From Minisyncoccota bacterium (GTDB lineage Bacteria > Patescibacteriota > Minisyncoccia > JAHIHE01 > JAGLIN01), in contig JAGLIM010000028.1 of NCBI GenBank assembly GCA_023142995.1, positions 1 to 52,094 on the forward strand: DNA of 52,094 bases, in the 5' to 3' direction. Numbering within the stretch: the first letter of the stretch is position 1; every line of letters starts with the position of its first letter. The notes beneath the pieces are model-generated. The model did no database searches. It was not told where the DNA came from and saw nothing but the letters and a program-made list of their open reading frames with translations. The position numbers and the translations under genes are program-made. Shown in pieces: positions 1 through 52,094 of the stretch.

Positions 1-256
1 AAATATAAAAATGAAAAAAAAGTCTGAAACTAAATATAAACTGAACGACAGACAGGTTTATCTTTTGCAATATTTATATGGCGCTCCAGATGAAAGGACA
101 ACTTTAAAAATGCATATGAATGTATATCAAGTGGCAAAAATGACGGCTAGTAAAGACTTGAAAGAATTGGCAAGAAAAGGATTTCTGAAACCTTTGAAAA
201 AGGGGAGAAATGTTTATTATTACGGAACGAATAAAGTTAAAGGGTTGTTTGAGTAA
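1..256 (+). CDS. C-terminal winged-HTH part of a probable Fic-family protein (5' truncated by window edge)
   Basis: Frame is open to the window start; LNDRQ...TASKDLKELARKGFL...GRNVYY resembles the HTH tails of Fic proteins. Confidence 0.5.
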   Translation, partial: NIKMKKKSETKYKLNDRQVYLLQYLYGAPDERTTLKMHMNVYQVAKMTASKDLKELARKGFLKPLKKGRNVYYYGTNKVKGLFE

Positions 257-281
257 AAATAATTAAAATAATCGTTGGTTC

Positions 282-433
282 CATAATCTGGAAACCCCGA
301 ACCATTAGAAGACGATCTAGAAATCACAAAAAGACTAGTCAGTGGAGGGAAGATATTGGGGATTGAAGTAGTTGATCATATAATTGTGGCAAAGGACAGA
401 TTTATGAGTTTTAAGGAGGAGAATTTGATTTAA
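282..433 (+). pseudogene. radC: RadC (JAB domain) C-terminal remnant
   Basis: 287-433 translates SGNPEPLEDDLEITKRLVSGGKILGIEVVDHIIVAKDRFMSFKEENLI*. The HN of the HNHPSG motif lies out of frame at 282-287 and there is no start codon. Confidence 0.8.
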
Positions 434-440
434 AATATAT

Positions 441-550
441 GAATTTCAATTTATATTTTAAAGTTTGCCTGTTTGATAGGTAAAAGTGAATTCCAATTTT
501 GGAGTTCAGGTTTCAACCCGTAAGAATGTGTTTATAAAATCTAATTTAAA
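441..550. repeat. Family A REPIN-like intergenic repeat, copy 1 (with inserted extra hairpin TTTGCCTGT-TTG-ATAGGTAAA)
   Basis: AAGTGAATTCCAATTTTGGAGTTCAGGTTTCAACCCGTAAGAATGTGTTTATAAAATCTAATTTAA matches copies at 25751 and 28990. Confidence 0.8.
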
Positions 551-555
551 AAAAT

Positions 556-2007
556 ATGTTTGAGCAATCGTTTAAAAATATTGATAATATTCTTCATACT
601 GATTCCGGGTGTGGGACAGAGCTTGATTATGTCGAGCAAACTTCGTGGATTTTGTTTTTAAAATATCTTGATGATTTAGAAGAAACAAAAAAAGTGGAAA
701 ACAAGTTAGCGGGAAAGAAATATAAGTATATTTTGAAATCTGAATTTCAATGGGATAATTGGGCTTGTCCGAAAGTAAAAGATGGGAAATTAGATCATCA
801 CAAAGCGCTTGACGGAGATGATTTAAAAGAATTTGTTAATGACCAATTATTTCCATATCTCAAACAATTTAAAGCCGAAGATCCAAATACGGTTGAATAT
901 AAGATTGGTGAAATTTTTAGTGAATTAAAAAATAGGCTTGATAGTGGATATAAACTTAGAGAAATTTTAAATACGGTTGATGAGATGCATTTTCGCTTGT
1001 ATGAAGAAAAACATGAACTTTCGCATTTATATGAAGCAAAGATTTCTAAAATGGGAAATGCTGGACGGAACGGCGGTGAATATTATACTCCGCGTCCACT
1101 GATTAGAACGATTGTAAAAGTTGTTGATCCGAAAATCGGGGAAACAATTTATGATGGAGCGTGCGGAAGCGCAGGATTTTTGGTTGAAGCGTATAATTAT
1201 CTTACGCAAGATCAAGCGAAGCTTTCCTCAAGTCAAATGACAATATTGCAAGATAAAACTTTTTATGGAAAGGAAATAAAATCTCTTGCCTATATCATTG
1301 GAATTATGAATATGATCTTGCATGGGATTGAAGCGCCGAATATTCGGCATATGAATACGCTTGCTGAAAATATAAATGATTTTCAGGAAAAAGATCGTTA
1401 TGATATAATTTTAGCAAATCCGCCTTTTGGGGCTGGGATTGGGCGAGAGATTCAACAAAACTTTCCAATCAAAACAGGAGAAACCGCATTTTTATTTCTC
1501 CAGCATTTCATTAAAATTCTTAAAGCAGGTGGTAGGGCTGGCATTGTTATCAAAAACACTTTTCTTTCCAACACTGACAACGCTTCAGTAAGTCTCCGTA
1601 AACTGCTTCTGGAAAATTGTAATTTGCACACAGTTCTTGATTTGCCTGGCGGAACTTTTACGGGTGCGGGAGTAAAAACAGTAATTTTATTTTTTGAAAA
1701 GGGAGTGCCAACTAAAAAAGTTTGGTTTTATCAACTTAATCTTGATCGCAATCTTGGAAAAACAAATGCTTTGAATGAAAAAGATTTAGCGGAATTTGTG
1801 GAATTGCAAAAAGATGAAAAAGATTCTGAAAATTCTTGGAGCGTTGATGTGTCCGGTATAGACCAAAGTACCTTTGATTTATCAGTAAAAAATCCGAATA
1901 AAAATGACGAAGTGATTTTACGAGAGCCGAAAAAGATTTTAGAAGAGATGAGAGAGTTAGACAAGGAGAGTGAAGGGATATTAAAAGAAATAAATAAACA
2001 AATTTAA
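556..2007 (+). CDS. hsdM: Type I restriction-modification methyltransferase subunit M
   Basis: GEYYTPR, ACGSAGFL (SAM binding) and NPPF catalytic motif; HsdM N-terminal helical region. Confidence 0.95.
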   Translation: MFEQSFKNIDNILHTDSGCGTELDYVEQTSWILFLKYLDDLEETKKVENKLAGKKYKYILKSEFQWDNWACPKVKDGKLDHHKALDGDDLKEFVNDQLFPYLKQFKAEDPNTVEYKIGEIFSELKNRLDSGYKLREILNTVDEMHFRLYEEKHELSHLYEAKISKMGNAGRNGGEYYTPRPLIRTIVKVVDPKIGETIYDGACGSAGFLVEAYNYLTQDQAKLSSSQMTILQDKTFYGKEIKSLAYIIGIMNMILHGIEAPNIRHMNTLAENINDFQEKDRYDIILANPPFGAGIGREIQQNFPIKTGETAFLFLQHFIKILKAGGRAGIVIKNTFLSNTDNASVSLRKLLLENCNLHTVLDLPGGTFTGAGVKTVILFFEKGVPTKKVWFYQLNLDRNLGKTNALNEKDLAEFVELQKDEKDSENSWSVDVSGIDQSTFDLSVKNPNKNDEVILREPKKILEEMRELDKESEGILKEINKQI

Positions 2008-2098
2008 AGATTTATTAACACATAGATGAACAGTTGAAAACAATAAAAACAATCAATAAATATCTAACATAAGCAAAAAACTAAGGCTTTAAAATTCA

Positions 2099-2152
2099 GT
2101 GTTAAGCGGACTTGACAATAAACCTATGTTTGCTGTATACTACACTTAACAG
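2099..2152 (+). promoter_or_regulatory. Sigma70-like promoter flanked by an inverted repeat
   Basis: TTGACA (2112) - 18 nt - TATACT (2136); GTGTTAAG / CTTAACAG arms on either side. Confidence 0.5.
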
Positions 2153-2165
2153 TAAGATATAGATT

Positions 2166-3605
2166 ATGACATCAAAAACAGAAAAAATAAAAGAGTATCT
2201 TAATGATCAAATGGCTCAAGTTGATTTTCGCGCTAGGGCGTATGTTTTTGATAGTGGGAATAATAAGAGACCAAACAGAAATATTTTTGTAAAAATCCGT
2301 TCCCATTTTCAGAAATTTTTAGATGGCAATGCTTCGTATCGCTGGCTAACGCTTACAGGGCTTCGCGGCGCCGGAAAAACAACTCTTCTGTATCAGTTGT
2401 ACTATGACAAAAAAAATATTGATGCGTATTTTCTTGTCTTGTCTGTTGATGAAATTGTTCAAACGCTTAATAGTAATATATATGAAGTCATTGGAATTTT
2501 TGAAGAATTGATTGGCAAGCCAATAACAAATCTTGATAAGCCACTTTTTCTTTTTTTAGATGAAGTGCAATATGATAAAAAATGGGGGGTGGCACTCAAG
2601 ACAATTTATGATCGTTCACAGAATGTATTTATTTTTTCTACAGGATCAGCGGCAGTTCTGATGAATACGAATGCCGATGTTGCCCGTCGTTCAATTTTTG
2701 AAAAAGTGTATCCATTAAGTTTTACGGAATATATAAAAATTAAAAATGACAAATATGAAATAAAGGGACTTTCAATAAAATTGCGAGATATTATTTTAAA
2801 TAGCCAAAACGCTATTGATGTTTTTCATAAATTACAGAAAGAAGAGCAAAGTATCGCTGATTATTATTTTGGAATTGGCAGATTAGATTTTATTAATTAT
2901 TTATATTATGGCTCTCTTCCGTTTATGATTGCTTTGAAAAATGAATCGCTTATCTATGATCAGATTGGTAAATCTTTAGAAAGAGCGGTGAATAAAGACA
3001 TACCGCAGGTAGAAGGGTTTTCCATTGATATTATAAATAAAATTCCGGCAATTTTATACGCGATAGCGGATATGGATGCTTTGAATTTTACCACGATTGC
3101 ACGTCGTTTTGGAATTTCAAGACCAAAAGTCGCGGAAATTTTTTCTGCTCTTGAAAAAACAGAAATTCTTCATCGTATTTATCCGTATGGTTCGCACTTT
3201 ACGCAAGTAACAAATAAACCGTCAAAATATCTTTTTTCTTCACCGGCATTTCGTGCTATGTATTATAAGACAATTGGAAGTATAATATCAGAGGAAAACG
3301 CGAAAGGTAAATTGCTTGAAGATTTGGTTGGAATGTATCTTTATCGCTTGCTTGATAAAAGGCTTGGAACTTCGTTGACTTACGACAGCGCAAAAGGCGG
3401 GGCGGATTTTGTTGTTCAGAGCGGAGATCGCAAGATAGTCATTGAGGTTGGTGTAAATAAAAAAATATATCGACAAGTCGCGCAAACGGCAAAAAAAGTA
3501 AATGCTTCTTATAGTATTATTATTTCAGAAAAAGCTGAATCAATGGAATACAACGAAGAAATAAACGCAATAAAAATACCATTAAAATATTTTTTATTGA
3601 TGTAG
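2166..3605 (+). CDS. AAA+ ATPase (AAA_14) with C-terminal DUF4143/PD-(D/E)XK-like domain
   Basis: Walker A GLRGAGKTT, Walker B LFLDEVQ, TGS sensor, YGSLP, C-terminal ADFVV...IEVG. Confidence 0.85.
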   Translation: MTSKTEKIKEYLNDQMAQVDFRARAYVFDSGNNKRPNRNIFVKIRSHFQKFLDGNASYRWLTLTGLRGAGKTTLLYQLYYDKKNIDAYFLVLSVDEIVQTLNSNIYEVIGIFEELIGKPITNLDKPLFLFLDEVQYDKKWGVALKTIYDRSQNVFIFSTGSAAVLMNTNADVARRSIFEKVYPLSFTEYIKIKNDKYEIKGLSIKLRDIILNSQNAIDVFHKLQKEEQSIADYYFGIGRLDFINYLYYGSLPFMIALKNESLIYDQIGKSLERAVNKDIPQVEGFSIDIINKIPAILYAIADMDALNFTTIARRFGISRPKVAEIFSALEKTEILHRIYPYGSHFTQVTNKPSKYLFSSPAFRAMYYKTIGSIISEENAKGKLLEDLVGMYLYRLLDKRLGTSLTYDSAKGGADFVVQSGDRKIVIEVGVNKKIYRQVAQTAKKVNASYSIIISEKAESMEYNEEINAIKIPLKYFLLM

Positions 3606-3668
3606 AAAATTTATTAAAAAAATATATGAACGAACTCATAAACATCAAAGTAATTCAAGATAAAATAT

Positions 3669-4493
3669 ATGAAAAAAGAAAAAATTGAAATCAAAAATAA
3701 ACTTATCACTGTAAGTTTATCAAAAAATGAGAATGATTATTTTTCTCTTACGGATATGGCTAAATTTAAAGGTCAAGATACAGGACTAATTATTTCTCAT
3801 TGGCTTACTACTAAATACACCATCCAATTTATGGGAATTTGGGAACAAATGCACAATAAAAATTTTAATGTTACGGAATTCCGTAACATTAAAAATGAGG
3901 TTGGAACTAATGGATTCGTCGTTTCTTCTTCTATGTGGATAAAAAGAACAAATGCGATAGGGGTGCGATCATCCGCTGGTAGATACGGTGGCGGGACTTT
4001 TGCTCATAAAGATATTGCCTTTGAATTTGCGACATGGATTTCGCCTGAATTTAAGTTGTATTTGATTAAAGAATTCCAGCGATTAAAAATAGAAGAGAAT
4101 AAAAAGTTGTCTTTGGAATGGAATTTAAAAAGGACTTTATCAAAAGTAAATTATAAAATACATACAGACGCTATTAAAGAAAATATTATTCCAAAAGTAA
4201 TTTCTAAAAAACAAGCTAAAATTATTTATGCGTCAGAAGCGGATATTTTGAATGTGGCTTTGTTTAATAGGACGGCAAAAGAATGGAGAAACGAAAATTC
4301 CGGTAAAAAAGGAAATATTAGGGATTACGCAAATATTACTCAATTGGTTTGCTTGTCAAATCTGGAAACTCTTAACGCAGAATTTATTCGCAGTGGCTTT
4401 GAGCAACAAGAGAGGTTGAAAAAACTTAATGAGATTGCTATTATTCAAATGAGGTCACTGGTTGGCAACAAGAGTATTAAGAAATTGAAATAG
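3669..4493 (+). CDS. KilA-N domain DNA-binding protein
   Basis: DYFSLTDMAK, GRYGGGTFAHKDIAFEFATWISPEFKLYLIKEFQRLK signature. Confidence 0.9.
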   Translation: MKKEKIEIKNKLITVSLSKNENDYFSLTDMAKFKGQDTGLIISHWLTTKYTIQFMGIWEQMHNKNFNVTEFRNIKNEVGTNGFVVSSSMWIKRTNAIGVRSSAGRYGGGTFAHKDIAFEFATWISPEFKLYLIKEFQRLKIEENKKLSLEWNLKRTLSKVNYKIHTDAIKENIIPKVISKKQAKIIYASEADILNVALFNRTAKEWRNENSGKKGNIRDYANITQLVCLSNLETLNAEFIRSGFEQQERLKKLNEIAIIQMRSLVGNKSIKKLK

Positions 4494-4526
4494 TTATTTG
4501 GTTAGTTGAAAATACGATTTTATGGA

Positions 4527-4702
4527 AGATTTGGATTATTTTATATCCATTCCCAGTTCTGGGAATGGACAAAAAGCCAAATCTAAAGGAATAATCATTG
4601 ACGCGCGGGAACTGTTTTGTAAACAGTTTCTGATGTTTCCCAAGCAAATAGAATTATTGTATCTTCAAAATAAATGAAACTGATTACAAACCAGTTTCTG
4701 CG
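4527..4702. repeat. Cluster of REP-like hairpins
   Basis: AGATTTGG...TCCATTCCCA-GTTC-TGGGAATGGA...CCAAATCT (4527-4584) and two GGGAACTG...CAGTTTC hairpins (4605-4632, 4676-4702); a related copy lies at 30086-30111. Confidence 0.6.
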
Positions 4703-4807
4703 ATAGATAATTGATTTTTTTATTTAAAAATAGTAAAATAATGGTAAGAATAAGAAGTAAATTTAAATTATTATAACAAGTTACATATATTATTTTAAAA
4801 ATAAAAT

Positions 4808-6049
4808 ATGCCAAAAACAAAAAAAATAAAAGTTCTCGATTTATTTGCTGGTGCCGGAGGATTTTCTGAGGGTTTTGTTAACGCAGGCTGTAATATGGTT
4901 GCTCATATTGAAATGAACAAAGATGCTTGTGAAACTATTAGAACAAGAACGATTTATCACTCTTTAAAAAAGATTGGGAGACTTAGCGAATATAAAAAGT
5001 ATATGTTGGGTGAAATTGACAGAGATGAAATAGTGGAAAAGTACAATTTACAAAATGAAATTGATTCGGTTATTAATGCTGAAATAAAAAAAGATAACTA
5101 CAAAGAATTAATTAATCAAGTTAGGAAAAAAATAGGAAAAGAAAAAATGGATATTATAATCGGTGGACCACCTTGTCAAGCTTTTTCAATAATTGGAAGA
5201 TCAAGAGATAAAAACAATATGAGATGGGATAAGAGAAATACTTTGTATAAGTATTATATTGAATTTTTAAAAGAGTTTAAGCCTAAAATTTTTGTGTTTG
5301 AAAATGTTCCTGGATTACTGTCTGCTGCAAAAAGTCGTCATTTCAATACTATGAAGAGAATGATGAGAAAAGAAGGATACGAAATTGGTTATAAAATAAT
5401 AAATGCTGCAGAATATGGAGTGCCACAAAGAAGAAGGAGAGTGATATTAATTGGATGGAATGAATATTCAAAATTAATTAAATATCCAGAATTTAAAAAA
5501 GTAGAAAGAAAATATAATGTTGGTGATTTCTTAATAAATCTTCCTGAGCTGAAAGCGGGTCAGAAAGTTGATGCTGTTGAATATAATGAAGAATCTGATG
5601 TTGTAAAAAGTTTAAAGATTTGTAATCCAGAAGTGAATGTTCTTGAGTCTCATATTGCGAGACCAAACACTGATCAAGATTTGAACATCTATAAAAAGGC
5701 AGTATTAATTAAAAAGAGAGGAATAAATCTAAACTATAATGATTTACCAGAAAAACTTAAAACTCATAAGAACCGAAAGGGGTTTTTAGATCGGTTTAAA
5801 GTGGTGGATTTTGAATCTTCTGCCTGTCAAACTGTTGTAGCTCATATATCCAAAGATGGACATTATTATATTCATCCGGATATAAAACAAAATAGATCAT
5901 TAAGTGTTCGTGAAGCAGCGAGACTTCAAACCTTTTCAGATGATTACAAATTTGAAGGAAGTAGAACTGCACAGTTTAAACAAATCGGAAATGCAGTACC
6001 ATTAATGCTTTCAAACTTGATAGCTCCAAAATTAATAAAATATGTTTAA
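4808..6049 (+). CDS. dcm: DNA (cytosine-5)-methyltransferase
   Basis: Motifs I DLFAGAGG, IV GGPPCQ, VI ENV, VIII QRRRR, IX LSVREAARLQTF and X QIGNAVP. Confidence 0.97.
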   Translation: MPKTKKIKVLDLFAGAGGFSEGFVNAGCNMVAHIEMNKDACETIRTRTIYHSLKKIGRLSEYKKYMLGEIDRDEIVEKYNLQNEIDSVINAEIKKDNYKELINQVRKKIGKEKMDIIIGGPPCQAFSIIGRSRDKNNMRWDKRNTLYKYYIEFLKEFKPKIFVFENVPGLLSAAKSRHFNTMKRMMRKEGYEIGYKIINAAEYGVPQRRRRVILIGWNEYSKLIKYPEFKKVERKYNVGDFLINLPELKAGQKVDAVEYNEESDVVKSLKICNPEVNVLESHIARPNTDQDLNIYKKAVLIKKRGINLNYNDLPEKLKTHKNRKGFLDRFKVVDFESSACQTVVAHISKDGHYYIHPDIKQNRSLSVREAARLQTFSDDYKFEGSRTAQFKQIGNAVPLMLSNLIAPKLIKYV

Positions 6050-6059
6050 CATTTGAAAT

Positions 6060-8051
6060 ATGAAATCAGGAAAACAAATTTTTAGACCAAAGGCAAGAAT
6101 TATTAAATCATTGGGTGATGAACTTATAGGTAATGAGTATGTTGCGATAAATGAGCTTGTAAAAAATTCTTATGATGCAAAAGCAACATCCGTTCTTATT
6201 GAATTATCTAAAGATAAAATAGTAATTAGTGATGATGGAGAAGGAATGACTTCGGAACAACTTAAAAAAGGTTGGTTTGAACCAGCAACAAATATAAAAG
6301 TTGGGAAAAAAGGGCTATTAGGAGAAAAAGGAATCGGTAGATTTGCAACCGTTAAATTAGCTAAAAAGTTGAATTTAAAAACCAAAGCGAAAGGACATAA
6401 TTGCATTGTTAGTAATTTTGACTGGGAAATTTTTAATGAAGACAAAAACACTTATCTTGATGAGATAAAGATTGACTGGGAAGAAAAAAAATGTGATGGC
6501 TTAGCTAGTCATGGCACAATATTAACTCTTTCTGATCTTGATGTTAATTGGTTAGATGAGAACAGAAAAAAAGAATTGAAAGTATTTCTTAGCAGAATGA
6601 TTAATCCATTTGATGAAGTGAAGGATTTTAAAGTTGAATTAAAGATTGGAAAAGATATTTTTGATATTGCTCCAAGTGAAGTTTTAAATCATCCTCATTA
6701 TGAGATAAAAGGTCAGTTTTTTGATAATAAAATAGAATTTGCTTATAAAGGATTAAAAATAAAAGAAAATGTAATAAAAGATATTAAGAATCCAAAATTA
6801 TTGTCATGCGGATTTTTTAAATTTATTTTTAGAATTTGGGATAGAGATGTAGAAGATATGAAAGAGCTATCTGAAAAATTAAAAATCAAAAGAAGCGATA
6901 TTAAAAAAGACCTTGATGAAGCGATGGGGATGAGCATATATCGTGATAAATTTAGAGTGCTTCCTTATGGAGAATTAAATAATGATTGGCTTAAATTAGG
7001 ACATAGAAGAGCTCAAAATATAACTATGTGTATAGACAATAATCAAATAGTTGGTTACATAAGTATAACAAAAGAAGGAAATAAAGAATTAAAAGATAAA
7101 ACTAGCAGAGATGGACTACAAGAAAATACAGCATATGATATTTTTAAAGAAAATATAAAACAAATTCTTAAAGAAATTGAAGCAAGAAGATATATAGAAA
7201 GAAAACCAAAAAGAGAAGAAATTAAAGCAAGGTCATCTCGTCAATTTATAAAAGAATTTAATTTAGATGATGTCAGTAAATATGCAAAAGAAAAATATCC
7301 AGAAGATAAAGTATTAGTCAAGAAAATAGACAAAAAAGAAACTGAAATTATTGAACAGGGGAAAAAATTCCAAAAATTAATTTTAAGATATAGAAGGTTA
7401 TCTACTCTGGGACAGTTACTGGAAGATGTTATTCACGAGATTAATGGTTCATTCGCAGGATTATCTACAAATATTGGAATTATAGAAAATTATTCAAAAG
7501 ATAATAAAAAGATTTTAGCTTGCACTTTAGCTATAAGAGAAAGCCAGAAAAATATAAATCAATTTGTCAATAGGTTAAAGCCATTTGCCGAAAGAAACAG
7601 AGGGTCAAAAAAAATGATAAGTATAGTTAACGAGATTAAAAACATAATAGCAATAAAAAAAGCGGAAATAGATAAAAATAAAATAAAAGTTAAGTTGCCT
7701 GTTAATGATGTGAAACTTTCTATGAGAACACTTGATTTATTTTCAATTATATCAAATTTAATAGATAATAGTATTTATTGGCTGAAAGAAAATAATAGCG
7801 AGAAAGATAGACAAATAATAATTAAACTCAAAGAAGATTCTGGTCAAACAATAATAACTTTTTGTGACAATGGTCCAAATGTTCCCGTTGAATATAGAGA
7901 AAGTATATTTGATCCATATTTTAGTTTAAAAAAAGATGGAACTGGACTAGGTCTTTCTATTATTGGAGAAATAGTTTCTGAATATGGAGGAAAATTTGAT
8001 TTTATTGAGGATAATGAATATCAGGGTGCTGCATTTAGGATTACTTTATAA
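6060..8051 (+). CDS. Cytoplasmic MORC/GHKL ATPase fused to a C-terminal histidine kinase
   Basis: N-terminal ELVKNSYDA, DDGEGM, GEKGIGRFA, HGT and S5-like YRDKFRVLPYG; C-terminal H-box IHEI, NLIDNS, DNGP, IFDPYFS and GTGLGL; no TM segment. Confidence 0.9.
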   Translation: MKSGKQIFRPKARIIKSLGDELIGNEYVAINELVKNSYDAKATSVLIELSKDKIVISDDGEGMTSEQLKKGWFEPATNIKVGKKGLLGEKGIGRFATVKLAKKLNLKTKAKGHNCIVSNFDWEIFNEDKNTYLDEIKIDWEEKKCDGLASHGTILTLSDLDVNWLDENRKKELKVFLSRMINPFDEVKDFKVELKIGKDIFDIAPSEVLNHPHYEIKGQFFDNKIEFAYKGLKIKENVIKDIKNPKLLSCGFFKFIFRIWDRDVEDMKELSEKLKIKRSDIKKDLDEAMGMSIYRDKFRVLPYGELNNDWLKLGHRRAQNITMCIDNNQIVGYISITKEGNKELKDKTSRDGLQENTAYDIFKENIKQILKEIEARRYIERKPKREEIKARSSRQFIKEFNLDDVSKYAKEKYPEDKVLVKKIDKKETEIIEQGKKFQKLILRYRRLSTLGQLLEDVIHEINGSFAGLSTNIGIIENYSKDNKKILACTLAIRESQKNINQFVNRLKPFAERNRGSKKMISIVNEIKNIIAIKKAEIDKNKIKVKLPVNDVKLSMRTLDLFSIISNLIDNSIYWLKENNSEKDRQIIIKLKEDSGQTIITFCDNGPNVPVEYRESIFDPYFSLKKDGTGLGLSIIGEIVSEYGGKFDFIEDNEYQGAAFRITL

Positions 8052-8067
8052 ATTAATATTTTGATAT

Positions 8068-9114
8068 ATGCCTATAAAAATTTTATTAATTGATGATAGT
8101 GACGAAATGCTTGAATCTACAAAAGAATTATTTAAAACAAAGGGATACATTTGTAGTATAATAAATAGATTTGATGATGGTTTGAAAGAATTGACTAAGG
8201 ATAATTTTAATATTATTATAACGGACTATAAGGATAGTAAAGGAGATAGCGATGCAGGTAAAAAAGTAATTAATAAACTACAATCAATATATTTCTCCCC
8301 TTTAATAATTTATACAGGATTTATAGGTAGCATTGATGACGAAATAATTAAAAAACAAAATAGTTTTTTTAGAATTGTTGAGAAAGGAGTAGATTCTGAT
8401 AAAGAATTATTAAAAACTGTAGATGATATTTTGAAAAGTAAGGAATATAAAGTGAAAAAAGGGATAGAGGAGGAAATAGAAATAACTTTAAAAAATAATT
8501 TTAGAGAATACTTTTGGGATATTGTTCATAATTATTGGAGTGATTTTGAGAAGATTAACGAAGAAACACTTAGGAATGTATTATTAAGAAAAATATTAAA
8601 TAATATTCATCAAAAATACTTAACAGGAAAAGAAATTAATCCAATTGAGTTTTATGAACATCTTGCTATTGATCATTCAGAAATTCAAACTGGGGTAATT
8701 ATAAAAAAGGATGGAAATTTTTATATTTGCGTAAGTAATGATTGTGATTTATGTAGATGTAATTTAAATGCTCTAATTTTTCTCAAGATTAAAAATTATG
8801 ATGAAATTTTAATAAGTTTAACTGAGAATAGTAAACCTGAAAAAGTTAAACATATTAAAAGTAGATTTTTGAATAACAATCACAATGATTATAGAGAAAA
8901 AAGTTTTATTTTTCCTAAAACATTTTTTTTCTTGGGAGGTATTGCTTATTTTGATGAAATAATTTCATTATTTGAAGTAAAAGAATGTGAAATAATCATT
9001 TCTGATGACATTGAATTTATTGCAAAAGTCAATCAACCATTTTTATCTAGCTTAATTTCTAATTTTTCTAAGTTTTATAATAGAATTGGAACTCCAGATA
9101 TTGATGTGTCTTAA
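8068..9114 (+). CDS. Response-regulator receiver domain protein with uncharacterised C-terminal domain
   Basis: LLIDD (D9, D10), phosphoacceptor D53, T83 and K106; C-terminal CVSNDCDL...YNRIG region is not an HTH. Confidence 0.8.
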   Translation: MPIKILLIDDSDEMLESTKELFKTKGYICSIINRFDDGLKELTKDNFNIIITDYKDSKGDSDAGKKVINKLQSIYFSPLIIYTGFIGSIDDEIIKKQNSFFRIVEKGVDSDKELLKTVDDILKSKEYKVKKGIEEEIEITLKNNFREYFWDIVHNYWSDFEKINEETLRNVLLRKILNNIHQKYLTGKEINPIEFYEHLAIDHSEIQTGVIIKKDGNFYICVSNDCDLCRCNLNALIFLKIKNYDEILISLTENSKPEKVKHIKSRFLNNNHNDYREKSFIFPKTFFFLGGIAYFDEIISLFEVKECEIIISDDIEFIAKVNQPFLSSLISNFSKFYNRIGTPDIDVS

Positions 9115-9255
9115 AACAAAATAAATTACTATTTGTTGTTTTTATAATTTTGTTAGATTTACAGAACTTTTTTTATAGAATGTTATGTTATTAATGAACG
9201 ATAATACTTTTTTCTGAAAGTATTGATTGTAGAATATTATTTTTTTAAAAAATAC

Positions 9256-10452
9256 ATGAAAACTAACTGGCAAACAAAAAAACTCGGTGAAGTTTGTGAT
9301 ATTTCTATTGGGAAAACTCCTGCTCGCGGGAATGAGAAATTTTGGGACAAGGAAAAGGAAACGAATAATGTTTGGTTGTCTATTAGAGATTTAAGCAATA
9401 CGAATAAAAAAGATGTTTTTGATAGTCGTGAATATATTTCTGATTCTGGAGCGAAATTATGTAAGAAAGTAAAACAAGGAATTTTGCTTGCGAGTTTTAA
9501 ATTGACACTTGGACGATTGGCATTTGCGGGAACGGATTTATATACAAACGAAGCAATCGCAGCGCTTGAAATTAAAAATAGCAAAGAATTAAATAAAGAA
9601 TATTTATATTATTATTTAACTTTTTTTGATTGGCATGCAGAAACAAAAGGAGATATAAAAGTAAAAGGTAAGACATTAAATAAAGCTAAATTAAAAGAGA
9701 TAAAAGTTTTTATTCCGCTTCTTTCCGAACAAATCCGTATTGTCAAAATTCTTGATGAAGTGTTTGGCAAAATGGAAATAGCTAAGAAAAATGCGGAGAG
9801 AAATTTGCGGAATGCCAAAGAGCTTTTTGAATCGTATTTGCAGGGGGTTTTTACGAATAGTGGGGATGATTGGGAGGAGAAAAGATTGGGGGATGCTTAT
9901 GATGTTCGTGATGGTACTCACGATTCACCAAAATATCAGAAAGAAGGATATGTGTTAATTACTTCAAAAAATCTTAAGAGAGATGAATTGAATTTTAAAA
10001 ATATTAAATATATTTCTGAAAAAGATTATCAAAAAATTAATGAAAGAAGCAAAGTCCACAAAGGTGATATTCTATTTGCTATGATAGGAACTATTGGGAA
10101 TCCTGTTGTTGTGAAAGTTGAACCAGTCTTTGCGATAAAAAATGTCGCCTTGTTTAAAATTCCAAAAGAGCATGATAGTTATTTTCTTAAATATTTTCTA
10201 GATTCAAAATTTGTAATAGACAAGATGATAAGTGAAGCAAAGGGAACTACACAAAAATTTGTTGGTCTTGGCTATCTCAGGGATTTTATAATTAAGCTAC
10301 CAAAGCTATCCGAACAAAAACAAATCGTAATCAAACTTGACGCTCTCTCCGCATCCACTAAAAAACTTGAAAAAAACTATCAACAGAAAATTGATGATTT
10401 GGATGAGTTGAAGAAATCGGTTTTGAAGAAGGCGTTTGAGGGGGAGTTATAA
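9256..10452 (+). CDS. hsdS: Type I R-M specificity subunit S
   Basis: Two TRDs with conserved repeats W..K.LGE/D and P.LSEQ..IV..LD; C-terminal LKKSVLKKAFEGEL; ATG 9256 preferred over TTG 9223. Confidence 0.95.
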   Translation: MKTNWQTKKLGEVCDISIGKTPARGNEKFWDKEKETNNVWLSIRDLSNTNKKDVFDSREYISDSGAKLCKKVKQGILLASFKLTLGRLAFAGTDLYTNEAIAALEIKNSKELNKEYLYYYLTFFDWHAETKGDIKVKGKTLNKAKLKEIKVFIPLLSEQIRIVKILDEVFGKMEIAKKNAERNLRNAKELFESYLQGVFTNSGDDWEEKRLGDAYDVRDGTHDSPKYQKEGYVLITSKNLKRDELNFKNIKYISEKDYQKINERSKVHKGDILFAMIGTIGNPVVVKVEPVFAIKNVALFKIPKEHDSYFLKYFLDSKFVIDKMISEAKGTTQKFVGLGYLRDFIIKLPKLSEQKQIVIKLDALSASTKKLEKNYQQKIDDLDELKKSVLKKAFEGEL

Positions 10453-10457
10453 TCTAT

Positions 10458-10606
10458 TAGGACTTCCTTATTTATGTCATTTCGAGCCCTTTAAGGCGAG
10501 AAATCTAAAAGCAATACTATACAGAAATAATCTTTATATTAAGAGAGTTCTTAGATCTCTCAATCGCTTCGCTCATTTCGAGATGACATAAAGTGAAGAA
10601 GTCCTA
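10458..10606. mobile_element. MITE-like palindromic element with TA ends and an internal GTCATTTCGAG...TTCGAGATGAC repeat
   Basis: TAGGACTTC / GAAGTCCTA terminal IRs; inner ATGTCATTTCGAG / TTCGAGATGACAT arms. Confidence 0.65.
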
Positions 10607-10617
10607 TTTATTTTAAA

Positions 10618-10646
10618 TTGCAAAAAAGCGTGTAGCTTGTTATAAT
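10618..10646 (+). promoter_or_regulatory. Sigma70 promoter of the ParA-like gene
   Basis: TTGCAA - 17 nt - TATAAT with extended TG. Confidence 0.5.
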
Positions 10647-10653
10647 AAAAATA

Positions 10654-11673
10654 ATGAAATTTATACGAACAAAAAAGCTTTTGTTTGCGAATAATAAAGG
10701 CGGAGTCGGCAAGACTACGCTGGCTTATAATATCGCAGTTAAATTTTCAGAAATGGGATATAAAACTGTTTTGGTGGATTTAGATCCGCAATGCAATTTG
10801 TCCAGACTGTCCTTAGGTCTGTTTGAAAAAAATTTATTTTCCGATAATCAAAAAACAATCTATACCGTTCTTGAGGGTATTATCAAAGGAGGATCCGATA
10901 TAGACAAAAGCGTGGATTTTGAAAAAGTTGGAAGTAATAATAACTTATTTATTTTACCAGGAAGCTTAAAGCTGTCTCAATATGAAAATTCTTTAATATC
11001 ATCCTACGGTGAAGCGGCGCAAGGAGTTGAGAGAGGATTTTTTATTACAAGCGCCATTGATAGATTTTTAACAGAAAAAGGACTAAATGAAGAAATAGAC
11101 CTTTTTATAATTGATACATCGCCAAATCTTAATCTTTTAAACAGAGTGATATTTTTGGGTTCTGATTATTTCGTCACGCCTTTAATGCCAGACGCTTTTT
11201 CTGTTCAAGGTATTGAAAATTTAGGAAACACTTTTGAAGAATGGAAAGATAATTGGAAAAAAACTGCAAAAGTTTTAGCAAAGGACAGAGAAATAGCGCA
11301 TAATAAAGTTTTAGACGGTGATGGTTTGTTTATAGGTTATATAATAAATTCATACAACCAATATTCAAAAAAACCTATTAAAAGTAATGAGGAATGGATT
11401 GCTAAGATCCCGACTTATATTAAAAAATATTTATCAGAAAAACATTGCAGGAATGGACTTGTTGAAAAATCATGGAAATCAGAATTAGCTTTGATTAAGG
11501 ACTATGGGCAATTATCTCCGTTAGCGCAAATTAAAAATAAAGCCATATTCAATCTTGATCCGACTACTGATGGTTTTGAAAATGTAAAAGGAACAAAAGA
11601 AAATTTAGAACAATCACAAAAAGAATTTAGCGAACTTTCAGAAAAGATTTTAAGAATATTGGAAGAATACTAA
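10654..11673 (+). CDS. ParA/Soj-family ATPase (orphan, no ParB)
   Basis: Deviant Walker A NNKGGVGKTT, DLDPQCN and IIDTSP. Confidence 0.88.
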   Translation: MKFIRTKKLLFANNKGGVGKTTLAYNIAVKFSEMGYKTVLVDLDPQCNLSRLSLGLFEKNLFSDNQKTIYTVLEGIIKGGSDIDKSVDFEKVGSNNNLFILPGSLKLSQYENSLISSYGEAAQGVERGFFITSAIDRFLTEKGLNEEIDLFIIDTSPNLNLLNRVIFLGSDYFVTPLMPDAFSVQGIENLGNTFEEWKDNWKKTAKVLAKDREIAHNKVLDGDGLFIGYIINSYNQYSKKPIKSNEEWIAKIPTYIKKYLSEKHCRNGLVEKSWKSELALIKDYGQLSPLAQIKNKAIFNLDPTTDGFENVKGTKENLEQSQKEFSELSEKILRILEEY

Positions 11674-11787
11674 ATTTAATAAATGAAAAATAAAAATCGT
11701 TAATTTTTCTAAATACTTGGAATTAACGGTTTTTTGTAAAAGGCGTTGTTGACAGAAGCGTGTATACTATAGTTTAAATTAAAATCT

Positions 11788-14127
11788 ATGAATGAATCAG
11801 AAACAAGAGCGGAGTATATAGACCCAAAGCTAAAGGCGAGTGGATGGGGTGAAATTGAAGGGTCAAAAGTTTTGCGTGAATTTCGAATCACTGATGGAAA
11901 AATTCAAGCAGGAGGAATGCGAGGAAAGTCAGAAATTGTTGACTATGTTTTGGTTTATAAAAATCGAAAAGTTGGTGTGATTGAAGCTAAGGCTGAAAAT
12001 TTAGAAGTAGGCGAAGGAGTGGCGCAAGCTAAATCATACGCAGAAAAATTGCACATTGATTATACATATGCGACGAATGGGAAAGAGATTTATGAAATGT
12101 CTTTGGAAAATGGGCAAGAGGGGAATGTTGTTGATTTTCCGACTCCTGATGAATTATGGAATAAAACTTTTTCTGACCAAAATCAATGGAAAGAAAAGTT
12201 TGATAATGTTTTATTTGAAGATAGCGGAAGCGGGAAAAAGGTAAGATATTATCAAGAAATTGCGGTGAATAATGTTTTAGGCGCAGTGGCTGAAGAAAAA
12301 GATAGAATTCTTTTGACGATGGCAACAGGAACAGGAAAAACATTTATTGCTTTTCAAATTGCTTGGAAACTTTTTCAAACCCGCTGGAATTTAAAACGAG
12401 ACGGAGCTCGCCGACCGAGAATTTTATTTTTAGCTGACAGGAATATCTTAGCTGATCAGGCATTCAACGCTTTTTCCGCGTTTGATAAAGACGCGTTGGT
12501 CCGTATTAATCCTTTGGATATTCGCAAGAAAGGCGGGGTGCCGATGAGCGGTAGTGTTTATTTCACGATTTTTCAAACTTTTATGAGTGGTCAGAATGGA
12601 AGTTCATATTTTGGAGAGTATCCATCTGATTTTTTTGATTTTATTATTATTGACGAGTGCCATCGTGGCGGCGCAAATGACGAGAGTAATTGGCGAGGAA
12701 TTTTGGAATATTTCTCTCCTGCTATTCAGCTTGGTTTAACGGCAACACCAAAAAGACAAGATAATGTTGACACATACAGTTATTTTGGTGAACCCGTATA
12801 TATTTATTCGCTTAAAGAAGGTGTGAATGACGGGTTTTTAACGCCGTTCAAAGTTAAACGAATTCAAACTACTCTTGATGAATATGTCTATATATCTGAT
12901 GATCAAATTATTGAGGGTGAAGTGGAAGAAGGGAAGATTTATGAAGAAGCTGATTTTAATCGAATTATTACTATTAAAGAGCGTGAGGCAAAAAGAGTTC
13001 GCATTGTGTTAGATGAGATAAATCAAAATGAAAAAACAATTATATTTTGCGCTACTCAAGATCACGCTTTAGCGGTTCGTGATTTGATAAATCAAATGAA
13101 AGAAAATAAAGATTCAAATTATTGTCAGCGTGTGACTGCGAATGATGGCGCTCGCGGAGAGCAATTTTTGAGGGAATTTCAAGATAATGAGAAAACAATT
13201 CCGACAATTTTGACAACTTCACAAAAACTTTCTACTGGTGTTGATGCACGCAATATTCGAAATATTATTTTAATGCGTCCAATAAACTCAATGATTGAGT
13301 TTAAGCAAATTATTGGACGAGGAACAAGGCTTTTTGATGGAAAAGAATATTTTACGATTTATGATTTTGTAGATGCTTATCATCATTTTTCTGATGAAGA
13401 ATGGGATGGTGAACCAATAGAAAAGATAAAGGAAAAAGAGCAAAAAGAAGTAAGCTATGATGAGAAATCAAAAGATGTAGAAATAGAGACTGTTAAAGAT
13501 GAAGAAAATGAATCTAAGAAAAAATTAAAAATCAAATTGCGTGATGGTAAAGAACGTGAAATTCAGCATATGATTTCAACCTCTTTTTGGAGCACTAATG
13601 GAAAACCGATTTCAATTCAAGAGTTTATGGATAATATGTTTGGTGTTATGCCAGAATTTTTCAAAAATGAAGATGAACTGCGAAAAGTTTGGTCAAATCC
13701 AACCACAAGAAAAACTTTTTTAAATCAAATTGCTGAAATTGGATATGGAAAAGATGAATTGGAAACATTGAAAAAAATGATTGATGCGGAAAATAGCGAT
13801 TTGTTTGATGTTTTAACTTACATCTCATTTCTTACTAAGCCTATTTCAAGAGCTGAAAGAGTGGCACAGTCAAAAGACAAAATATTTGAGGGACTAGACG
13901 AAAAACAAAAAGAGTTTTTAGATTTTGTATTATCAAAATATGAAGAAAAGGGTGTTGAGGAACTTGATGAAGAAAAATTGCCAATCTTGTTAAATTTGAA
14001 ATATAACGCCATTGCCAACGCGGAACAATCACTCGGCGATGTAGATCAAATCCGTTCAATGTTTTTTGAGCTTCAAAAGGATTTGTATGCGAAAGGAGTT
14101 AAGGAATATGAGGTGGATAAGGTATAG
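11788..14127 (+). CDS. hsdR: Type I restriction enzyme subunit R (EcoEI-like)
   Basis: N-terminal nuclease DYVL...IEAK; SF2 motifs ATGTGKT, DECH, TATP, QIIGRGTR; EcoEI_R_C-like tail. Confidence 0.95.
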   Translation: MNESETRAEYIDPKLKASGWGEIEGSKVLREFRITDGKIQAGGMRGKSEIVDYVLVYKNRKVGVIEAKAENLEVGEGVAQAKSYAEKLHIDYTYATNGKEIYEMSLENGQEGNVVDFPTPDELWNKTFSDQNQWKEKFDNVLFEDSGSGKKVRYYQEIAVNNVLGAVAEEKDRILLTMATGTGKTFIAFQIAWKLFQTRWNLKRDGARRPRILFLADRNILADQAFNAFSAFDKDALVRINPLDIRKKGGVPMSGSVYFTIFQTFMSGQNGSSYFGEYPSDFFDFIIIDECHRGGANDESNWRGILEYFSPAIQLGLTATPKRQDNVDTYSYFGEPVYIYSLKEGVNDGFLTPFKVKRIQTTLDEYVYISDDQIIEGEVEEGKIYEEADFNRIITIKEREAKRVRIVLDEINQNEKTIIFCATQDHALAVRDLINQMKENKDSNYCQRVTANDGARGEQFLREFQDNEKTIPTILTTSQKLSTGVDARNIRNIILMRPINSMIEFKQIIGRGTRLFDGKEYFTIYDFVDAYHHFSDEEWDGEPIEKIKEKEQKEVSYDEKSKDVEIETVKDEENESKKKLKIKLRDGKEREIQHMISTSFWSTNGKPISIQEFMDNMFGVMPEFFKNEDELRKVWSNPTTRKTFLNQIAEIGYGKDELETLKKMIDAENSDLFDVLTYISFLTKPISRAERVAQSKDKIFEGLDEKQKEFLDFVLSKYEEKGVEELDEEKLPILLNLKYNAIANAEQSLGDVDQIRSMFFELQKDLYAKGVKEYEVDKV

Positions 14128-14267
14128 TAAAATTATAATTTTTCCTATCTTACTTTTATTGCTATGGCTAGAATTTTAAGATAGAGTTTTTGTGTTTTGT
14201 TGCGTGTTTGTCTGTCTTTGAGAAGGAATAATAGAATAGTAACTTTTTAAAAATTAATTAATATTTT

Positions 14268-14735
14268 ATGGATATAGATTTTTCAGAAAGTTTAATCAAA
14301 GGAAAAATTGCTGAGATTATTTTTGACCAAATGTTTCGTGAGGCAGGGAAATATACAATTATTCCTTTTGGTTATGAAAGTATTGTGCCAGAATTATCGC
14401 AATGTAAAAAATTTTCTAAAGCACAAAAAGTAATAGATACTATTAGACATTCACCTGATTTTGTTTTAATCTCAAAAAATGAAGAAAGTGTTTATCTTGT
14501 TGAAGTAAAATATAATTCTAAGTTTGACGAAAAAAGGAATAAGGAACTTGCTATCAATCAAGATAAAAGATGGCATCCATCGTGGATTTTTATAGCAACA
14601 TTAGACGGTTTTTATTTTGATTCGTGTTCAAAAGTAATCAAAAATAACGGTAAAGTCTCAAAGCTTGAAAGTTGGTTAATTTCAAAAGATTTGCAACACA
14701 AATATTTGGAACTTCTCGAAAAATTTGAACACTAA
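14268..14735 (+). CDS. Hypothetical protein, probable PD-(D/E)XK nuclease fold
   Basis: GKIAE...SPDFVL...LVEVK pattern. Confidence 0.55.
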   Translation: MDIDFSESLIKGKIAEIIFDQMFREAGKYTIIPFGYESIVPELSQCKKFSKAQKVIDTIRHSPDFVLISKNEESVYLVEVKYNSKFDEKRNKELAINQDKRWHPSWIFIATLDGFYFDSCSKVIKNNGKVSKLESWLISKDLQHKYLELLEKFEH

Positions 14736-14797
14736 TACCTGTTTTTATATTCTTTATTTGTGTGAATAGAAGAACAGTAAATTTTAATAAATTATTT

Positions 14798-15178
14798 ATG
14801 AAAATAACTAAAAAACAGTGGGATAAATTATGGGGTGGAACAGGTCCTTATTCACAGGCAAATTTAACGATTCAAACAAGGATTCTGGACGATAAAATTA
14901 GTCGTGTATTTTTAGTTGTGGAAGCAGACATAAACCCGCTTACTTATGAAATAGTTAAACAAAACAGGTCTCAATTTAGAAACGATATAATGATTCAACA
15001 ATTATTGGATCATGCGGAATATCGCGGTCAGCAGTTTGGTTATGTTGTTTCTGCTTTTGAAGAAGAATTTACTGATAAAAGTGTTTGGAGCGAAGCGCAA
15101 GAAAGACTTGAATACACAAAAGATAATCTTATTAAAATGCATAAATTTGTAATGGATTTGCTGGATATCAAAATATGA
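14798..15178 (+). CDS. Hypothetical protein
   Basis: ORF with plausible composition; ATG 14798 preferred. Confidence 0.6.
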   Translation: MKITKKQWDKLWGGTGPYSQANLTIQTRILDDKISRVFLVVEADINPLTYEIVKQNRSQFRNDIMIQQLLDHAEYRGQQFGYVVSAFEEEFTDKSVWSEAQERLEYTKDNLIKMHKFVMDLLDIKI

Positions 15179-15324
15179 TTTTGCACAGGGCCCATTCGCT
15201 TACGGTGGGGTCACCAGCGTAATAATATGCAATAATAGGTTTTGATAAATACAGAAGAAGTGAATTTGTAAAGTAAAATTGCTAAGTTTTGTGATGAGTT
15301 GAAGGTAAATAAGCCATTTTAAAG

Positions 15325-15395
15325 TTAGTTTATATATTTGACAACAAGTAAACTAAATGCTGATATAGTTTATATCTAATAAAAAAGTAAACTAA
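15325..15395 (+). promoter_or_regulatory. Operator-like inverted-repeat pairs around a -35 box upstream of the Fic pseudogene
   Basis: TAGTTTAT...GTAAACTAA occurs twice; TTGACA at 15338. Confidence 0.55.
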
Positions 15396-15396
15396 A

Positions 15397-16046
15397 ATGA
15401 AAAAAGTTGAGATTTGTAAAAAAATAAAACAGTCAACTGGTTACATAGCATCAATCCCACAACCATTTCCAGTAAGTGGGATATTTAATGTTGATCAATC
15501 TCTACTGAATAAGGCCACAAAGGCGGAGAGACTTGTCGGGAACTTAATGGTATAACACAAACGCTTCCAGACATTGAGTTTTTTTTGAAAATGTTTGCGT
15601 ATAAGGATGCGACTTCATCTTTTCAAATTATTTCTTTCTTCTTTTTTTAAAAAACATCAGAAATTATATTACACCAAGTTAAATGCTTATCACGATGGTG
15701 ATATTTTTGAATGGCTTGATTTCTTTTTGACTGGAGTTATAGAAACTGCGAACAACGGCATTATTATATCAAAAAAATTCGTATTATTCGTGATAGAGAT
15801 ATGGAAAAAATACAAACACTTGCTAAAAGAGAATCTGATAGCAGTATGAAAGTTCTGCGGTTTTTGTTTACAAATCCTATCGTAACAACGAAGAGCATTA
15901 TGAGTAAAACTGGGTTTTCCCGTCCGGGAGCGCAAAAAGTTATTGATCGTTTTATCAAATTAAATATTCTTGAGCGTTATAACGAAAAGGAAACTTATGA
16001 CCGTAAATATATCTACAAGGAGTATTTTGACACGTTTGTGGATTAA
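15397..16046 (+). pseudogene. Fic-family (Fic_N + HTH) pseudogene with frameshifts and deleted catalytic core
   Basis: MKKVE...GYIASIPQPFP...AERLVG / LNGITQTLPDIEFFLKMFAYKDATSS, then jumps to FFKKHQKLYY...EWLDFFL and an HTH tail; pieces are in different frames and no HPFxDGNGR motif remains. Confidence 0.8.
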
Positions 16047-16220
16047 ATAGGGGTTGCTGAAATTACATTATTAAGATATTAGAATATTTAGATTTCTTTG
16101 TTAATATTTTAATGGTTTGACATGATTTTTTAATCTAAGGCGGAATATTGTATTCAAAAAAATCGCTCTTTGTGGCGATTTTTGTTATAATGAGATTATT
16201 ATTAACGAATAGAAATAAAT

Positions 16221-16292
16221 GGTTCAGGTCAGAGACACTGAACCAATGTAAGAGGCTAAAGCCTCAAAACCCTCAGCTAAAGCTGGGTAGAA
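16221..16292. repeat. Family B triple-hairpin repeat, copy 1
   Basis: GGTTCAG..CTGAACC, GAGGCTAAAGCCTC and CAGCTAAAGCTG; copies at 17881 and 18488. Confidence 0.85.
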
Positions 16293-16315
16293 ATATGTTT
16301 GTTTTTGTAATCAAA

Positions 16316-16343
16316 TAGTATGGTAATATGTATTACCATACTA
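16316..16343. repeat. Palindrome with perfect 13-bp arms upstream of the NUDIX gene
   Basis: TAGTATGGTAATA-TG-TATTACCATACTA. Confidence 0.7.
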
Positions 16344-16374
16344 AATAAAATTAGATTCTAAAAAAACAAAAATT

Positions 16375-16872
16375 ATGATGAAAAAGATTATTTGCCATGA
16401 TTTACAGAATAATGAATTTGAAATTGATTCTGATAAATTGTCGTTTAGGCCTTCGGTTTATGGAATTTTGATAGAAGAGGATAAAGTTCTTTTGTCGAAA
16501 CAATGGGATGGATATGATATGCCGGGTGGTGGAATGGAAATTTATGAAACGCTTGAAGATGCTTTGAAAAGAGAATTTTTTGAAGAAACAGGATTGATAG
16601 TTGAAGTGTTGCAGATTATTCATTGTGAAACATCATTTTTTAATCCAAACTATTCAACAAAGCATAAAGAGGAATTTTGGAATTGTCCTTTGATGTATTT
16701 TTTAGTAAAGAAAATAGGTGGAGAGATTTCTAAGGATAATTTTGATGAAGATGAAAAGAACTATGCTGACTTAGCAGAATGGATTGAACTGGAAAAAGTC
16801 AGTCAAATCAAGTTTTTCAATTCAGTGGATAGTGTTGCAATTATTAAGAAGGCGTTTGATAGGGGGCTATAA
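16375..16872 (+). CDS. NUDIX hydrolase
   Basis: Nudix box PGGGMEIYETLEDALKREFFEETG. Confidence 0.92.
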   Translation: MMKKIICHDLQNNEFEIDSDKLSFRPSVYGILIEEDKVLLSKQWDGYDMPGGGMEIYETLEDALKREFFEETGLIVEVLQIIHCETSFFNPNYSTKHKEEFWNCPLMYFLVKKIGGEISKDNFDEDEKNYADLAEWIELEKVSQIKFFNSVDSVAIIKKAFDRGL

Positions 16873-16878
16873 AATTAA

Positions 16879-16951
16879 AACCGTGAAAATAGTATATAAA
16901 TTAACAGATTTTCACGGTTATGTTGACAAAACCGTGAAAAAGGAATATAAT
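16879..16951 (+). promoter_or_regulatory. Consensus sigma70 promoter overlapped by three 11-bp operator boxes
   Basis: TTGACA (16923) - 17 nt - TATAAT (16946); AACCGTGAAAA at 16879, inverted at 16909, and again at 16930. Confidence 0.75.
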
Positions 16952-16989
16952 TAGGTTATAATGATAATTAAATTTCTTAATAGTAAGTT

Positions 16990-17862
16990 ATGACAAAAGT
17001 TTTAAGTATATTTAGTAAAATAGATTTTTTACGAAAACGGTATTATGAATCTTTTGCGAACAAAGGATCGCTTTTGAAACTCTTGAGTGAGACGGAAATT
17101 GCTGAACAAGTCTATAATTCCAATGCTATAGAAAATAGCACCGTTACATTTGAAGAAACAGAAAAGATATTGTTACAAATAGATCTTGATAGATATATTT
17201 CTGAAAGGGAATTATTTGAAGCAAAAAATCTGGCGCGAGTTGTAGAATATATTAATAAAAAAGCTAAAGAGCAAGAGCTTACTCTTGACGTTGTTTTGTT
17301 TCTTCATAAAATGTTGATCTCAAATATCCGCGATGATATTGCTGGGAGATTTAGAAAAGACAATGAGTATGTTCGTGTTGGAAATCATATTGCCCCTAAT
17401 TCAAAAGAAGTAGTTGGTCGTCTTGAAAAAATGCTGACAGATTATAATGCCACGAGTTATGAAAATATAATCAAACGTGTTGCAGGATTGCATCTTGCTT
17501 TTGAATATACTCATCCATTCATTGACGGTAATGGACGCATCGGACGTGTTATTAATAATTACTTATTGATCCGAGAGGGGTTTGTTCCGATAAATATAAA
17601 GTTTATTGATCGGAAAAAATATTATGAAGCTTTTAGGGAATTTGATGAGAAGAACAAAACGAGCATTATGGAAGAAATAGTAGGAAAAGCGTTGACAAAT
17701 AGTTATCATAAGCGATTGGCGTATTTGGAGGGCAAGGGAATTATCACTCTTGCTGATTATGCTAAAAATAATAAATTTTCGCATTCTAATCTTATTAATA
17801 AAGCCAACAGGCAAACCATTGAAGCTTTCTTGGAAAAAAATGTTTGGAAAATTGGGGTTTAA
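16990..17862 (+). CDS. Fic-family protein
   Basis: Catalytic HPFIDGNGRIGR and inhibitory-helix-like SNAIEN. Confidence 0.93.
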   Translation: MTKVLSIFSKIDFLRKRYYESFANKGSLLKLLSETEIAEQVYNSNAIENSTVTFEETEKILLQIDLDRYISERELFEAKNLARVVEYINKKAKEQELTLDVVLFLHKMLISNIRDDIAGRFRKDNEYVRVGNHIAPNSKEVVGRLEKMLTDYNATSYENIIKRVAGLHLAFEYTHPFIDGNGRIGRVINNYLLIREGFVPINIKFIDRKKYYEAFREFDEKNKTSIMEEIVGKALTNSYHKRLAYLEGKGIITLADYAKNNKFSHSNLINKANRQTIEAFLEKNVWKIGV

Positions 17863-17880
17863 TTAGTTGTTGATAATTAA

Positions 17881-17992
17881 TTCAGATTAGAGATACTGAA
17901 CTAACACAAGAGACTAAAGTCTCAAAACCCTCGGCTAAAGCCGGGTAGAAGTGTGTTCAATGGAGCTTACACTCTGAAGAGTGAACTCCAAA
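17881..17992. repeat. Family B copy 2 abutting a Family A half-copy
   Basis: TTCAG..CTGAA, GAGACTAAAGTCTC and CGGCTAAAGCCG, then CTTACACTCTGAAGAGTGAACTCCAAA. Confidence 0.85.
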
Positions 17993-18023
17993 CTTTGTTT
18001 ATGTTATTTATAAAATTAAAAAT

Positions 18024-18485
18024 ATGAAAATTGATATAACTAAGGAGCAGTATGAGAGTTTGATCATTATGAATGGTATAGCAAGTAGTGTATTGGGAAC
18101 TCTTGGGGATTCTATGCCAGATACGAATTATGAAAAGCGGACGAATGAAATGGAAGAAATAGAAGAATATTTTTTGCAATATGCAGAAGATTTTGGTTGT
18201 GAAAAATTTACGGAAGATTATAAAGGAAAAAAGGTTTTTGAAGAGGAAATGCATGAAAAACATATTATGACGGTTATAGATGATTATGATCAGCTTGAAT
18301 TATTCAATGGATTGGCGAATAAATTAGCATGGCGTGATTTTCGAAGAGATCATTCAAAAAAAGAGATAGAAAAGATGAGTAGAAAAAATGGTGATTATTT
18401 TGGTCCTGAGATACATAGTTATGAGAAAAAATATTGGGATGAGTTTAAGAAATATGAATATGAAAGATTGGAGATAGAGAAATAA
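18024..18485 (+). CDS. Hypothetical acidic protein
   Basis: 153-aa ORF with typical start context. Confidence 0.6.
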   Translation: MKIDITKEQYESLIIMNGIASSVLGTLGDSMPDTNYEKRTNEMEEIEEYFLQYAEDFGCEKFTEDYKGKKVFEEEMHEKHIMTVIDDYDQLELFNGLANKLAWRDFRRDHSKKEIEKMSRKNGDYFGPEIHSYEKKYWDEFKKYEYERLEIEK

Positions 18486-18487
18486 AC

Positions 18488-18513
18488 GGTTCAGGTCAGA
18501 GACACTGAACCAA
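18488..18513. repeat. Family B copy 3 (first hairpin only)
   Basis: GGTTCAGGTCAGAGACACTGAACCAA, identical to 16221-16246. Confidence 0.85.
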
Positions 18514-18535
18514 CATAAAATATTAAAACAAAAAT

Positions 18536-19084
18536 ATGAAATGGATTGGGGTTAGTGGGAGTTGGCGGAAAATGAATCAGGAGATTGATGATAAGGTGCG
18601 GAATGTTGTTCGTGAAATTGTGTTGCGAGGGGATGGAATTGTTTCTGGCGGTGCTTTGGGTGTTGATTCAATTGCGCTAGATGAAGCGTTGAAAATTGAT
18701 TCTGTGGCAGAAAGAATTAAGATCTTTTTACCAACGACACTTGAGGTTTATTCTGCGCATTATCGCAAACACGCTACGTTTGGAACAATCACAAATAAAC
18801 AAGCAGAAGGGCTTATTGATCAACTGACCAGACTTAAAAAAATCAATCCTAAGGCATTAATCGAAAGTTTGGATGTGAATTTCACGGAAGAAACAAAAAA
18901 GCAGATGTATTATAGGCGGAATACGGATGTTGTGAATGCTTTGGACGAACTTGTGGCTTTTCAAGTGAGATCAGAGCAAAGTGAAGGATTAGGGACTGCA
19001 GATGCAGTTGGAAAAGCCAGGGCAAAGGGTATTCCTGTGCAATTGTTTCAATATGATCTGACTGAGGAAGTTTTGAAGAATTAA
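18536..19084 (+). CDS. SLOG-superfamily (DprA/YspA-like Rossmann) protein
   Basis: IGVSGS, VSGGALGVD, YYRRN, LVAF and GT motifs. Confidence 0.7.
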   Translation: MKWIGVSGSWRKMNQEIDDKVRNVVREIVLRGDGIVSGGALGVDSIALDEALKIDSVAERIKIFLPTTLEVYSAHYRKHATFGTITNKQAEGLIDQLTRLKKINPKALIESLDVNFTEETKKQMYYRRNTDVVNALDELVAFQVRSEQSEGLGTADAVGKARAKGIPVQLFQYDLTEEVLKN

Positions 19085-19094
19085 TATGTTTCTG

Positions 19095-19230
19095 TTTTAT
19101 GGAGAACTTTGCGCGGTAGCTTTCTCCACAAGGTCGAAAAATATTATGTAATAAATATAAAAGAACATTTATATAATATTGTTCGACTTTATGGAGAACT
19201 CTATGCGATTGATTTCTCCACAAGGTCGGA
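19095..19230. repeat. Tandem pair of TTTATGGAGAA...TTCTCCACAAGGTCG hairpins with a self-complementary spacer
   Basis: Copies at 19095-19138 and 19182-19230; spacer arms AATATTATGTAA / TTATATAATATT. Confidence 0.7.
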
Positions 19231-19377
19231 AGATATTTGTATCAAAAATATTTGTATAGGCGGCTTGTTTTAAGTGCGTTTTTTTATTTTCCTCCAATTT
19301 ATAATTTTGATTTATAGTGTTGAGGGTGGTAGAATAAAGACAAAGCTTTTAAAATATGTGTAAATATTATCATCAAT

Positions 19378-20094
19378 ATGGCAAAGAGCAAAATAAATAA
19401 TTTAATTCAACTTCAAGAAAAATTAAAAGAATTATCTGATCCAAAACAGGCAAAAATCCTGCAAAGATTTTTTAAGACAGGAAAAGGGGAGTATGGAGAG
19501 GGTGATGTCTTTTTAGGAGTGAAAGTGCCAATTCAAAGGAAAATCGTTTCTGGTTTTAGGGATTTATCACAAAAAGATATAGAGAGATTATTAAATAGCA
19601 ATATCCATGAATATCGGATGACAGCTCTTTTGATTTTAGTTTCTCAATATGAAAAAGCGAATGAGCGTGAAAAAAAAATAATCTTTGATTTTTATCTAAA
19701 GAATAGTAAAAAGATTAATAATTGGGATTTAGTTGATATTTCTGCGTCGAAGATAGTTGGTGATCATTTAATGAAAAAACCTAGAACCGTTCTTTATAAA
19801 TTTGTCAGATCAAGAAATTTATGGCAAAGAAGAATAGCCATTATTTCAACATTTACTTTTATCAGAAACAATGATTTTGATGATACTTTAAGAATTTCAA
19901 AAATGCTTTTATCAGACAAGCACGATCTAATTCATAAAGCAGTTGGTTGGATGTTGAGAGAGGTCGGGAAAAGAGATCAAAAAATTGAAGAAGAATTTTT
20001 GAAAGAACATTACTCCGAAATGCCAAGAGTAATGTTACGGTATGCCATTGAAAAATTTAATGAAAAGAAAAGGAAGTTCTATTTGAAAAAATAG
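19378..20094 (+). CDS. DNA alkylation repair protein (AlkD-like HEAT repeat)
   Basis: FFKTGKGEYGEGD, NNWDLVD, HKAVGWMLREVGK and LRYAIE. Confidence 0.9.
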   Translation: MAKSKINNLIQLQEKLKELSDPKQAKILQRFFKTGKGEYGEGDVFLGVKVPIQRKIVSGFRDLSQKDIERLLNSNIHEYRMTALLILVSQYEKANEREKKIIFDFYLKNSKKINNWDLVDISASKIVGDHLMKKPRTVLYKFVRSRNLWQRRIAIISTFTFIRNNDFDDTLRISKMLLSDKHDLIHKAVGWMLREVGKRDQKIEEEFLKEHYSEMPRVMLRYAIEKFNEKKRKFYLKK

Positions 20095-20100
20095 ATAAGC

Positions 20101-20215
20101 TGTCATCTTGAGCGATGATAAGGAATTGAGAACTTTATTTTAAAATTATACGAGACTTAGAGCGATTTCTCCATTTCACTTGTTCGTTCCTCACTTCGCT
20201 CCAGTCGAAATGACA
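20101..20215. repeat. GTCAT...ATGAC-type palindromic repeat
   Basis: TGTCATCTTGAGCG ... CTTCGCTCCAGTCGAAATGACA, related to the 10458 element. Confidence 0.55.
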
Positions 20216-20245
20216 ATTGATAAGATCAAAGAGCTGAATTTAGAT

Positions 20246-20313
20246 ATTTCAATTTACACTCTAAAGAGTGAACTCCAAAGCTAGTTTTTAGAGTTTAGGT
20301 TTCAAGGTGTAAG
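20246..20313. repeat. Family A copy
   Basis: ATTTCAATTTACACTCTAAAGAGTGAACTCCAAA...GAGTTTAGGTTTCAA. Confidence 0.8.
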
Positions 20314-20363
20314 AGATGGAGTTTCAAAAAGATCTTTTTAGTATAAAAATAAAATTATATATT

Positions 20364-20963
20364 ATGAAAAAACAAGTTATTGTTATTCATGGGGGAGGTG
20401 TTTTTGTAAATTATAAAGAGTATATTGCTTTTTTGAAAAAGCGAGAGATCAGTATTAAAAATAATGGTGATTGGAAAAGATGCTTAGGTGAAAAGTTGGG
20501 AAAGGATTTTGAAGTTATTATCCCTGCAATGCCGAATTATTCCAATGCCAAATATTTGGAATGGAAGATTTGGTTTGAAAAGCTGTTTCCTTATCTCAAA
20601 GACAGTGTTGTTTTGGTTGGTCATTCTTTGGGAGCGATCTTTCTTACAAGATATTTATCAGAAAATAAATTTCCAAAAAGAATCTTGGCAACAGTTCTTG
20701 TTGCAGCTCCATATGATGATAGGAAATCAGCTGCTCGTTCGGCAGGTTTTGTTTTAAAAGAAAACCTGAGTCTGTTACAAAATCAATCAGGAGAGTTGAT
20801 CTTCTATCATAGTCGTGATGATAAGTCAGTTTCTTTTGAATGTTTTAAGAAGTATAATGAACTTTTGCCTGAAGCTAGTTTTAAAGAGTTTAAAGGTAGG
20901 GGACATTTTCAGCGAAATAGTTTTCCAGAAATTATTCGGGAAATAAGAAAAGTTTTTAAATAA
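20364..20963 (+). CDS. Alpha/beta hydrolase (YdeN/RBBP9-like)
   Basis: IHGG, GHSLG nucleophile elbow, HSRDD and GHF; ATG 20364 preferred. Confidence 0.88.
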   Translation: MKKQVIVIHGGGVFVNYKEYIAFLKKREISIKNNGDWKRCLGEKLGKDFEVIIPAMPNYSNAKYLEWKIWFEKLFPYLKDSVVLVGHSLGAIFLTRYLSENKFPKRILATVLVAAPYDDRKSAARSAGFVLKENLSLLQNQSGELIFYHSRDDKSVSFECFKKYNELLPEASFKEFKGRGHFQRNSFPEIIREIRKVFK

Positions 20964-20990
20964 TCTATTACTATTTAGAAAATATAATAT

Positions 20991-21263
20991 ATGTATTATG
21001 TCTATATTTTAAAATGTGCTGATGAGACTTTGTATACTGGTATTACTGTTGATCTGAAAAAGCGGATAGATGAACATAATTCTTCTGATTTGGGCGCAAA
21101 ATACACCAGATACAGAAGACCAGTTCAATTAGTGTATTCAAAAAAGTTTCGTGATCGTTCAACAGCTTCTAAGGAAGAGATTAGAGTTAAGTCTTTGTTG
21201 AGGAAAGAGAAATTGGAGATGATTGGAAAGTGTTTGAAGAAAAAGAAAATTTTGAAGAATTAA
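20991..21263 (+). CDS. GIY-YIG nuclease family protein (UPF0213-like)
   Basis: YYVYIL..LYTGIT...R..EHN..GAKYTR. Confidence 0.92.
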   Translation: MYYVYILKCADETLYTGITVDLKKRIDEHNSSDLGAKYTRYRRPVQLVYSKKFRDRSTASKEEIRVKSLLRKEKLEMIGKCLKKKKILKN

Positions 21264-21305
21264 TGGATTTTTTTATAATTTAATGTTAAAGAATTCAAGT
21301 GTTAT

Positions 21306-21396
21306 GGAGTCATGACGAGAGTCAGGGAGAAATATCATAATACTTTAGAATTTCATTAATCTTATGAAATTTCACCCTTGCTTTTGCAAGGACTCC
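21306..21396. repeat. Imperfect inverted-repeat element (35-bp arms); the right arm recurs at 32679-32714
   Basis: CTTATGAAATTTCACYCTTGCTTTYGCAAGGACTCC at 21361 and 32679. Confidence 0.7.
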
Positions 21397-21437
21397 AGAT
21401 CATGCTTTGAATCACAAAAAACTAATCATAAAAAGTT

Positions 21438-22997
21438 ATGAAGAAAAAAGCTAAAAAAATTGAATTGAATGGGCAGTTTAAGAAGGCGTTGGATCTGATG
21501 GAAAATACTGATCATCATATTTTTGTGACGGGGAAAGCTGGAACTGGGAAGTCAACGCTTTTGAGTTATTTTCGTGAAACTACTGAAAAGAAAATTGTGG
21601 TTTTGGCGCCGACTGGAGTGGCGGCGGTTAATATCAAAGGACAAACCGTTCATTCTTTTTTTGGATTCAAGCCGAATATTACTCTTTCTAAGGTTAAGAA
21701 AGTTTCAGCAATGTATAATAAGATCTATAAAAAGATTGATGCCATTGTGATCGATGAAATTTCAATGGTGCGTGCTGATCTGCTTGATTGTATTGATAAG
21801 TTCCTGCGGCTTAATGGAAAGAAAAAGAATCTTCCTTTTGGAGGAGTGCAGATGATTTTTATTGGTGATCTATATCAACTTCCGCCAATTATCTCTCGAG
21901 ATGAAAAGGAGATCTTTAAGGAGCATTATAAAAGTGGTTATTTCTTTTCTAGTTTTGTGTTTAAAAATTTCAAGATGGATTTTGTGGAACTTGAAAAGAT
22001 ATATCGTCAAAAAGATAAAAAGTTTATTAGCGCGCTTAATAATATCAGGAATAACAGCGTGACGAGTAAAGATCTTTCTGAGATTAACAAGAGGCTTGAT
22101 TTGGATTTTGAACCAGAAGTTGATGATTTTTATGTGTATTTGACCACAACGAATGATCTTTCCCGAAAAATAAATGAAGAGCATTTGAAAAAGGTTAAGG
22201 GCGAGGAATATTATTTTAAGGGAGAAATGAAAGGGAGATTTGATGAAAAACATTTTCCAACCGATATTGATCTGACGATCAAAGAAGGGGCGCAAGTGAT
22301 GCTTCTGAACAATGATTCTCGGGGACGGTGGATCAATGGAAGTATTGGAAAAGTGATCGGAACTGGAGAGGGAGACGAAGAAGAAGATGTTGTTTTTGTA
22401 GAGCTGGAAGATGGAAATGTTGTTGAAGTTGGAACTTATAACTGGACGATCTTTAAATATGTCTATAATGACAAAACCAATGCTTTGGAAACAGAGGAGT
22501 CTGGTTCTTTTATTCAGTATCCTTTAAAATTAGCCTGGTCATTGACGATCCATAAGAGTCAGGGAAAAACATTTGATAAGGCTATTATTGATGTTGGTCG
22601 GGGAACTTTTGCTTTTGGGCAGATGTATGTGGCATTGAGCCGTTGTGTTTCATTAGAAGGGTTGGTGCTCAAGAAGCCTATTGAAAAAAGACATATCTTT
22701 ATTGATTGGAAAGTGGTTGAATTTGTGACAAAATATCAGTATGATATTTCTGAGAAAAATATGCCATTGGAAAAGAAAACTGAAATGATCAAAAAAGCAA
22801 TTAAGAATAATCAGAAATTGAAGATCGTATATCTCAAAGCAAATGATGAAAAATCAAAAAGGATAATTGAGCCAAAATATATTGGAGATATAGAATATGC
22901 TGGGAAAACATTTTTGGGAATGAAAGCAATTTGTCTCACAAGAGGTGAGGGTAGGGTTTTTAAAGTGGATAGGATTTTGGAATTAAAGAAGGTTTAG
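21438..22997 (+). CDS. Pif1-like SF1B helicase with C-terminal WYL domain
   Basis: GKAGTGKS, LAPTGVAA, DEISM, GDLYQLPP, TIHKSQG, YVALSR; C-terminal Y...RIIEP...R.FKVDRI WYL pattern. Confidence 0.9.
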   Translation: MKKKAKKIELNGQFKKALDLMENTDHHIFVTGKAGTGKSTLLSYFRETTEKKIVVLAPTGVAAVNIKGQTVHSFFGFKPNITLSKVKKVSAMYNKIYKKIDAIVIDEISMVRADLLDCIDKFLRLNGKKKNLPFGGVQMIFIGDLYQLPPIISRDEKEIFKEHYKSGYFFSSFVFKNFKMDFVELEKIYRQKDKKFISALNNIRNNSVTSKDLSEINKRLDLDFEPEVDDFYVYLTTTNDLSRKINEEHLKKVKGEEYYFKGEMKGRFDEKHFPTDIDLTIKEGAQVMLLNNDSRGRWINGSIGKVIGTGEGDEEEDVVFVELEDGNVVEVGTYNWTIFKYVYNDKTNALETEESGSFIQYPLKLAWSLTIHKSQGKTFDKAIIDVGRGTFAFGQMYVALSRCVSLEGLVLKKPIEKRHIFIDWKVVEFVTKYQYDISEKNMPLEKKTEMIKKAIKNNQKLKIVYLKANDEKSKRIIEPKYIGDIEYAGKTFLGMKAICLTRGEGRVFKVDRILELKKV

Positions 22998-23076
22998 ACA
23001 TAATAACTTTGAATTACAAAATAGAATTTTATTAGTTTTTCAGAGTTTCTCTGGATACTTTCGTATTTTTACTCTC

Positions 23077-23379
23077 TGTCATTTCCGTTTTCGTAGGAAT
23101 TGTAGATGTTAAGTAATTCACTGACAGAAAAATTGTCATTCTGAATTTATTTCAGAATCTTCGTTTTTTTACATTTAACCAAACCTATAGATCACAAAAC
23201 TTTAAATTAAATTGAAAATACAATAAATGTATTATTATAGCAAAGATAATTGTATTTGCACCGCATACAAAAGTATAGTGTAAATAGTACAAGTCAAAAT
23301 CTAAAATACAAAAGATCCTGAAATAAATTCAGGATGACAGATATTGTTAACGAATTATTTAATATCTATAGGAATGACA
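23077..23379. repeat. Nested three-layer inverted-repeat element
   Basis: Inner TGTCATTCTGAATTTATTTCAGAATCT / AGATCCTGAAATAAATTCAGGATGACA; middle 26-bp arms (23101, 23345); outer TGTCATT / AATGACA. Confidence 0.75.
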
Positions 23380-23446
23380 AAAAATATGTAAGTGTTAATA
23401 TAATCTAAAAGGATTACTCTTATATAAGCAATTAACGTTTTATAAA

Positions 23447-24304
23447 ATGATAGATTCTGAGGAAGAAAAAATAATAAATGCAAATGTTTGTAATTATTAT
23501 CATCTTGTTGATTGTAATACTCATATATTTGGTGAACCTTTTTTGGAGGATAATTATTTATATTATTTTGATGGAAAAGTCATTACAATTATATCTCTTA
23601 GATCAGAAAAGCAAATGGACAAAGACAGTCTGAATGATCTTATTAAAAAAATAATCAAAAAACATTCTCCACAAAATATTATATTTTGGGGTGAAACGCC
23701 TATTACAGAAATAGATGAACAAAAAGGTTATAAATTTTCCAAGAAAGACATTGATCTGTTTCGGAGAGAACTTGTTTTTAAAACAGCTGATTTTATTCCA
23801 TCCAAAAAATATAAATATTATCTTAATAAAGCAGAGAAAGAGAAATTAACGATCAATCCTGTTAAGTCAAATTATTATAAATCTGAATATACAAAGCTTC
23901 TTTCGAAAACGCATAATAATCTCTTAGATGCTAAATCTCTTTCATACTATTCAATATTTCCTAATTTAAAAGGGGTGAGATTTGTTGAGATTCGAAAGGG
24001 TGAAAGAATAGTTTCAATAAACATAATGATTGAAGCTTTTCCTAATTATCTATGTTTTGCGGAAACTGGATATGAAGATTCTTTTAATCGTATCTCAGGA
24101 ATCACAGGATCAATGCTTATTAAATATTATCTTGATAAGGCAAAATATATCAGTTGGGGTGGTTGTGCTAATGAGGGAATTTTTAAGTTTAAAAAAGAAA
24201 TTACAGGAGAAACTCCTCTTAACTTTTATGACAATTATATTTGGTATGAATTTTATAAAGATAAAAAAGCTGATTGGTGGTTTATGAAGATGGCTAAAGA
24301 GTGA
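23447..24304 (+). CDS. Hypothetical protein, C-terminal GNAT/FemAB-like fold
   Basis: YISWGG...GIFKFK pattern, as found at FemAB/Acetyltransf_6 C-termini. Confidence 0.5.
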   Translation: MIDSEEEKIINANVCNYYHLVDCNTHIFGEPFLEDNYLYYFDGKVITIISLRSEKQMDKDSLNDLIKKIIKKHSPQNIIFWGETPITEIDEQKGYKFSKKDIDLFRRELVFKTADFIPSKKYKYYLNKAEKEKLTINPVKSNYYKSEYTKLLSKTHNNLLDAKSLSYYSIFPNLKGVRFVEIRKGERIVSINIMIEAFPNYLCFAETGYEDSFNRISGITGSMLIKYYLDKAKYISWGGCANEGIFKFKKEITGETPLNFYDNYIWYEFYKDKKADWWFMKMAKE

Positions 24305-24334
24305 ACTCCAATTATGTTTTTAAAATTTAATTTA
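24294..24334. repeat. Family A half-copy supplying the TGA stop of the upstream gene
   Basis: CTAAAGAG-TGA-ACTCCAATTATGTTTTTAAAATTTAATTTA. Confidence 0.7.
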
Positions 24335-24348
24335 TTTAGAGGTTTGTT

Positions 24349-25751
24349 ATGAAAAATGGTAATTCAAAAAAATGGAAAAAGATCGTGGCCAGAGAATATG
24401 GAGTTCAGCATACTCAATTATCTCTCAGGTCGTTGAGCCCGGAAAGTAAGTTTATCATTCCAAAGCCATTTTATAAACAGATGTATATTCCAGAGGGTGA
24501 AAATGAAGTTTGTTATATGGGAGAAAAAGAGTTAAATGAGTTTGTTCTTTCTTTAAAAAAAAATATTTGGAAAAACCAGAAGATTATGATAAATTTGAAG
24601 ATCAGTTTATTAAATTTGGCAGTCAATACGTCAAAGTTGCCAAGAATATCTCTAAAGCCAATCTCAGCAAAAAAAATAACAGAGAATTGAGAAAGATATA
24701 TCTTGATTATCAAGAAAAGAATCTCAAGTATGCTCCTTTCATCTGGATCCAGTTTATTATTAATGATTTTTTTGCAAATTATGTTGCAGAAATAATTAGA
24801 TCAAGATCTGTTTATAATAAGGATGTGAGTGAAATCACGGGTATTATTCTTGCTCCTTATAAAAAAGCCTCTCCTGCTAAATTGATCAAAATAGCTAATA
24901 GTTGGAAAAAACTGAGTGCGGTTGAAAAAGAAAAAGTATATAAAAAGTTTCAGTGGCTACCTTGTATGGATATACATAATAAGCCATTGACAAAAGAAGA
25001 GTTTTTTTCTTATATAAAAGACTTTAAGAGTTCTACAAAAAAAGATGTTTTGTCATATGGACAGTTAATGAAAAAGATTAGATTTACAGAAAAAGAAAAG
25101 AATGCTATAAATATCGCCAAAAGACTAGCTTATCTGAAAGATCTGAAGGATGATTTTCGCAGACAGGGGACATTTTATGCGCGATCACTTTTTTCACAAA
25201 TTGCCGAAAGAATCGGAGGGTCAATAGATGATGTTTCATATTTACTCCAAGAAGAAATAGAGGAGTTGTTAAATGGAAATAAAAAACTCTCAAAAGCAAT
25301 GGTTTGTGAAAGAAAAGACGGCTTTGTTATTTATTACAATTCTGCCGATAAGATCAGATGTCAGAGTGGGAATAATATCAAGACGATGATTAAAAAATTT
25401 GATCTGTCAGTTGAAAAAGAATTTGCACAAGAGATAAAAGGAAAACCTGCATTTTGTGGGAAAGCAAAAGGAAAAGTGGCAGTTGTAAAAAGTGTTTCAG
25501 ATCTAGGTAAAGTTAAAAAAGGAGATATTCTAGTTTCAATTACAACTCATCCAGATTATGTTCTTGCTATGCAAAAAGCAAAGGCAATTGTTACTGACGA
25601 AGGTGGAATTACTTGTCATGCTGCGATCGTTTCCAGAGAATTGAAAAAACCTTGTATTGTTGGAACTAAAATTGCAACTAAGGTTCTTAAAGACGGAGAT
25701 TCAATGGAGGTCAATGCGGATAGGGGTGTTGTTAGGATAATTAAAACATAG
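24349..25751 (+). CDS. PEP-utiliser mobile (His-swivel) domain protein split by a -1 frameshift at an A9 run
   Basis: ORFs 24349-24690 and 24567-25751 overlap and join at TTTAAAAAAAAA (24552-24563); C-terminal TDEGGITCHAAIVSRE. Confidence 0.75.
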
Positions 25752-25948
25752 GAATTTAAACTTACGCTCTAAAGAGTGAACTTCAATTATTATTAAATTT
25801 GGAGCTCAGGTTTTAACCTGTAAAAATGTATTCGTAAAACTTAATTTAATGCATAGGAATTTCAATGTCTATAACCTTATAGAGACGAGGCAGTGTCTTG
25901 TTCCTACTTATTCGCGATAGCGTTATGTGTTTATAGAACCTAATTTAA
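25751..25948. repeat. Two tandem Family A frames; the second contains a GTAG-type REP hairpin
   Basis: GGAATTT...CTCTAAAGAGTGAACTTCAA...TTGGAGCTCAGGTTTTAACCTG...TAATTTAA, then GGAATTTCAAT...TAGAGACGAGGCAGTGTCTTGTTCCTAC...ATGTGTTTATAGAACCTAATTTAA. Confidence 0.75.
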
Positions 25949-25968
25949 GCAATTTATAGAAATTTAAA

Positions 25969-27216
25969 ATGAATAAACAGCAACAATATGAATTGATATT
26001 TAAAGTGAGTGAAGAATTCTGGCTACCGTTGTATATTGATCTATGTCTAAAAGCTGGTTATGAAGAAACTAATTTTTTATTTTTATATAAAAATCCTAGA
26101 CTAGAAGTTTATTTATCTCAAAAAGACCAACAAAAACCGTCTTTAACAGGTTTTAATTTGTATAAAAATAAAAAAAAGACCAAAGAGCTTATTGAAAAAG
26201 GTAAAAAAACTTCTGAAAAAATAGATATCTTTTTGAAAAAGAATGATCCTAAAAAATTTAATGATGTTAGTAATGAAGAAATAGAAAAAATATTCAAAGA
26301 AACTTGTTTTCATTATACAAAACTCATAGAAGTTTATAAATATACAGAATCGTTTTATTTTAAAAAAATTAATAAGTTTATTGAGAATTATATTTTTGAT
26401 AATATAAAGAATAAAAAAGAAGCAATAAACGCTTTTTCTGTAATGTTAAATCCTTCTGTAGAGAATGGTATAATAAAAAAAAGAGAACAAATTCTTGATT
26501 CTCTTAACGCTTCAGAAAAGATAATAATTCTTTGCGAATCAATTAGAGTTATAGGAAAAGAAAAACTTTTTTTTAGAAAAACAGTTAACAATCTATCTGA
26601 ATTTTTTCAATTGTTAATGGAAAATATTGCAGAAAGGCTTGATCTATCTTTTAAACAAATAGAATCCTGTTTATATGATGAAATAATTTCTTTGTTCAGA
26701 GGTGAAAAAAGAAAATTTATAATTAATCAATGCAATAAAAGAAGTGAACTGTTTGCGGTAAAAAAAGAAAGAGGCAAATGGGTTTTTATAACTGGTCTGA
26801 AAGCTAAAAAATTAATTAGTTCAGTAGAACTAAAGGTAACGAGAAATATATTAGAATTTAAAGGTGTAATAGCAAGTGTCGGTAATGCCAAAGGGAAAGT
26901 TAGAATTATGCCATTTGGAGTTGGAAGAGAAAATATTATGAAACTTAAAAAAAAGATAAGCAATTTTAAAAAAGGAGATATCTTAGTAGCCAAGTCTGCG
27001 GGACCGGAAATGATTATAGCTTGTAGAAAGGCGGGAGCGATTGTAGCGGAAGAAGGCGGAATAAGTTCTCATGCTGCGATTATTTCAAGAGAATTTAATA
27101 TACCTTGTTTAGTAAATACAAAGATTGCTACTGATATTTTGAAAGATGGTGATCTAATAGAAGTTGAAGCAAATAATAATGGAATAGTAAGAATTATAAA
27201 TAAAGTTAATAAATAA
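25969..27216 (+). CDS. PEP-utiliser mobile domain protein (no ATP-grasp domain recognised)
   Basis: C-terminal KGDILV...EEGGISSHAAIISREFNIPC...LKDGD. Confidence 0.8.
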   Translation: MNKQQQYELIFKVSEEFWLPLYIDLCLKAGYEETNFLFLYKNPRLEVYLSQKDQQKPSLTGFNLYKNKKKTKELIEKGKKTSEKIDIFLKKNDPKKFNDVSNEEIEKIFKETCFHYTKLIEVYKYTESFYFKKINKFIENYIFDNIKNKKEAINAFSVMLNPSVENGIIKKREQILDSLNASEKIIILCESIRVIGKEKLFFRKTVNNLSEFFQLLMENIAERLDLSFKQIESCLYDEIISLFRGEKRKFIINQCNKRSELFAVKKERGKWVFITGLKAKKLISSVELKVTRNILEFKGVIASVGNAKGKVRIMPFGVGRENIMKLKKKISNFKKGDILVAKSAGPEMIIACRKAGAIVAEEGGISSHAAIISREFNIPCLVNTKIATDILKDGDLIEVEANNNGIVRIINKVNK

Positions 27217-27225
27217 ATTAATTAT

Positions 27226-28035
27226 ATGAATGCAGAAACAATAAACTTTGAAGATACAATTGAAAATGGAAGAGAAAACGAACCATTCTCTGCAGATTCC
27301 AGAGTTGATTTTGTAAGGCATGGCAAACCAGAATATACAGAAGAAGAGATTGAAACGGGAAAATATGAAGGGGAACTAAATGATGAATCAAAAGAAAATG
27401 TCAGAAGAAGTGCTGAAAACTTTGCAAGAAATATTAATAAAGAAAAAGAGATAATTGTTTTCCTAACAAGTCCCAGAAACAGAGCAAAAGAAACAGCTGA
27501 AATTTATAAAGATGTTTTTGAAAAAGAAGAAATTTTTATATACGAAGAGATGATAACAAAAGCAACCCTTTTAAGAAATACTGAATTAAATGCAGATTTT
27601 CTTGATAATCAGGAAGAAGCAGTTAATAGTGGTGAAATTAGTTGGGACGACTGGATGGAATTTTGGGTAGATGAATCTGAAAAAGAAAAACTATCTGAAG
27701 GTGTGGAAAGTCCAGATGAAGTAAGAGAAAGGGTTGGAAAGTTTATAGGACTGTTAAAAGATTCAGATATTCTTATCAGACCTCCAAAAAATAAAAAAGT
27801 GCATTATATTTGTATTGGACATGAGGAAATTGTAAGAGATTTGCTGGAAGAAGGATATGACACGGGAATAGCAAAGGGGACTAATCTAGATTATGGAGAA
27901 AAATTAAGAATGGATATTTATAAATCTCAATCTAATAAAAATGCTTCTTTAAAATTGGAATATAAGAGTAACGAGTCAACTCTTGATTTTGATGCTACTG
28001 AGAAAAAATTTGAAAAACATAAAGATAATAATTAA
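27226..28035 (+). CDS. Histidine phosphatase (phosphoglycerate mutase-like) family protein
   Basis: VRHG, SP..RA.ETA and GHE motifs. Confidence 0.8.
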   Translation: MNAETINFEDTIENGRENEPFSADSRVDFVRHGKPEYTEEEIETGKYEGELNDESKENVRRSAENFARNINKEKEIIVFLTSPRNRAKETAEIYKDVFEKEEIFIYEEMITKATLLRNTELNADFLDNQEEAVNSGEISWDDWMEFWVDESEKEKLSEGVESPDEVRERVGKFIGLLKDSDILIRPPKNKKVHYICIGHEEIVRDLLEEGYDTGIAKGTNLDYGEKLRMDIYKSQSNKNASLKLEYKSNESTLDFDATEKKFEKHKDNN

Positions 28036-28039
28036 ATTT

Positions 28040-28615
28040 ATGACAGAAATAAAAGTTTTAATTGAGGGGTATGCGAAAGAGATTAAAAATGGATGGAAAG
28101 CTTCTTCATCTGTTGTTTTGGTAAGGAATAATAAAAAGAATATTTTAATTGACACTGGATGTAACAGAAAAAGACTGATTGTTTCGCTTAAGAAGGAGAA
28201 ACTTAAAGTAGGGGATATAGATCTTGTAATTCTCACTCACAATCATCTTGACCACATTCTGCTTGCTGGAATTTTTGAGAATGCGAAAGTTCTGACAACT
28301 GAAGAATTATACAAAAACGATAAACAAATAAAACATAATAATCTTATACCTGGTACGGATTTAAAAATTATCCAAACTCCGGGGCATTGTAATGAGCATT
28401 GTTCTGTCGTGGTTCCGATCGGAAAAGAAATTTATGTAATTGCGGGAGATGTGTTTTGGTGGACGGAAGGTGAAAAACAATTGATTGATATAAATAAAAT
28501 TGATGATGCACATTCAGAAGAGGTTAATATAAAAAAACTGATTGAATCAAGAAAGAAGATTCTCAAAATTGCTGATTACATAATTCCGGGGCATGGGAAA
28601 ATGTTTAAAGTTTAA
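28040..28615 (+). CDS. MBL-fold metallo-hydrolase
   Basis: IDTG, THNHLDH, TPGH, AGD and PGHG. Confidence 0.92.
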   Translation: MTEIKVLIEGYAKEIKNGWKASSSVVLVRNNKKNILIDTGCNRKRLIVSLKKEKLKVGDIDLVILTHNHLDHILLAGIFENAKVLTTEELYKNDKQIKHNNLIPGTDLKIIQTPGHCNEHCSVVVPIGKEIYVIAGDVFWWTEGEKQLIDINKIDDAHSEEVNIKKLIESRKKILKIADYIIPGHGKMFKV

Positions 28616-28630
28616 AAATAAATAAAATAA

Positions 28631-28972
28631 ATGAAAATAATACATAAAGATCAAGCAGAAATTTATAAAAATAGTGATGTTTGTACGGCGATTGAATATT
28701 CTTTGGATGACAAGGACATAAATGGGGCAGTTGTAGAATCAAATGGCAGGTATCCTGATAAAGGCAGAGTGGTAAATTTAAAATGCAAAGAGATAGCTTA
28801 TATCATTAAAGGTTCGGGAAAAGTGATAGTTGAAGGTCAGAAGATAGAATTTAAAGAAGAAGATCTGATTTTGATAGAATCTGAAGAAAAATATCATTGG
28901 GAAGGAAACTTTGTTATGTTTGTGTCATGTGTGCCTGCATGGTATCCAGAACAGCATAAAGAAGTTGAATAA
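28631..28972 (+). CDS. Cupin domain protein
   Basis: EIAYIIKGSG...PAWYPEQ cupin pattern. Confidence 0.75.
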   Translation: MKIIHKDQAEIYKNSDVCTAIEYSLDDKDINGAVVESNGRYPDKGRVVNLKCKEIAYIIKGSGKVIVEGQKIEFKEEDLILIESEEKYHWEGNFVMFVSCVPAWYPEQHKEVE

Positions 28973-28989
28973 TTTATCATTGAAAGACT

Positions 28990-29070
28990 CTTACACTCTA
29001 AAGAGTGAACTCCAAATTTGGAGTTCAGATTTTAATCTGTAAAAGATGTTTTTGTAAAATCTAATTTAAA
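28990..29070. repeat. Family A copy (best conserved)
   Basis: CTTACACTCTAAAGAGTGAACTCCAAATTTGGAGTTCAGATTTTAATCTGTAAAAGATGTTTTTGTAAAATCTAATTTAAA. Confidence 0.85.
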
Positions 29071-29077
29071 AAATAAT

Positions 29078-29419
29078 ATGAAACATATTTTTAAGCTTCC
29101 AAATGAATATACTTTTGAAAAAGAGGGGATAAAAGGTACAAATTTTGAAAGTAAGGATTTAAGCGATGAAGCTAAGTTCGCGGTAATTGAAGCAGAGACT
29201 GGACATAAGAACAAGATCAGGGAAAATAAATGTAGTTTCTTTTATTATATTTTGCAAGGAGAAGGAAATTTTGAGATCAATGGTAAGACTGAAGAGTGTT
29301 AAAAAGGGGACTTGGTTGTGATTCCTTCAGGTTCGGTTTTTAAATATACAGGAAAAATGAAATTGTTTTTGACTACGATTCCGTTTTGGTATCCGGAGCA
29401 GGAAGAAACATTAAATTAA
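29078..29419 (+). pseudogene. Cupin gene interrupted by an in-frame TAA
   Basis: Frame continues past TAA 29300-29302 as KGDLVVIPSG...FWYPEQEETLN*, completing the cupin. Confidence 0.75.
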
Positions 29420-29424
29420 TATTT

Positions 29425-29997
29425 ATGAATAAAATCTTTCAAATGAATAAAAAGTTTACTATAATTTTTATTATTAGTTTAGTCGTTACTGGTTTGATCT
29501 ATCTGTTAAGTAATCTTTCGTTTTCTGGTGAAACTGAATTTGAAAGTTTTGACTTTCTTAAACCGCAGAATGGGTTGTATAAAGTTATCAGGGTGGTAGA
29601 TGGTGATACTATGATCGTTAGAATAGATGGTAAGAATGAAACTGTGCGGCTTATTGGTATTAATACGCCAGAAAGTGTAGATCCTCGCAGAGAAGTGGAA
29701 TGTTTTGGAGTAGAAGCATCAAATAGAGCCAAGGAAATATTAACTGGTAAAAGTTTTAGATTAGAATCAGATGATGCTGTTGGTCAGAGAGATAAATATG
29801 GACGATTATTGCGTTATATCTTTTTAGAGGATGGGACTAACTTTAATGAATTAATGATCTTTGAAGGTTATGCTTACGAATATACTTATGATCTGCCTTA
29901 TAAATATCAAGATGAATTCAAGCAAGCAGAAAAGAATGCCAGAGAGTCTAAGGTGGGGTTATGGGTTGATGGTGTTTGTGAAGAGTTTATAAAATAA
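29425..29997 (+). CDS. Thermonuclease (SNase) family protein with N-terminal membrane anchor
   Basis: VVDGDT, VRLIGINTPE, DKYGRLL and GLW; hydrophobic N-terminus. Confidence 0.93.
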   Translation: MNKIFQMNKKFTIIFIISLVVTGLIYLLSNLSFSGETEFESFDFLKPQNGLYKVIRVVDGDTMIVRIDGKNETVRLIGINTPESVDPRREVECFGVEASNRAKEILTGKSFRLESDDAVGQRDKYGRLLRYIFLEDGTNFNELMIFEGYAYEYTYDLPYKYQDEFKQAEKNARESKVGLWVDGVCEEFIK

Positions 29998-30204
29998 AAG
30001 AAACCACTTACAAATTACAACTATCAATACTAATTTATACAAATAATTTTTATAAATATTATTTTATGTGAATAGAAAACATTTAGGAACTGGTTGCAAA
30101 CCAGTTCCCGCAGAAAGCGTAAGAACTTTTTCGAAATCTTTATTCTCTAGACAAAAATAATTAATTCATATAATATATAGTCATTCATTAAATTTATATA
30201 ATAT

Positions 30205-30693
30205 ATGACACTTATAGTAATAATTGTTGTTTTAGTCCTTGTTTGTACGGTTATCGTCCATTATTTGGGTTTTGCGACAGAGGAAGAGTATCTATTTTTT
30301 AATAGAAAAAGCGCTCAGTCCTTGTTTTTTCTTTTTTTAAGTATGTTCGTTGCATCTGCTTATTTTTTTTATCTTGAATTGCAAATGCCAAAAACATTAG
30401 CTATGTATATGACTCCATATCATAATGCTGATCCATCGATTCTGTCGTCACTGCATCTTAAAAGTGAAGATACTAAAAAATGGACTTTTGTCACAAACGA
30501 TCTAGCGAAAGAGATAAAAGAATTTTATCTCAGAAAAAAGAATTATGATGGATGGGTGATAAAAAGTAAGACAGAAGAAGGGTTATTGATCTTTGGAAAA
30601 GGAGATTTGAGTTTAACGATCACAACTAAAGAACAGAAAAATGATAAATCTAAAATATATTATGTGCTAAAGGATAGAAGTGTTGATAATTAA
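30205..30693 (+). CDS. Hypothetical membrane protein
   Basis: Two N-terminal hydrophobic segments. Confidence 0.6.
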   Translation: MTLIVIIVVLVLVCTVIVHYLGFATEEEYLFFNRKSAQSLFFLFLSMFVASAYFFYLELQMPKTLAMYMTPYHNADPSILSSLHLKSEDTKKWTFVTNDLAKEIKEFYLRKKNYDGWVIKSKTEEGLLIFGKGDLSLTITTKEQKNDKSKIYYVLKDRSVDN

Positions 30694-30845
30694 AAGTATA
30701 AGAGTTTAATTTATGCTTTAAGGAGTGAACTTTGATTTATATCTTTACAAATATTTAAAGTTTGATATACTGCTGTTACTGTTTCAAAATGAAAAACAGT
30801 TCAAAAATATATTGTAAAAATAAAAACAAAAGGAGAATAGTCTTA

Positions 30846-31262
30846 ATGATAAATGTGATAGATACAGACGTAGAAATGACAAAATATATGGAGATATTAT
30901 CCATTATGTACCAGCAAGCAGAGAGGAGAGGTGATCTTCTCAGTATTGGAGCATGTTTGGAAATCTGTGATTTTCAGAATCTCCTAACTAACGCTAATGT
31001 AGCGATTGACAATAATGATACTGGTCTTGAGCCAAAGCTATATAAGGGATTTTTACATGTCAGTAGGAATATTGCCGTGAGAAATTTCTGGGACTTGAAC
31101 AAGCAAGAGAAGGAGGATCTCATTAAAAAAATATTTAAAGGAAATAAAACAGAAAAAATAATCTCAACAATGAACAATACGGAAATAGCTTTTGTTTTTT
31201 GTGGAATATGTTTAAAAGCAGAATATTATTTTCTTGATAAGAATTTAAAAAATCTAAGCTGA
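30846..31262 (+). CDS. Hypothetical protein
   Basis: AGGAG SD at 30831 before ATG 30846; followed by a terminator. Confidence 0.5.
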   Translation: MINVIDTDVEMTKYMEILSIMYQQAERRGDLLSIGACLEICDFQNLLTNANVAIDNNDTGLEPKLYKGFLHVSRNIAVRNFWDLNKQEKEDLIKKIFKGNKTEKIISTMNNTEIAFVFCGICLKAEYYFLDKNLKNLS

Positions 31263-31290
31263 AAGGGTCCGTTTTACCCTTCTTTTTTTT
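31263..31290 (+). terminator. Intrinsic terminator
   Basis: AAGGGT-loop-ACCCTT followed by a T run. Confidence 0.55.
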
Positions 31291-31325
31291 ATCATATTTT
31301 TCAATATAAGATGAATGAAGGTCGC

Positions 31326-31354
31326 TTGACTATCTTTTAATATTTTGATAGAAT
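31326..31354 (+). promoter_or_regulatory. Promoter of the metK leader
   Basis: TTGACT - 17 nt - TAGAAT with TGn extension. Confidence 0.6.
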
Positions 31355-31376
31355 AAATCACATAAGTATATATGAA

Positions 31377-31485
31377 TTTATCAAGAGAACGGATAGAGCT
31401 CTGGCTCGATTAATCCGTCGGCAACCCTTTGGATATTATAATTCAAGGAAGGTGCTAAACCAGATGCCCTAAGGGAAAAGATAAA
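31377..31485 (+). ncRNA. SAM-I (S-box) riboswitch
   Basis: TTATCAAGAG...CTGGCTCGAT...GGCAACC...GGTGCTAA...AGATAA core; P1 TTTATC/GATAAA; upstream of metK, followed by a hairpin and T tract (about 31503-31535). Confidence 0.88.
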
Positions 31486-31558
31486 GGTCGATTTAAAACA
31501 TCAAGACTCTTTTTCTCTAGAAAGTGTTTTTTTTATTTATTAATTAACTATTATTATT

Positions 31559-32611
31559 ATGTTTGGAAAAACAAAAATCTATACAGTTGAAAGTGTGACT
31601 TCTGGTCATCCTGACAAGGTTTGTGATCAAATTTCAGATGCGATTCTTGATGAATGTTTGAGAGGTGATCCAAAAAGTCGTGTTGCAGTAGAAAATTTTG
31701 GCGGTCATGGAGTTTTGAATATTGGTGGAGAGATCACAACAGGATCTAAAGTTGATTTTAAGGATATTGCCAGAAAAGTTTATAAAGATATTGGGTATGA
31801 AGAAGATTTGGAAATTATCTCAAATATTGTTTGTCAATCACCAGATATTGCTCAAGGAGTAGATACTGGTGGTGCAGGAGATCAGGGTATTATGTATGGA
31901 TATGCAACTGATGAAACTGAAGAATATTTACCAAAAGGTCTTGTTCTGGCTCATAAATTAGCAGAAGGCTTAGAAACCTTAAGGAAAAACGGAGATGTGT
32001 TATGGTTGCGTCCAGATGGTAAATCACAAGTTACACTAGAAGATGATAAGATAAGATCTGTTTTGGTCAGTACTCAGCACAAAGAAAGCGTTTTGCAAGA
32101 AGAAATTCGTGAAGTTCTTATTCAAAAACTTATCAAAGATATTATCAAAGATGAAGATATAGAAATATATATTAATCCAACTGGAAAATTTGTACAAGGT
32201 GGCTTTGAAGCTGATACAGGTTTAACAGGAAGAAAGATCATGGTTGATACATATGGTGGTTTAGCTCCGCATGGCGGGGGATGTTTTTCTGGAAAAGATT
32301 CAAGCAAAGTAGATAGATCTGCTGCTTATATGGCTCGATATGTAGCTAAAAATATAGTTGCAAATAAACTAGCAAAGAAATGTATGGTATCAGTTGCTTA
32401 TGCGATAGGTAAGGCTGAACCTCTTATGGTTGAAGCATTAGATGAAAATGGAAAATCTTTTGCAAACTATGTAAATGATAGATTTGATTTTCGTCCTAGA
32501 GCTATTATTGAAAAATTAGATCTACAGAAACCAATTTATGGGCAAACTGCTTGTTATGGTCATTTTGGCAAAAAAGGATTGCCATGGGAAACTATAGAAG
32601 ATCTGTCATAG
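31559..32611 (+). CDS. metK: S-adenosylmethionine synthetase
   Basis: ESVTSGHPDK, GAGDQG and GGGCFSGKD. Confidence 0.97.
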   Translation: MFGKTKIYTVESVTSGHPDKVCDQISDAILDECLRGDPKSRVAVENFGGHGVLNIGGEITTGSKVDFKDIARKVYKDIGYEEDLEIISNIVCQSPDIAQGVDTGGAGDQGIMYGYATDETEEYLPKGLVLAHKLAEGLETLRKNGDVLWLRPDGKSQVTLEDDKIRSVLVSTQHKESVLQEEIREVLIQKLIKDIIKDEDIEIYINPTGKFVQGGFEADTGLTGRKIMVDTYGGLAPHGGGCFSGKDSSKVDRSAAYMARYVAKNIVANKLAKKCMVSVAYAIGKAEPLMVEALDENGKSFANYVNDRFDFRPRAIIEKLDLQKPIYGQTACYGHFGKKGLPWETIEDLS

Positions 32612-32627
32612 ATTATAATTTTATCTA

Positions 32628-32662
32628 GCAAAATAAGATTCTATCTGAATCTTATTTTGTTG
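32628..32662 (+). terminator. Putative terminator after metK
   Basis: GCAAAATAAGATT-loop-AATCTTATTTTGT. Confidence 0.5.
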
Positions 32663-32768
32663 TTTGATAATTTCTTGTCTTATGAAATTTCACTCTTGCT
32701 TTCGCAAGGACTCCGACTTTATATTTTGTGTCTATGTTTATAATACCTAACTTATCAAAACCTAAAAA

Positions 32769-33047
32769 ATGAAACAGAATAAATATTTACAGACTGCTCA
32801 GATGGAACTTGATCTTCATGGGCTCACAAAAGAAGAAGCCAGAGAAGAAGTTCTTGATCTTTTGAGTGAGGCAAATTTAAAAGGATATAACAAAATAAGG
32901 ATCATTACTGGGAAAGGTATTCATTCTGAAGATAATAGGGGTGTTTTGAAAGAATATGTTCAGTTTATGCTAGATGAAAAAGGTTTAAAATACACTGATG
33001 CAAAAATAAATGAAGGAGGATCTGGAGCGATCAATATAGAACTATAA
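32769..33047 (+). CDS. Stand-alone Smr/MutS2 domain protein
   Basis: LDLHG, IITGKG.HS and GGSGA. Confidence 0.92.
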   Translation: MKQNKYLQTAQMELDLHGLTKEEAREEVLDLLSEANLKGYNKIRIITGKGIHSEDNRGVLKEYVQFMLDEKGLKYTDAKINEGGSGAINIEL

Positions 33048-33146
33048 ATTAAGTATTATCCGATAGCTTACACAGGTCTTGATAAATTATTTTATATGTG
33101 CTAGAGTAAATTATAGGTAATTAAAAATTAATTTTAACTAATATAT

Positions 33147-33305
33147 ATGTCACAAGATAATCTTATTAAACTGAAGTGTGTATGTGGACAGATCAATTAT
33201 CATTCTACAAAGAATAAAAAGACAATCAAAGAAAAGATCGAAGTCAGAAAGCACTGTAAATTTTGTAGAAAACACACAGATCATACTGAGATGAAGAGTA
33301 AATAA
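33147..33305 (+). CDS. rpmG: 50S ribosomal protein L33
   Basis: MSQDNLIKLKCVCGQINYHSTKNKKTIKEKIEVRKHCKFCRKHTDHTEMKSK (too short for the ORF track). Confidence 0.92.
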   Translation: MSQDNLIKLKCVCGQINYHSTKNKKTIKEKIEVRKHCKFCRKHTDHTEMKSK

Positions 33306-33337
33306 TGAATATTGTTGTTCTTTGTTTTTAGAAAATA

Positions 33338-33372
33338 TTTAAATAGAGCGACAATTTGTCGCTCTATTTAAA
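33338..33372. terminator. Palindrome with 17-bp arms, probable terminator
   Basis: TTTAAATAGAGCGACAA-T-TTGTCGCTCTATTTAAA. Confidence 0.55.
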
Positions 33373-33415
33373 AGTATTTATTAAAAATGAAAATTGTTTT
33401 ATAATATAAACATTT

Positions 33416-33486
33416 GGGAGCTTAGTTTAGCGGTAGAATTTCGGTCTCCAAAACCGAAGGCGGGGGTTCGATTCCCTCAGCTCCTG
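33416..33486 (+). tRNA. tRNA-Trp (CCA)
   Basis: Acceptor GGGAGCT/AGCTCCT, anticodon arm TCGGT-CTCCAAA-ACCGA, GGTTCGATTCC; 3' CCA not encoded. Confidence 0.93.
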
Positions 33487-33680
33487 CGAAAATGAAAAAT
33501 ATAAGATTCTGTCTTGTATTTTTTTATTTTGCAATTTTTATAAATACTATTATAATAAATTTATAAGTGGAAGTCGAAAATAAAGCCCAATCTATTTTGG
33601 AAGCGACGTATAAAGAATCTTTAAGAAAGGTCTGTTGGTTCTTTTATTAAGGTATTTTCTTAAAAAATAATTTAAAATTT

Positions 33681-34571
33681 ATGTTTGAAGAATTTGAAGA
33701 AAATGATAGTTGTTCAGATCTAGAAGATCAGGAGCGTCTTTTTATTGAAAAAGAAATAAAAAAGTCAAAAGAATACAGCGAAAAAGATAAGACTAATGAA
33801 GGACAAGAGCGAATATGGAATCAACTTTATGAATATGCGGATAAAATTGTTGAAAATATAAAAATAGATCATATTTCTCATAATAAAAACACAAAAGATA
33901 TTGAAGAGATCATTCAAGAACAGAGGACTATACCATCAACATCGCGAACAGAGGAAGAAATCGCAGGATGTTATGATCTAAAAGTTGAAGAGTTAGAAGA
34001 ATTATTGGAGAATAAAAAAGTATTTGATTTTGGATGCGGTAAATCTGAATTATCAAAAGAGATTAAAAGCAAAAATATTAATACTGATATTATTTCATAC
34101 GATATAGAAAAAGAAGTATTGTTAGAAGATGAAGCGAAAAAGGCTGTTCAGGGGTCAGGAGAGAGTCTTCCTTTTTATGATGAAAGTTTTGATTCAATTC
34201 TGGCAACGTACTCTCTTCCGTATTGGGCGAGTTCAGAAGATATGGTTGAAAATAATCTTAAAGAATTATTAAGGATTTTAAAAAAAGATGGAACATTATG
34301 CATAGCTCCTATAACTGATATATTAAATAGACCATCTTTGAATAATGATCCCAAGCTAAGAAATGTTCTTTCGATAAAAGAATATCACGATGGAGTGATA
34401 GAAATATTGGATAAAATACAAGTAAAGTTTATAGATCTATTGAAAGAATTAAAAGAAGATGATAAATATGAAATTAAACTTGGTAAGAATTATTTTTATG
34501 AAATGAAATATCGAAATATTGATAAGATCAATAAAAGGGAACCTTCAATTGCGTATATTAAAAAGATTTAA
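33681..34571 (+). CDS. Class I SAM-dependent methyltransferase
   Basis: VFDFGCG, LPFYDESFD and RILKKDG motifs. Confidence 0.85.
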   Translation: MFEEFEENDSCSDLEDQERLFIEKEIKKSKEYSEKDKTNEGQERIWNQLYEYADKIVENIKIDHISHNKNTKDIEEIIQEQRTIPSTSRTEEEIAGCYDLKVEELEELLENKKVFDFGCGKSELSKEIKSKNINTDIISYDIEKEVLLEDEAKKAVQGSGESLPFYDESFDSILATYSLPYWASSEDMVENNLKELLRILKKDGTLCIAPITDILNRPSLNNDPKLRNVLSIKEYHDGVIEILDKIQVKFIDLLKELKEDDKYEIKLGKNYFYEMKYRNIDKINKREPSIAYIKKI

Positions 34572-34587
34572 ATCAAAATACAAATTT

Positions 34588-34619
34588 AAAAAACACAGAG
34601 TTAAAACTCTGTGTTTTTT
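34588..34619. terminator. Bidirectional terminator between convergent genes
   Basis: AAAAAACACAGAGT-TAAA-ACTCTGTGTTTTTT. Confidence 0.75.
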
Positions 34620-34639
34620 GTATAAAGTATATTTATTTT

Positions 34640-35911
34640 TTATGTTCCTTCTTGCCAGCTTTCCAGATATTTCTTTTGTTCCTCAGTAAGTTCGTCGATT
34701 TGAATATCCATAGATATAAGCTTTAAGTTGGCGACAGTATTTTCAATTTCTTCACTGACATTATAGACCTTTGGTTTGAGAATGTCTTTATTCTTTGCAA
34801 CCCATTCTCCTGCAAGGGCTTGTGTGGCAAAGCTCATATCCATAACCGATGCTGGATGTCCTTCGGCTGCTGAGAGATTAATAAGTCTTCCTTCGGCTAA
34901 AACGAATATTCTCTTGTTTGTTCCATCGGAATTTTTCAAAGTATATTCATCAACAAAGTTTCTAATATCCTTTTTTATACTTTCTGACATTTTTTCCAAA
35001 TTCTTTAAATTTATTTCACAATCAAAATGACCAGAATTACAAACGAACGCTCCATCTTTCATAACTTTGAAATGCTGTTCGTCTATAATGTTTATATCAC
35101 CTGTGATCGTGCAGAATAGATCTCCTTTTTTGGCAGCTTCGATCATTGGAGAAACTTCAAAGCCATCCATTGCAGCTTCAAGCGCTTTAATTGGGTCTAC
35201 TTCTGTCACAATGACTTTTGCTCCCATACCTCTGGCTCGGTCTGCGAATCCGCGTCCACACCAACCATAACCTGCAACAACTATATTTTTTCCTGCAAGC
35301 AACATATCGGTTGCCCTGATTATTCCATCTAGTGTTGATTGACCTGTTCCATATCGATTATCAAACATATTTTTTGTTTTGGCGTCATTAACTGCGACGA
35401 TCGGAATTTTCAAAGCATTATCTTTTTCCATTGCTCGAAGACGGATCACACCAGTTGTTGTTTCTTCCATACTGCCTATTAGTTGTTTGATAAGTTCAGG
35501 ATATTTTTTATGGATCGTAGAGATCAGATCAGCTCCGTCATCCATTGTTATATTTGGACTATGAGCTATGACTGCTTTTAAATGTTTGTAGAATGTATCT
35601 GTGTCCTCGCCTTTAACGGCAAAAACAGAAATACCATAATCTTCAACCAAACTTGCCACTACATCATCTTGAGTGGAAAGGGGATTAGAAGCACATAGTG
35701 CGACTTCAGCTCCACCTTCTTTGAGAGTTCTTGCTAGATTTGCAGTTTCTGCGGTCATATGCAAACAAGCTGACATTTTTAATCCTTTGAATGGTTTTCC
35801 ACTTGCAAACTTTTCACGAACTTGAGTTAGAACAGGCATATCATTGCTTGCCCACTCAATTCTTTTTTTGCCTTGTGGAGCAAGGCTTTTATCCTTAACG
35901 TCGTATTCCAT
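34640..35911 (-). CDS. ahcY: Adenosylhomocysteinase
   Basis: [33 protein letters not shown] and GHP..MDMSF. Confidence 0.97.
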
Positions 35912-35917
35912 AGTTTT

Positions 35918-36853
35918 TTAAGATAATTGTTTATTAAAATTCTCTTTATATCTTTTTTTGATCTGATTGAAATTAAATTTATGGTTTTGAGTGCCATAAT
36001 TTTCAATTGCGTAGCAAGATATCACACCAGCAAATTCACCTGTAGTTTGCAAAGACCAATTATTTATAAATCCTTTTATAAATCCTGCTCTATAAGCGTC
36101 TCCTGCTCCTGTCGGATCAGTGATTGTTTTTGGTTTTGCTGGTTTTACTTTGATTGTTTTATCTTTGGTTTTTATGATAGATCCTTTAGATCCTAATGTT
36201 GTTACTAGTATCTCAACATTTTCTATTATCTTATTTTCAGAGTATTTTATCTTCTTCATTACCATACTTAGCTCATAATCATTTGAGATAAAGATCTTTG
36301 CTCCTTTTATGCATTTTATTAATTCATTTTTACTCAAAACTGGAATTTGTTGTCCTGGGTCAAAGATAAAAGGTATATTATTTTTGATGTAAAGATCAGA
36401 TAGATCTGTCATATCTTTCATTAAGCCTGGAGCGACTATTGCTAATGAATTTTTGTATGTTTGCTTATATTTTGCCAAACACGGATTGATCATTGCGCCT
36501 GGACAAAAAGAAGATATTTGATTGTCAGCTTTATCTGTTATTATTGTGGCGACAGCTGTTATATTATTTTTAAATATTTTTACATTGCTAAAATCAATTT
36601 TATTTTTTTTAAGCCATTTTTGATATTTTTCAAAATCATTTCCAACTGATGAAAATATGACTGGCTTTTCATCTAAAAGCGTTAGATTATATGCGATGTT
36701 TCCAGCAGTACCTCCAAAATTTTCATTTATTTTTTCAATAAAAAAACTGACATTGATATTATGAATTTTGTCAGGCAGAATATGATCTTTAAAATACCCA
36801 GGAAAATTCATAATTTTGTCATAAGCCACAGAACCAGAAACTAAAATTTTCAT
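35918..36853 (-). CDS. PfkB-family kinase, probable adenosine kinase
   Basis: GSVAYD, FGGTAGNIAY, FDPGQQ and DPTGAGDAYRAG; 6 nt upstream of ahcY. Confidence 0.85.
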   Translation of the reverse strand: MKILVSGSVAYDKIMNFPGYFKDHILPDKIHNINVSFFIEKINENFGGTAGNIAYNLTLLDEKPVIFSSVGNDFEKYQKWLKKNKIDFSNVKIFKNNITAVATIITDKADNQISSFCPGAMINPCLAKYKQTYKNSLAIVAPGLMKDMTDLSDLYIKNNIPFIFDPGQQIPVLSKNELIKCIKGAKIFISNDYELSMVMKKIKYSENKIIENVEILVTTLGSKGSIIKTKDKTIKVKPAKPKTITDPTGAGDAYRAGFIKGFINNWSLQTTGEFAGVISCYAIENYGTQNHKFNFNQIKKRYKENFNKQLS

Positions 36854-36978
36854 AAGAATGGTAAAATTAATGATTTACTTATCAATTTTACTAATTTAAT
36901 AAGCCGTTGTCAATTTTTGTATGTATGCTTTACATTATTGTTATTTTATTATAGTATGTATAAGTATTATTAAAGTTT

Positions 36979-37060
36979 GGGTAGGTACCAAAGCGGTCAA
37001 ATGGGACTGGCTGTAAACCAGTTGGCTCTGCCTTCGGGGGTTCGATTCCCTCCCTACCCA
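36979..37060 (+). tRNA. tRNA-Tyr (GTA)
   Basis: GGGTAGG/CCTACCC acceptor, ACTGG-CTGTAAA-CCAGT, long variable arm. Confidence 0.93.
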
Positions 37061-37116
37061 CAGAATAAACCTCTTGTGTAATTACTTTCTACTGCAATTT
37101 TCAGAGGTTTAAATAT

Positions 37117-37144
37117 AAAATAAAACTGTATACAGTTTTATTTT
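37117..37144. repeat. 28-bp perfect palindrome downstream of tRNA-Tyr
   Basis: AAAATAAAACTGTA|TACAGTTTTATTTT. Confidence 0.7.
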
Positions 37145-37250
37145 TTAGATTAATGTTGTATAATATAGTAAAGCTATGATGAATGGATCAAAGCGGTTTA
37201 TTGTATGTATTAAATTCAATCAAAAAGCAATTTATTAATTTAAATTAATA

Positions 37251-37973
37251 ATGACAGAAAATAATAAATTACCAAAACATATTGCTATAATTCCTGATGG
37301 AAACCGAAGATGGGCCAAAGAGCATAAATTAGATGCTTGGCTTGGACATAAGAAAGGAGCTGAAAAAAAGAAATTAGATAAATTAATAGATGTGATCATA
37401 GAATTGAACATTCCGCATCTTTCTTTTTGGGGTTCTTCAAAGGATAATATAAAAAAACGTTCAAAAGTTGAAATAGATTTTTTATTGAATATATTTAAGA
37501 ATAAATTTTTAGAATTAGCAGAAGACCAAAAAGTTCATAAAAATAATATTAAGATAAATATTATAGGTGATTGGAAAAATCAGTTTCCTGATGAAGTATG
37601 TTCGTCTATGGAAAAAGCAATAGATCGTACAAAAGATTACAATAGATTTTTTCTCAATTTCTTTATAGCATATAGTGGTAAAAGTGAGATTTTAGATACG
37701 ATCAAATGTATTGCAAAAAAAGCAAGAAAGGATAAGTCTTTAAATATAGATGAAGATTTCTTAAAAAGTTGTCTTATGACCAAAGATCTACCGAGCGTTG
37801 ATCTGATGATTCGCTCTGGAGGAGAGCCACATTTATCTGATGGATTTATGATGTGGGAAACAGCAAATTCACAGTTATATTTTTCCCAAAAGTATTGGCC
37901 AGATTTCAATGAAAATGATCTAAAAAATGCAATTGAAGATTATTCAAAAAGATGTAGAAGATATGGAAAATAA
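37251..37973 (+). CDS. uppS: Polyprenyl (undecaprenyl) diphosphate synthase
   Basis: PKHIAIIPDGNRRWA, DLMIRSGGE and WPDF. Confidence 0.93.
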   Translation: MTENNKLPKHIAIIPDGNRRWAKEHKLDAWLGHKKGAEKKKLDKLIDVIIELNIPHLSFWGSSKDNIKKRSKVEIDFLLNIFKNKFLELAEDQKVHKNNIKINIIGDWKNQFPDEVCSSMEKAIDRTKDYNRFFLNFFIAYSGKSEILDTIKCIAKKARKDKSLNIDEDFLKSCLMTKDLPSVDLMIRSGGEPHLSDGFMMWETANSQLYFSQKYWPDFNENDLKNAIEDYSKRCRRYGK

Positions 37974-38010
37974 ACCAACTCTCTAACTCTCTAACTCTTT
38001 ACTTAATCCC

Positions 38011-39048
38011 ATGAACAAGAAAAAAATATTCTTAGCTTTTATTATTTTTATATTCTCCCTTGTTTTTATTGTAATGGGAAGTTATTTTTATATTCAAGAT
38101 ATTATTAAAAAACCCTATAATATTCAAGATAGCGCAAAACAAGAATTTGTGATTGAAAGTGGAGAGAGTGTAAGGCAAATTGCAAATAAGCTAGAAAGTG
38201 AAAGTTTAATATTGGGTAGAAATTATTTTGAAATTTATATATGGCAGGAAAAGTTGGCAAGTAGGCTTCAGGCGGGAAAATATGAGTTGTCTCGATCAAT
38301 GACAATAGGGCAGATGGTAAATTTATTCGTAGGAGGAGAAATAGTTGGTAATGAAATTTCAATAACAATTCCTGAAGGTTATTCAGTCAAAGATATTGAC
38401 CGAACACTTGCGGAGAATAATCTTATAAACGAAGGAGAGTTTATAAATTTTGATGAAAATATTAACCAAGAGCTTTTGTCTAAATATGGATTTTTGGAAG
38501 ATAAGCCAAAAGGAATAGGACTTCAGGGATATTATTTTCCTGATACATATAAATATTACAACAACTCTCCTATAGAAGACGTGGTAGCAAAGATGCTTTC
38601 TAATTTTGATGCGAAGCTAACAAGCGACCTAAGATCTGAAATTAAAAAACAAAACAAAACAATTTTTGAAGTTATAATTCTTGCAAGTATAGTTGAAAAA
38701 GAGGCTGGTAATGCAAAAGATATGAGCAAGGTTGCAAGCGTATTTCAAAATAGGCTTGATATCGGAAAAGCGCTTGAGTCTGATGCAACTGTAAATTTTA
38801 TAACAAATTCTGGCAGATCTCAATCTACTTATGAAGATTTGAAAGTTGATTCACCGTATAATACTTATAAGTATAAAGGCTTAACTCCTGGTCCGATCTC
38901 TAATCCAGGGATAGATGCAATAAAAGCTACTATATATCCTTCCAAAACAGATTATTATTATTTTCTTACAGAAAAAGAAAATGGTAAGGCAATTTTTTCT
39001 AAAACATATCAAGAGCATCTAATGAACAAGAACAAATATTTAGATTGA
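38011..39048 (+). CDS. mltG: Endolytic transglycosylase MltG
   Basis: N-terminal TM, TIPEG, GY.FPDTY, LASIVEKE and SPYNTY..GL.PGPI.NPG. Confidence 0.93.
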   Translation: MNKKKIFLAFIIFIFSLVFIVMGSYFYIQDIIKKPYNIQDSAKQEFVIESGESVRQIANKLESESLILGRNYFEIYIWQEKLASRLQAGKYELSRSMTIGQMVNLFVGGEIVGNEISITIPEGYSVKDIDRTLAENNLINEGEFINFDENINQELLSKYGFLEDKPKGIGLQGYYFPDTYKYYNNSPIEDVVAKMLSNFDAKLTSDLRSEIKKQNKTIFEVIILASIVEKEAGNAKDMSKVASVFQNRLDIGKALESDATVNFITNSGRSQSTYEDLKVDSPYNTYKYKGLTPGPISNPGIDAIKATIYPSKTDYYYFLTEKENGKAIFSKTYQEHLMNKNKYLD

Positions 39049-39089
39049 TCTAGTCTCAATAGACATATATTTATTATTAATTGAAAATT

Positions 39090-39659
39090 ATGAAAGAAAA
39101 AAAGCTAGTTGATAAAAAAATATTATTCATTATCGCAAGCAAAAATTTCAGAGATGAAGAATATTTTATACCATATGAAATCTTGCAGAATGAAGGTGCG
39201 GACATTACTACCGCTAGTTCTATAAAGGGTGAAATAGTTGGTGTTGAAGGAGGCGAGGCAAGATCAAAAATGACTTTGAAAGAGGTGGAAGTTAGGAAAT
39301 TTGATGCAGTTATGTTTGTCGGTGGTAGTGGAGCAATTGAATATTTTGATGACAATGAAGCTCATAGAATTATTCAAAAAACAGTTAATAGTAGAAAGGT
39401 TTTAGCAGCAATATGTATTGCTCCAATAATTTTAGCAAGATCAGGAGTCCTAAAAGGAAAAAAAGCAACTGTATGGTCAAGTCTTTCGGATAAAGTTGGA
39501 AAAGAAGAATTGGAAAAAGCAGGTTGTAATATTTCAGATCAAAGAGTCGTTACAGATGAAAGAATCATCACAGCAGATGGTCCATCTGTTGCATCTGACT
39601 TTGCAAATGCTATAATATATGCAATGACAAATGAATGTGATGATAAACGAAAAGCTTAG
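39090..39659 (+). CDS. DJ-1/PfpI family protein
   Basis: FRDEE, FVGGSG, AICIAP and ITADGP. Confidence 0.9.
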   Translation: MKEKKLVDKKILFIIASKNFRDEEYFIPYEILQNEGADITTASSIKGEIVGVEGGEARSKMTLKEVEVRKFDAVMFVGGSGAIEYFDDNEAHRIIQKTVNSRKVLAAICIAPIILARSGVLKGKKATVWSSLSDKVGKEELEKAGCNISDQRVVTDERIITADGPSVASDFANAIIYAMTNECDDKRKA

Positions 39660-39678
39660 TATAAGATCAATAAATAAT

Positions 39679-39706
39679 TTGACATATAGATTAAGTTGTG
39701 TATAAT
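39679..39706 (+). promoter_or_regulatory. rplJ promoter
   Basis: TTGACA - 16 nt - TATAAT. Confidence 0.7.
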
Positions 39707-39715
39707 TGTTATATT

Positions 39716-39800
39716 AGTCCACAGACAGTAGGCAGAAATAAGTCCTACCGAGGATGAAGCAATGTTTTATTGTTTTGCTGTTGTCTGTTAGATCGCAGTT
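39716..39800 (+). ncRNA. Ribosomal protein L10 leader
   Basis: CC-AC-AGACAGTAGG...CCTACCGAGG core directly upstream of rplJ. Confidence 0.75.
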
Positions 39801-39822
39801 TTTTATTATTTAATATGTATTT

Positions 39823-40347
39823 ATGACTATAACAAAACAGAAAAAGAAAGACATAGTTAAAGGTCTTACTGAGAAGTTTTCGAAGTCAAAATCTATAGTT
39901 TTTGTTGGATTTCAGGGATTAACTGTTGCCGAGGATGAAGAACTAAGAGCTAAGCTCAGAAGTGAAAATATAGATTATAAAGTAGCTAGAAAAACTTTGA
40001 TCAAAAGAAGTCTTAAGGATGTTAATATTGAAGGAGTGGATGATTTAAATTTTGAAGGACCAATTGGAGCTGTAGTTGGATATGATGATGAGGTTGCTCC
40101 AGCAAGATTGGCAAACGAATATGCGAAAACGAATAAGAAATTAAAATTATTCGGTGGATATGTATCAAATAGATATTTAGATAAATCTCAAATTAAAGCT
40201 TTGGCATTATTGCCAGGAAAAGATCAACTAAGAGCTCAACTAGTAGGAACAATAAACGCACCTGTATCTGGTTTTGTAAATGTACTAGCTGGAAATGTTA
40301 GAGGATTAGTTACGGTGTTAAAAGCAATTAGTGATAAAAAAGAATAA
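39823..40347 (+). CDS. rplJ: 50S ribosomal protein L10
   Basis: GLTV..LR..LR, KVARKTL and LA.LP motifs. Confidence 0.96.
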   Translation: MTITKQKKKDIVKGLTEKFSKSKSIVFVGFQGLTVAEDEELRAKLRSENIDYKVARKTLIKRSLKDVNIEGVDDLNFEGPIGAVVGYDDEVAPARLANEYAKTNKKLKLFGGYVSNRYLDKSQIKALALLPGKDQLRAQLVGTINAPVSGFVNVLAGNVRGLVTVLKAISDKKE

Positions 40348-40398
40348 TAAAGAATAATAAATAATTTAATTTAATAATTTTTAAGAAAGGAAAATATT

Positions 40399-40839
40399 AT
40401 GTCAGAAGAAAAAACAGCTTCAACAGAAGCAACAGAAGAAAAAAAAGAAGTAGAAGTTCCTAAAAAGTTTAAGGATCTAGTAAAGCAAATTGAAGAACTT
40501 AGTGTTCTTGAGCTTTCAGAGTTAGTAAAGGTCTTGGAAGATAAGTTTGGTGTTTCAGCAGCAGCTCCTGCAGCAATGATGGCAATGCCACAAGCTGGCG
40601 CAGCAGCTGGAGAAGAAGTAGAAGAAAAATCAGACTTTGATGTTGAACTTGTTGCAGGTGGAGATGCAAAAATTGCAGTTATTAAAATTGTAAGAGAAGT
40701 ATCAGGAAAAGGACTGAAAGAAGCAAAAGATATAGTTGATTCAGCTCCTGCGATCATTAAGGAAAAAGCGCCAAAAGCAGAAGCAGAGGCTTTAAAGAAA
40801 CAACTTGAAGATGCTGGTGCTACTGTAAATTTGAAATAA
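40399..40839 (+). CDS. rplL: 50S ribosomal protein L7/L12
   Basis: [27 protein letters not shown] and GLKEAK. Confidence 0.97.
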
Positions 40840-40861
40840 GTTTACCATAGATAATGGAAAT

Positions 40862-40892
40862 AAAAACAAGAGCTTTTGCTCTTGTTTTTTTA
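40862..40892. terminator. Bidirectional terminator
   Basis: AAAAACAAGAGC-TTTT-GCTCTTGTTTTT. Confidence 0.75.
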
Positions 40893-40926
40893 TTTAAGTT
40901 TATTCTTATCTAAATAAAAATAAATT

Positions 40927-43302
40927 TTATTCTTTTGTATTTATTTCAATTTCAAAGATATTATTACCGCTTAGGGCATAAATAGTTTCTTCTTTTTGAT
41001 CAACTATTATATTTTGCAAATTGCTAAATTTATCACTGACAAATTGTCTTATTAACTTTCCATTGCTTTTATCGAATAATACGATTCTCTTGTTTTGTTT
41101 ATCTGTAATATAGAGATAATTCATTTCTGGTTTGGTGTATATCGTTGATGTATCAGAAATAGGTGTACTTGGAATTTCAACTGAAAACTTTTGTTTATTT
41201 CCTGTTCTGTATTTATCAATTGTGCTATCAGATTTTAGAACATAGATAGAGCCATCAATTGTCAGAGAAATAGCATTTTCAATATTTATATTCTTATCAT
41301 CAAGCCACGCGTTTCCATCATTGAAACCTGTTTGCGTTTTTTTGAATTTGTATATTTGATTTGACAATGGATTTAAAGTGTAGATGAAATTACTATATGA
41401 ACTAATATCTTTTATTTCTGTATTGCTATCTGATAACTTCTCGCTAGCATTTGAAAAACTTTCAGTACTAATGTCATATATTTCAAAGCTATTATCTTCT
41501 GTAATAAATACTATTTCACCTATCTTGTTAATTAACTCTGAAGTAGTGGTAAAGCTTGTATTTTCATCAGAATAAACTTTTAGAGCTCCTATGCTGTTTT
41601 TTGAAAGATTTAAGTCGCTAATAAGCTTATTCTTTAAATCAAAAATAAAATATTTATCATTATATTGGAATATTTTTTCAGGATCATTTATGTGATCAAC
41701 ATTGTTAAAATCAATTACCTGCTTTGGATCATTAATTCTATTTATTAGATCAATAACATCTAGTTGATCTCGAATATTACTTAATAAAGCGATAAAGTTA
41801 TTATTTAGGTCTGTATATCTACTTTTTCCATTTAAGGTGGTGTTTCTTCGGTCTATTATTTTTCTTGCTTCTAGCAGTGTTTTTCTTGCTTGGCTCTTAT
41901 CGCTGATCGAATCGATCTCTGCCCGATCTACTTTTTCCTGAGCTTGTAAAAATATGTTTGAATATGCAGTAAATTTATTATCTTCAATATCTTTATATCT
42001 CTTGAAAACTAATCCTCCTGATAAAATAAAAGCAACTAAAATAAAAGCAATAACAATAACTCTTTTTCTTTTAGAGACTGAACTAATTTTTTGATATAAT
42101 TCTTCGTCAGATGTTTCTCTGTTTTTAACATTCTTTAACATTTCAATAGACTTTTTTAAAAGAAGTATTATAGGAGATATGATTAATAAAAATATTTTTA
42201 TGAAAAGCTTGCTTAATTTATTAAGAGTTTGACCTAAGGATCTGTTTTTAGTATCTTCATCCAGAGAAGAAAGAAAATCATCAGAATCTTCTTTTTCTTC
42301 TGTGGTGTTGTTTTCTATTTCTGCTTGTGGTCTATTAATATCATCTAATTTATTCTCATTGTCAGTATTTATGTTTTTTTCATCTGAATTTTCATATCCA
42401 TTTATAATATCTTCAAGACTTAGTTTTTCTTCAGCGTTAGTAACAATATTGTTTTTATCTGTTGTTTTTGCCTCTTTGTCATTGAAAGTTTCTTTTTTAT
42501 TAATCATAGTTTCATCACTTTCTTTTTTTGAGAAGGGGACAGCTTTATTTTGTTTTTCAAAAAAGTCGTTTTTCTTAGGTTCAATTTCAATATGTGTATG
42601 TGGTATTGTTTGTTGGTCGTTTTCTTCGATCTTCATAGCAAGTACTCCCATAGTGTTCAGGTCATTGTTCTGATTAGCAACATCGCTTATAATTTGAACA
42701 AAATCGTCAAGGCTATGTGAAGATTCTAATTCTTTTAACTTTTCTTCTGAGAATATGTTGAAAAGTTCAGGAGTTGCAAATAATACTAAATCTCCTACTT
42801 CTAATTCTCCGCTAGCAATATTTGCAAATGTTTTAAGCGAATCAGAACCATTTTGACTAGCAATATTTTCTCCTATATCAGAAATTTTGTTGTCCCTTAT
42901 AAGCACAGTCCTTATTTTTCCAGCTTGGCTTATATAAAGTTCTCCATTTTTATATGCGCTACATGTCATATTCAAATTACCCATCCAATCTGTATTATCT
43001 TGTTCTGCAAGATCAGAAAGTGCGGTATTTACTTTATGCAATCCAGATTCCAAACTTTCCATAGTGGATCTTTTTGGATTGGAATAAAATTCAGTTTTGA
43101 TCTTTGATGCCAAGGTGTTAATAAGATAGGATGAACTTTCAGAAAAATTTACAATTTCACCAATTATATAAAGATTACCAAGGGCTTGTTCATCAATATT
43201 CTCTGGAATATATATAAATGTATCACAAAAAGATTTCCCTTCCTCAGAAGAAACAACAACTTCTCTTAAGGTGACTTTAATTTTTTTACTAGAATCTAAC
43301 AT
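40927..43302 (-). CDS. Large membrane protein: PP2C/SpoIIE-like N-terminus, acidic linker, TM, C-terminal beta-propeller-like domain
   Basis: GELEVGDLVLFAT (degenerate PP2C), hydrophobic VIVIAFILVAFILSGGLVF, repeated LY..D...RI blades. Confidence 0.55.
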   Translation of the reverse strand: MLDSSKKIKVTLREVVVSSEEGKSFCDTFIYIPENIDEQALGNLYIIGEIVNFSESSSYLINTLASKIKTEFYSNPKRSTMESLESGLHKVNTALSDLAEQDNTDWMGNLNMTCSAYKNGELYISQAGKIRTVLIRDNKISDIGENIASQNGSDSLKTFANIASGELEVGDLVLFATPELFNIFSEEKLKELESSHSLDDFVQIISDVANQNNDLNTMGVLAMKIEENDQQTIPHTHIEIEPKKNDFFEKQNKAVPFSKKESDETMINKKETFNDKEAKTTDKNNIVTNAEEKLSLEDIINGYENSDEKNINTDNENKLDDINRPQAEIENNTTEEKEDSDDFLSSLDEDTKNRSLGQTLNKLSKLFIKIFLLIISPIILLLKKSIEMLKNVKNRETSDEELYQKISSVSKRKRVIVIAFILVAFILSGGLVFKRYKDIEDNKFTAYSNIFLQAQEKVDRAEIDSISDKSQARKTLLEARKIIDRRNTTLNGKSRYTDLNNNFIALLSNIRDQLDVIDLINRINDPKQVIDFNNVDHINDPEKIFQYNDKYFIFDLKNKLISDLNLSKNSIGALKVYSDENTSFTTTSELINKIGEIVFITEDNSFEIYDISTESFSNASEKLSDSNTEIKDISSYSNFIYTLNPLSNQIYKFKKTQTGFNDGNAWLDDKNINIENAISLTIDGSIYVLKSDSTIDKYRTGNKQKFSVEIPSTPISDTSTIYTKPEMNYLYITDKQNKRIVLFDKSNGKLIRQFVSDKFSNLQNIIVDQKEETIYALSGNNIFEIEINTKE

Positions 43303-43561
43303 TTGTGTATTTTATTATAAATAATTGTTTGTTTTATCTATATATTATAAAACTTTTTGCTACTTTTGACAAATGAAGTATCATTTTAACATCTTAACAT
43401 CTTGTATTTTAGTGCAGGAATTATAGGTGTTTACTAATTTGTTAATAGGAATCTGTTGTTCTTGGTATAAACCAATTTTTTGTTTTATTGTATTTATTAA
43501 TTCCAAGTAGAGACATTTTATCTGCTTTTATAGCAAGATATTTTATTGTTTGTAATCAATC

Positions 43562-43623
43562 AAAAATACTCCTATAACCTCTTTTATGACGATCGTCATA
43601 AAAGAGGTTATAGGAGTATTTTT
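43562..43623. repeat. 62-bp perfect loop-less palindrome
   Basis: AAAAATACTCCTATAACCTCTTTTATGACGA|TCGTCATAAAAGAGGTTATAGGAGTATTTTT. Confidence 0.9.
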
Positions 43624-43733
43624 AGTTTGTTTGCAATTTCATAATTTAAAAACTTAAATATGAAAACTTTAGTTATCAACATGTAGAGTATTGACAATTT
43701 TGTTTTTTTAATTTAATCTTTAAAAAACAAGAA

Positions 43734-43807
43734 GGGCATGTCGTCTAGTCTGGTATGACCGCTCCTTTGCAAGGAGTAGAACCGGCGTTCGAATCGCCGC
43801 ATGTCCA
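43734..43807 (+). tRNA. tRNA-Ala (TGC)
   Basis: GGGCATG/CATGTCC acceptor with G3:U70, anticodon loop TTTGCAA, GTTCGAATC. Confidence 0.9.
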
Positions 43808-43886
43808 TTTTAACAACGATCCACACAATGATGGGTCTTTTCTTTTGCACAAAATCAAATTTATACACATGTAATTAGTTATAAGA

Positions 43887-43992
43887 AACAAGGTTATTAG
43901 CAGTAGGAATAGTCATAAGGTTTAAGTCATAAGTTTGTTCTTAAACTAATAACTTATAGCCAATGACCAGTCCTATTGCTAATAACCTTGTT
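43887..43992. repeat. Long imperfect hairpin (about 106 bp) downstream of tRNA-Ala
   Basis: AACAAGGTTATTAGCAGTAGGAATAGTCAT / ATGACCAGTCCTATTGCTAATAACCTTGTT. Confidence 0.75.
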
Positions 43993-44137
43993 ACCTACAA
44001 CTTTAATATGTTTATCAAATGATTCATGTAATAATTGGTCTTTTCTTTTATGCAAGATTTATATACTAAATCTTGCCTTGCTATATACTTGAAAAGTTAT
44101 ATAATTAAGATAATGATAATTTAATGTAAACATAATT

Positions 44138-44716
44138 ATGTCAGAAATATTAGAAAGTTTATTTAACTCAAAGGCGGAAGTAAAACTTTTGCGTCTTTTT
44201 TTAAATAATGCTGATAAGAAATATACTTTATCTGAAATTGCAGAAAAAGTTAAGATCAGATCTAATATTGCTAAAAAAGAAGTTAATAATTTATTAAAGA
44301 TTAAATTTTTAATTAAAACAAAAAAATCAAATCAGACATTTTATAGAATTAATACAGAATTTATTTTTTATAATGAATTAAAAAAATTAATATTTAAAGC
44401 AAGTCCAACTTCAGCAGACAAAATAGCATCTCAGGTAATGAAACTTGGGCAAACAAGATTTGTGCTAGTCTCTGGAGCATTTTTGAATTCTGACAAAGGC
44501 AAAATTGACATATTGATCGTTGGTGAACAGATCAGTAGAACTAAACTAAAGAACTTTTTGTCTAATGTTGAAGCAGATGTTGGAAAAGGAATTAATTATG
44601 TATGTATGAGCACGGATGAGTTTAGATATAGAAAAAATATGTTTGATAAATTTATTTTAAATATTTTTGATACTCCACATAAGATATTAGTTGATAAGAT
44701 GAAAAAAGATGTGTAG
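44138..44716 (+). CDS. Winged-HTH plus nucleotidyltransferase-like regulator
   Basis: LF.SK..VKLL.LF HTH start; SGAF...IDILIVG NTase-like motif. Confidence 0.65.
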   Translation: MSEILESLFNSKAEVKLLRLFLNNADKKYTLSEIAEKVKIRSNIAKKEVNNLLKIKFLIKTKKSNQTFYRINTEFIFYNELKKLIFKASPTSADKIASQVMKLGQTRFVLVSGAFLNSDKGKIDILIVGEQISRTKLKNFLSNVEADVGKGINYVCMSTDEFRYRKNMFDKFILNIFDTPHKILVDKMKKDV

Positions 44717-44858
44717 TATATTTTTCACAAGAGATATATCAGGTCTCGTTATTAAAGAGAACTGCTAGTTTTTGTAGTTATATATTGTCAATTGTTGCTT
44801 TTTTTAATATAATAAGTTTAAGTATAGTTGTAATAACAAAATTAATTTTTATAAGTCG

Positions 44859-46121
44859 ATGAATGTTTTATCTAAAATAATCAAAAAAAGAAAGACCAAA
44901 GATGATTATTTTATCTCGTTAGATATTGGAGTTGAAGTTGTTAAAGCTTTGGTATTACACTTGGATCAGAATGAAGATAAGGTTTACGTGTTAGGCTTTG
45001 GATCAGTGCAGCAACAAGTTGGAAATATGAAAGGAAGCGATATACAAGATGACTCTGGTGTGATTTTGACGTGCAAAAAAGCAATATCCAAAGCAGTTGC
45101 AATGACTGATGTAAAACCAAAAAAAGTTATTATTGGAATAAATGGTGAATTCACAATGGGAATGGCAATGAAAATGGAATATCAAAGAAATGATTCTAAA
45201 TCAAAAATAGATACAGAAGAAATAAAAGATATCATCAGTACGATGCAAAAAGATATTCTTGAGAAAATAAAAAATAAAATGAAAAAGGAGCATGACGTGA
45301 AGAAAAAAATAAAAATTACTAGTGCTGATATAGTTGATATTAGTATTGATGGATATAGAGTTATGAGTCCAATAGGTTTTAAAGGAAGCAAAATTGAATT
45401 TAACATGTTCAATTCGTTTTTATATAGTTACAGATTTGATATAATAAAAAAGATTGCCAAAGAATTACAACTAACTTTGCTTGATGTTATTTCAGAATCT
45501 TATGCTGTAGCAATGTCAATTGGTGCTCAAGATAATACGGAATTTAATGCAATATTGGTTGATGTTGGAGGTAAGACAACTAATGTAGCAATTGTGCATG
45601 ATGGAAATGTTGAAGATGTCGTAACTTTTAATATAGGAGGACGTGCTTTTACAAAAAGTCTATCCAATGAATTAGGAATTAGTATGGAAGAAGCGGAAAA
45701 ACTAAAGATAAAATATTCAGAAAATAAAGTTGATAAAGATATGGAGGGTAAGATAAAAGAGATTTTTGCGTATGATTGTGATGTATTATTTGCTGGTATT
45801 GAAATTTCTTTGAAAGAATTTTCAAGTTCTAATTTGCTTCCCGTACAAATTATTCTTTATGGAGGAGGAAGTCAGCTTTTTCATATTAATGAGATTATTA
45901 ATAAACCATTTTTAAAAAAAGATCTGTCTTTTCTTTCTAAGACAAAAATAAAGTTTGTTAATGTAGATGATATAATAAATGTAGTTGACAAGACTGATAA
46001 AGTTAAAGGTTATCAATATATAAATTCTATGAGTTTAGCTAATTTTGTTCTTGACTCAGAAGACGTTGATAGTAATAGTGTAAATGTGATTCTGAGAGAT
46101 CTAATTAGGAAGAACTATTAG
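44859..46121 (+). CDS. FtsA-like actin-fold ATPase
   Basis: LDIG..VKA, IDG, LVDVGGKTT, GG..FT, AEKLK and GGGS. Confidence 0.8.
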   Translation: MNVLSKIIKKRKTKDDYFISLDIGVEVVKALVLHLDQNEDKVYVLGFGSVQQQVGNMKGSDIQDDSGVILTCKKAISKAVAMTDVKPKKVIIGINGEFTMGMAMKMEYQRNDSKSKIDTEEIKDIISTMQKDILEKIKNKMKKEHDVKKKIKITSADIVDISIDGYRVMSPIGFKGSKIEFNMFNSFLYSYRFDIIKKIAKELQLTLLDVISESYAVAMSIGAQDNTEFNAILVDVGGKTTNVAIVHDGNVEDVVTFNIGGRAFTKSLSNELGISMEEAEKLKIKYSENKVDKDMEGKIKEIFAYDCDVLFAGIEISLKEFSSSNLLPVQIILYGGGSQLFHINEIINKPFLKKDLSFLSKTKIKFVNVDDIINVVDKTDKVKGYQYINSMSLANFVLDSEDVDSNSVNVILRDLIRKNY

Positions 46122-46174
46122 TATAAAATTAAATTATTACAAAATTAATAGTTAATAAATATCTATAAAATCTT

Positions 46175-47989
46175 ATGGATGATGAAAACAAAAAAATATA
46201 CATAAACGAAGATGAAGAGATACCTTCTATCATTATGAAAATCAGTAGACATAAAGAAAATGATATAATTTTAGTTGTATCTCGTGAAAATGTAATATTA
46301 CAAAGTCTAATAAATCTAAAAATATTAAAAAAGAAAGTTGAGGAAATGGGGAAAACAGTTTCAGTTATAAAAACAGATTCTCAGGTAAAAGAAGAAGAAA
46401 TTGCGGAAGATATTAAAGATAGTAGTGATTTTGTGAATACTAATGGAAAACAATTTGGATCCATTAGAAGAAATGTAGATATTAAACCTAATGCTGATGA
46501 GCTAAATTTAAAAAAAGATGAGGAGAGTATTGCAAAAGTTCACAAAATTGATGTAGATTCTGATACAAATAAACATTTAGACAAAAATAATAATGGGAAT
46601 AGAGTTAAAATGTTTGATATAGTAAAAAAGATGGAAGATAATACTTCTGTGAATATGGAAAGATCATCCGCAGAGACGATAAAAACAGATTTAAGTTCCG
46701 TAGAAAAAGGATCAGACGTTAGAAATGGTGAATCTAAAGCAGAAATTGTTCCTGATAAAAATACTGGATTTTTAAAGTTTAAAAAAGGAGCTAAAAGAAC
46801 TAAAGGAACTAAGAAGACGATGTTAATACCATCAATAAATTCAAAAGTATTTTCTTTATTTATTTTAATAATTTTTGCTGCAGTTGTTTTAGTAATTGCT
46901 TTTATTTTACCAAGGGCAGATATCAATGTAGTACTTAAGAGTGAAAGTGTTTCTTATAATTTTGAATTTTTGACAGATGAAACATTAGATAATATTGATT
47001 TTGCAAATAATAAAATTCCATTGGAGAAAATTGAGATTATAGGTCAGGAAAGTGGAGAGTATCCTACAAAAGGAAAAAAACATTTGCAGGAAAGAGCAAG
47101 TGGAGAGATCACTGTTTTTAATGAATATTCTTCTAATCCACAAAGAATCGTTGCAAATACGAGATTTCTATCTAAAGATTCTAATAAACTTTTTAAAGTT
47201 AAAGAAGCTGTAACTATTCCTGGATTTTCAAGAGTTGAAGGAGTAGATGTTCCTGGACAAGTAAAAATCATGGTTTATGCTGATAAAATAGGAGAAGATT
47301 ATAATATTGGAAATTCATCTTTTTATTTACCAGGTCTTCAGGGAACTGCGAAATATACATCTATTTATGCGAGATCTATTAAACCTTTTTCTGGTGGTAT
47401 AGATAAAGAAGTTTCGTATTTTTCGGAGAGTGATTATATAACTGCCAAAGAAAGTCTTTTGAGATTAGCCAAAGAGAAAAACGCTAGTGATTTCGAAAGT
47501 AAAATTTCTGATCAATCGATCTTATTAGAGGAAACAAAAAAAGATGAAAATATTGAAATTGAAACTGATGTTGAAGTTGGTGATACTGCTGATAAATTTG
47601 AAATGAAAATAACAGTGAAAAATAGTGTAGTAACAATTAATAGAGAAGACTTGGAAAAAATTATAGACGAAAAAATTATTTCTAAGCTTGATGCAAATAA
47701 AAGTCTTTTAGAAAATAGTAGAATATACAATGTTCACGAAATAGTAATTAATGATGATGAGAAAATTAATATTTTTGTTGATGTTAAACAAGATGTGATT
47801 GAAAATATAGATGTTGATAATTTAAAATTTGAAATTGTGAATAAGGATGAAGAAAATTTGAAAAGTTATTTTAGAAATATTGATGGAATCAAATCAACAG
47901 ATATTAGTCTTTGGCCGTTTTGGGTAAAGAAGATACCTTCGTCATATGAAAAAATTAATATAACTATTGACATAAATGATTCTATATAG
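46175..47989 (+). CDS. Membrane-anchored protein with baseplate-J-like domain
   Basis: N-terminal D.EI..II...QS.INLK.LK, single TM, A.G.ITVFN...T.F...V.IPG...G..YNI...GG pattern. Confidence 0.55.
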   Translation: MDDENKKIYINEDEEIPSIIMKISRHKENDIILVVSRENVILQSLINLKILKKKVEEMGKTVSVIKTDSQVKEEEIAEDIKDSSDFVNTNGKQFGSIRRNVDIKPNADELNLKKDEESIAKVHKIDVDSDTNKHLDKNNNGNRVKMFDIVKKMEDNTSVNMERSSAETIKTDLSSVEKGSDVRNGESKAEIVPDKNTGFLKFKKGAKRTKGTKKTMLIPSINSKVFSLFILIIFAAVVLVIAFILPRADINVVLKSESVSYNFEFLTDETLDNIDFANNKIPLEKIEIIGQESGEYPTKGKKHLQERASGEITVFNEYSSNPQRIVANTRFLSKDSNKLFKVKEAVTIPGFSRVEGVDVPGQVKIMVYADKIGEDYNIGNSSFYLPGLQGTAKYTSIYARSIKPFSGGIDKEVSYFSESDYITAKESLLRLAKEKNASDFESKISDQSILLEETKKDENIEIETDVEVGDTADKFEMKITVKNSVVTINREDLEKIIDEKIISKLDANKSLLENSRIYNVHEIVINDDEKINIFVDVKQDVIENIDVDNLKFEIVNKDEENLKSYFRNIDGIKSTDISLWPFWVKKIPSSYEKINITIDINDSI

Positions 47990-47995
47990 TAAACT
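47967..47995 (+). promoter_or_regulatory. Promoter of the infA-alpha operon
   Basis: TTGACA - 17 nt - TAAACT. Confidence 0.6.
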
Positions 47996-48135
47996 TTAAC
48001 AGTAGCTTATTATTAACTTAAATTAGGGAAAAAACAATTTAAGAAGCTATCAAAACGGTCCAGCTAGTGGTGCTAGTTGTTGTTTTGTTTACAAGTGTTT
48101 CTTTAAACTAATTCTTTAATTAATCAAAATATTAT

Positions 48136-48345
48136 ATGAAAGAGATAGTACAGGTTGAGGGAACTGTTACAGAGACATTACCTGGAACAAAATTTAAAGT
48201 TAAGATTGATGAAGGCCATGAGTTATTGGCACATATTTCAGGTAGAATGAGAATGAACTATATAAAAATTTTGCCTGGTGACACAGTCATTGTTGAAATG
48301 AGTCCGTATGATTTGACAAAGGGTAGAATTGTTCGTAGAGGATAA
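48136..48345 (+). CDS. infA: Translation initiation factor IF-1
   Basis: [32 protein letters not shown]. Confidence 0.97.
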
Positions 48346-48500
48346 GGACTCGTCCATAAATAACCTCCCAAACTTCATCTCATCTTCACATCATCTTGGC
48401 TTGAAAAAACTCTCAAGATATAAGTATATCTTTCAATCTTTTTCAAACCAATCTGACGCAAAGCTGAGTGAACTTAGGAATGTTATTTATGGACGACCCC
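48346..48500. mobile_element. 155-bp MITE with 19-bp imperfect terminal IRs and TAA target duplication
   Basis: TAA|GGACTCGTCCATAAATAAC ... GTTATTTATGGACGACCCC|TAA. Confidence 0.8.
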
Positions 48501-48525
48501 TAAGTTTGTAAATTAATTTAAAAAA

Positions 48526-48639
48526 ATGAAAGTTAGAGCTTCTATAAAGAAAATGTGTGATAATTGTAAAATAGTAAGACGTAAAAGAAAGCTTTATGTT
48601 ATTTGTTCTAATCCTAAACATAAACAACGTCAAGGTTAG
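48526..48639 (+). CDS. rpmJ: 50S ribosomal protein L36
   Basis: [37 protein letters not shown]. Confidence 0.97.
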
Positions 48640-48680
48640 TATATTTAAATTTTTGTTAATAAATTTTAATTCAATTTTAT

Positions 48681-49067
48681 ATGCCAAGAATTCTAGGAGT
48701 TAATATACCAGAGGGTAAAAGAATGGAAATTGCCCTTACTTATATAAAAGGTATAGGGGTTTTTTTGAGTAGAAAGATTCTTAAAGAGACAAATATCAGT
48801 TTTGATAAAAGAGCAAAAGATATTACATCAGAAGAAATAGGGAAGATTCAGAAAGTCATTGAGAAAGATTATAAAATAGAGGGTGAGTTGGGAAGAATTG
48901 TTATGATGAATATTAAAAGATTAAAAGAAATAGGTTGTTACAGAGGAACGAGACATGCAAATGGATTGCCGACAAGAGGTCAAAGAACTAAAACTAATAA
49001 TAGAACTGTAAGAGGTAATATAAGAAGAACAGCAGGAAGTGGTAAAGTAAAAGTTGAAAAAACATAA
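48681..49067 (+). CDS. rpsM: 30S ribosomal protein S13
   Basis: [10 protein letters not shown] and [16 protein letters not shown]. Confidence 0.97.
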
Positions 49068-49069
49068 GA

Positions 49070-49152
49070 TTTAGAATTTTGAATCTTGAATTTTGAATAA
49101 TGATTCAAGACTTACAAGATATTCTAAATTCTAAATTCTAAATTCAATATTC
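49070..49152. repeat. Inverted blocks of heptamer tandem repeats
   Basis: (TTTAGAA/TTTTGAA)n followed by (TTCTAAA)n. Confidence 0.65.
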
Positions 49153-49164
49153 TAACTAAAATAT

Positions 49165-49602
49165 ATGGGAAAAAGAAGAATAGTAACAATTGGAGGTAAA
49201 GATAAAGCAGGTTCAAAATCTTTGAGTCGAAGTAAAGCTTCTAAGAAAAGAAAAAACATATCAAAAGGACAGATTCATATTAAATCAACATATAACAATA
49301 CTATTGTAACTCTTACTGATTTAAATGGGGGTGTTATTGCGTGGTCAACAGCAGGTCTTTTGGGTTTTAAAGGAGCAAAGAAAGCAACTCCTTATGCAGC
49401 AACTAATATTGTTGGATCATTATTGGAAAAAGTAAAAAAAGTTGGATTAAAAGACGTAGAAGTATATGTTAAAGGTATTGGAAGCGGAAGAGAATCTGCT
49501 GTAAGAGCAATTGCTGCAAATGGTATAAATATTATTTCAATAACTGATACAACACCGATTCCTCATAATGGATGCAGACCTCCAAAGCCTAGAAGAGTAT
49601 AA
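49165..49602 (+). CDS. rpsK: 30S ribosomal protein S11
   Basis: STYNNTIVT, GFKG.KK.TPYAA and TPIPHNGCRPPK. Confidence 0.97.
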   Translation: MGKRRIVTIGGKDKAGSKSLSRSKASKKRKNISKGQIHIKSTYNNTIVTLTDLNGGVIAWSTAGLLGFKGAKKATPYAATNIVGSLLEKVKKVGLKDVEVYVKGIGSGRESAVRAIAANGINIISITDTTPIPHNGCRPPKPRRV

Positions 49603-49720
49603 ATGGTGAATTTTTCCGCCCAAGGCGGACCAACCAAAGGCTGGGAATTTTGAATAAAATTGAAAATTTTATGAATAAATAGTAAAGAAAATATTATTAT
49701 AAATATATAATCAACAAAAT

Positions 49721-50347
49721 ATGGCTAGAGATTTAAGTGCAAAATGTAAAAAATGCAGAAGAGAAGGTAAAAAGATTTTTCTTAAAGGAGAAAGGTGTTT
49801 TAGTATGAAATGTGCAATGATAAAAAGACCTTATGCACCAGGACAACACGGACAATCTAGGAGAATGGGATTATCTGAATATGGAATACAATTAAGAGAA
49901 AAACAGAAGGTAAAGAGAACATATGGTTTGCTTGAAAAACAGTTTAGAAAATATTATGATATGGCAAACAGTATGAAAGGAAACACAGGGGTTCTGCTTT
50001 CAACGCTTCTAGAACGAAGAATGGATAACGTTGTTTATCGTCTTGGCTTAGCGGAATCAAGAAATCATGCTAGGCAATTAGTAAATCACGGACATTTTCT
50101 GCTTAATGGCATAAAGACAGATATACCATCATGTTTATTAAAAGAAGGGGATGTAATATCGATAAAAAATGATAAAGGTGTTTATTTTCAGAATCTGAAA
50201 AATGTTTTAAAAAATCAGCAAGTTCCATCTTGGTTATCGCTGGATCTACAAAAAATAGAAGGCAAGGTAGTGTCTTCTCCAACGTTGGATGAAATTGACA
50301 TGAATAGCAACATTCATTTAATAATTGAATTTTATTCAAAATCATAA
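49721..50347 (+). CDS. rpsD: 30S ribosomal protein S4 (Zn-binding type)
   Basis: CKKCRREG, PGQHG, QLREKQK and LERR.DNVVYRLG. Confidence 0.97.
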   Translation: MARDLSAKCKKCRREGKKIFLKGERCFSMKCAMIKRPYAPGQHGQSRRMGLSEYGIQLREKQKVKRTYGLLEKQFRKYYDMANSMKGNTGVLLSTLLERRMDNVVYRLGLAESRNHARQLVNHGHFLLNGIKTDIPSCLLKEGDVISIKNDKGVYFQNLKNVLKNQQVPSWLSLDLQKIEGKVVSSPTLDEIDMNSNIHLIIEFYSKS

Positions 50348-50373
50348 TTATAAATAATAAAATAAACAAAAAT

Positions 50374-51399
50374 ATGCAAAAAATTACACTACCAGAGAAA
50401 CCAATATTAAAAAATCAAAAAGATAATTTTGCTGTTTTTGAAATAAAATCATGTTATCCTGGCTATGGTACAACAATTGGAAATGCTTTAAGAAGAGTAT
50501 TACTTTCGAGTTTACCTGGATCTGCGATTACATCTGTAAAGATTTCAGGAGTTAATCATGAATTTTCTACAATACCTGGAGTATTAGAAGATGCTGTTGA
50601 GATAATTCTTAATTTGAAGAAAATAAAATTTAAAATGTATGTTGATGATTCAGTTAAATTATCTTTAAAAGTTAATAAAGAAGGTAAGGTGACTGCAGGA
50701 GATATCAAGGGAAATAGTGATGTTGAAATTTCAAATAAAGATGCTTATATTGCAACAGTAACTAATAAAAATGGAGAGTTTGAGATGGAGATTAAGATCG
50801 AAAAAGGAATTGGATATATGCCTATTGAACAACAAGGCGACGAAAAGCTTGAAATCGGTAATATAGCGATGGATGCAATATTTACGCCAGTAAAAAAAGT
50901 AAATTATCGTGTTGAGAATATGCGTGTTGGCAAAATGACTAACTATGACAAACTTATATTGGAGATTCAGACAGATGGAAGCATAACTCCAGAAGAAGCA
51001 TTTAAAAGCGCTACTTTGCTTCTTGTTGATCATTTTAATCTTTTTAGGGAAGTTATTGATCAAGAGCAATATGAGTTAAACGAAGCTGAGGAAACAGATG
51101 GAGAAGAAGAAGCATTCAAAAAAGCTGAATCAAAAAGAAAAGAGACCGAGAAGAAGGCAAAAGAAGAAAGAAAAGAACAAAATAAAGAGGAACAAGAAGA
51201 TGTTCTTAAGCTTTCAATAGAAGACATTAATTTATTACCGAGAATTTCTAACATATTAGCTGAAAATAAGATTAAGTCAGTTGGAAAGATAATTAAAAAA
51301 ACAGATGAAGATTTACAGCTATTGCCAGGTATGGGAGACAAAGCAATAAAAGATATTAAAAAATCCCTTGGAAAATTCGGTTTAACACTGAAAAAATAG
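50374..51399 (+). CDS. rpoA: RNA polymerase alpha subunit
   Basis: GYGTTIGNALRRVLLSS, HEFSTI.GV.ED and DA.FTPV. Confidence 0.97.
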   Translation: MQKITLPEKPILKNQKDNFAVFEIKSCYPGYGTTIGNALRRVLLSSLPGSAITSVKISGVNHEFSTIPGVLEDAVEIILNLKKIKFKMYVDDSVKLSLKVNKEGKVTAGDIKGNSDVEISNKDAYIATVTNKNGEFEMEIKIEKGIGYMPIEQQGDEKLEIGNIAMDAIFTPVKKVNYRVENMRVGKMTNYDKLILEIQTDGSITPEEAFKSATLLLVDHFNLFREVIDQEQYELNEAEETDGEEEAFKKAESKRKETEKKAKEERKEQNKEEQEDVLKLSIEDINLLPRISNILAENKIKSVGKIIKKTDEDLQLLPGMGDKAIKDIKKSLGKFGLTLKK

Positions 51400-51401
51400 T
51401 T

Positions 51402-51529
51402 TACACTCCTTCGCTTTTTGTATTCCGATTTTGTAGATTTTAAAAAGATTACTTTTTCATTTAAAATCAAAGGAAATTTCACATAAAGCTACGGAGCATT
51501 ATACGGAATTATTTTAGCAAAGGAGTATA
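51402..51529. mobile_element. MITE-like element with TA ends between rpoA and rplQ
   Basis: TACACTCCTTCGCT / AGCAAAGGAGTATA terminal IRs with further inner pairing (ATTCCG/CGGAAT). Confidence 0.55.
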
Positions 51530-51554
51530 GATTTTATAGATATAATATTTAGTT

Positions 51555-51902
51555 ATGAAACATAAGATTAAAGGAAGACAATTTAAAAGAAGTAAATCAC
51601 AAAGAAAAGCTTTACTTAAACATTTATCTGAAGCTATTATTTTAAATGAAAAGATTACTACAACAACAGCAAAAGCAAAAGAATTATCTTCTCATGTTGA
51701 AAAACTTATAACAATTGCAAAGAAGAACAATCTATTAGCAGCAAAGACAATTCATAGTAGATTGTGTGACGAGGCATCAAAAAAATTGTTAAAAGATATT
51801 GTAAAACGTTATGAGAAAAGAAGTGGTGGTTATACAAGAGTAGTAAAGATTGGAGAAAGAAAAGGAGATGTTGCTCAAATGTCTATCATAGAATTTGTAT
51901 AA
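51555..51902 (+). CDS. rplQ: 50S ribosomal protein L17
   Basis: I.TT.AKAKEL and R.GGYTR..K.G.R.GD.A.M. Confidence 0.97.
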   Translation: MKHKIKGRQFKRSKSQRKALLKHLSEAIILNEKITTTTAKAKELSSHVEKLITIAKKNNLLAAKTIHSRLCDEASKKLLKDIVKRYEKRSGGYTRVVKIGERKGDVAQMSIIEFV

Positions 51903-51990
51903 ATAGACATTTTGCGTAATTACTTCCTAACTGCGATCGTTATGTTTTGGTCAAATGATGCAGTAAGTCTAATACTTAATGATTAATAAA

Positions 51991-52094
51991 ATGACTAAGA
52001 AAATGAATAAGTCAGTTGATAAAATTGAAAGAAAATGGCATATTTTTGATGCTTCTGAAGAGAGTTTTGGAAGAATGTCTTCAAAAATTTCAAC
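51991..52094 (+). CDS. rplM: 50S ribosomal protein L13 (N-terminus, runs off window)
   Basis: ERKWHIFDA....GRM.S.I matches the L13 start; position after rplQ. Confidence 0.85.
   Translation, partial: MTKKMNKSVDKIERKWHIFDASEESFGRMSSKIS

Follow-up and report, generated by a model that had tools for sequence, protein, structure and literature searches.

A three-gene methylase, kinase and receiver unit from a Minisyncoccota genome as a possible methylation-linked defense module

Introduction

In a Minisyncoccota bacterium (GenBank assembly GCA_023142995.1, contig JAGLIM010000028.1), genes for a cytosine DNA methylase (Dcm), a kinase with two ATPase domains and a receiver protein lie together inside a type I restriction-modification (R-M) operon, which raises the question of what this triad does. 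A preliminary description of the window (the whole stretch of 52,094 nucleotides analyzed here) had proposed a novel, phosphorelay-gated, R-M-like defense system. Judged from its sequence, the triad is probably a methylation-linked anti-phage system. Our main reading, to which we give a probability of about 0.45, is that it is a self-contained, horizontally mobile, methylation-linked defense module, namely, a short-form, two-component-like paraMORC system.

Layout of the locus

The triad consists of three ORFs on the plus strand at positions 4808 to 9114 (4808-6049, 6060-8051, and 8068-9114), separated by gaps of 10 and then 16 nt. The ORFs and their Pfam domains bear out the tightly packed methylase, kinase fusion and receiver genes described initially. 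The following features were assigned:

556..14127, plus strand: host type I R-M operon with embedded genes (profile searches with Pfam, PADLOC, and NCBIfam)
556..2007, plus strand: hsdM of the type I R-M operon
2166..3605, plus strand: AAA_14/DUF4143 ATPase, first of five genes between hsdM and hsdS
3669..4493, plus strand: KilA-N protein, before the triad and between hsdM and hsdS
4494..4807, no strand assigned: AT-rich stretch of 314 nt 5' of dcm, in which a 23-nt palindromic unit occurs twice (4610-4632, 4678-4700) alongside promoter-like hexamers
4808..6049, plus strand: C5 cytosine DNA methyltransferase, 413 aa, with PPCQ (Cys123), ENV, and GNAVP motifs
6060..8051, plus strand: soluble kinase, 663 aa, with ATPase head, middle region, DHp, and catalytic domain
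8068..8436, plus strand: receiver (REC) domain, residues 1-123 of the 348-aa protein, phospho-acceptor D53 (Pfam, alignment)
8440..8622, plus strand: helical linker, residues 125-185 (AlphaFold2 secondary structure)
8623..9111, plus strand: C-terminal domain (CTD), residues 186-348, mixed alpha/beta, presumed output domain (invariant columns)
9223..10452, plus strand: hsdS of the type I R-M operon
10654..11673, plus strand: ParA-like ATPase embedded in the type I R-M operon
11788..14127, plus strand: EcoAI-type hsdR of the type I R-M operon

The triad had been placed correctly between hsdM and hsdS, but five genes lie there instead of three, the ATPase and the KilA-N protein coming first. PADLOC PDC-S01 and PDC-S22 genes neighbor the triad within the operon, and the locus is a defense island. 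GC3 is 0.14 to 0.20 in the triad versus 0.24 to 0.28 in six flanking genes of the locus. The 314-nt region upstream of dcm may serve as a control region.

Conservation and transfer of the unit

The comparison set comprised 33 related loci, representing six phyla or more. The receiver gene lies directly 3' of the kinase gene in 32 of them, the remaining locus having no upstream sequence, and Dcm adjoins this pair in 31 (20 upstream and 11 downstream). Where it does not, Dcm is 4.3 kb away in one case, and the contig is too short to tell in the other. This neighborhood is not due to chance, and the triad has been conserved as a functional unit, so the recurrence of Dcm-kinase-receiver triplets, on which the preliminary description depended, is borne out. 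The kinase gene is split in four of the 33 loci, at least three of which come from assemblies that may contain frameshift errors, and these splits are therefore uninformative.

The same trio occurs at one further chromosomal locus and on Bacillus and Campylobacter plasmids, conjugative plasmids carry the triad, and the neighborhoods of the related loci are defense islands and mobile elements. A Vsr gene lies beside 12 of the 33 loci and an HhH-GPD glycosylase gene beside one. The distribution is patchy, with 6 of 301 Bacteroidota representatives positive, and a search with the receiver protein found the triad in none of 60 relatives.

Across 24 triads, the pairwise identities of kinase and receiver are closely correlated (Spearman 0.91), versus 0.45 to 0.47 for Dcm against either partner. 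The Streptococcus and Mesocricetibacter triads share 94% (Dcm), 77% (kinase), and 68% (receiver) identity, and this near-identity across phyla indicates that the triad has been transferred as a unit. In addition, we observed a methylase swap, which is new here: between loci L005 and L006, the kinases are 82 to 85% and the receivers 82% identical, whereas the Dcm proteins share only 28% identity over 103 residues and fall in unrelated clades. No swapped specificity block was visible in the L005/L006 pairs, the differences being evenly spread. Since near-identical pairs sit beside unrelated Dcm genes, the pair seems to have no sequence specificity of its own, which would mean either that target recognition comes from the methylase or that the trigger is not site specific.

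Domain architecture of the three proteins

The methylase matches Pfam DNA_methylase (E 1.3e-64) and NCBIfam dcm (E 7e-59), and C123 and 80 further columns are invariant among 19 relatives. It also matches the PADLOC DrmMII model (E 1.1e-161); DISARM class 2 was rejected because DrmA, DrmB, DrmC, and DrmE are absent from the 11 window proteins searched with PADLOC. A type II R-M system was likewise rejected, as Pfam, NCBIfam, and PADLOC found no nuclease family in the kinase or receiver protein except for an N-terminal GHKL similarity to REase_II models. In the same searches, none of the three proteins matched an HTH, a Vsr, or a known nuclease family, and no constant nuclease gene was found among 121 neighboring ORFs of 32 related loci. 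The initial statement that the module holds no cognate type II REase or Vsr stands.

The kinase combines an N-terminal HATPase_c_3 domain (residues 28-138, E 8.5e-21) with a C-terminal HATPase_c domain (558-663, E 6.1e-22). Its head is of the MutL/Hsp90/MORC type, carries the GHKL ATPase motifs of the MORC family, and is followed by a conserved middle stretch ending near residue 430 and by a DHp helix bearing H459. PDB profile matches are to Hsp90/endoplasmin and MutL over positions 7-145 and to histidine kinases over positions 446-692 (best E 5.1e-32), while similarity to the NCBIfam BbrUII/HgiDII restriction enzyme model is confined to the N-terminus (residues 14-194; 64.6 bits, cut-off 550). 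In an alignment of 26 sequences, the invariant residues of the head are E32, N36, D58/G60/G62, and G88-R94, and those of the transmitter are H459 (H box), N566/N570 (N box), G605 (G1), F617 (F box), and G627/G629/G631 (G2), with D603 (G1) nearly invariant. The preliminary description was thus right about a complete histidine kinase and a MORC/MutL-like ATPase head; the S5 region that it added found no confirmation in a comparison limited to sequence profiles, in which the kinase family aligned to five MutL transducer domains (S5 fold) with an hhalign probability of 0.25%. No membrane span is expected, as also stated initially for the kinase, because no 19-residue Kyte-Doolittle window reaches 1.6 (maxima 0.94 and 1.46).

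Pfam Response_reg matches residues 5-109 of the 348-aa protein below its cut-off (E 2.3e-5; 25 bits against 30.2). The acidic pocket, phospho-Asp, Thr/Ser, and Lys of a receiver are all present; D10, D53, and K106 are invariant and D9 and T83 nearly so in 12 sequences, in agreement with the intact site described at the outset. In the AlphaFold2 model, the linker forms two long helices (125-153 and 165-185); across 12 sequences it carries an invariant W150 and a nearly invariant W157. The CTD is defined by the signature E194-x-Y196, [ST]-P-x-C226-D227, and R339-x-G341-x-P343 in alignments of 31 and 84 sequences, with Cys226-Asp227 invariant and Arg339 near-invariant. At E<=1e-3, 622 proteins match the CTD. 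Proteins of 182 to 188 aa that consist of the CTD alone also occur, with neither a kinase nor Dcm nearby. Searches of Pfam, NCBIfam, PADLOC, and PDB sequences gave no match for the CTD, its neighbors in the Atlas are all unnamed or response-regulator clusters, and no recognized nuclease, protease, or other enzyme signature was found in it. The tail is conserved and non-HTH, as the first description held. When its profile was compared with those of sortase, PemK/MazF, and Vsr, the probabilities were 0.1%, 0.2%, and 1.0%, respectively. In these sequence and profile searches, a domain that combines an invariant Cys-Asp with a near-invariant Arg and lacks any named relative appears to be new here.

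Relation to known systems

The general design is already known from precedents of 2008, 2021, and 2025, and the triad is a short-form sister family. The claim of novelty was accordingly too strong: a GHKL and histidine-kinase fusion dates from 2008, the trio from 2021, and a validated related system from 2025.

Among the closest known systems is the longer HEF_HK/Response_reg_2 form, for which the available text of a computational study describes a methylase, kinase, and receiver-like trio (Bellieny-Rabelo, Pretorius and Moleleki 2021, PMC8011034). All five long-form loci examined have the same Dcm-kinase-receiver order as the triad, and the forms share an HATPase_c_3 head, a DHp with its His, a C-terminal HATPase_c, a C5 methylase directly upstream, soluble proteins, and Vsr and R-M neighbors. 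Short- and long-form receiver proteins have a CTD core in common, TG.I..YY..TP.CD (hhalign 96.5%, E 9e-10, 47 columns), as well as a terminal R-x-G motif. The window proteins are shorter, however (kinase, 663 versus about 1,000 aa; receiver, 348 versus 544 to 634 aa). HEF_HK (PF19191) reaches only 13 bits on the window kinase (E 0.15, cut-off 24.1), although in the right place (residues 450-510), and has no match at E<=1 in six relatives. Response_reg_2 (PF19192) does not match the window protein at E<=10, any of 84 family members at E<=1e-3, or any of five genomes holding short-form loci, while the canonical Response_reg matches 55 of the 84. By these sequence comparisons, the window proteins are a shorter sister family missed by the Pfam HEF_HK/Response_reg_2 models.

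Ambrosia, a five-gene system with demonstrated anti-phage defense, likewise unites in one cluster a receiver protein with a methylase and a histidine-kinase/Hsp90-like ATPase, a likeness drawn from the preprint's description only (bioRxiv 10.1101/2025.09.30.679545). According to the available text, each of the five proteins is required, receiver D60A abolishes defense, methylation by its own methylase gave phage no protection, and infection induces the cluster genes, the authors favoring transcriptional control by the receiver protein (bioRxiv 10.1101/2025.09.30.679545). Its set is given there as an XRE regulator, an N6-adenine methylase, an HATPase kinase, a REC-wHTH protein, and a type IV HNH nuclease. 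The triad was rejected as an Ambrosia because its methylase is C5 rather than N6, XRE and HNH are absent in or beside it, and it has no wHTH.

In the subfamilies of the putative REBASE type II enzymes R.HgiDII and R.EcoUTORF4938P, an N-terminal GHKL domain is encoded beside an m5C methylase, and R.EcoUTORF4938P has a C-terminal histidine-kinase domain with N, D, F, and G motifs (Orlowski and Bujnicki 2008, PMC2441816). The match to the window kinase is limited to the ATPase head, the accessible portion of the paper mentions no receiver partner, and any nuclease activity of the kinase-type proteins is putative. Prokaryotic MORC/paraMORC ATPases of the GHKL type have been tied to cytosine methylases and Vsr, with an ATP-driven R-M-like defense proposed (Iyer, Abhiman and Aravind 2008, PMC2292703). 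Unlike the window triad, paraMORC1 to -5 pair with helicases or bear nuclease/TIR tails, and the words "receiver" and "two-component" are absent from the available text (PMC2292703).

At E<=0.01, neither the kinase nor the receiver protein matched a PADLOC model for Detocs (DtcA/DtcB/DtcC). Detocs follows the same logic as that proposed for the triad, in that infection is sensed by a kinase, which then phosphorylates a receiver joined to an effector domain. It is not known to include a methylase, however, and differs from the triad in both its sensor and its effector domains.

Proposed mechanism and alternative explanations

In the proposed mechanism, Dcm would methylate host DNA continuously, as its intact catalytic motifs and the Vsr genes beside related loci suggest. 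In the kinase, the GHKL head together with the middle region would form a cytoplasmic, ATP-dependent sensor, since the head occupies the usual position of a kinase sensor and such a role has been proposed for paraMORCs. Sensing would then lead to autophosphorylation at H459 and transfer to receiver D53, both conserved, and phosphorylation would free the CTD (Cys226-Asp227, Arg339) as an effector on DNA or the cell. This phosphorelay reading is plausible. The conserved unit, the phosphotransfer residues, the conserved non-HTH tail, and the defense-island and mobile setting sustain in part the initial proposal, in which the MORC-like head would sense unmethylated DNA and the tail would be an effector, but its plain form of R-M with a relay is disfavored: the methylase swap speaks against R and M specificities that are matched in the classical way, and methylation was not protective for phage in the available account of Ambrosia. 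A more specific version, still doubtful, would make the CTD an unrecognized phospho-activated effector enzyme (Cys-Asp, Arg) of short and long forms, with an interchangeable methylase supplying target recognition and the His-Asp phosphorelay of a MORC-like DNA sensor releasing the strike.

The kinase might instead detect infection and the phosphorylated receiver turn on genes of the module or nearby, the CTD and linker binding DNA without being an enzyme, as proposed for Ambrosia. The induction of Ambrosia's genes on infection and the wHTH described in its receiver (bioRxiv 10.1101/2025.09.30.679545, available text) favor this, and the two palindromic units 5' of dcm could be operators. However, an HTH family was found in none of the 84 family members, the AlphaFold2 model shows two long helices and a mixed alpha/beta domain rather than a winged helix, and the Cys-Asp and Arg are more active-site-like. 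The adjacent genes vary, with no separate constant nuclease among the 121 neighbors, and CTD-only proteins exist apart from any kinase or Dcm, making such transcription control unlikely.

Equally hard to favor is an abortive-infection or guard role, in which a phage cue unrelated to methylation would act on the kinase, the CTD would kill or arrest the cell, and Dcm would be linked otherwise (as a methyl-directed substrate-maker or addiction partner). The position within a type I R-M operon is reminiscent of the PrrC guard, but this setting is limited to the window and one other locus (L031). The tolerance of the kinase-receiver pair for unrelated Dcm partners fits this role, as do the modification-dependent or HNH nucleases adjoining Dcm in two of the five long-form loci (a methyl-directed REase model in L051, E 2.1e-147, and HNH_2 in L050) and the unprotected phage in the available text on Ambrosia (bioRxiv 10.1101/2025.09.30.679545). 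On the contrary, the adjacency of Dcm in nearly all loci suggests a direct role, and the Vsr genes suggest lasting host methylation. These Vsr genes and the single glycosylase could also reflect housekeeping, the MutL-like ATPase-kinase and its partner helping to repair or maintain 5-methylcytosine sites (very-short-patch repair) instead of serving in defense, but Vsr accompanies many Dcm genes regardless of other partners. Although a parallel with MutL in mismatch and very-short-patch repair appears in the accessible text of Iyer et al. (2008, PMC2292703), the patchy spread, the carriage on conjugative plasmids, and the defense-island neighbors make housekeeping very improbable.

Significance

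If the main reading of a methylation-linked defense module is true, the triad would be a compact three-gene form of bacterial immunity coupling DNA methylation to a two-component phosphorelay, with a defined sensor role for a bacterial MORC-like ATPase, and more than 600 proteins would make up a new family of effector domains. If it were a transcriptional switch instead, it would be an ordinary regulated methylase module. Because it is small and soluble and offers clear point mutants, the triad should be easier to dissect than the 1,000-aa long form or the five-gene Ambrosia, and the methylase swap poses a sharp, testable question, namely, which component reads the DNA sequence. Should the effector-enzyme reading hold, these systems would place a signaling step between sensing and cutting that is absent from characterized R-M systems.

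Genomic context of the triad

Between hsdM and hsdS, the window carries a C5-methylase gene (dcm), a kinase gene and a receiver-protein gene (together, the triad), whose tight packing, claimed in the preliminary description, was borne out by gaps of 10 and 16 nt. That description had placed three genes in this interval; the three are there, but the insert comprises five plus-strand genes in all.

Features of the host locus (window coordinates; strand where recorded)
556-2007, hsdM, EcoAI-type type I restriction-modification (R-M) operon
2166-3605, plus strand, AAA_14/DUF4143 ATPase (PADLOC candidate PDC-S01)
3669-4493, plus strand, KilA-N protein (PADLOC PDC-S22, E 1.6e-122)
Between the KilA-N gene and dcm, AT-rich gap of 314 nt
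4808-6049, plus strand, dcm
6060-8051, plus strand, kinase gene (663 aa)
8068-9114, plus strand, receiver-protein gene (348 aa)
9223-10452, hsdS of the type I R-M operon
10654-11673, ParA-like ATPase (ParA/AAA_31-type), between hsdS and hsdR
11788-14127, hsdR, EcoAI-type
14268-14735, ORF of 155 aa, just 3' of hsdR

The triad is a compositional unit of its own, because its GC3 (0.14-0.20) differs from that of the six flanking genes of the locus (0.24-0.28). No Shine-Dalgarno-like purine run precedes the start codon of the kinase or receiver gene (window 6050-6059 and 8052-8067). The gap upstream of dcm holds two copies of a 23-nt palindromic unit of the AACTGTTT..AAACAGTT type (window 4610-4632 and 4678-4700; 78% identical, spacing 68 nt) and a third hairpin (window 4540-4575), all of which may be operators or terminators.

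Genes of the KilA-N or AAA_14/DUF4143 type again adjoin the triad in two related loci of other genomes (L026 and L023). In Mesocricetibacter (L031), type I R-M fragments lie on the triad's flanks (3684-3977 and 9890-10783; N6_Mtase, EcoR124_C), which is, after the window, a second case of triad insertion into a type I locus. A small nuclease may be encoded by the 155-aa ORF after hsdR, which matches a TnsA-like endonuclease N terminus weakly (E 4.4e-5, below cut-off) and the HinfI family faintly. Elsewhere in the same genome, one contig (C33) has a Vsr gene and a Dcm fragment some 1.2 kb apart, so Vsr is present in the genome, though outside the module, and another (C56) carries a further C5 methylase.

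Conservation and spread of the triad

A scan of one genome per species, with simple ORF calls, recovered 33 related loci spanning Bacteroidota, Acidobacteriota, Chloroflexota, Bacillota, Pseudomonadota and Nitrospirota, among others. The gene-neighbourhood check proposed in the preliminary description thereby yielded a conserved Dcm-kinase-receiver association. A kinase homologue lies immediately 5' of the receiver gene in 32/33 loci, the remaining contig beginning 131 nt before the receiver gene, and Dcm adjoins the pair in 31/33 (20 upstream, as in the window, and 11 downstream). As for the other two, Dcm in L010 is 4.3 kb off with three genes between, and L020 is a 2.4-kb contig, too short for Dcm adjacency to be judged. 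These counts exclude a chance juxtaposition. The kinase is truncated by the contig end in three of the 32 loci that have it and split into at least two ORFs in four (L006, L028, L032, L033); a reading of the split genes as decay tied to Dcm loss was set aside because at least three of the four assemblies may carry frameshift errors. A further chromosomal locus has the order Dcm-kinase-receiver-Vsr.

Among plasmid records, 25 matched the receiver protein, 22 of them from Campylobacter and 23 predicted to be conjugative; kinase, receiver and dcm were all present on the Campylobacter and Bacillus records inspected. Phage records gave no match, one viral contig gave a receiver-only match, and a metagenome scan aimed at close relatives yielded a single weak match. 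The distribution is patchy: the profile of the receiver protein's C-terminal domain (CTD, residues 186-348) matches 6 of 301 Bacteroidota representatives, and the receiver protein was unmatched in 60 relatives of the genome that holds the window (small, 1.48 Mb), save for three weak receiver-only hits. The triad is a conserved, mobile unit.

Architecture of the three proteins

Dcm has a complete C5-methylase motif set (Pfam DNA_methylase, E 1.3e-64), with C123 of its PPCQ motif invariant across 19 relatives. Among solved structures, eukaryotic DNMT1 catalytic domains match its sequence best (E 5.8e-27), by a small margin over M.HaeIII and M.HhaI.

The kinase falls into four parts. Its HATPase_c_3 head (28-138) is followed by a conserved middle region, a DHp helix carrying H459, which is invariant in the family alignment, and a full HATPase_c catalytic domain (558-663). 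The two GHKL modules reported in the preliminary description were therefore recovered, as was its view that the protein lacks a membrane span, since neither the kinase nor the receiver protein has a hydrophobic stretch of that length; hhalign gave no confirmation, on the other hand, of the S5 region proposed for the head (probability 0.25% against five MutL transducer domains). With a 26-member family profile, positions 7-145 match Hsp90/endoplasmin and MutL ATPase domains, and positions 446-692 match solved histidine kinases (best E 5.1e-32). The NCBIfam model for BbrUII/HgiDII restriction enzymes aligns only with the head (residues 14-194), scoring 64.6 bits where the cut-off is 550.

The receiver-protein model, built from 84 sequences (pLDDT 91.7, pTM 0.82), predicts long helices at 125-153 and 165-185, followed by the mixed alpha/beta CTD. 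Residues E194, Y196, C226, D227, P283, R339, G341 and P343 are invariant in 31 diverse sequences; across all 84, conservation is complete at C226 and reaches at least 90% at Y196, D227, R339 and G341. In the model, a beta hairpin (210-221) precedes a short helix (225-230) at whose start C226-D227 would sit, and R339 would lie in the tail beyond the last helix. At E<=1e-3 the CTD profile matches 622 proteins, 86-368 aa long, almost all of them unnamed or annotated as "response regulator". No CTD relatives were found in Pfam, NCBIfam or PADLOC, and a PDB sequence search with the profile gave no hits at E<=10. Among Atlas structures, the nearest are in every case homologous clusters without a name, and fold searches with the full model (PDB Foldseek, VIA wide, VIA second look, viral) returned receiver-domain matches only, barely covering residues beyond about 190. 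Our search found no longer proteins bearing the CTD, which is weak evidence.

Several candidate identities for the CTD were rejected by hhalign: a sortase-like Cys enzyme, considered for its "LTxxC" resemblance (8 sortase domains, probability 0.1%), a MazF/PemK-like barrel (9 PemK domains, 0.2%) and a Vsr or PD-(D/E)xK-like fold (12 Vsr, 1.0%, with a 6-residue "G.PDI" alone aligned). A weak recurrent match of Pfam RsgI_N to the "YY..LTP" hairpin (E 0.012-0.043) was taken to be no more than a short pattern match. Bacteroidota also have proteins of 182-188 aa that consist of the CTD alone, with no kinase or Dcm nearby (L054 1043-1609, L055 813-1379, L056 7415-7963); in two cases the gene overlaps a small ORF upstream of it, an arrangement reminiscent of toxin-antitoxin pairs.

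Relation to described systems

Bellieny-Rabelo et al. (2021, PMC8011034) described kinase-like proteins composed of HATPase_c_3, HEF_HK and HATPase_c, 91.6% of them linked to Response_reg_2 receiver-like proteins, in 644 regions with a C5 methylase usually upstream, and suggested that these form a two-component-like system with ties to R-M and paraMORCs. All five loci of this long form that we examined have the order Dcm, kinase of about 1000 aa and Response_reg_2 protein of 544-634 aa, with a Vsr, an HNH_2 and a methyl-directed restriction enzyme as extra neighbours in one locus each. By profile, the window's family is distinct from it: Response_reg_2 is matched by none of the 84 short-form receiver proteins, whereas 55 match the canonical Response_reg, and HEF_HK had no match at E<=1 in the kinases of six short-form relatives and only a below-threshold one in the window kinase (13 bits, residues 450-510). 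The receiver proteins of both forms nevertheless have in common a CTD core (hhalign 96.5%, E 9e-10, 47 columns) and a terminal R-x-G motif, and the Atlas CTD model aligns with a Response_reg_2 cluster at TM 0.58-0.59. We therefore regard the triad as a short-form sister to the long form already published.

GHKL domains have been noted at the N terminus of putative REBASE enzymes, with a C-terminal histidine-kinase domain in the R.EcoUTORF4938P subfamily (Orlowski and Bujnicki 2008, PMC2441816). ParaMORCs have been linked to methylases and Vsr in an account that does not mention receivers (Iyer et al. 2008, PMC2292703); the Tiamat preprint repeats the paraMORC sensing hypothesis, and DefensePredictor has a predicted HATPase+REC system, given solely in a figure legend. 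Within the literature searched, the only experimental work found on a Dcm/MORC-kinase/receiver-CTD trio is that on Ambrosia, with none on the short form; Ambrosia is a validated five-gene cluster (XRE, N6A methylase, HATPase kinase, REC-wHTH, type IV HNH) whose genes are induced upon infection, whose five proteins are all needed, in which D60A abolishes defence, and in which methylation does not protect the phage (bioRxiv 10.1101/2025.09.30.679545). In two of the long-form loci, a nuclease gene lies directly 5' of Dcm on the same strand, an HNH_2 nuclease in L050 (3304-4431) and a methyl-directed restriction enzyme in L051 (13881-15284; AspBHI_N and Mrr_cat; PADLOC mREase_II, E 2.1e-147); as in Ambrosia, the methylase is paired there with a nuclease whose substrate may be methylated DNA.

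Target recognition and possible function

When 24 intact triads are compared pairwise, kinase identity correlates with receiver identity at Spearman 0.91, and Dcm identity with either of them only at 0.45-0.47, values that are descriptive given the non-independence of kin. The pattern is sharpest between two related loci (L005 and L006): their kinases are 82-85% and their receivers 82% identical, with few, evenly spread differences and no swapped block, while the two Dcm proteins fall into separate clades and share 28% identity over 103 residues. The target of a classical restriction enzyme must match that of its methylase; judged from these comparisons, the kinase-receiver pair does not seem to be matched to the methylase's target. 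Recognition would then fall to Dcm itself, the role that methylase subunits play in type I/III R-M and BREX, unless the trigger is not site-specific.

Several functions can be considered for such a unit. The triad might act as a transcriptional switch, which we regard as unlikely; a similarly low probability attaches to an abortive-infection or guard design in which Dcm has another role, and a role as a repair helper appears very improbable. The most likely reading, held tentatively (probability of about 0.45), is that of a self-contained, methylation-linked defence module, in which the MORC-like ATPase head would sense a DNA-related cue, the kinase would then phosphorylate D53 of the receiver protein, and the CTD would act thereafter as the effector.
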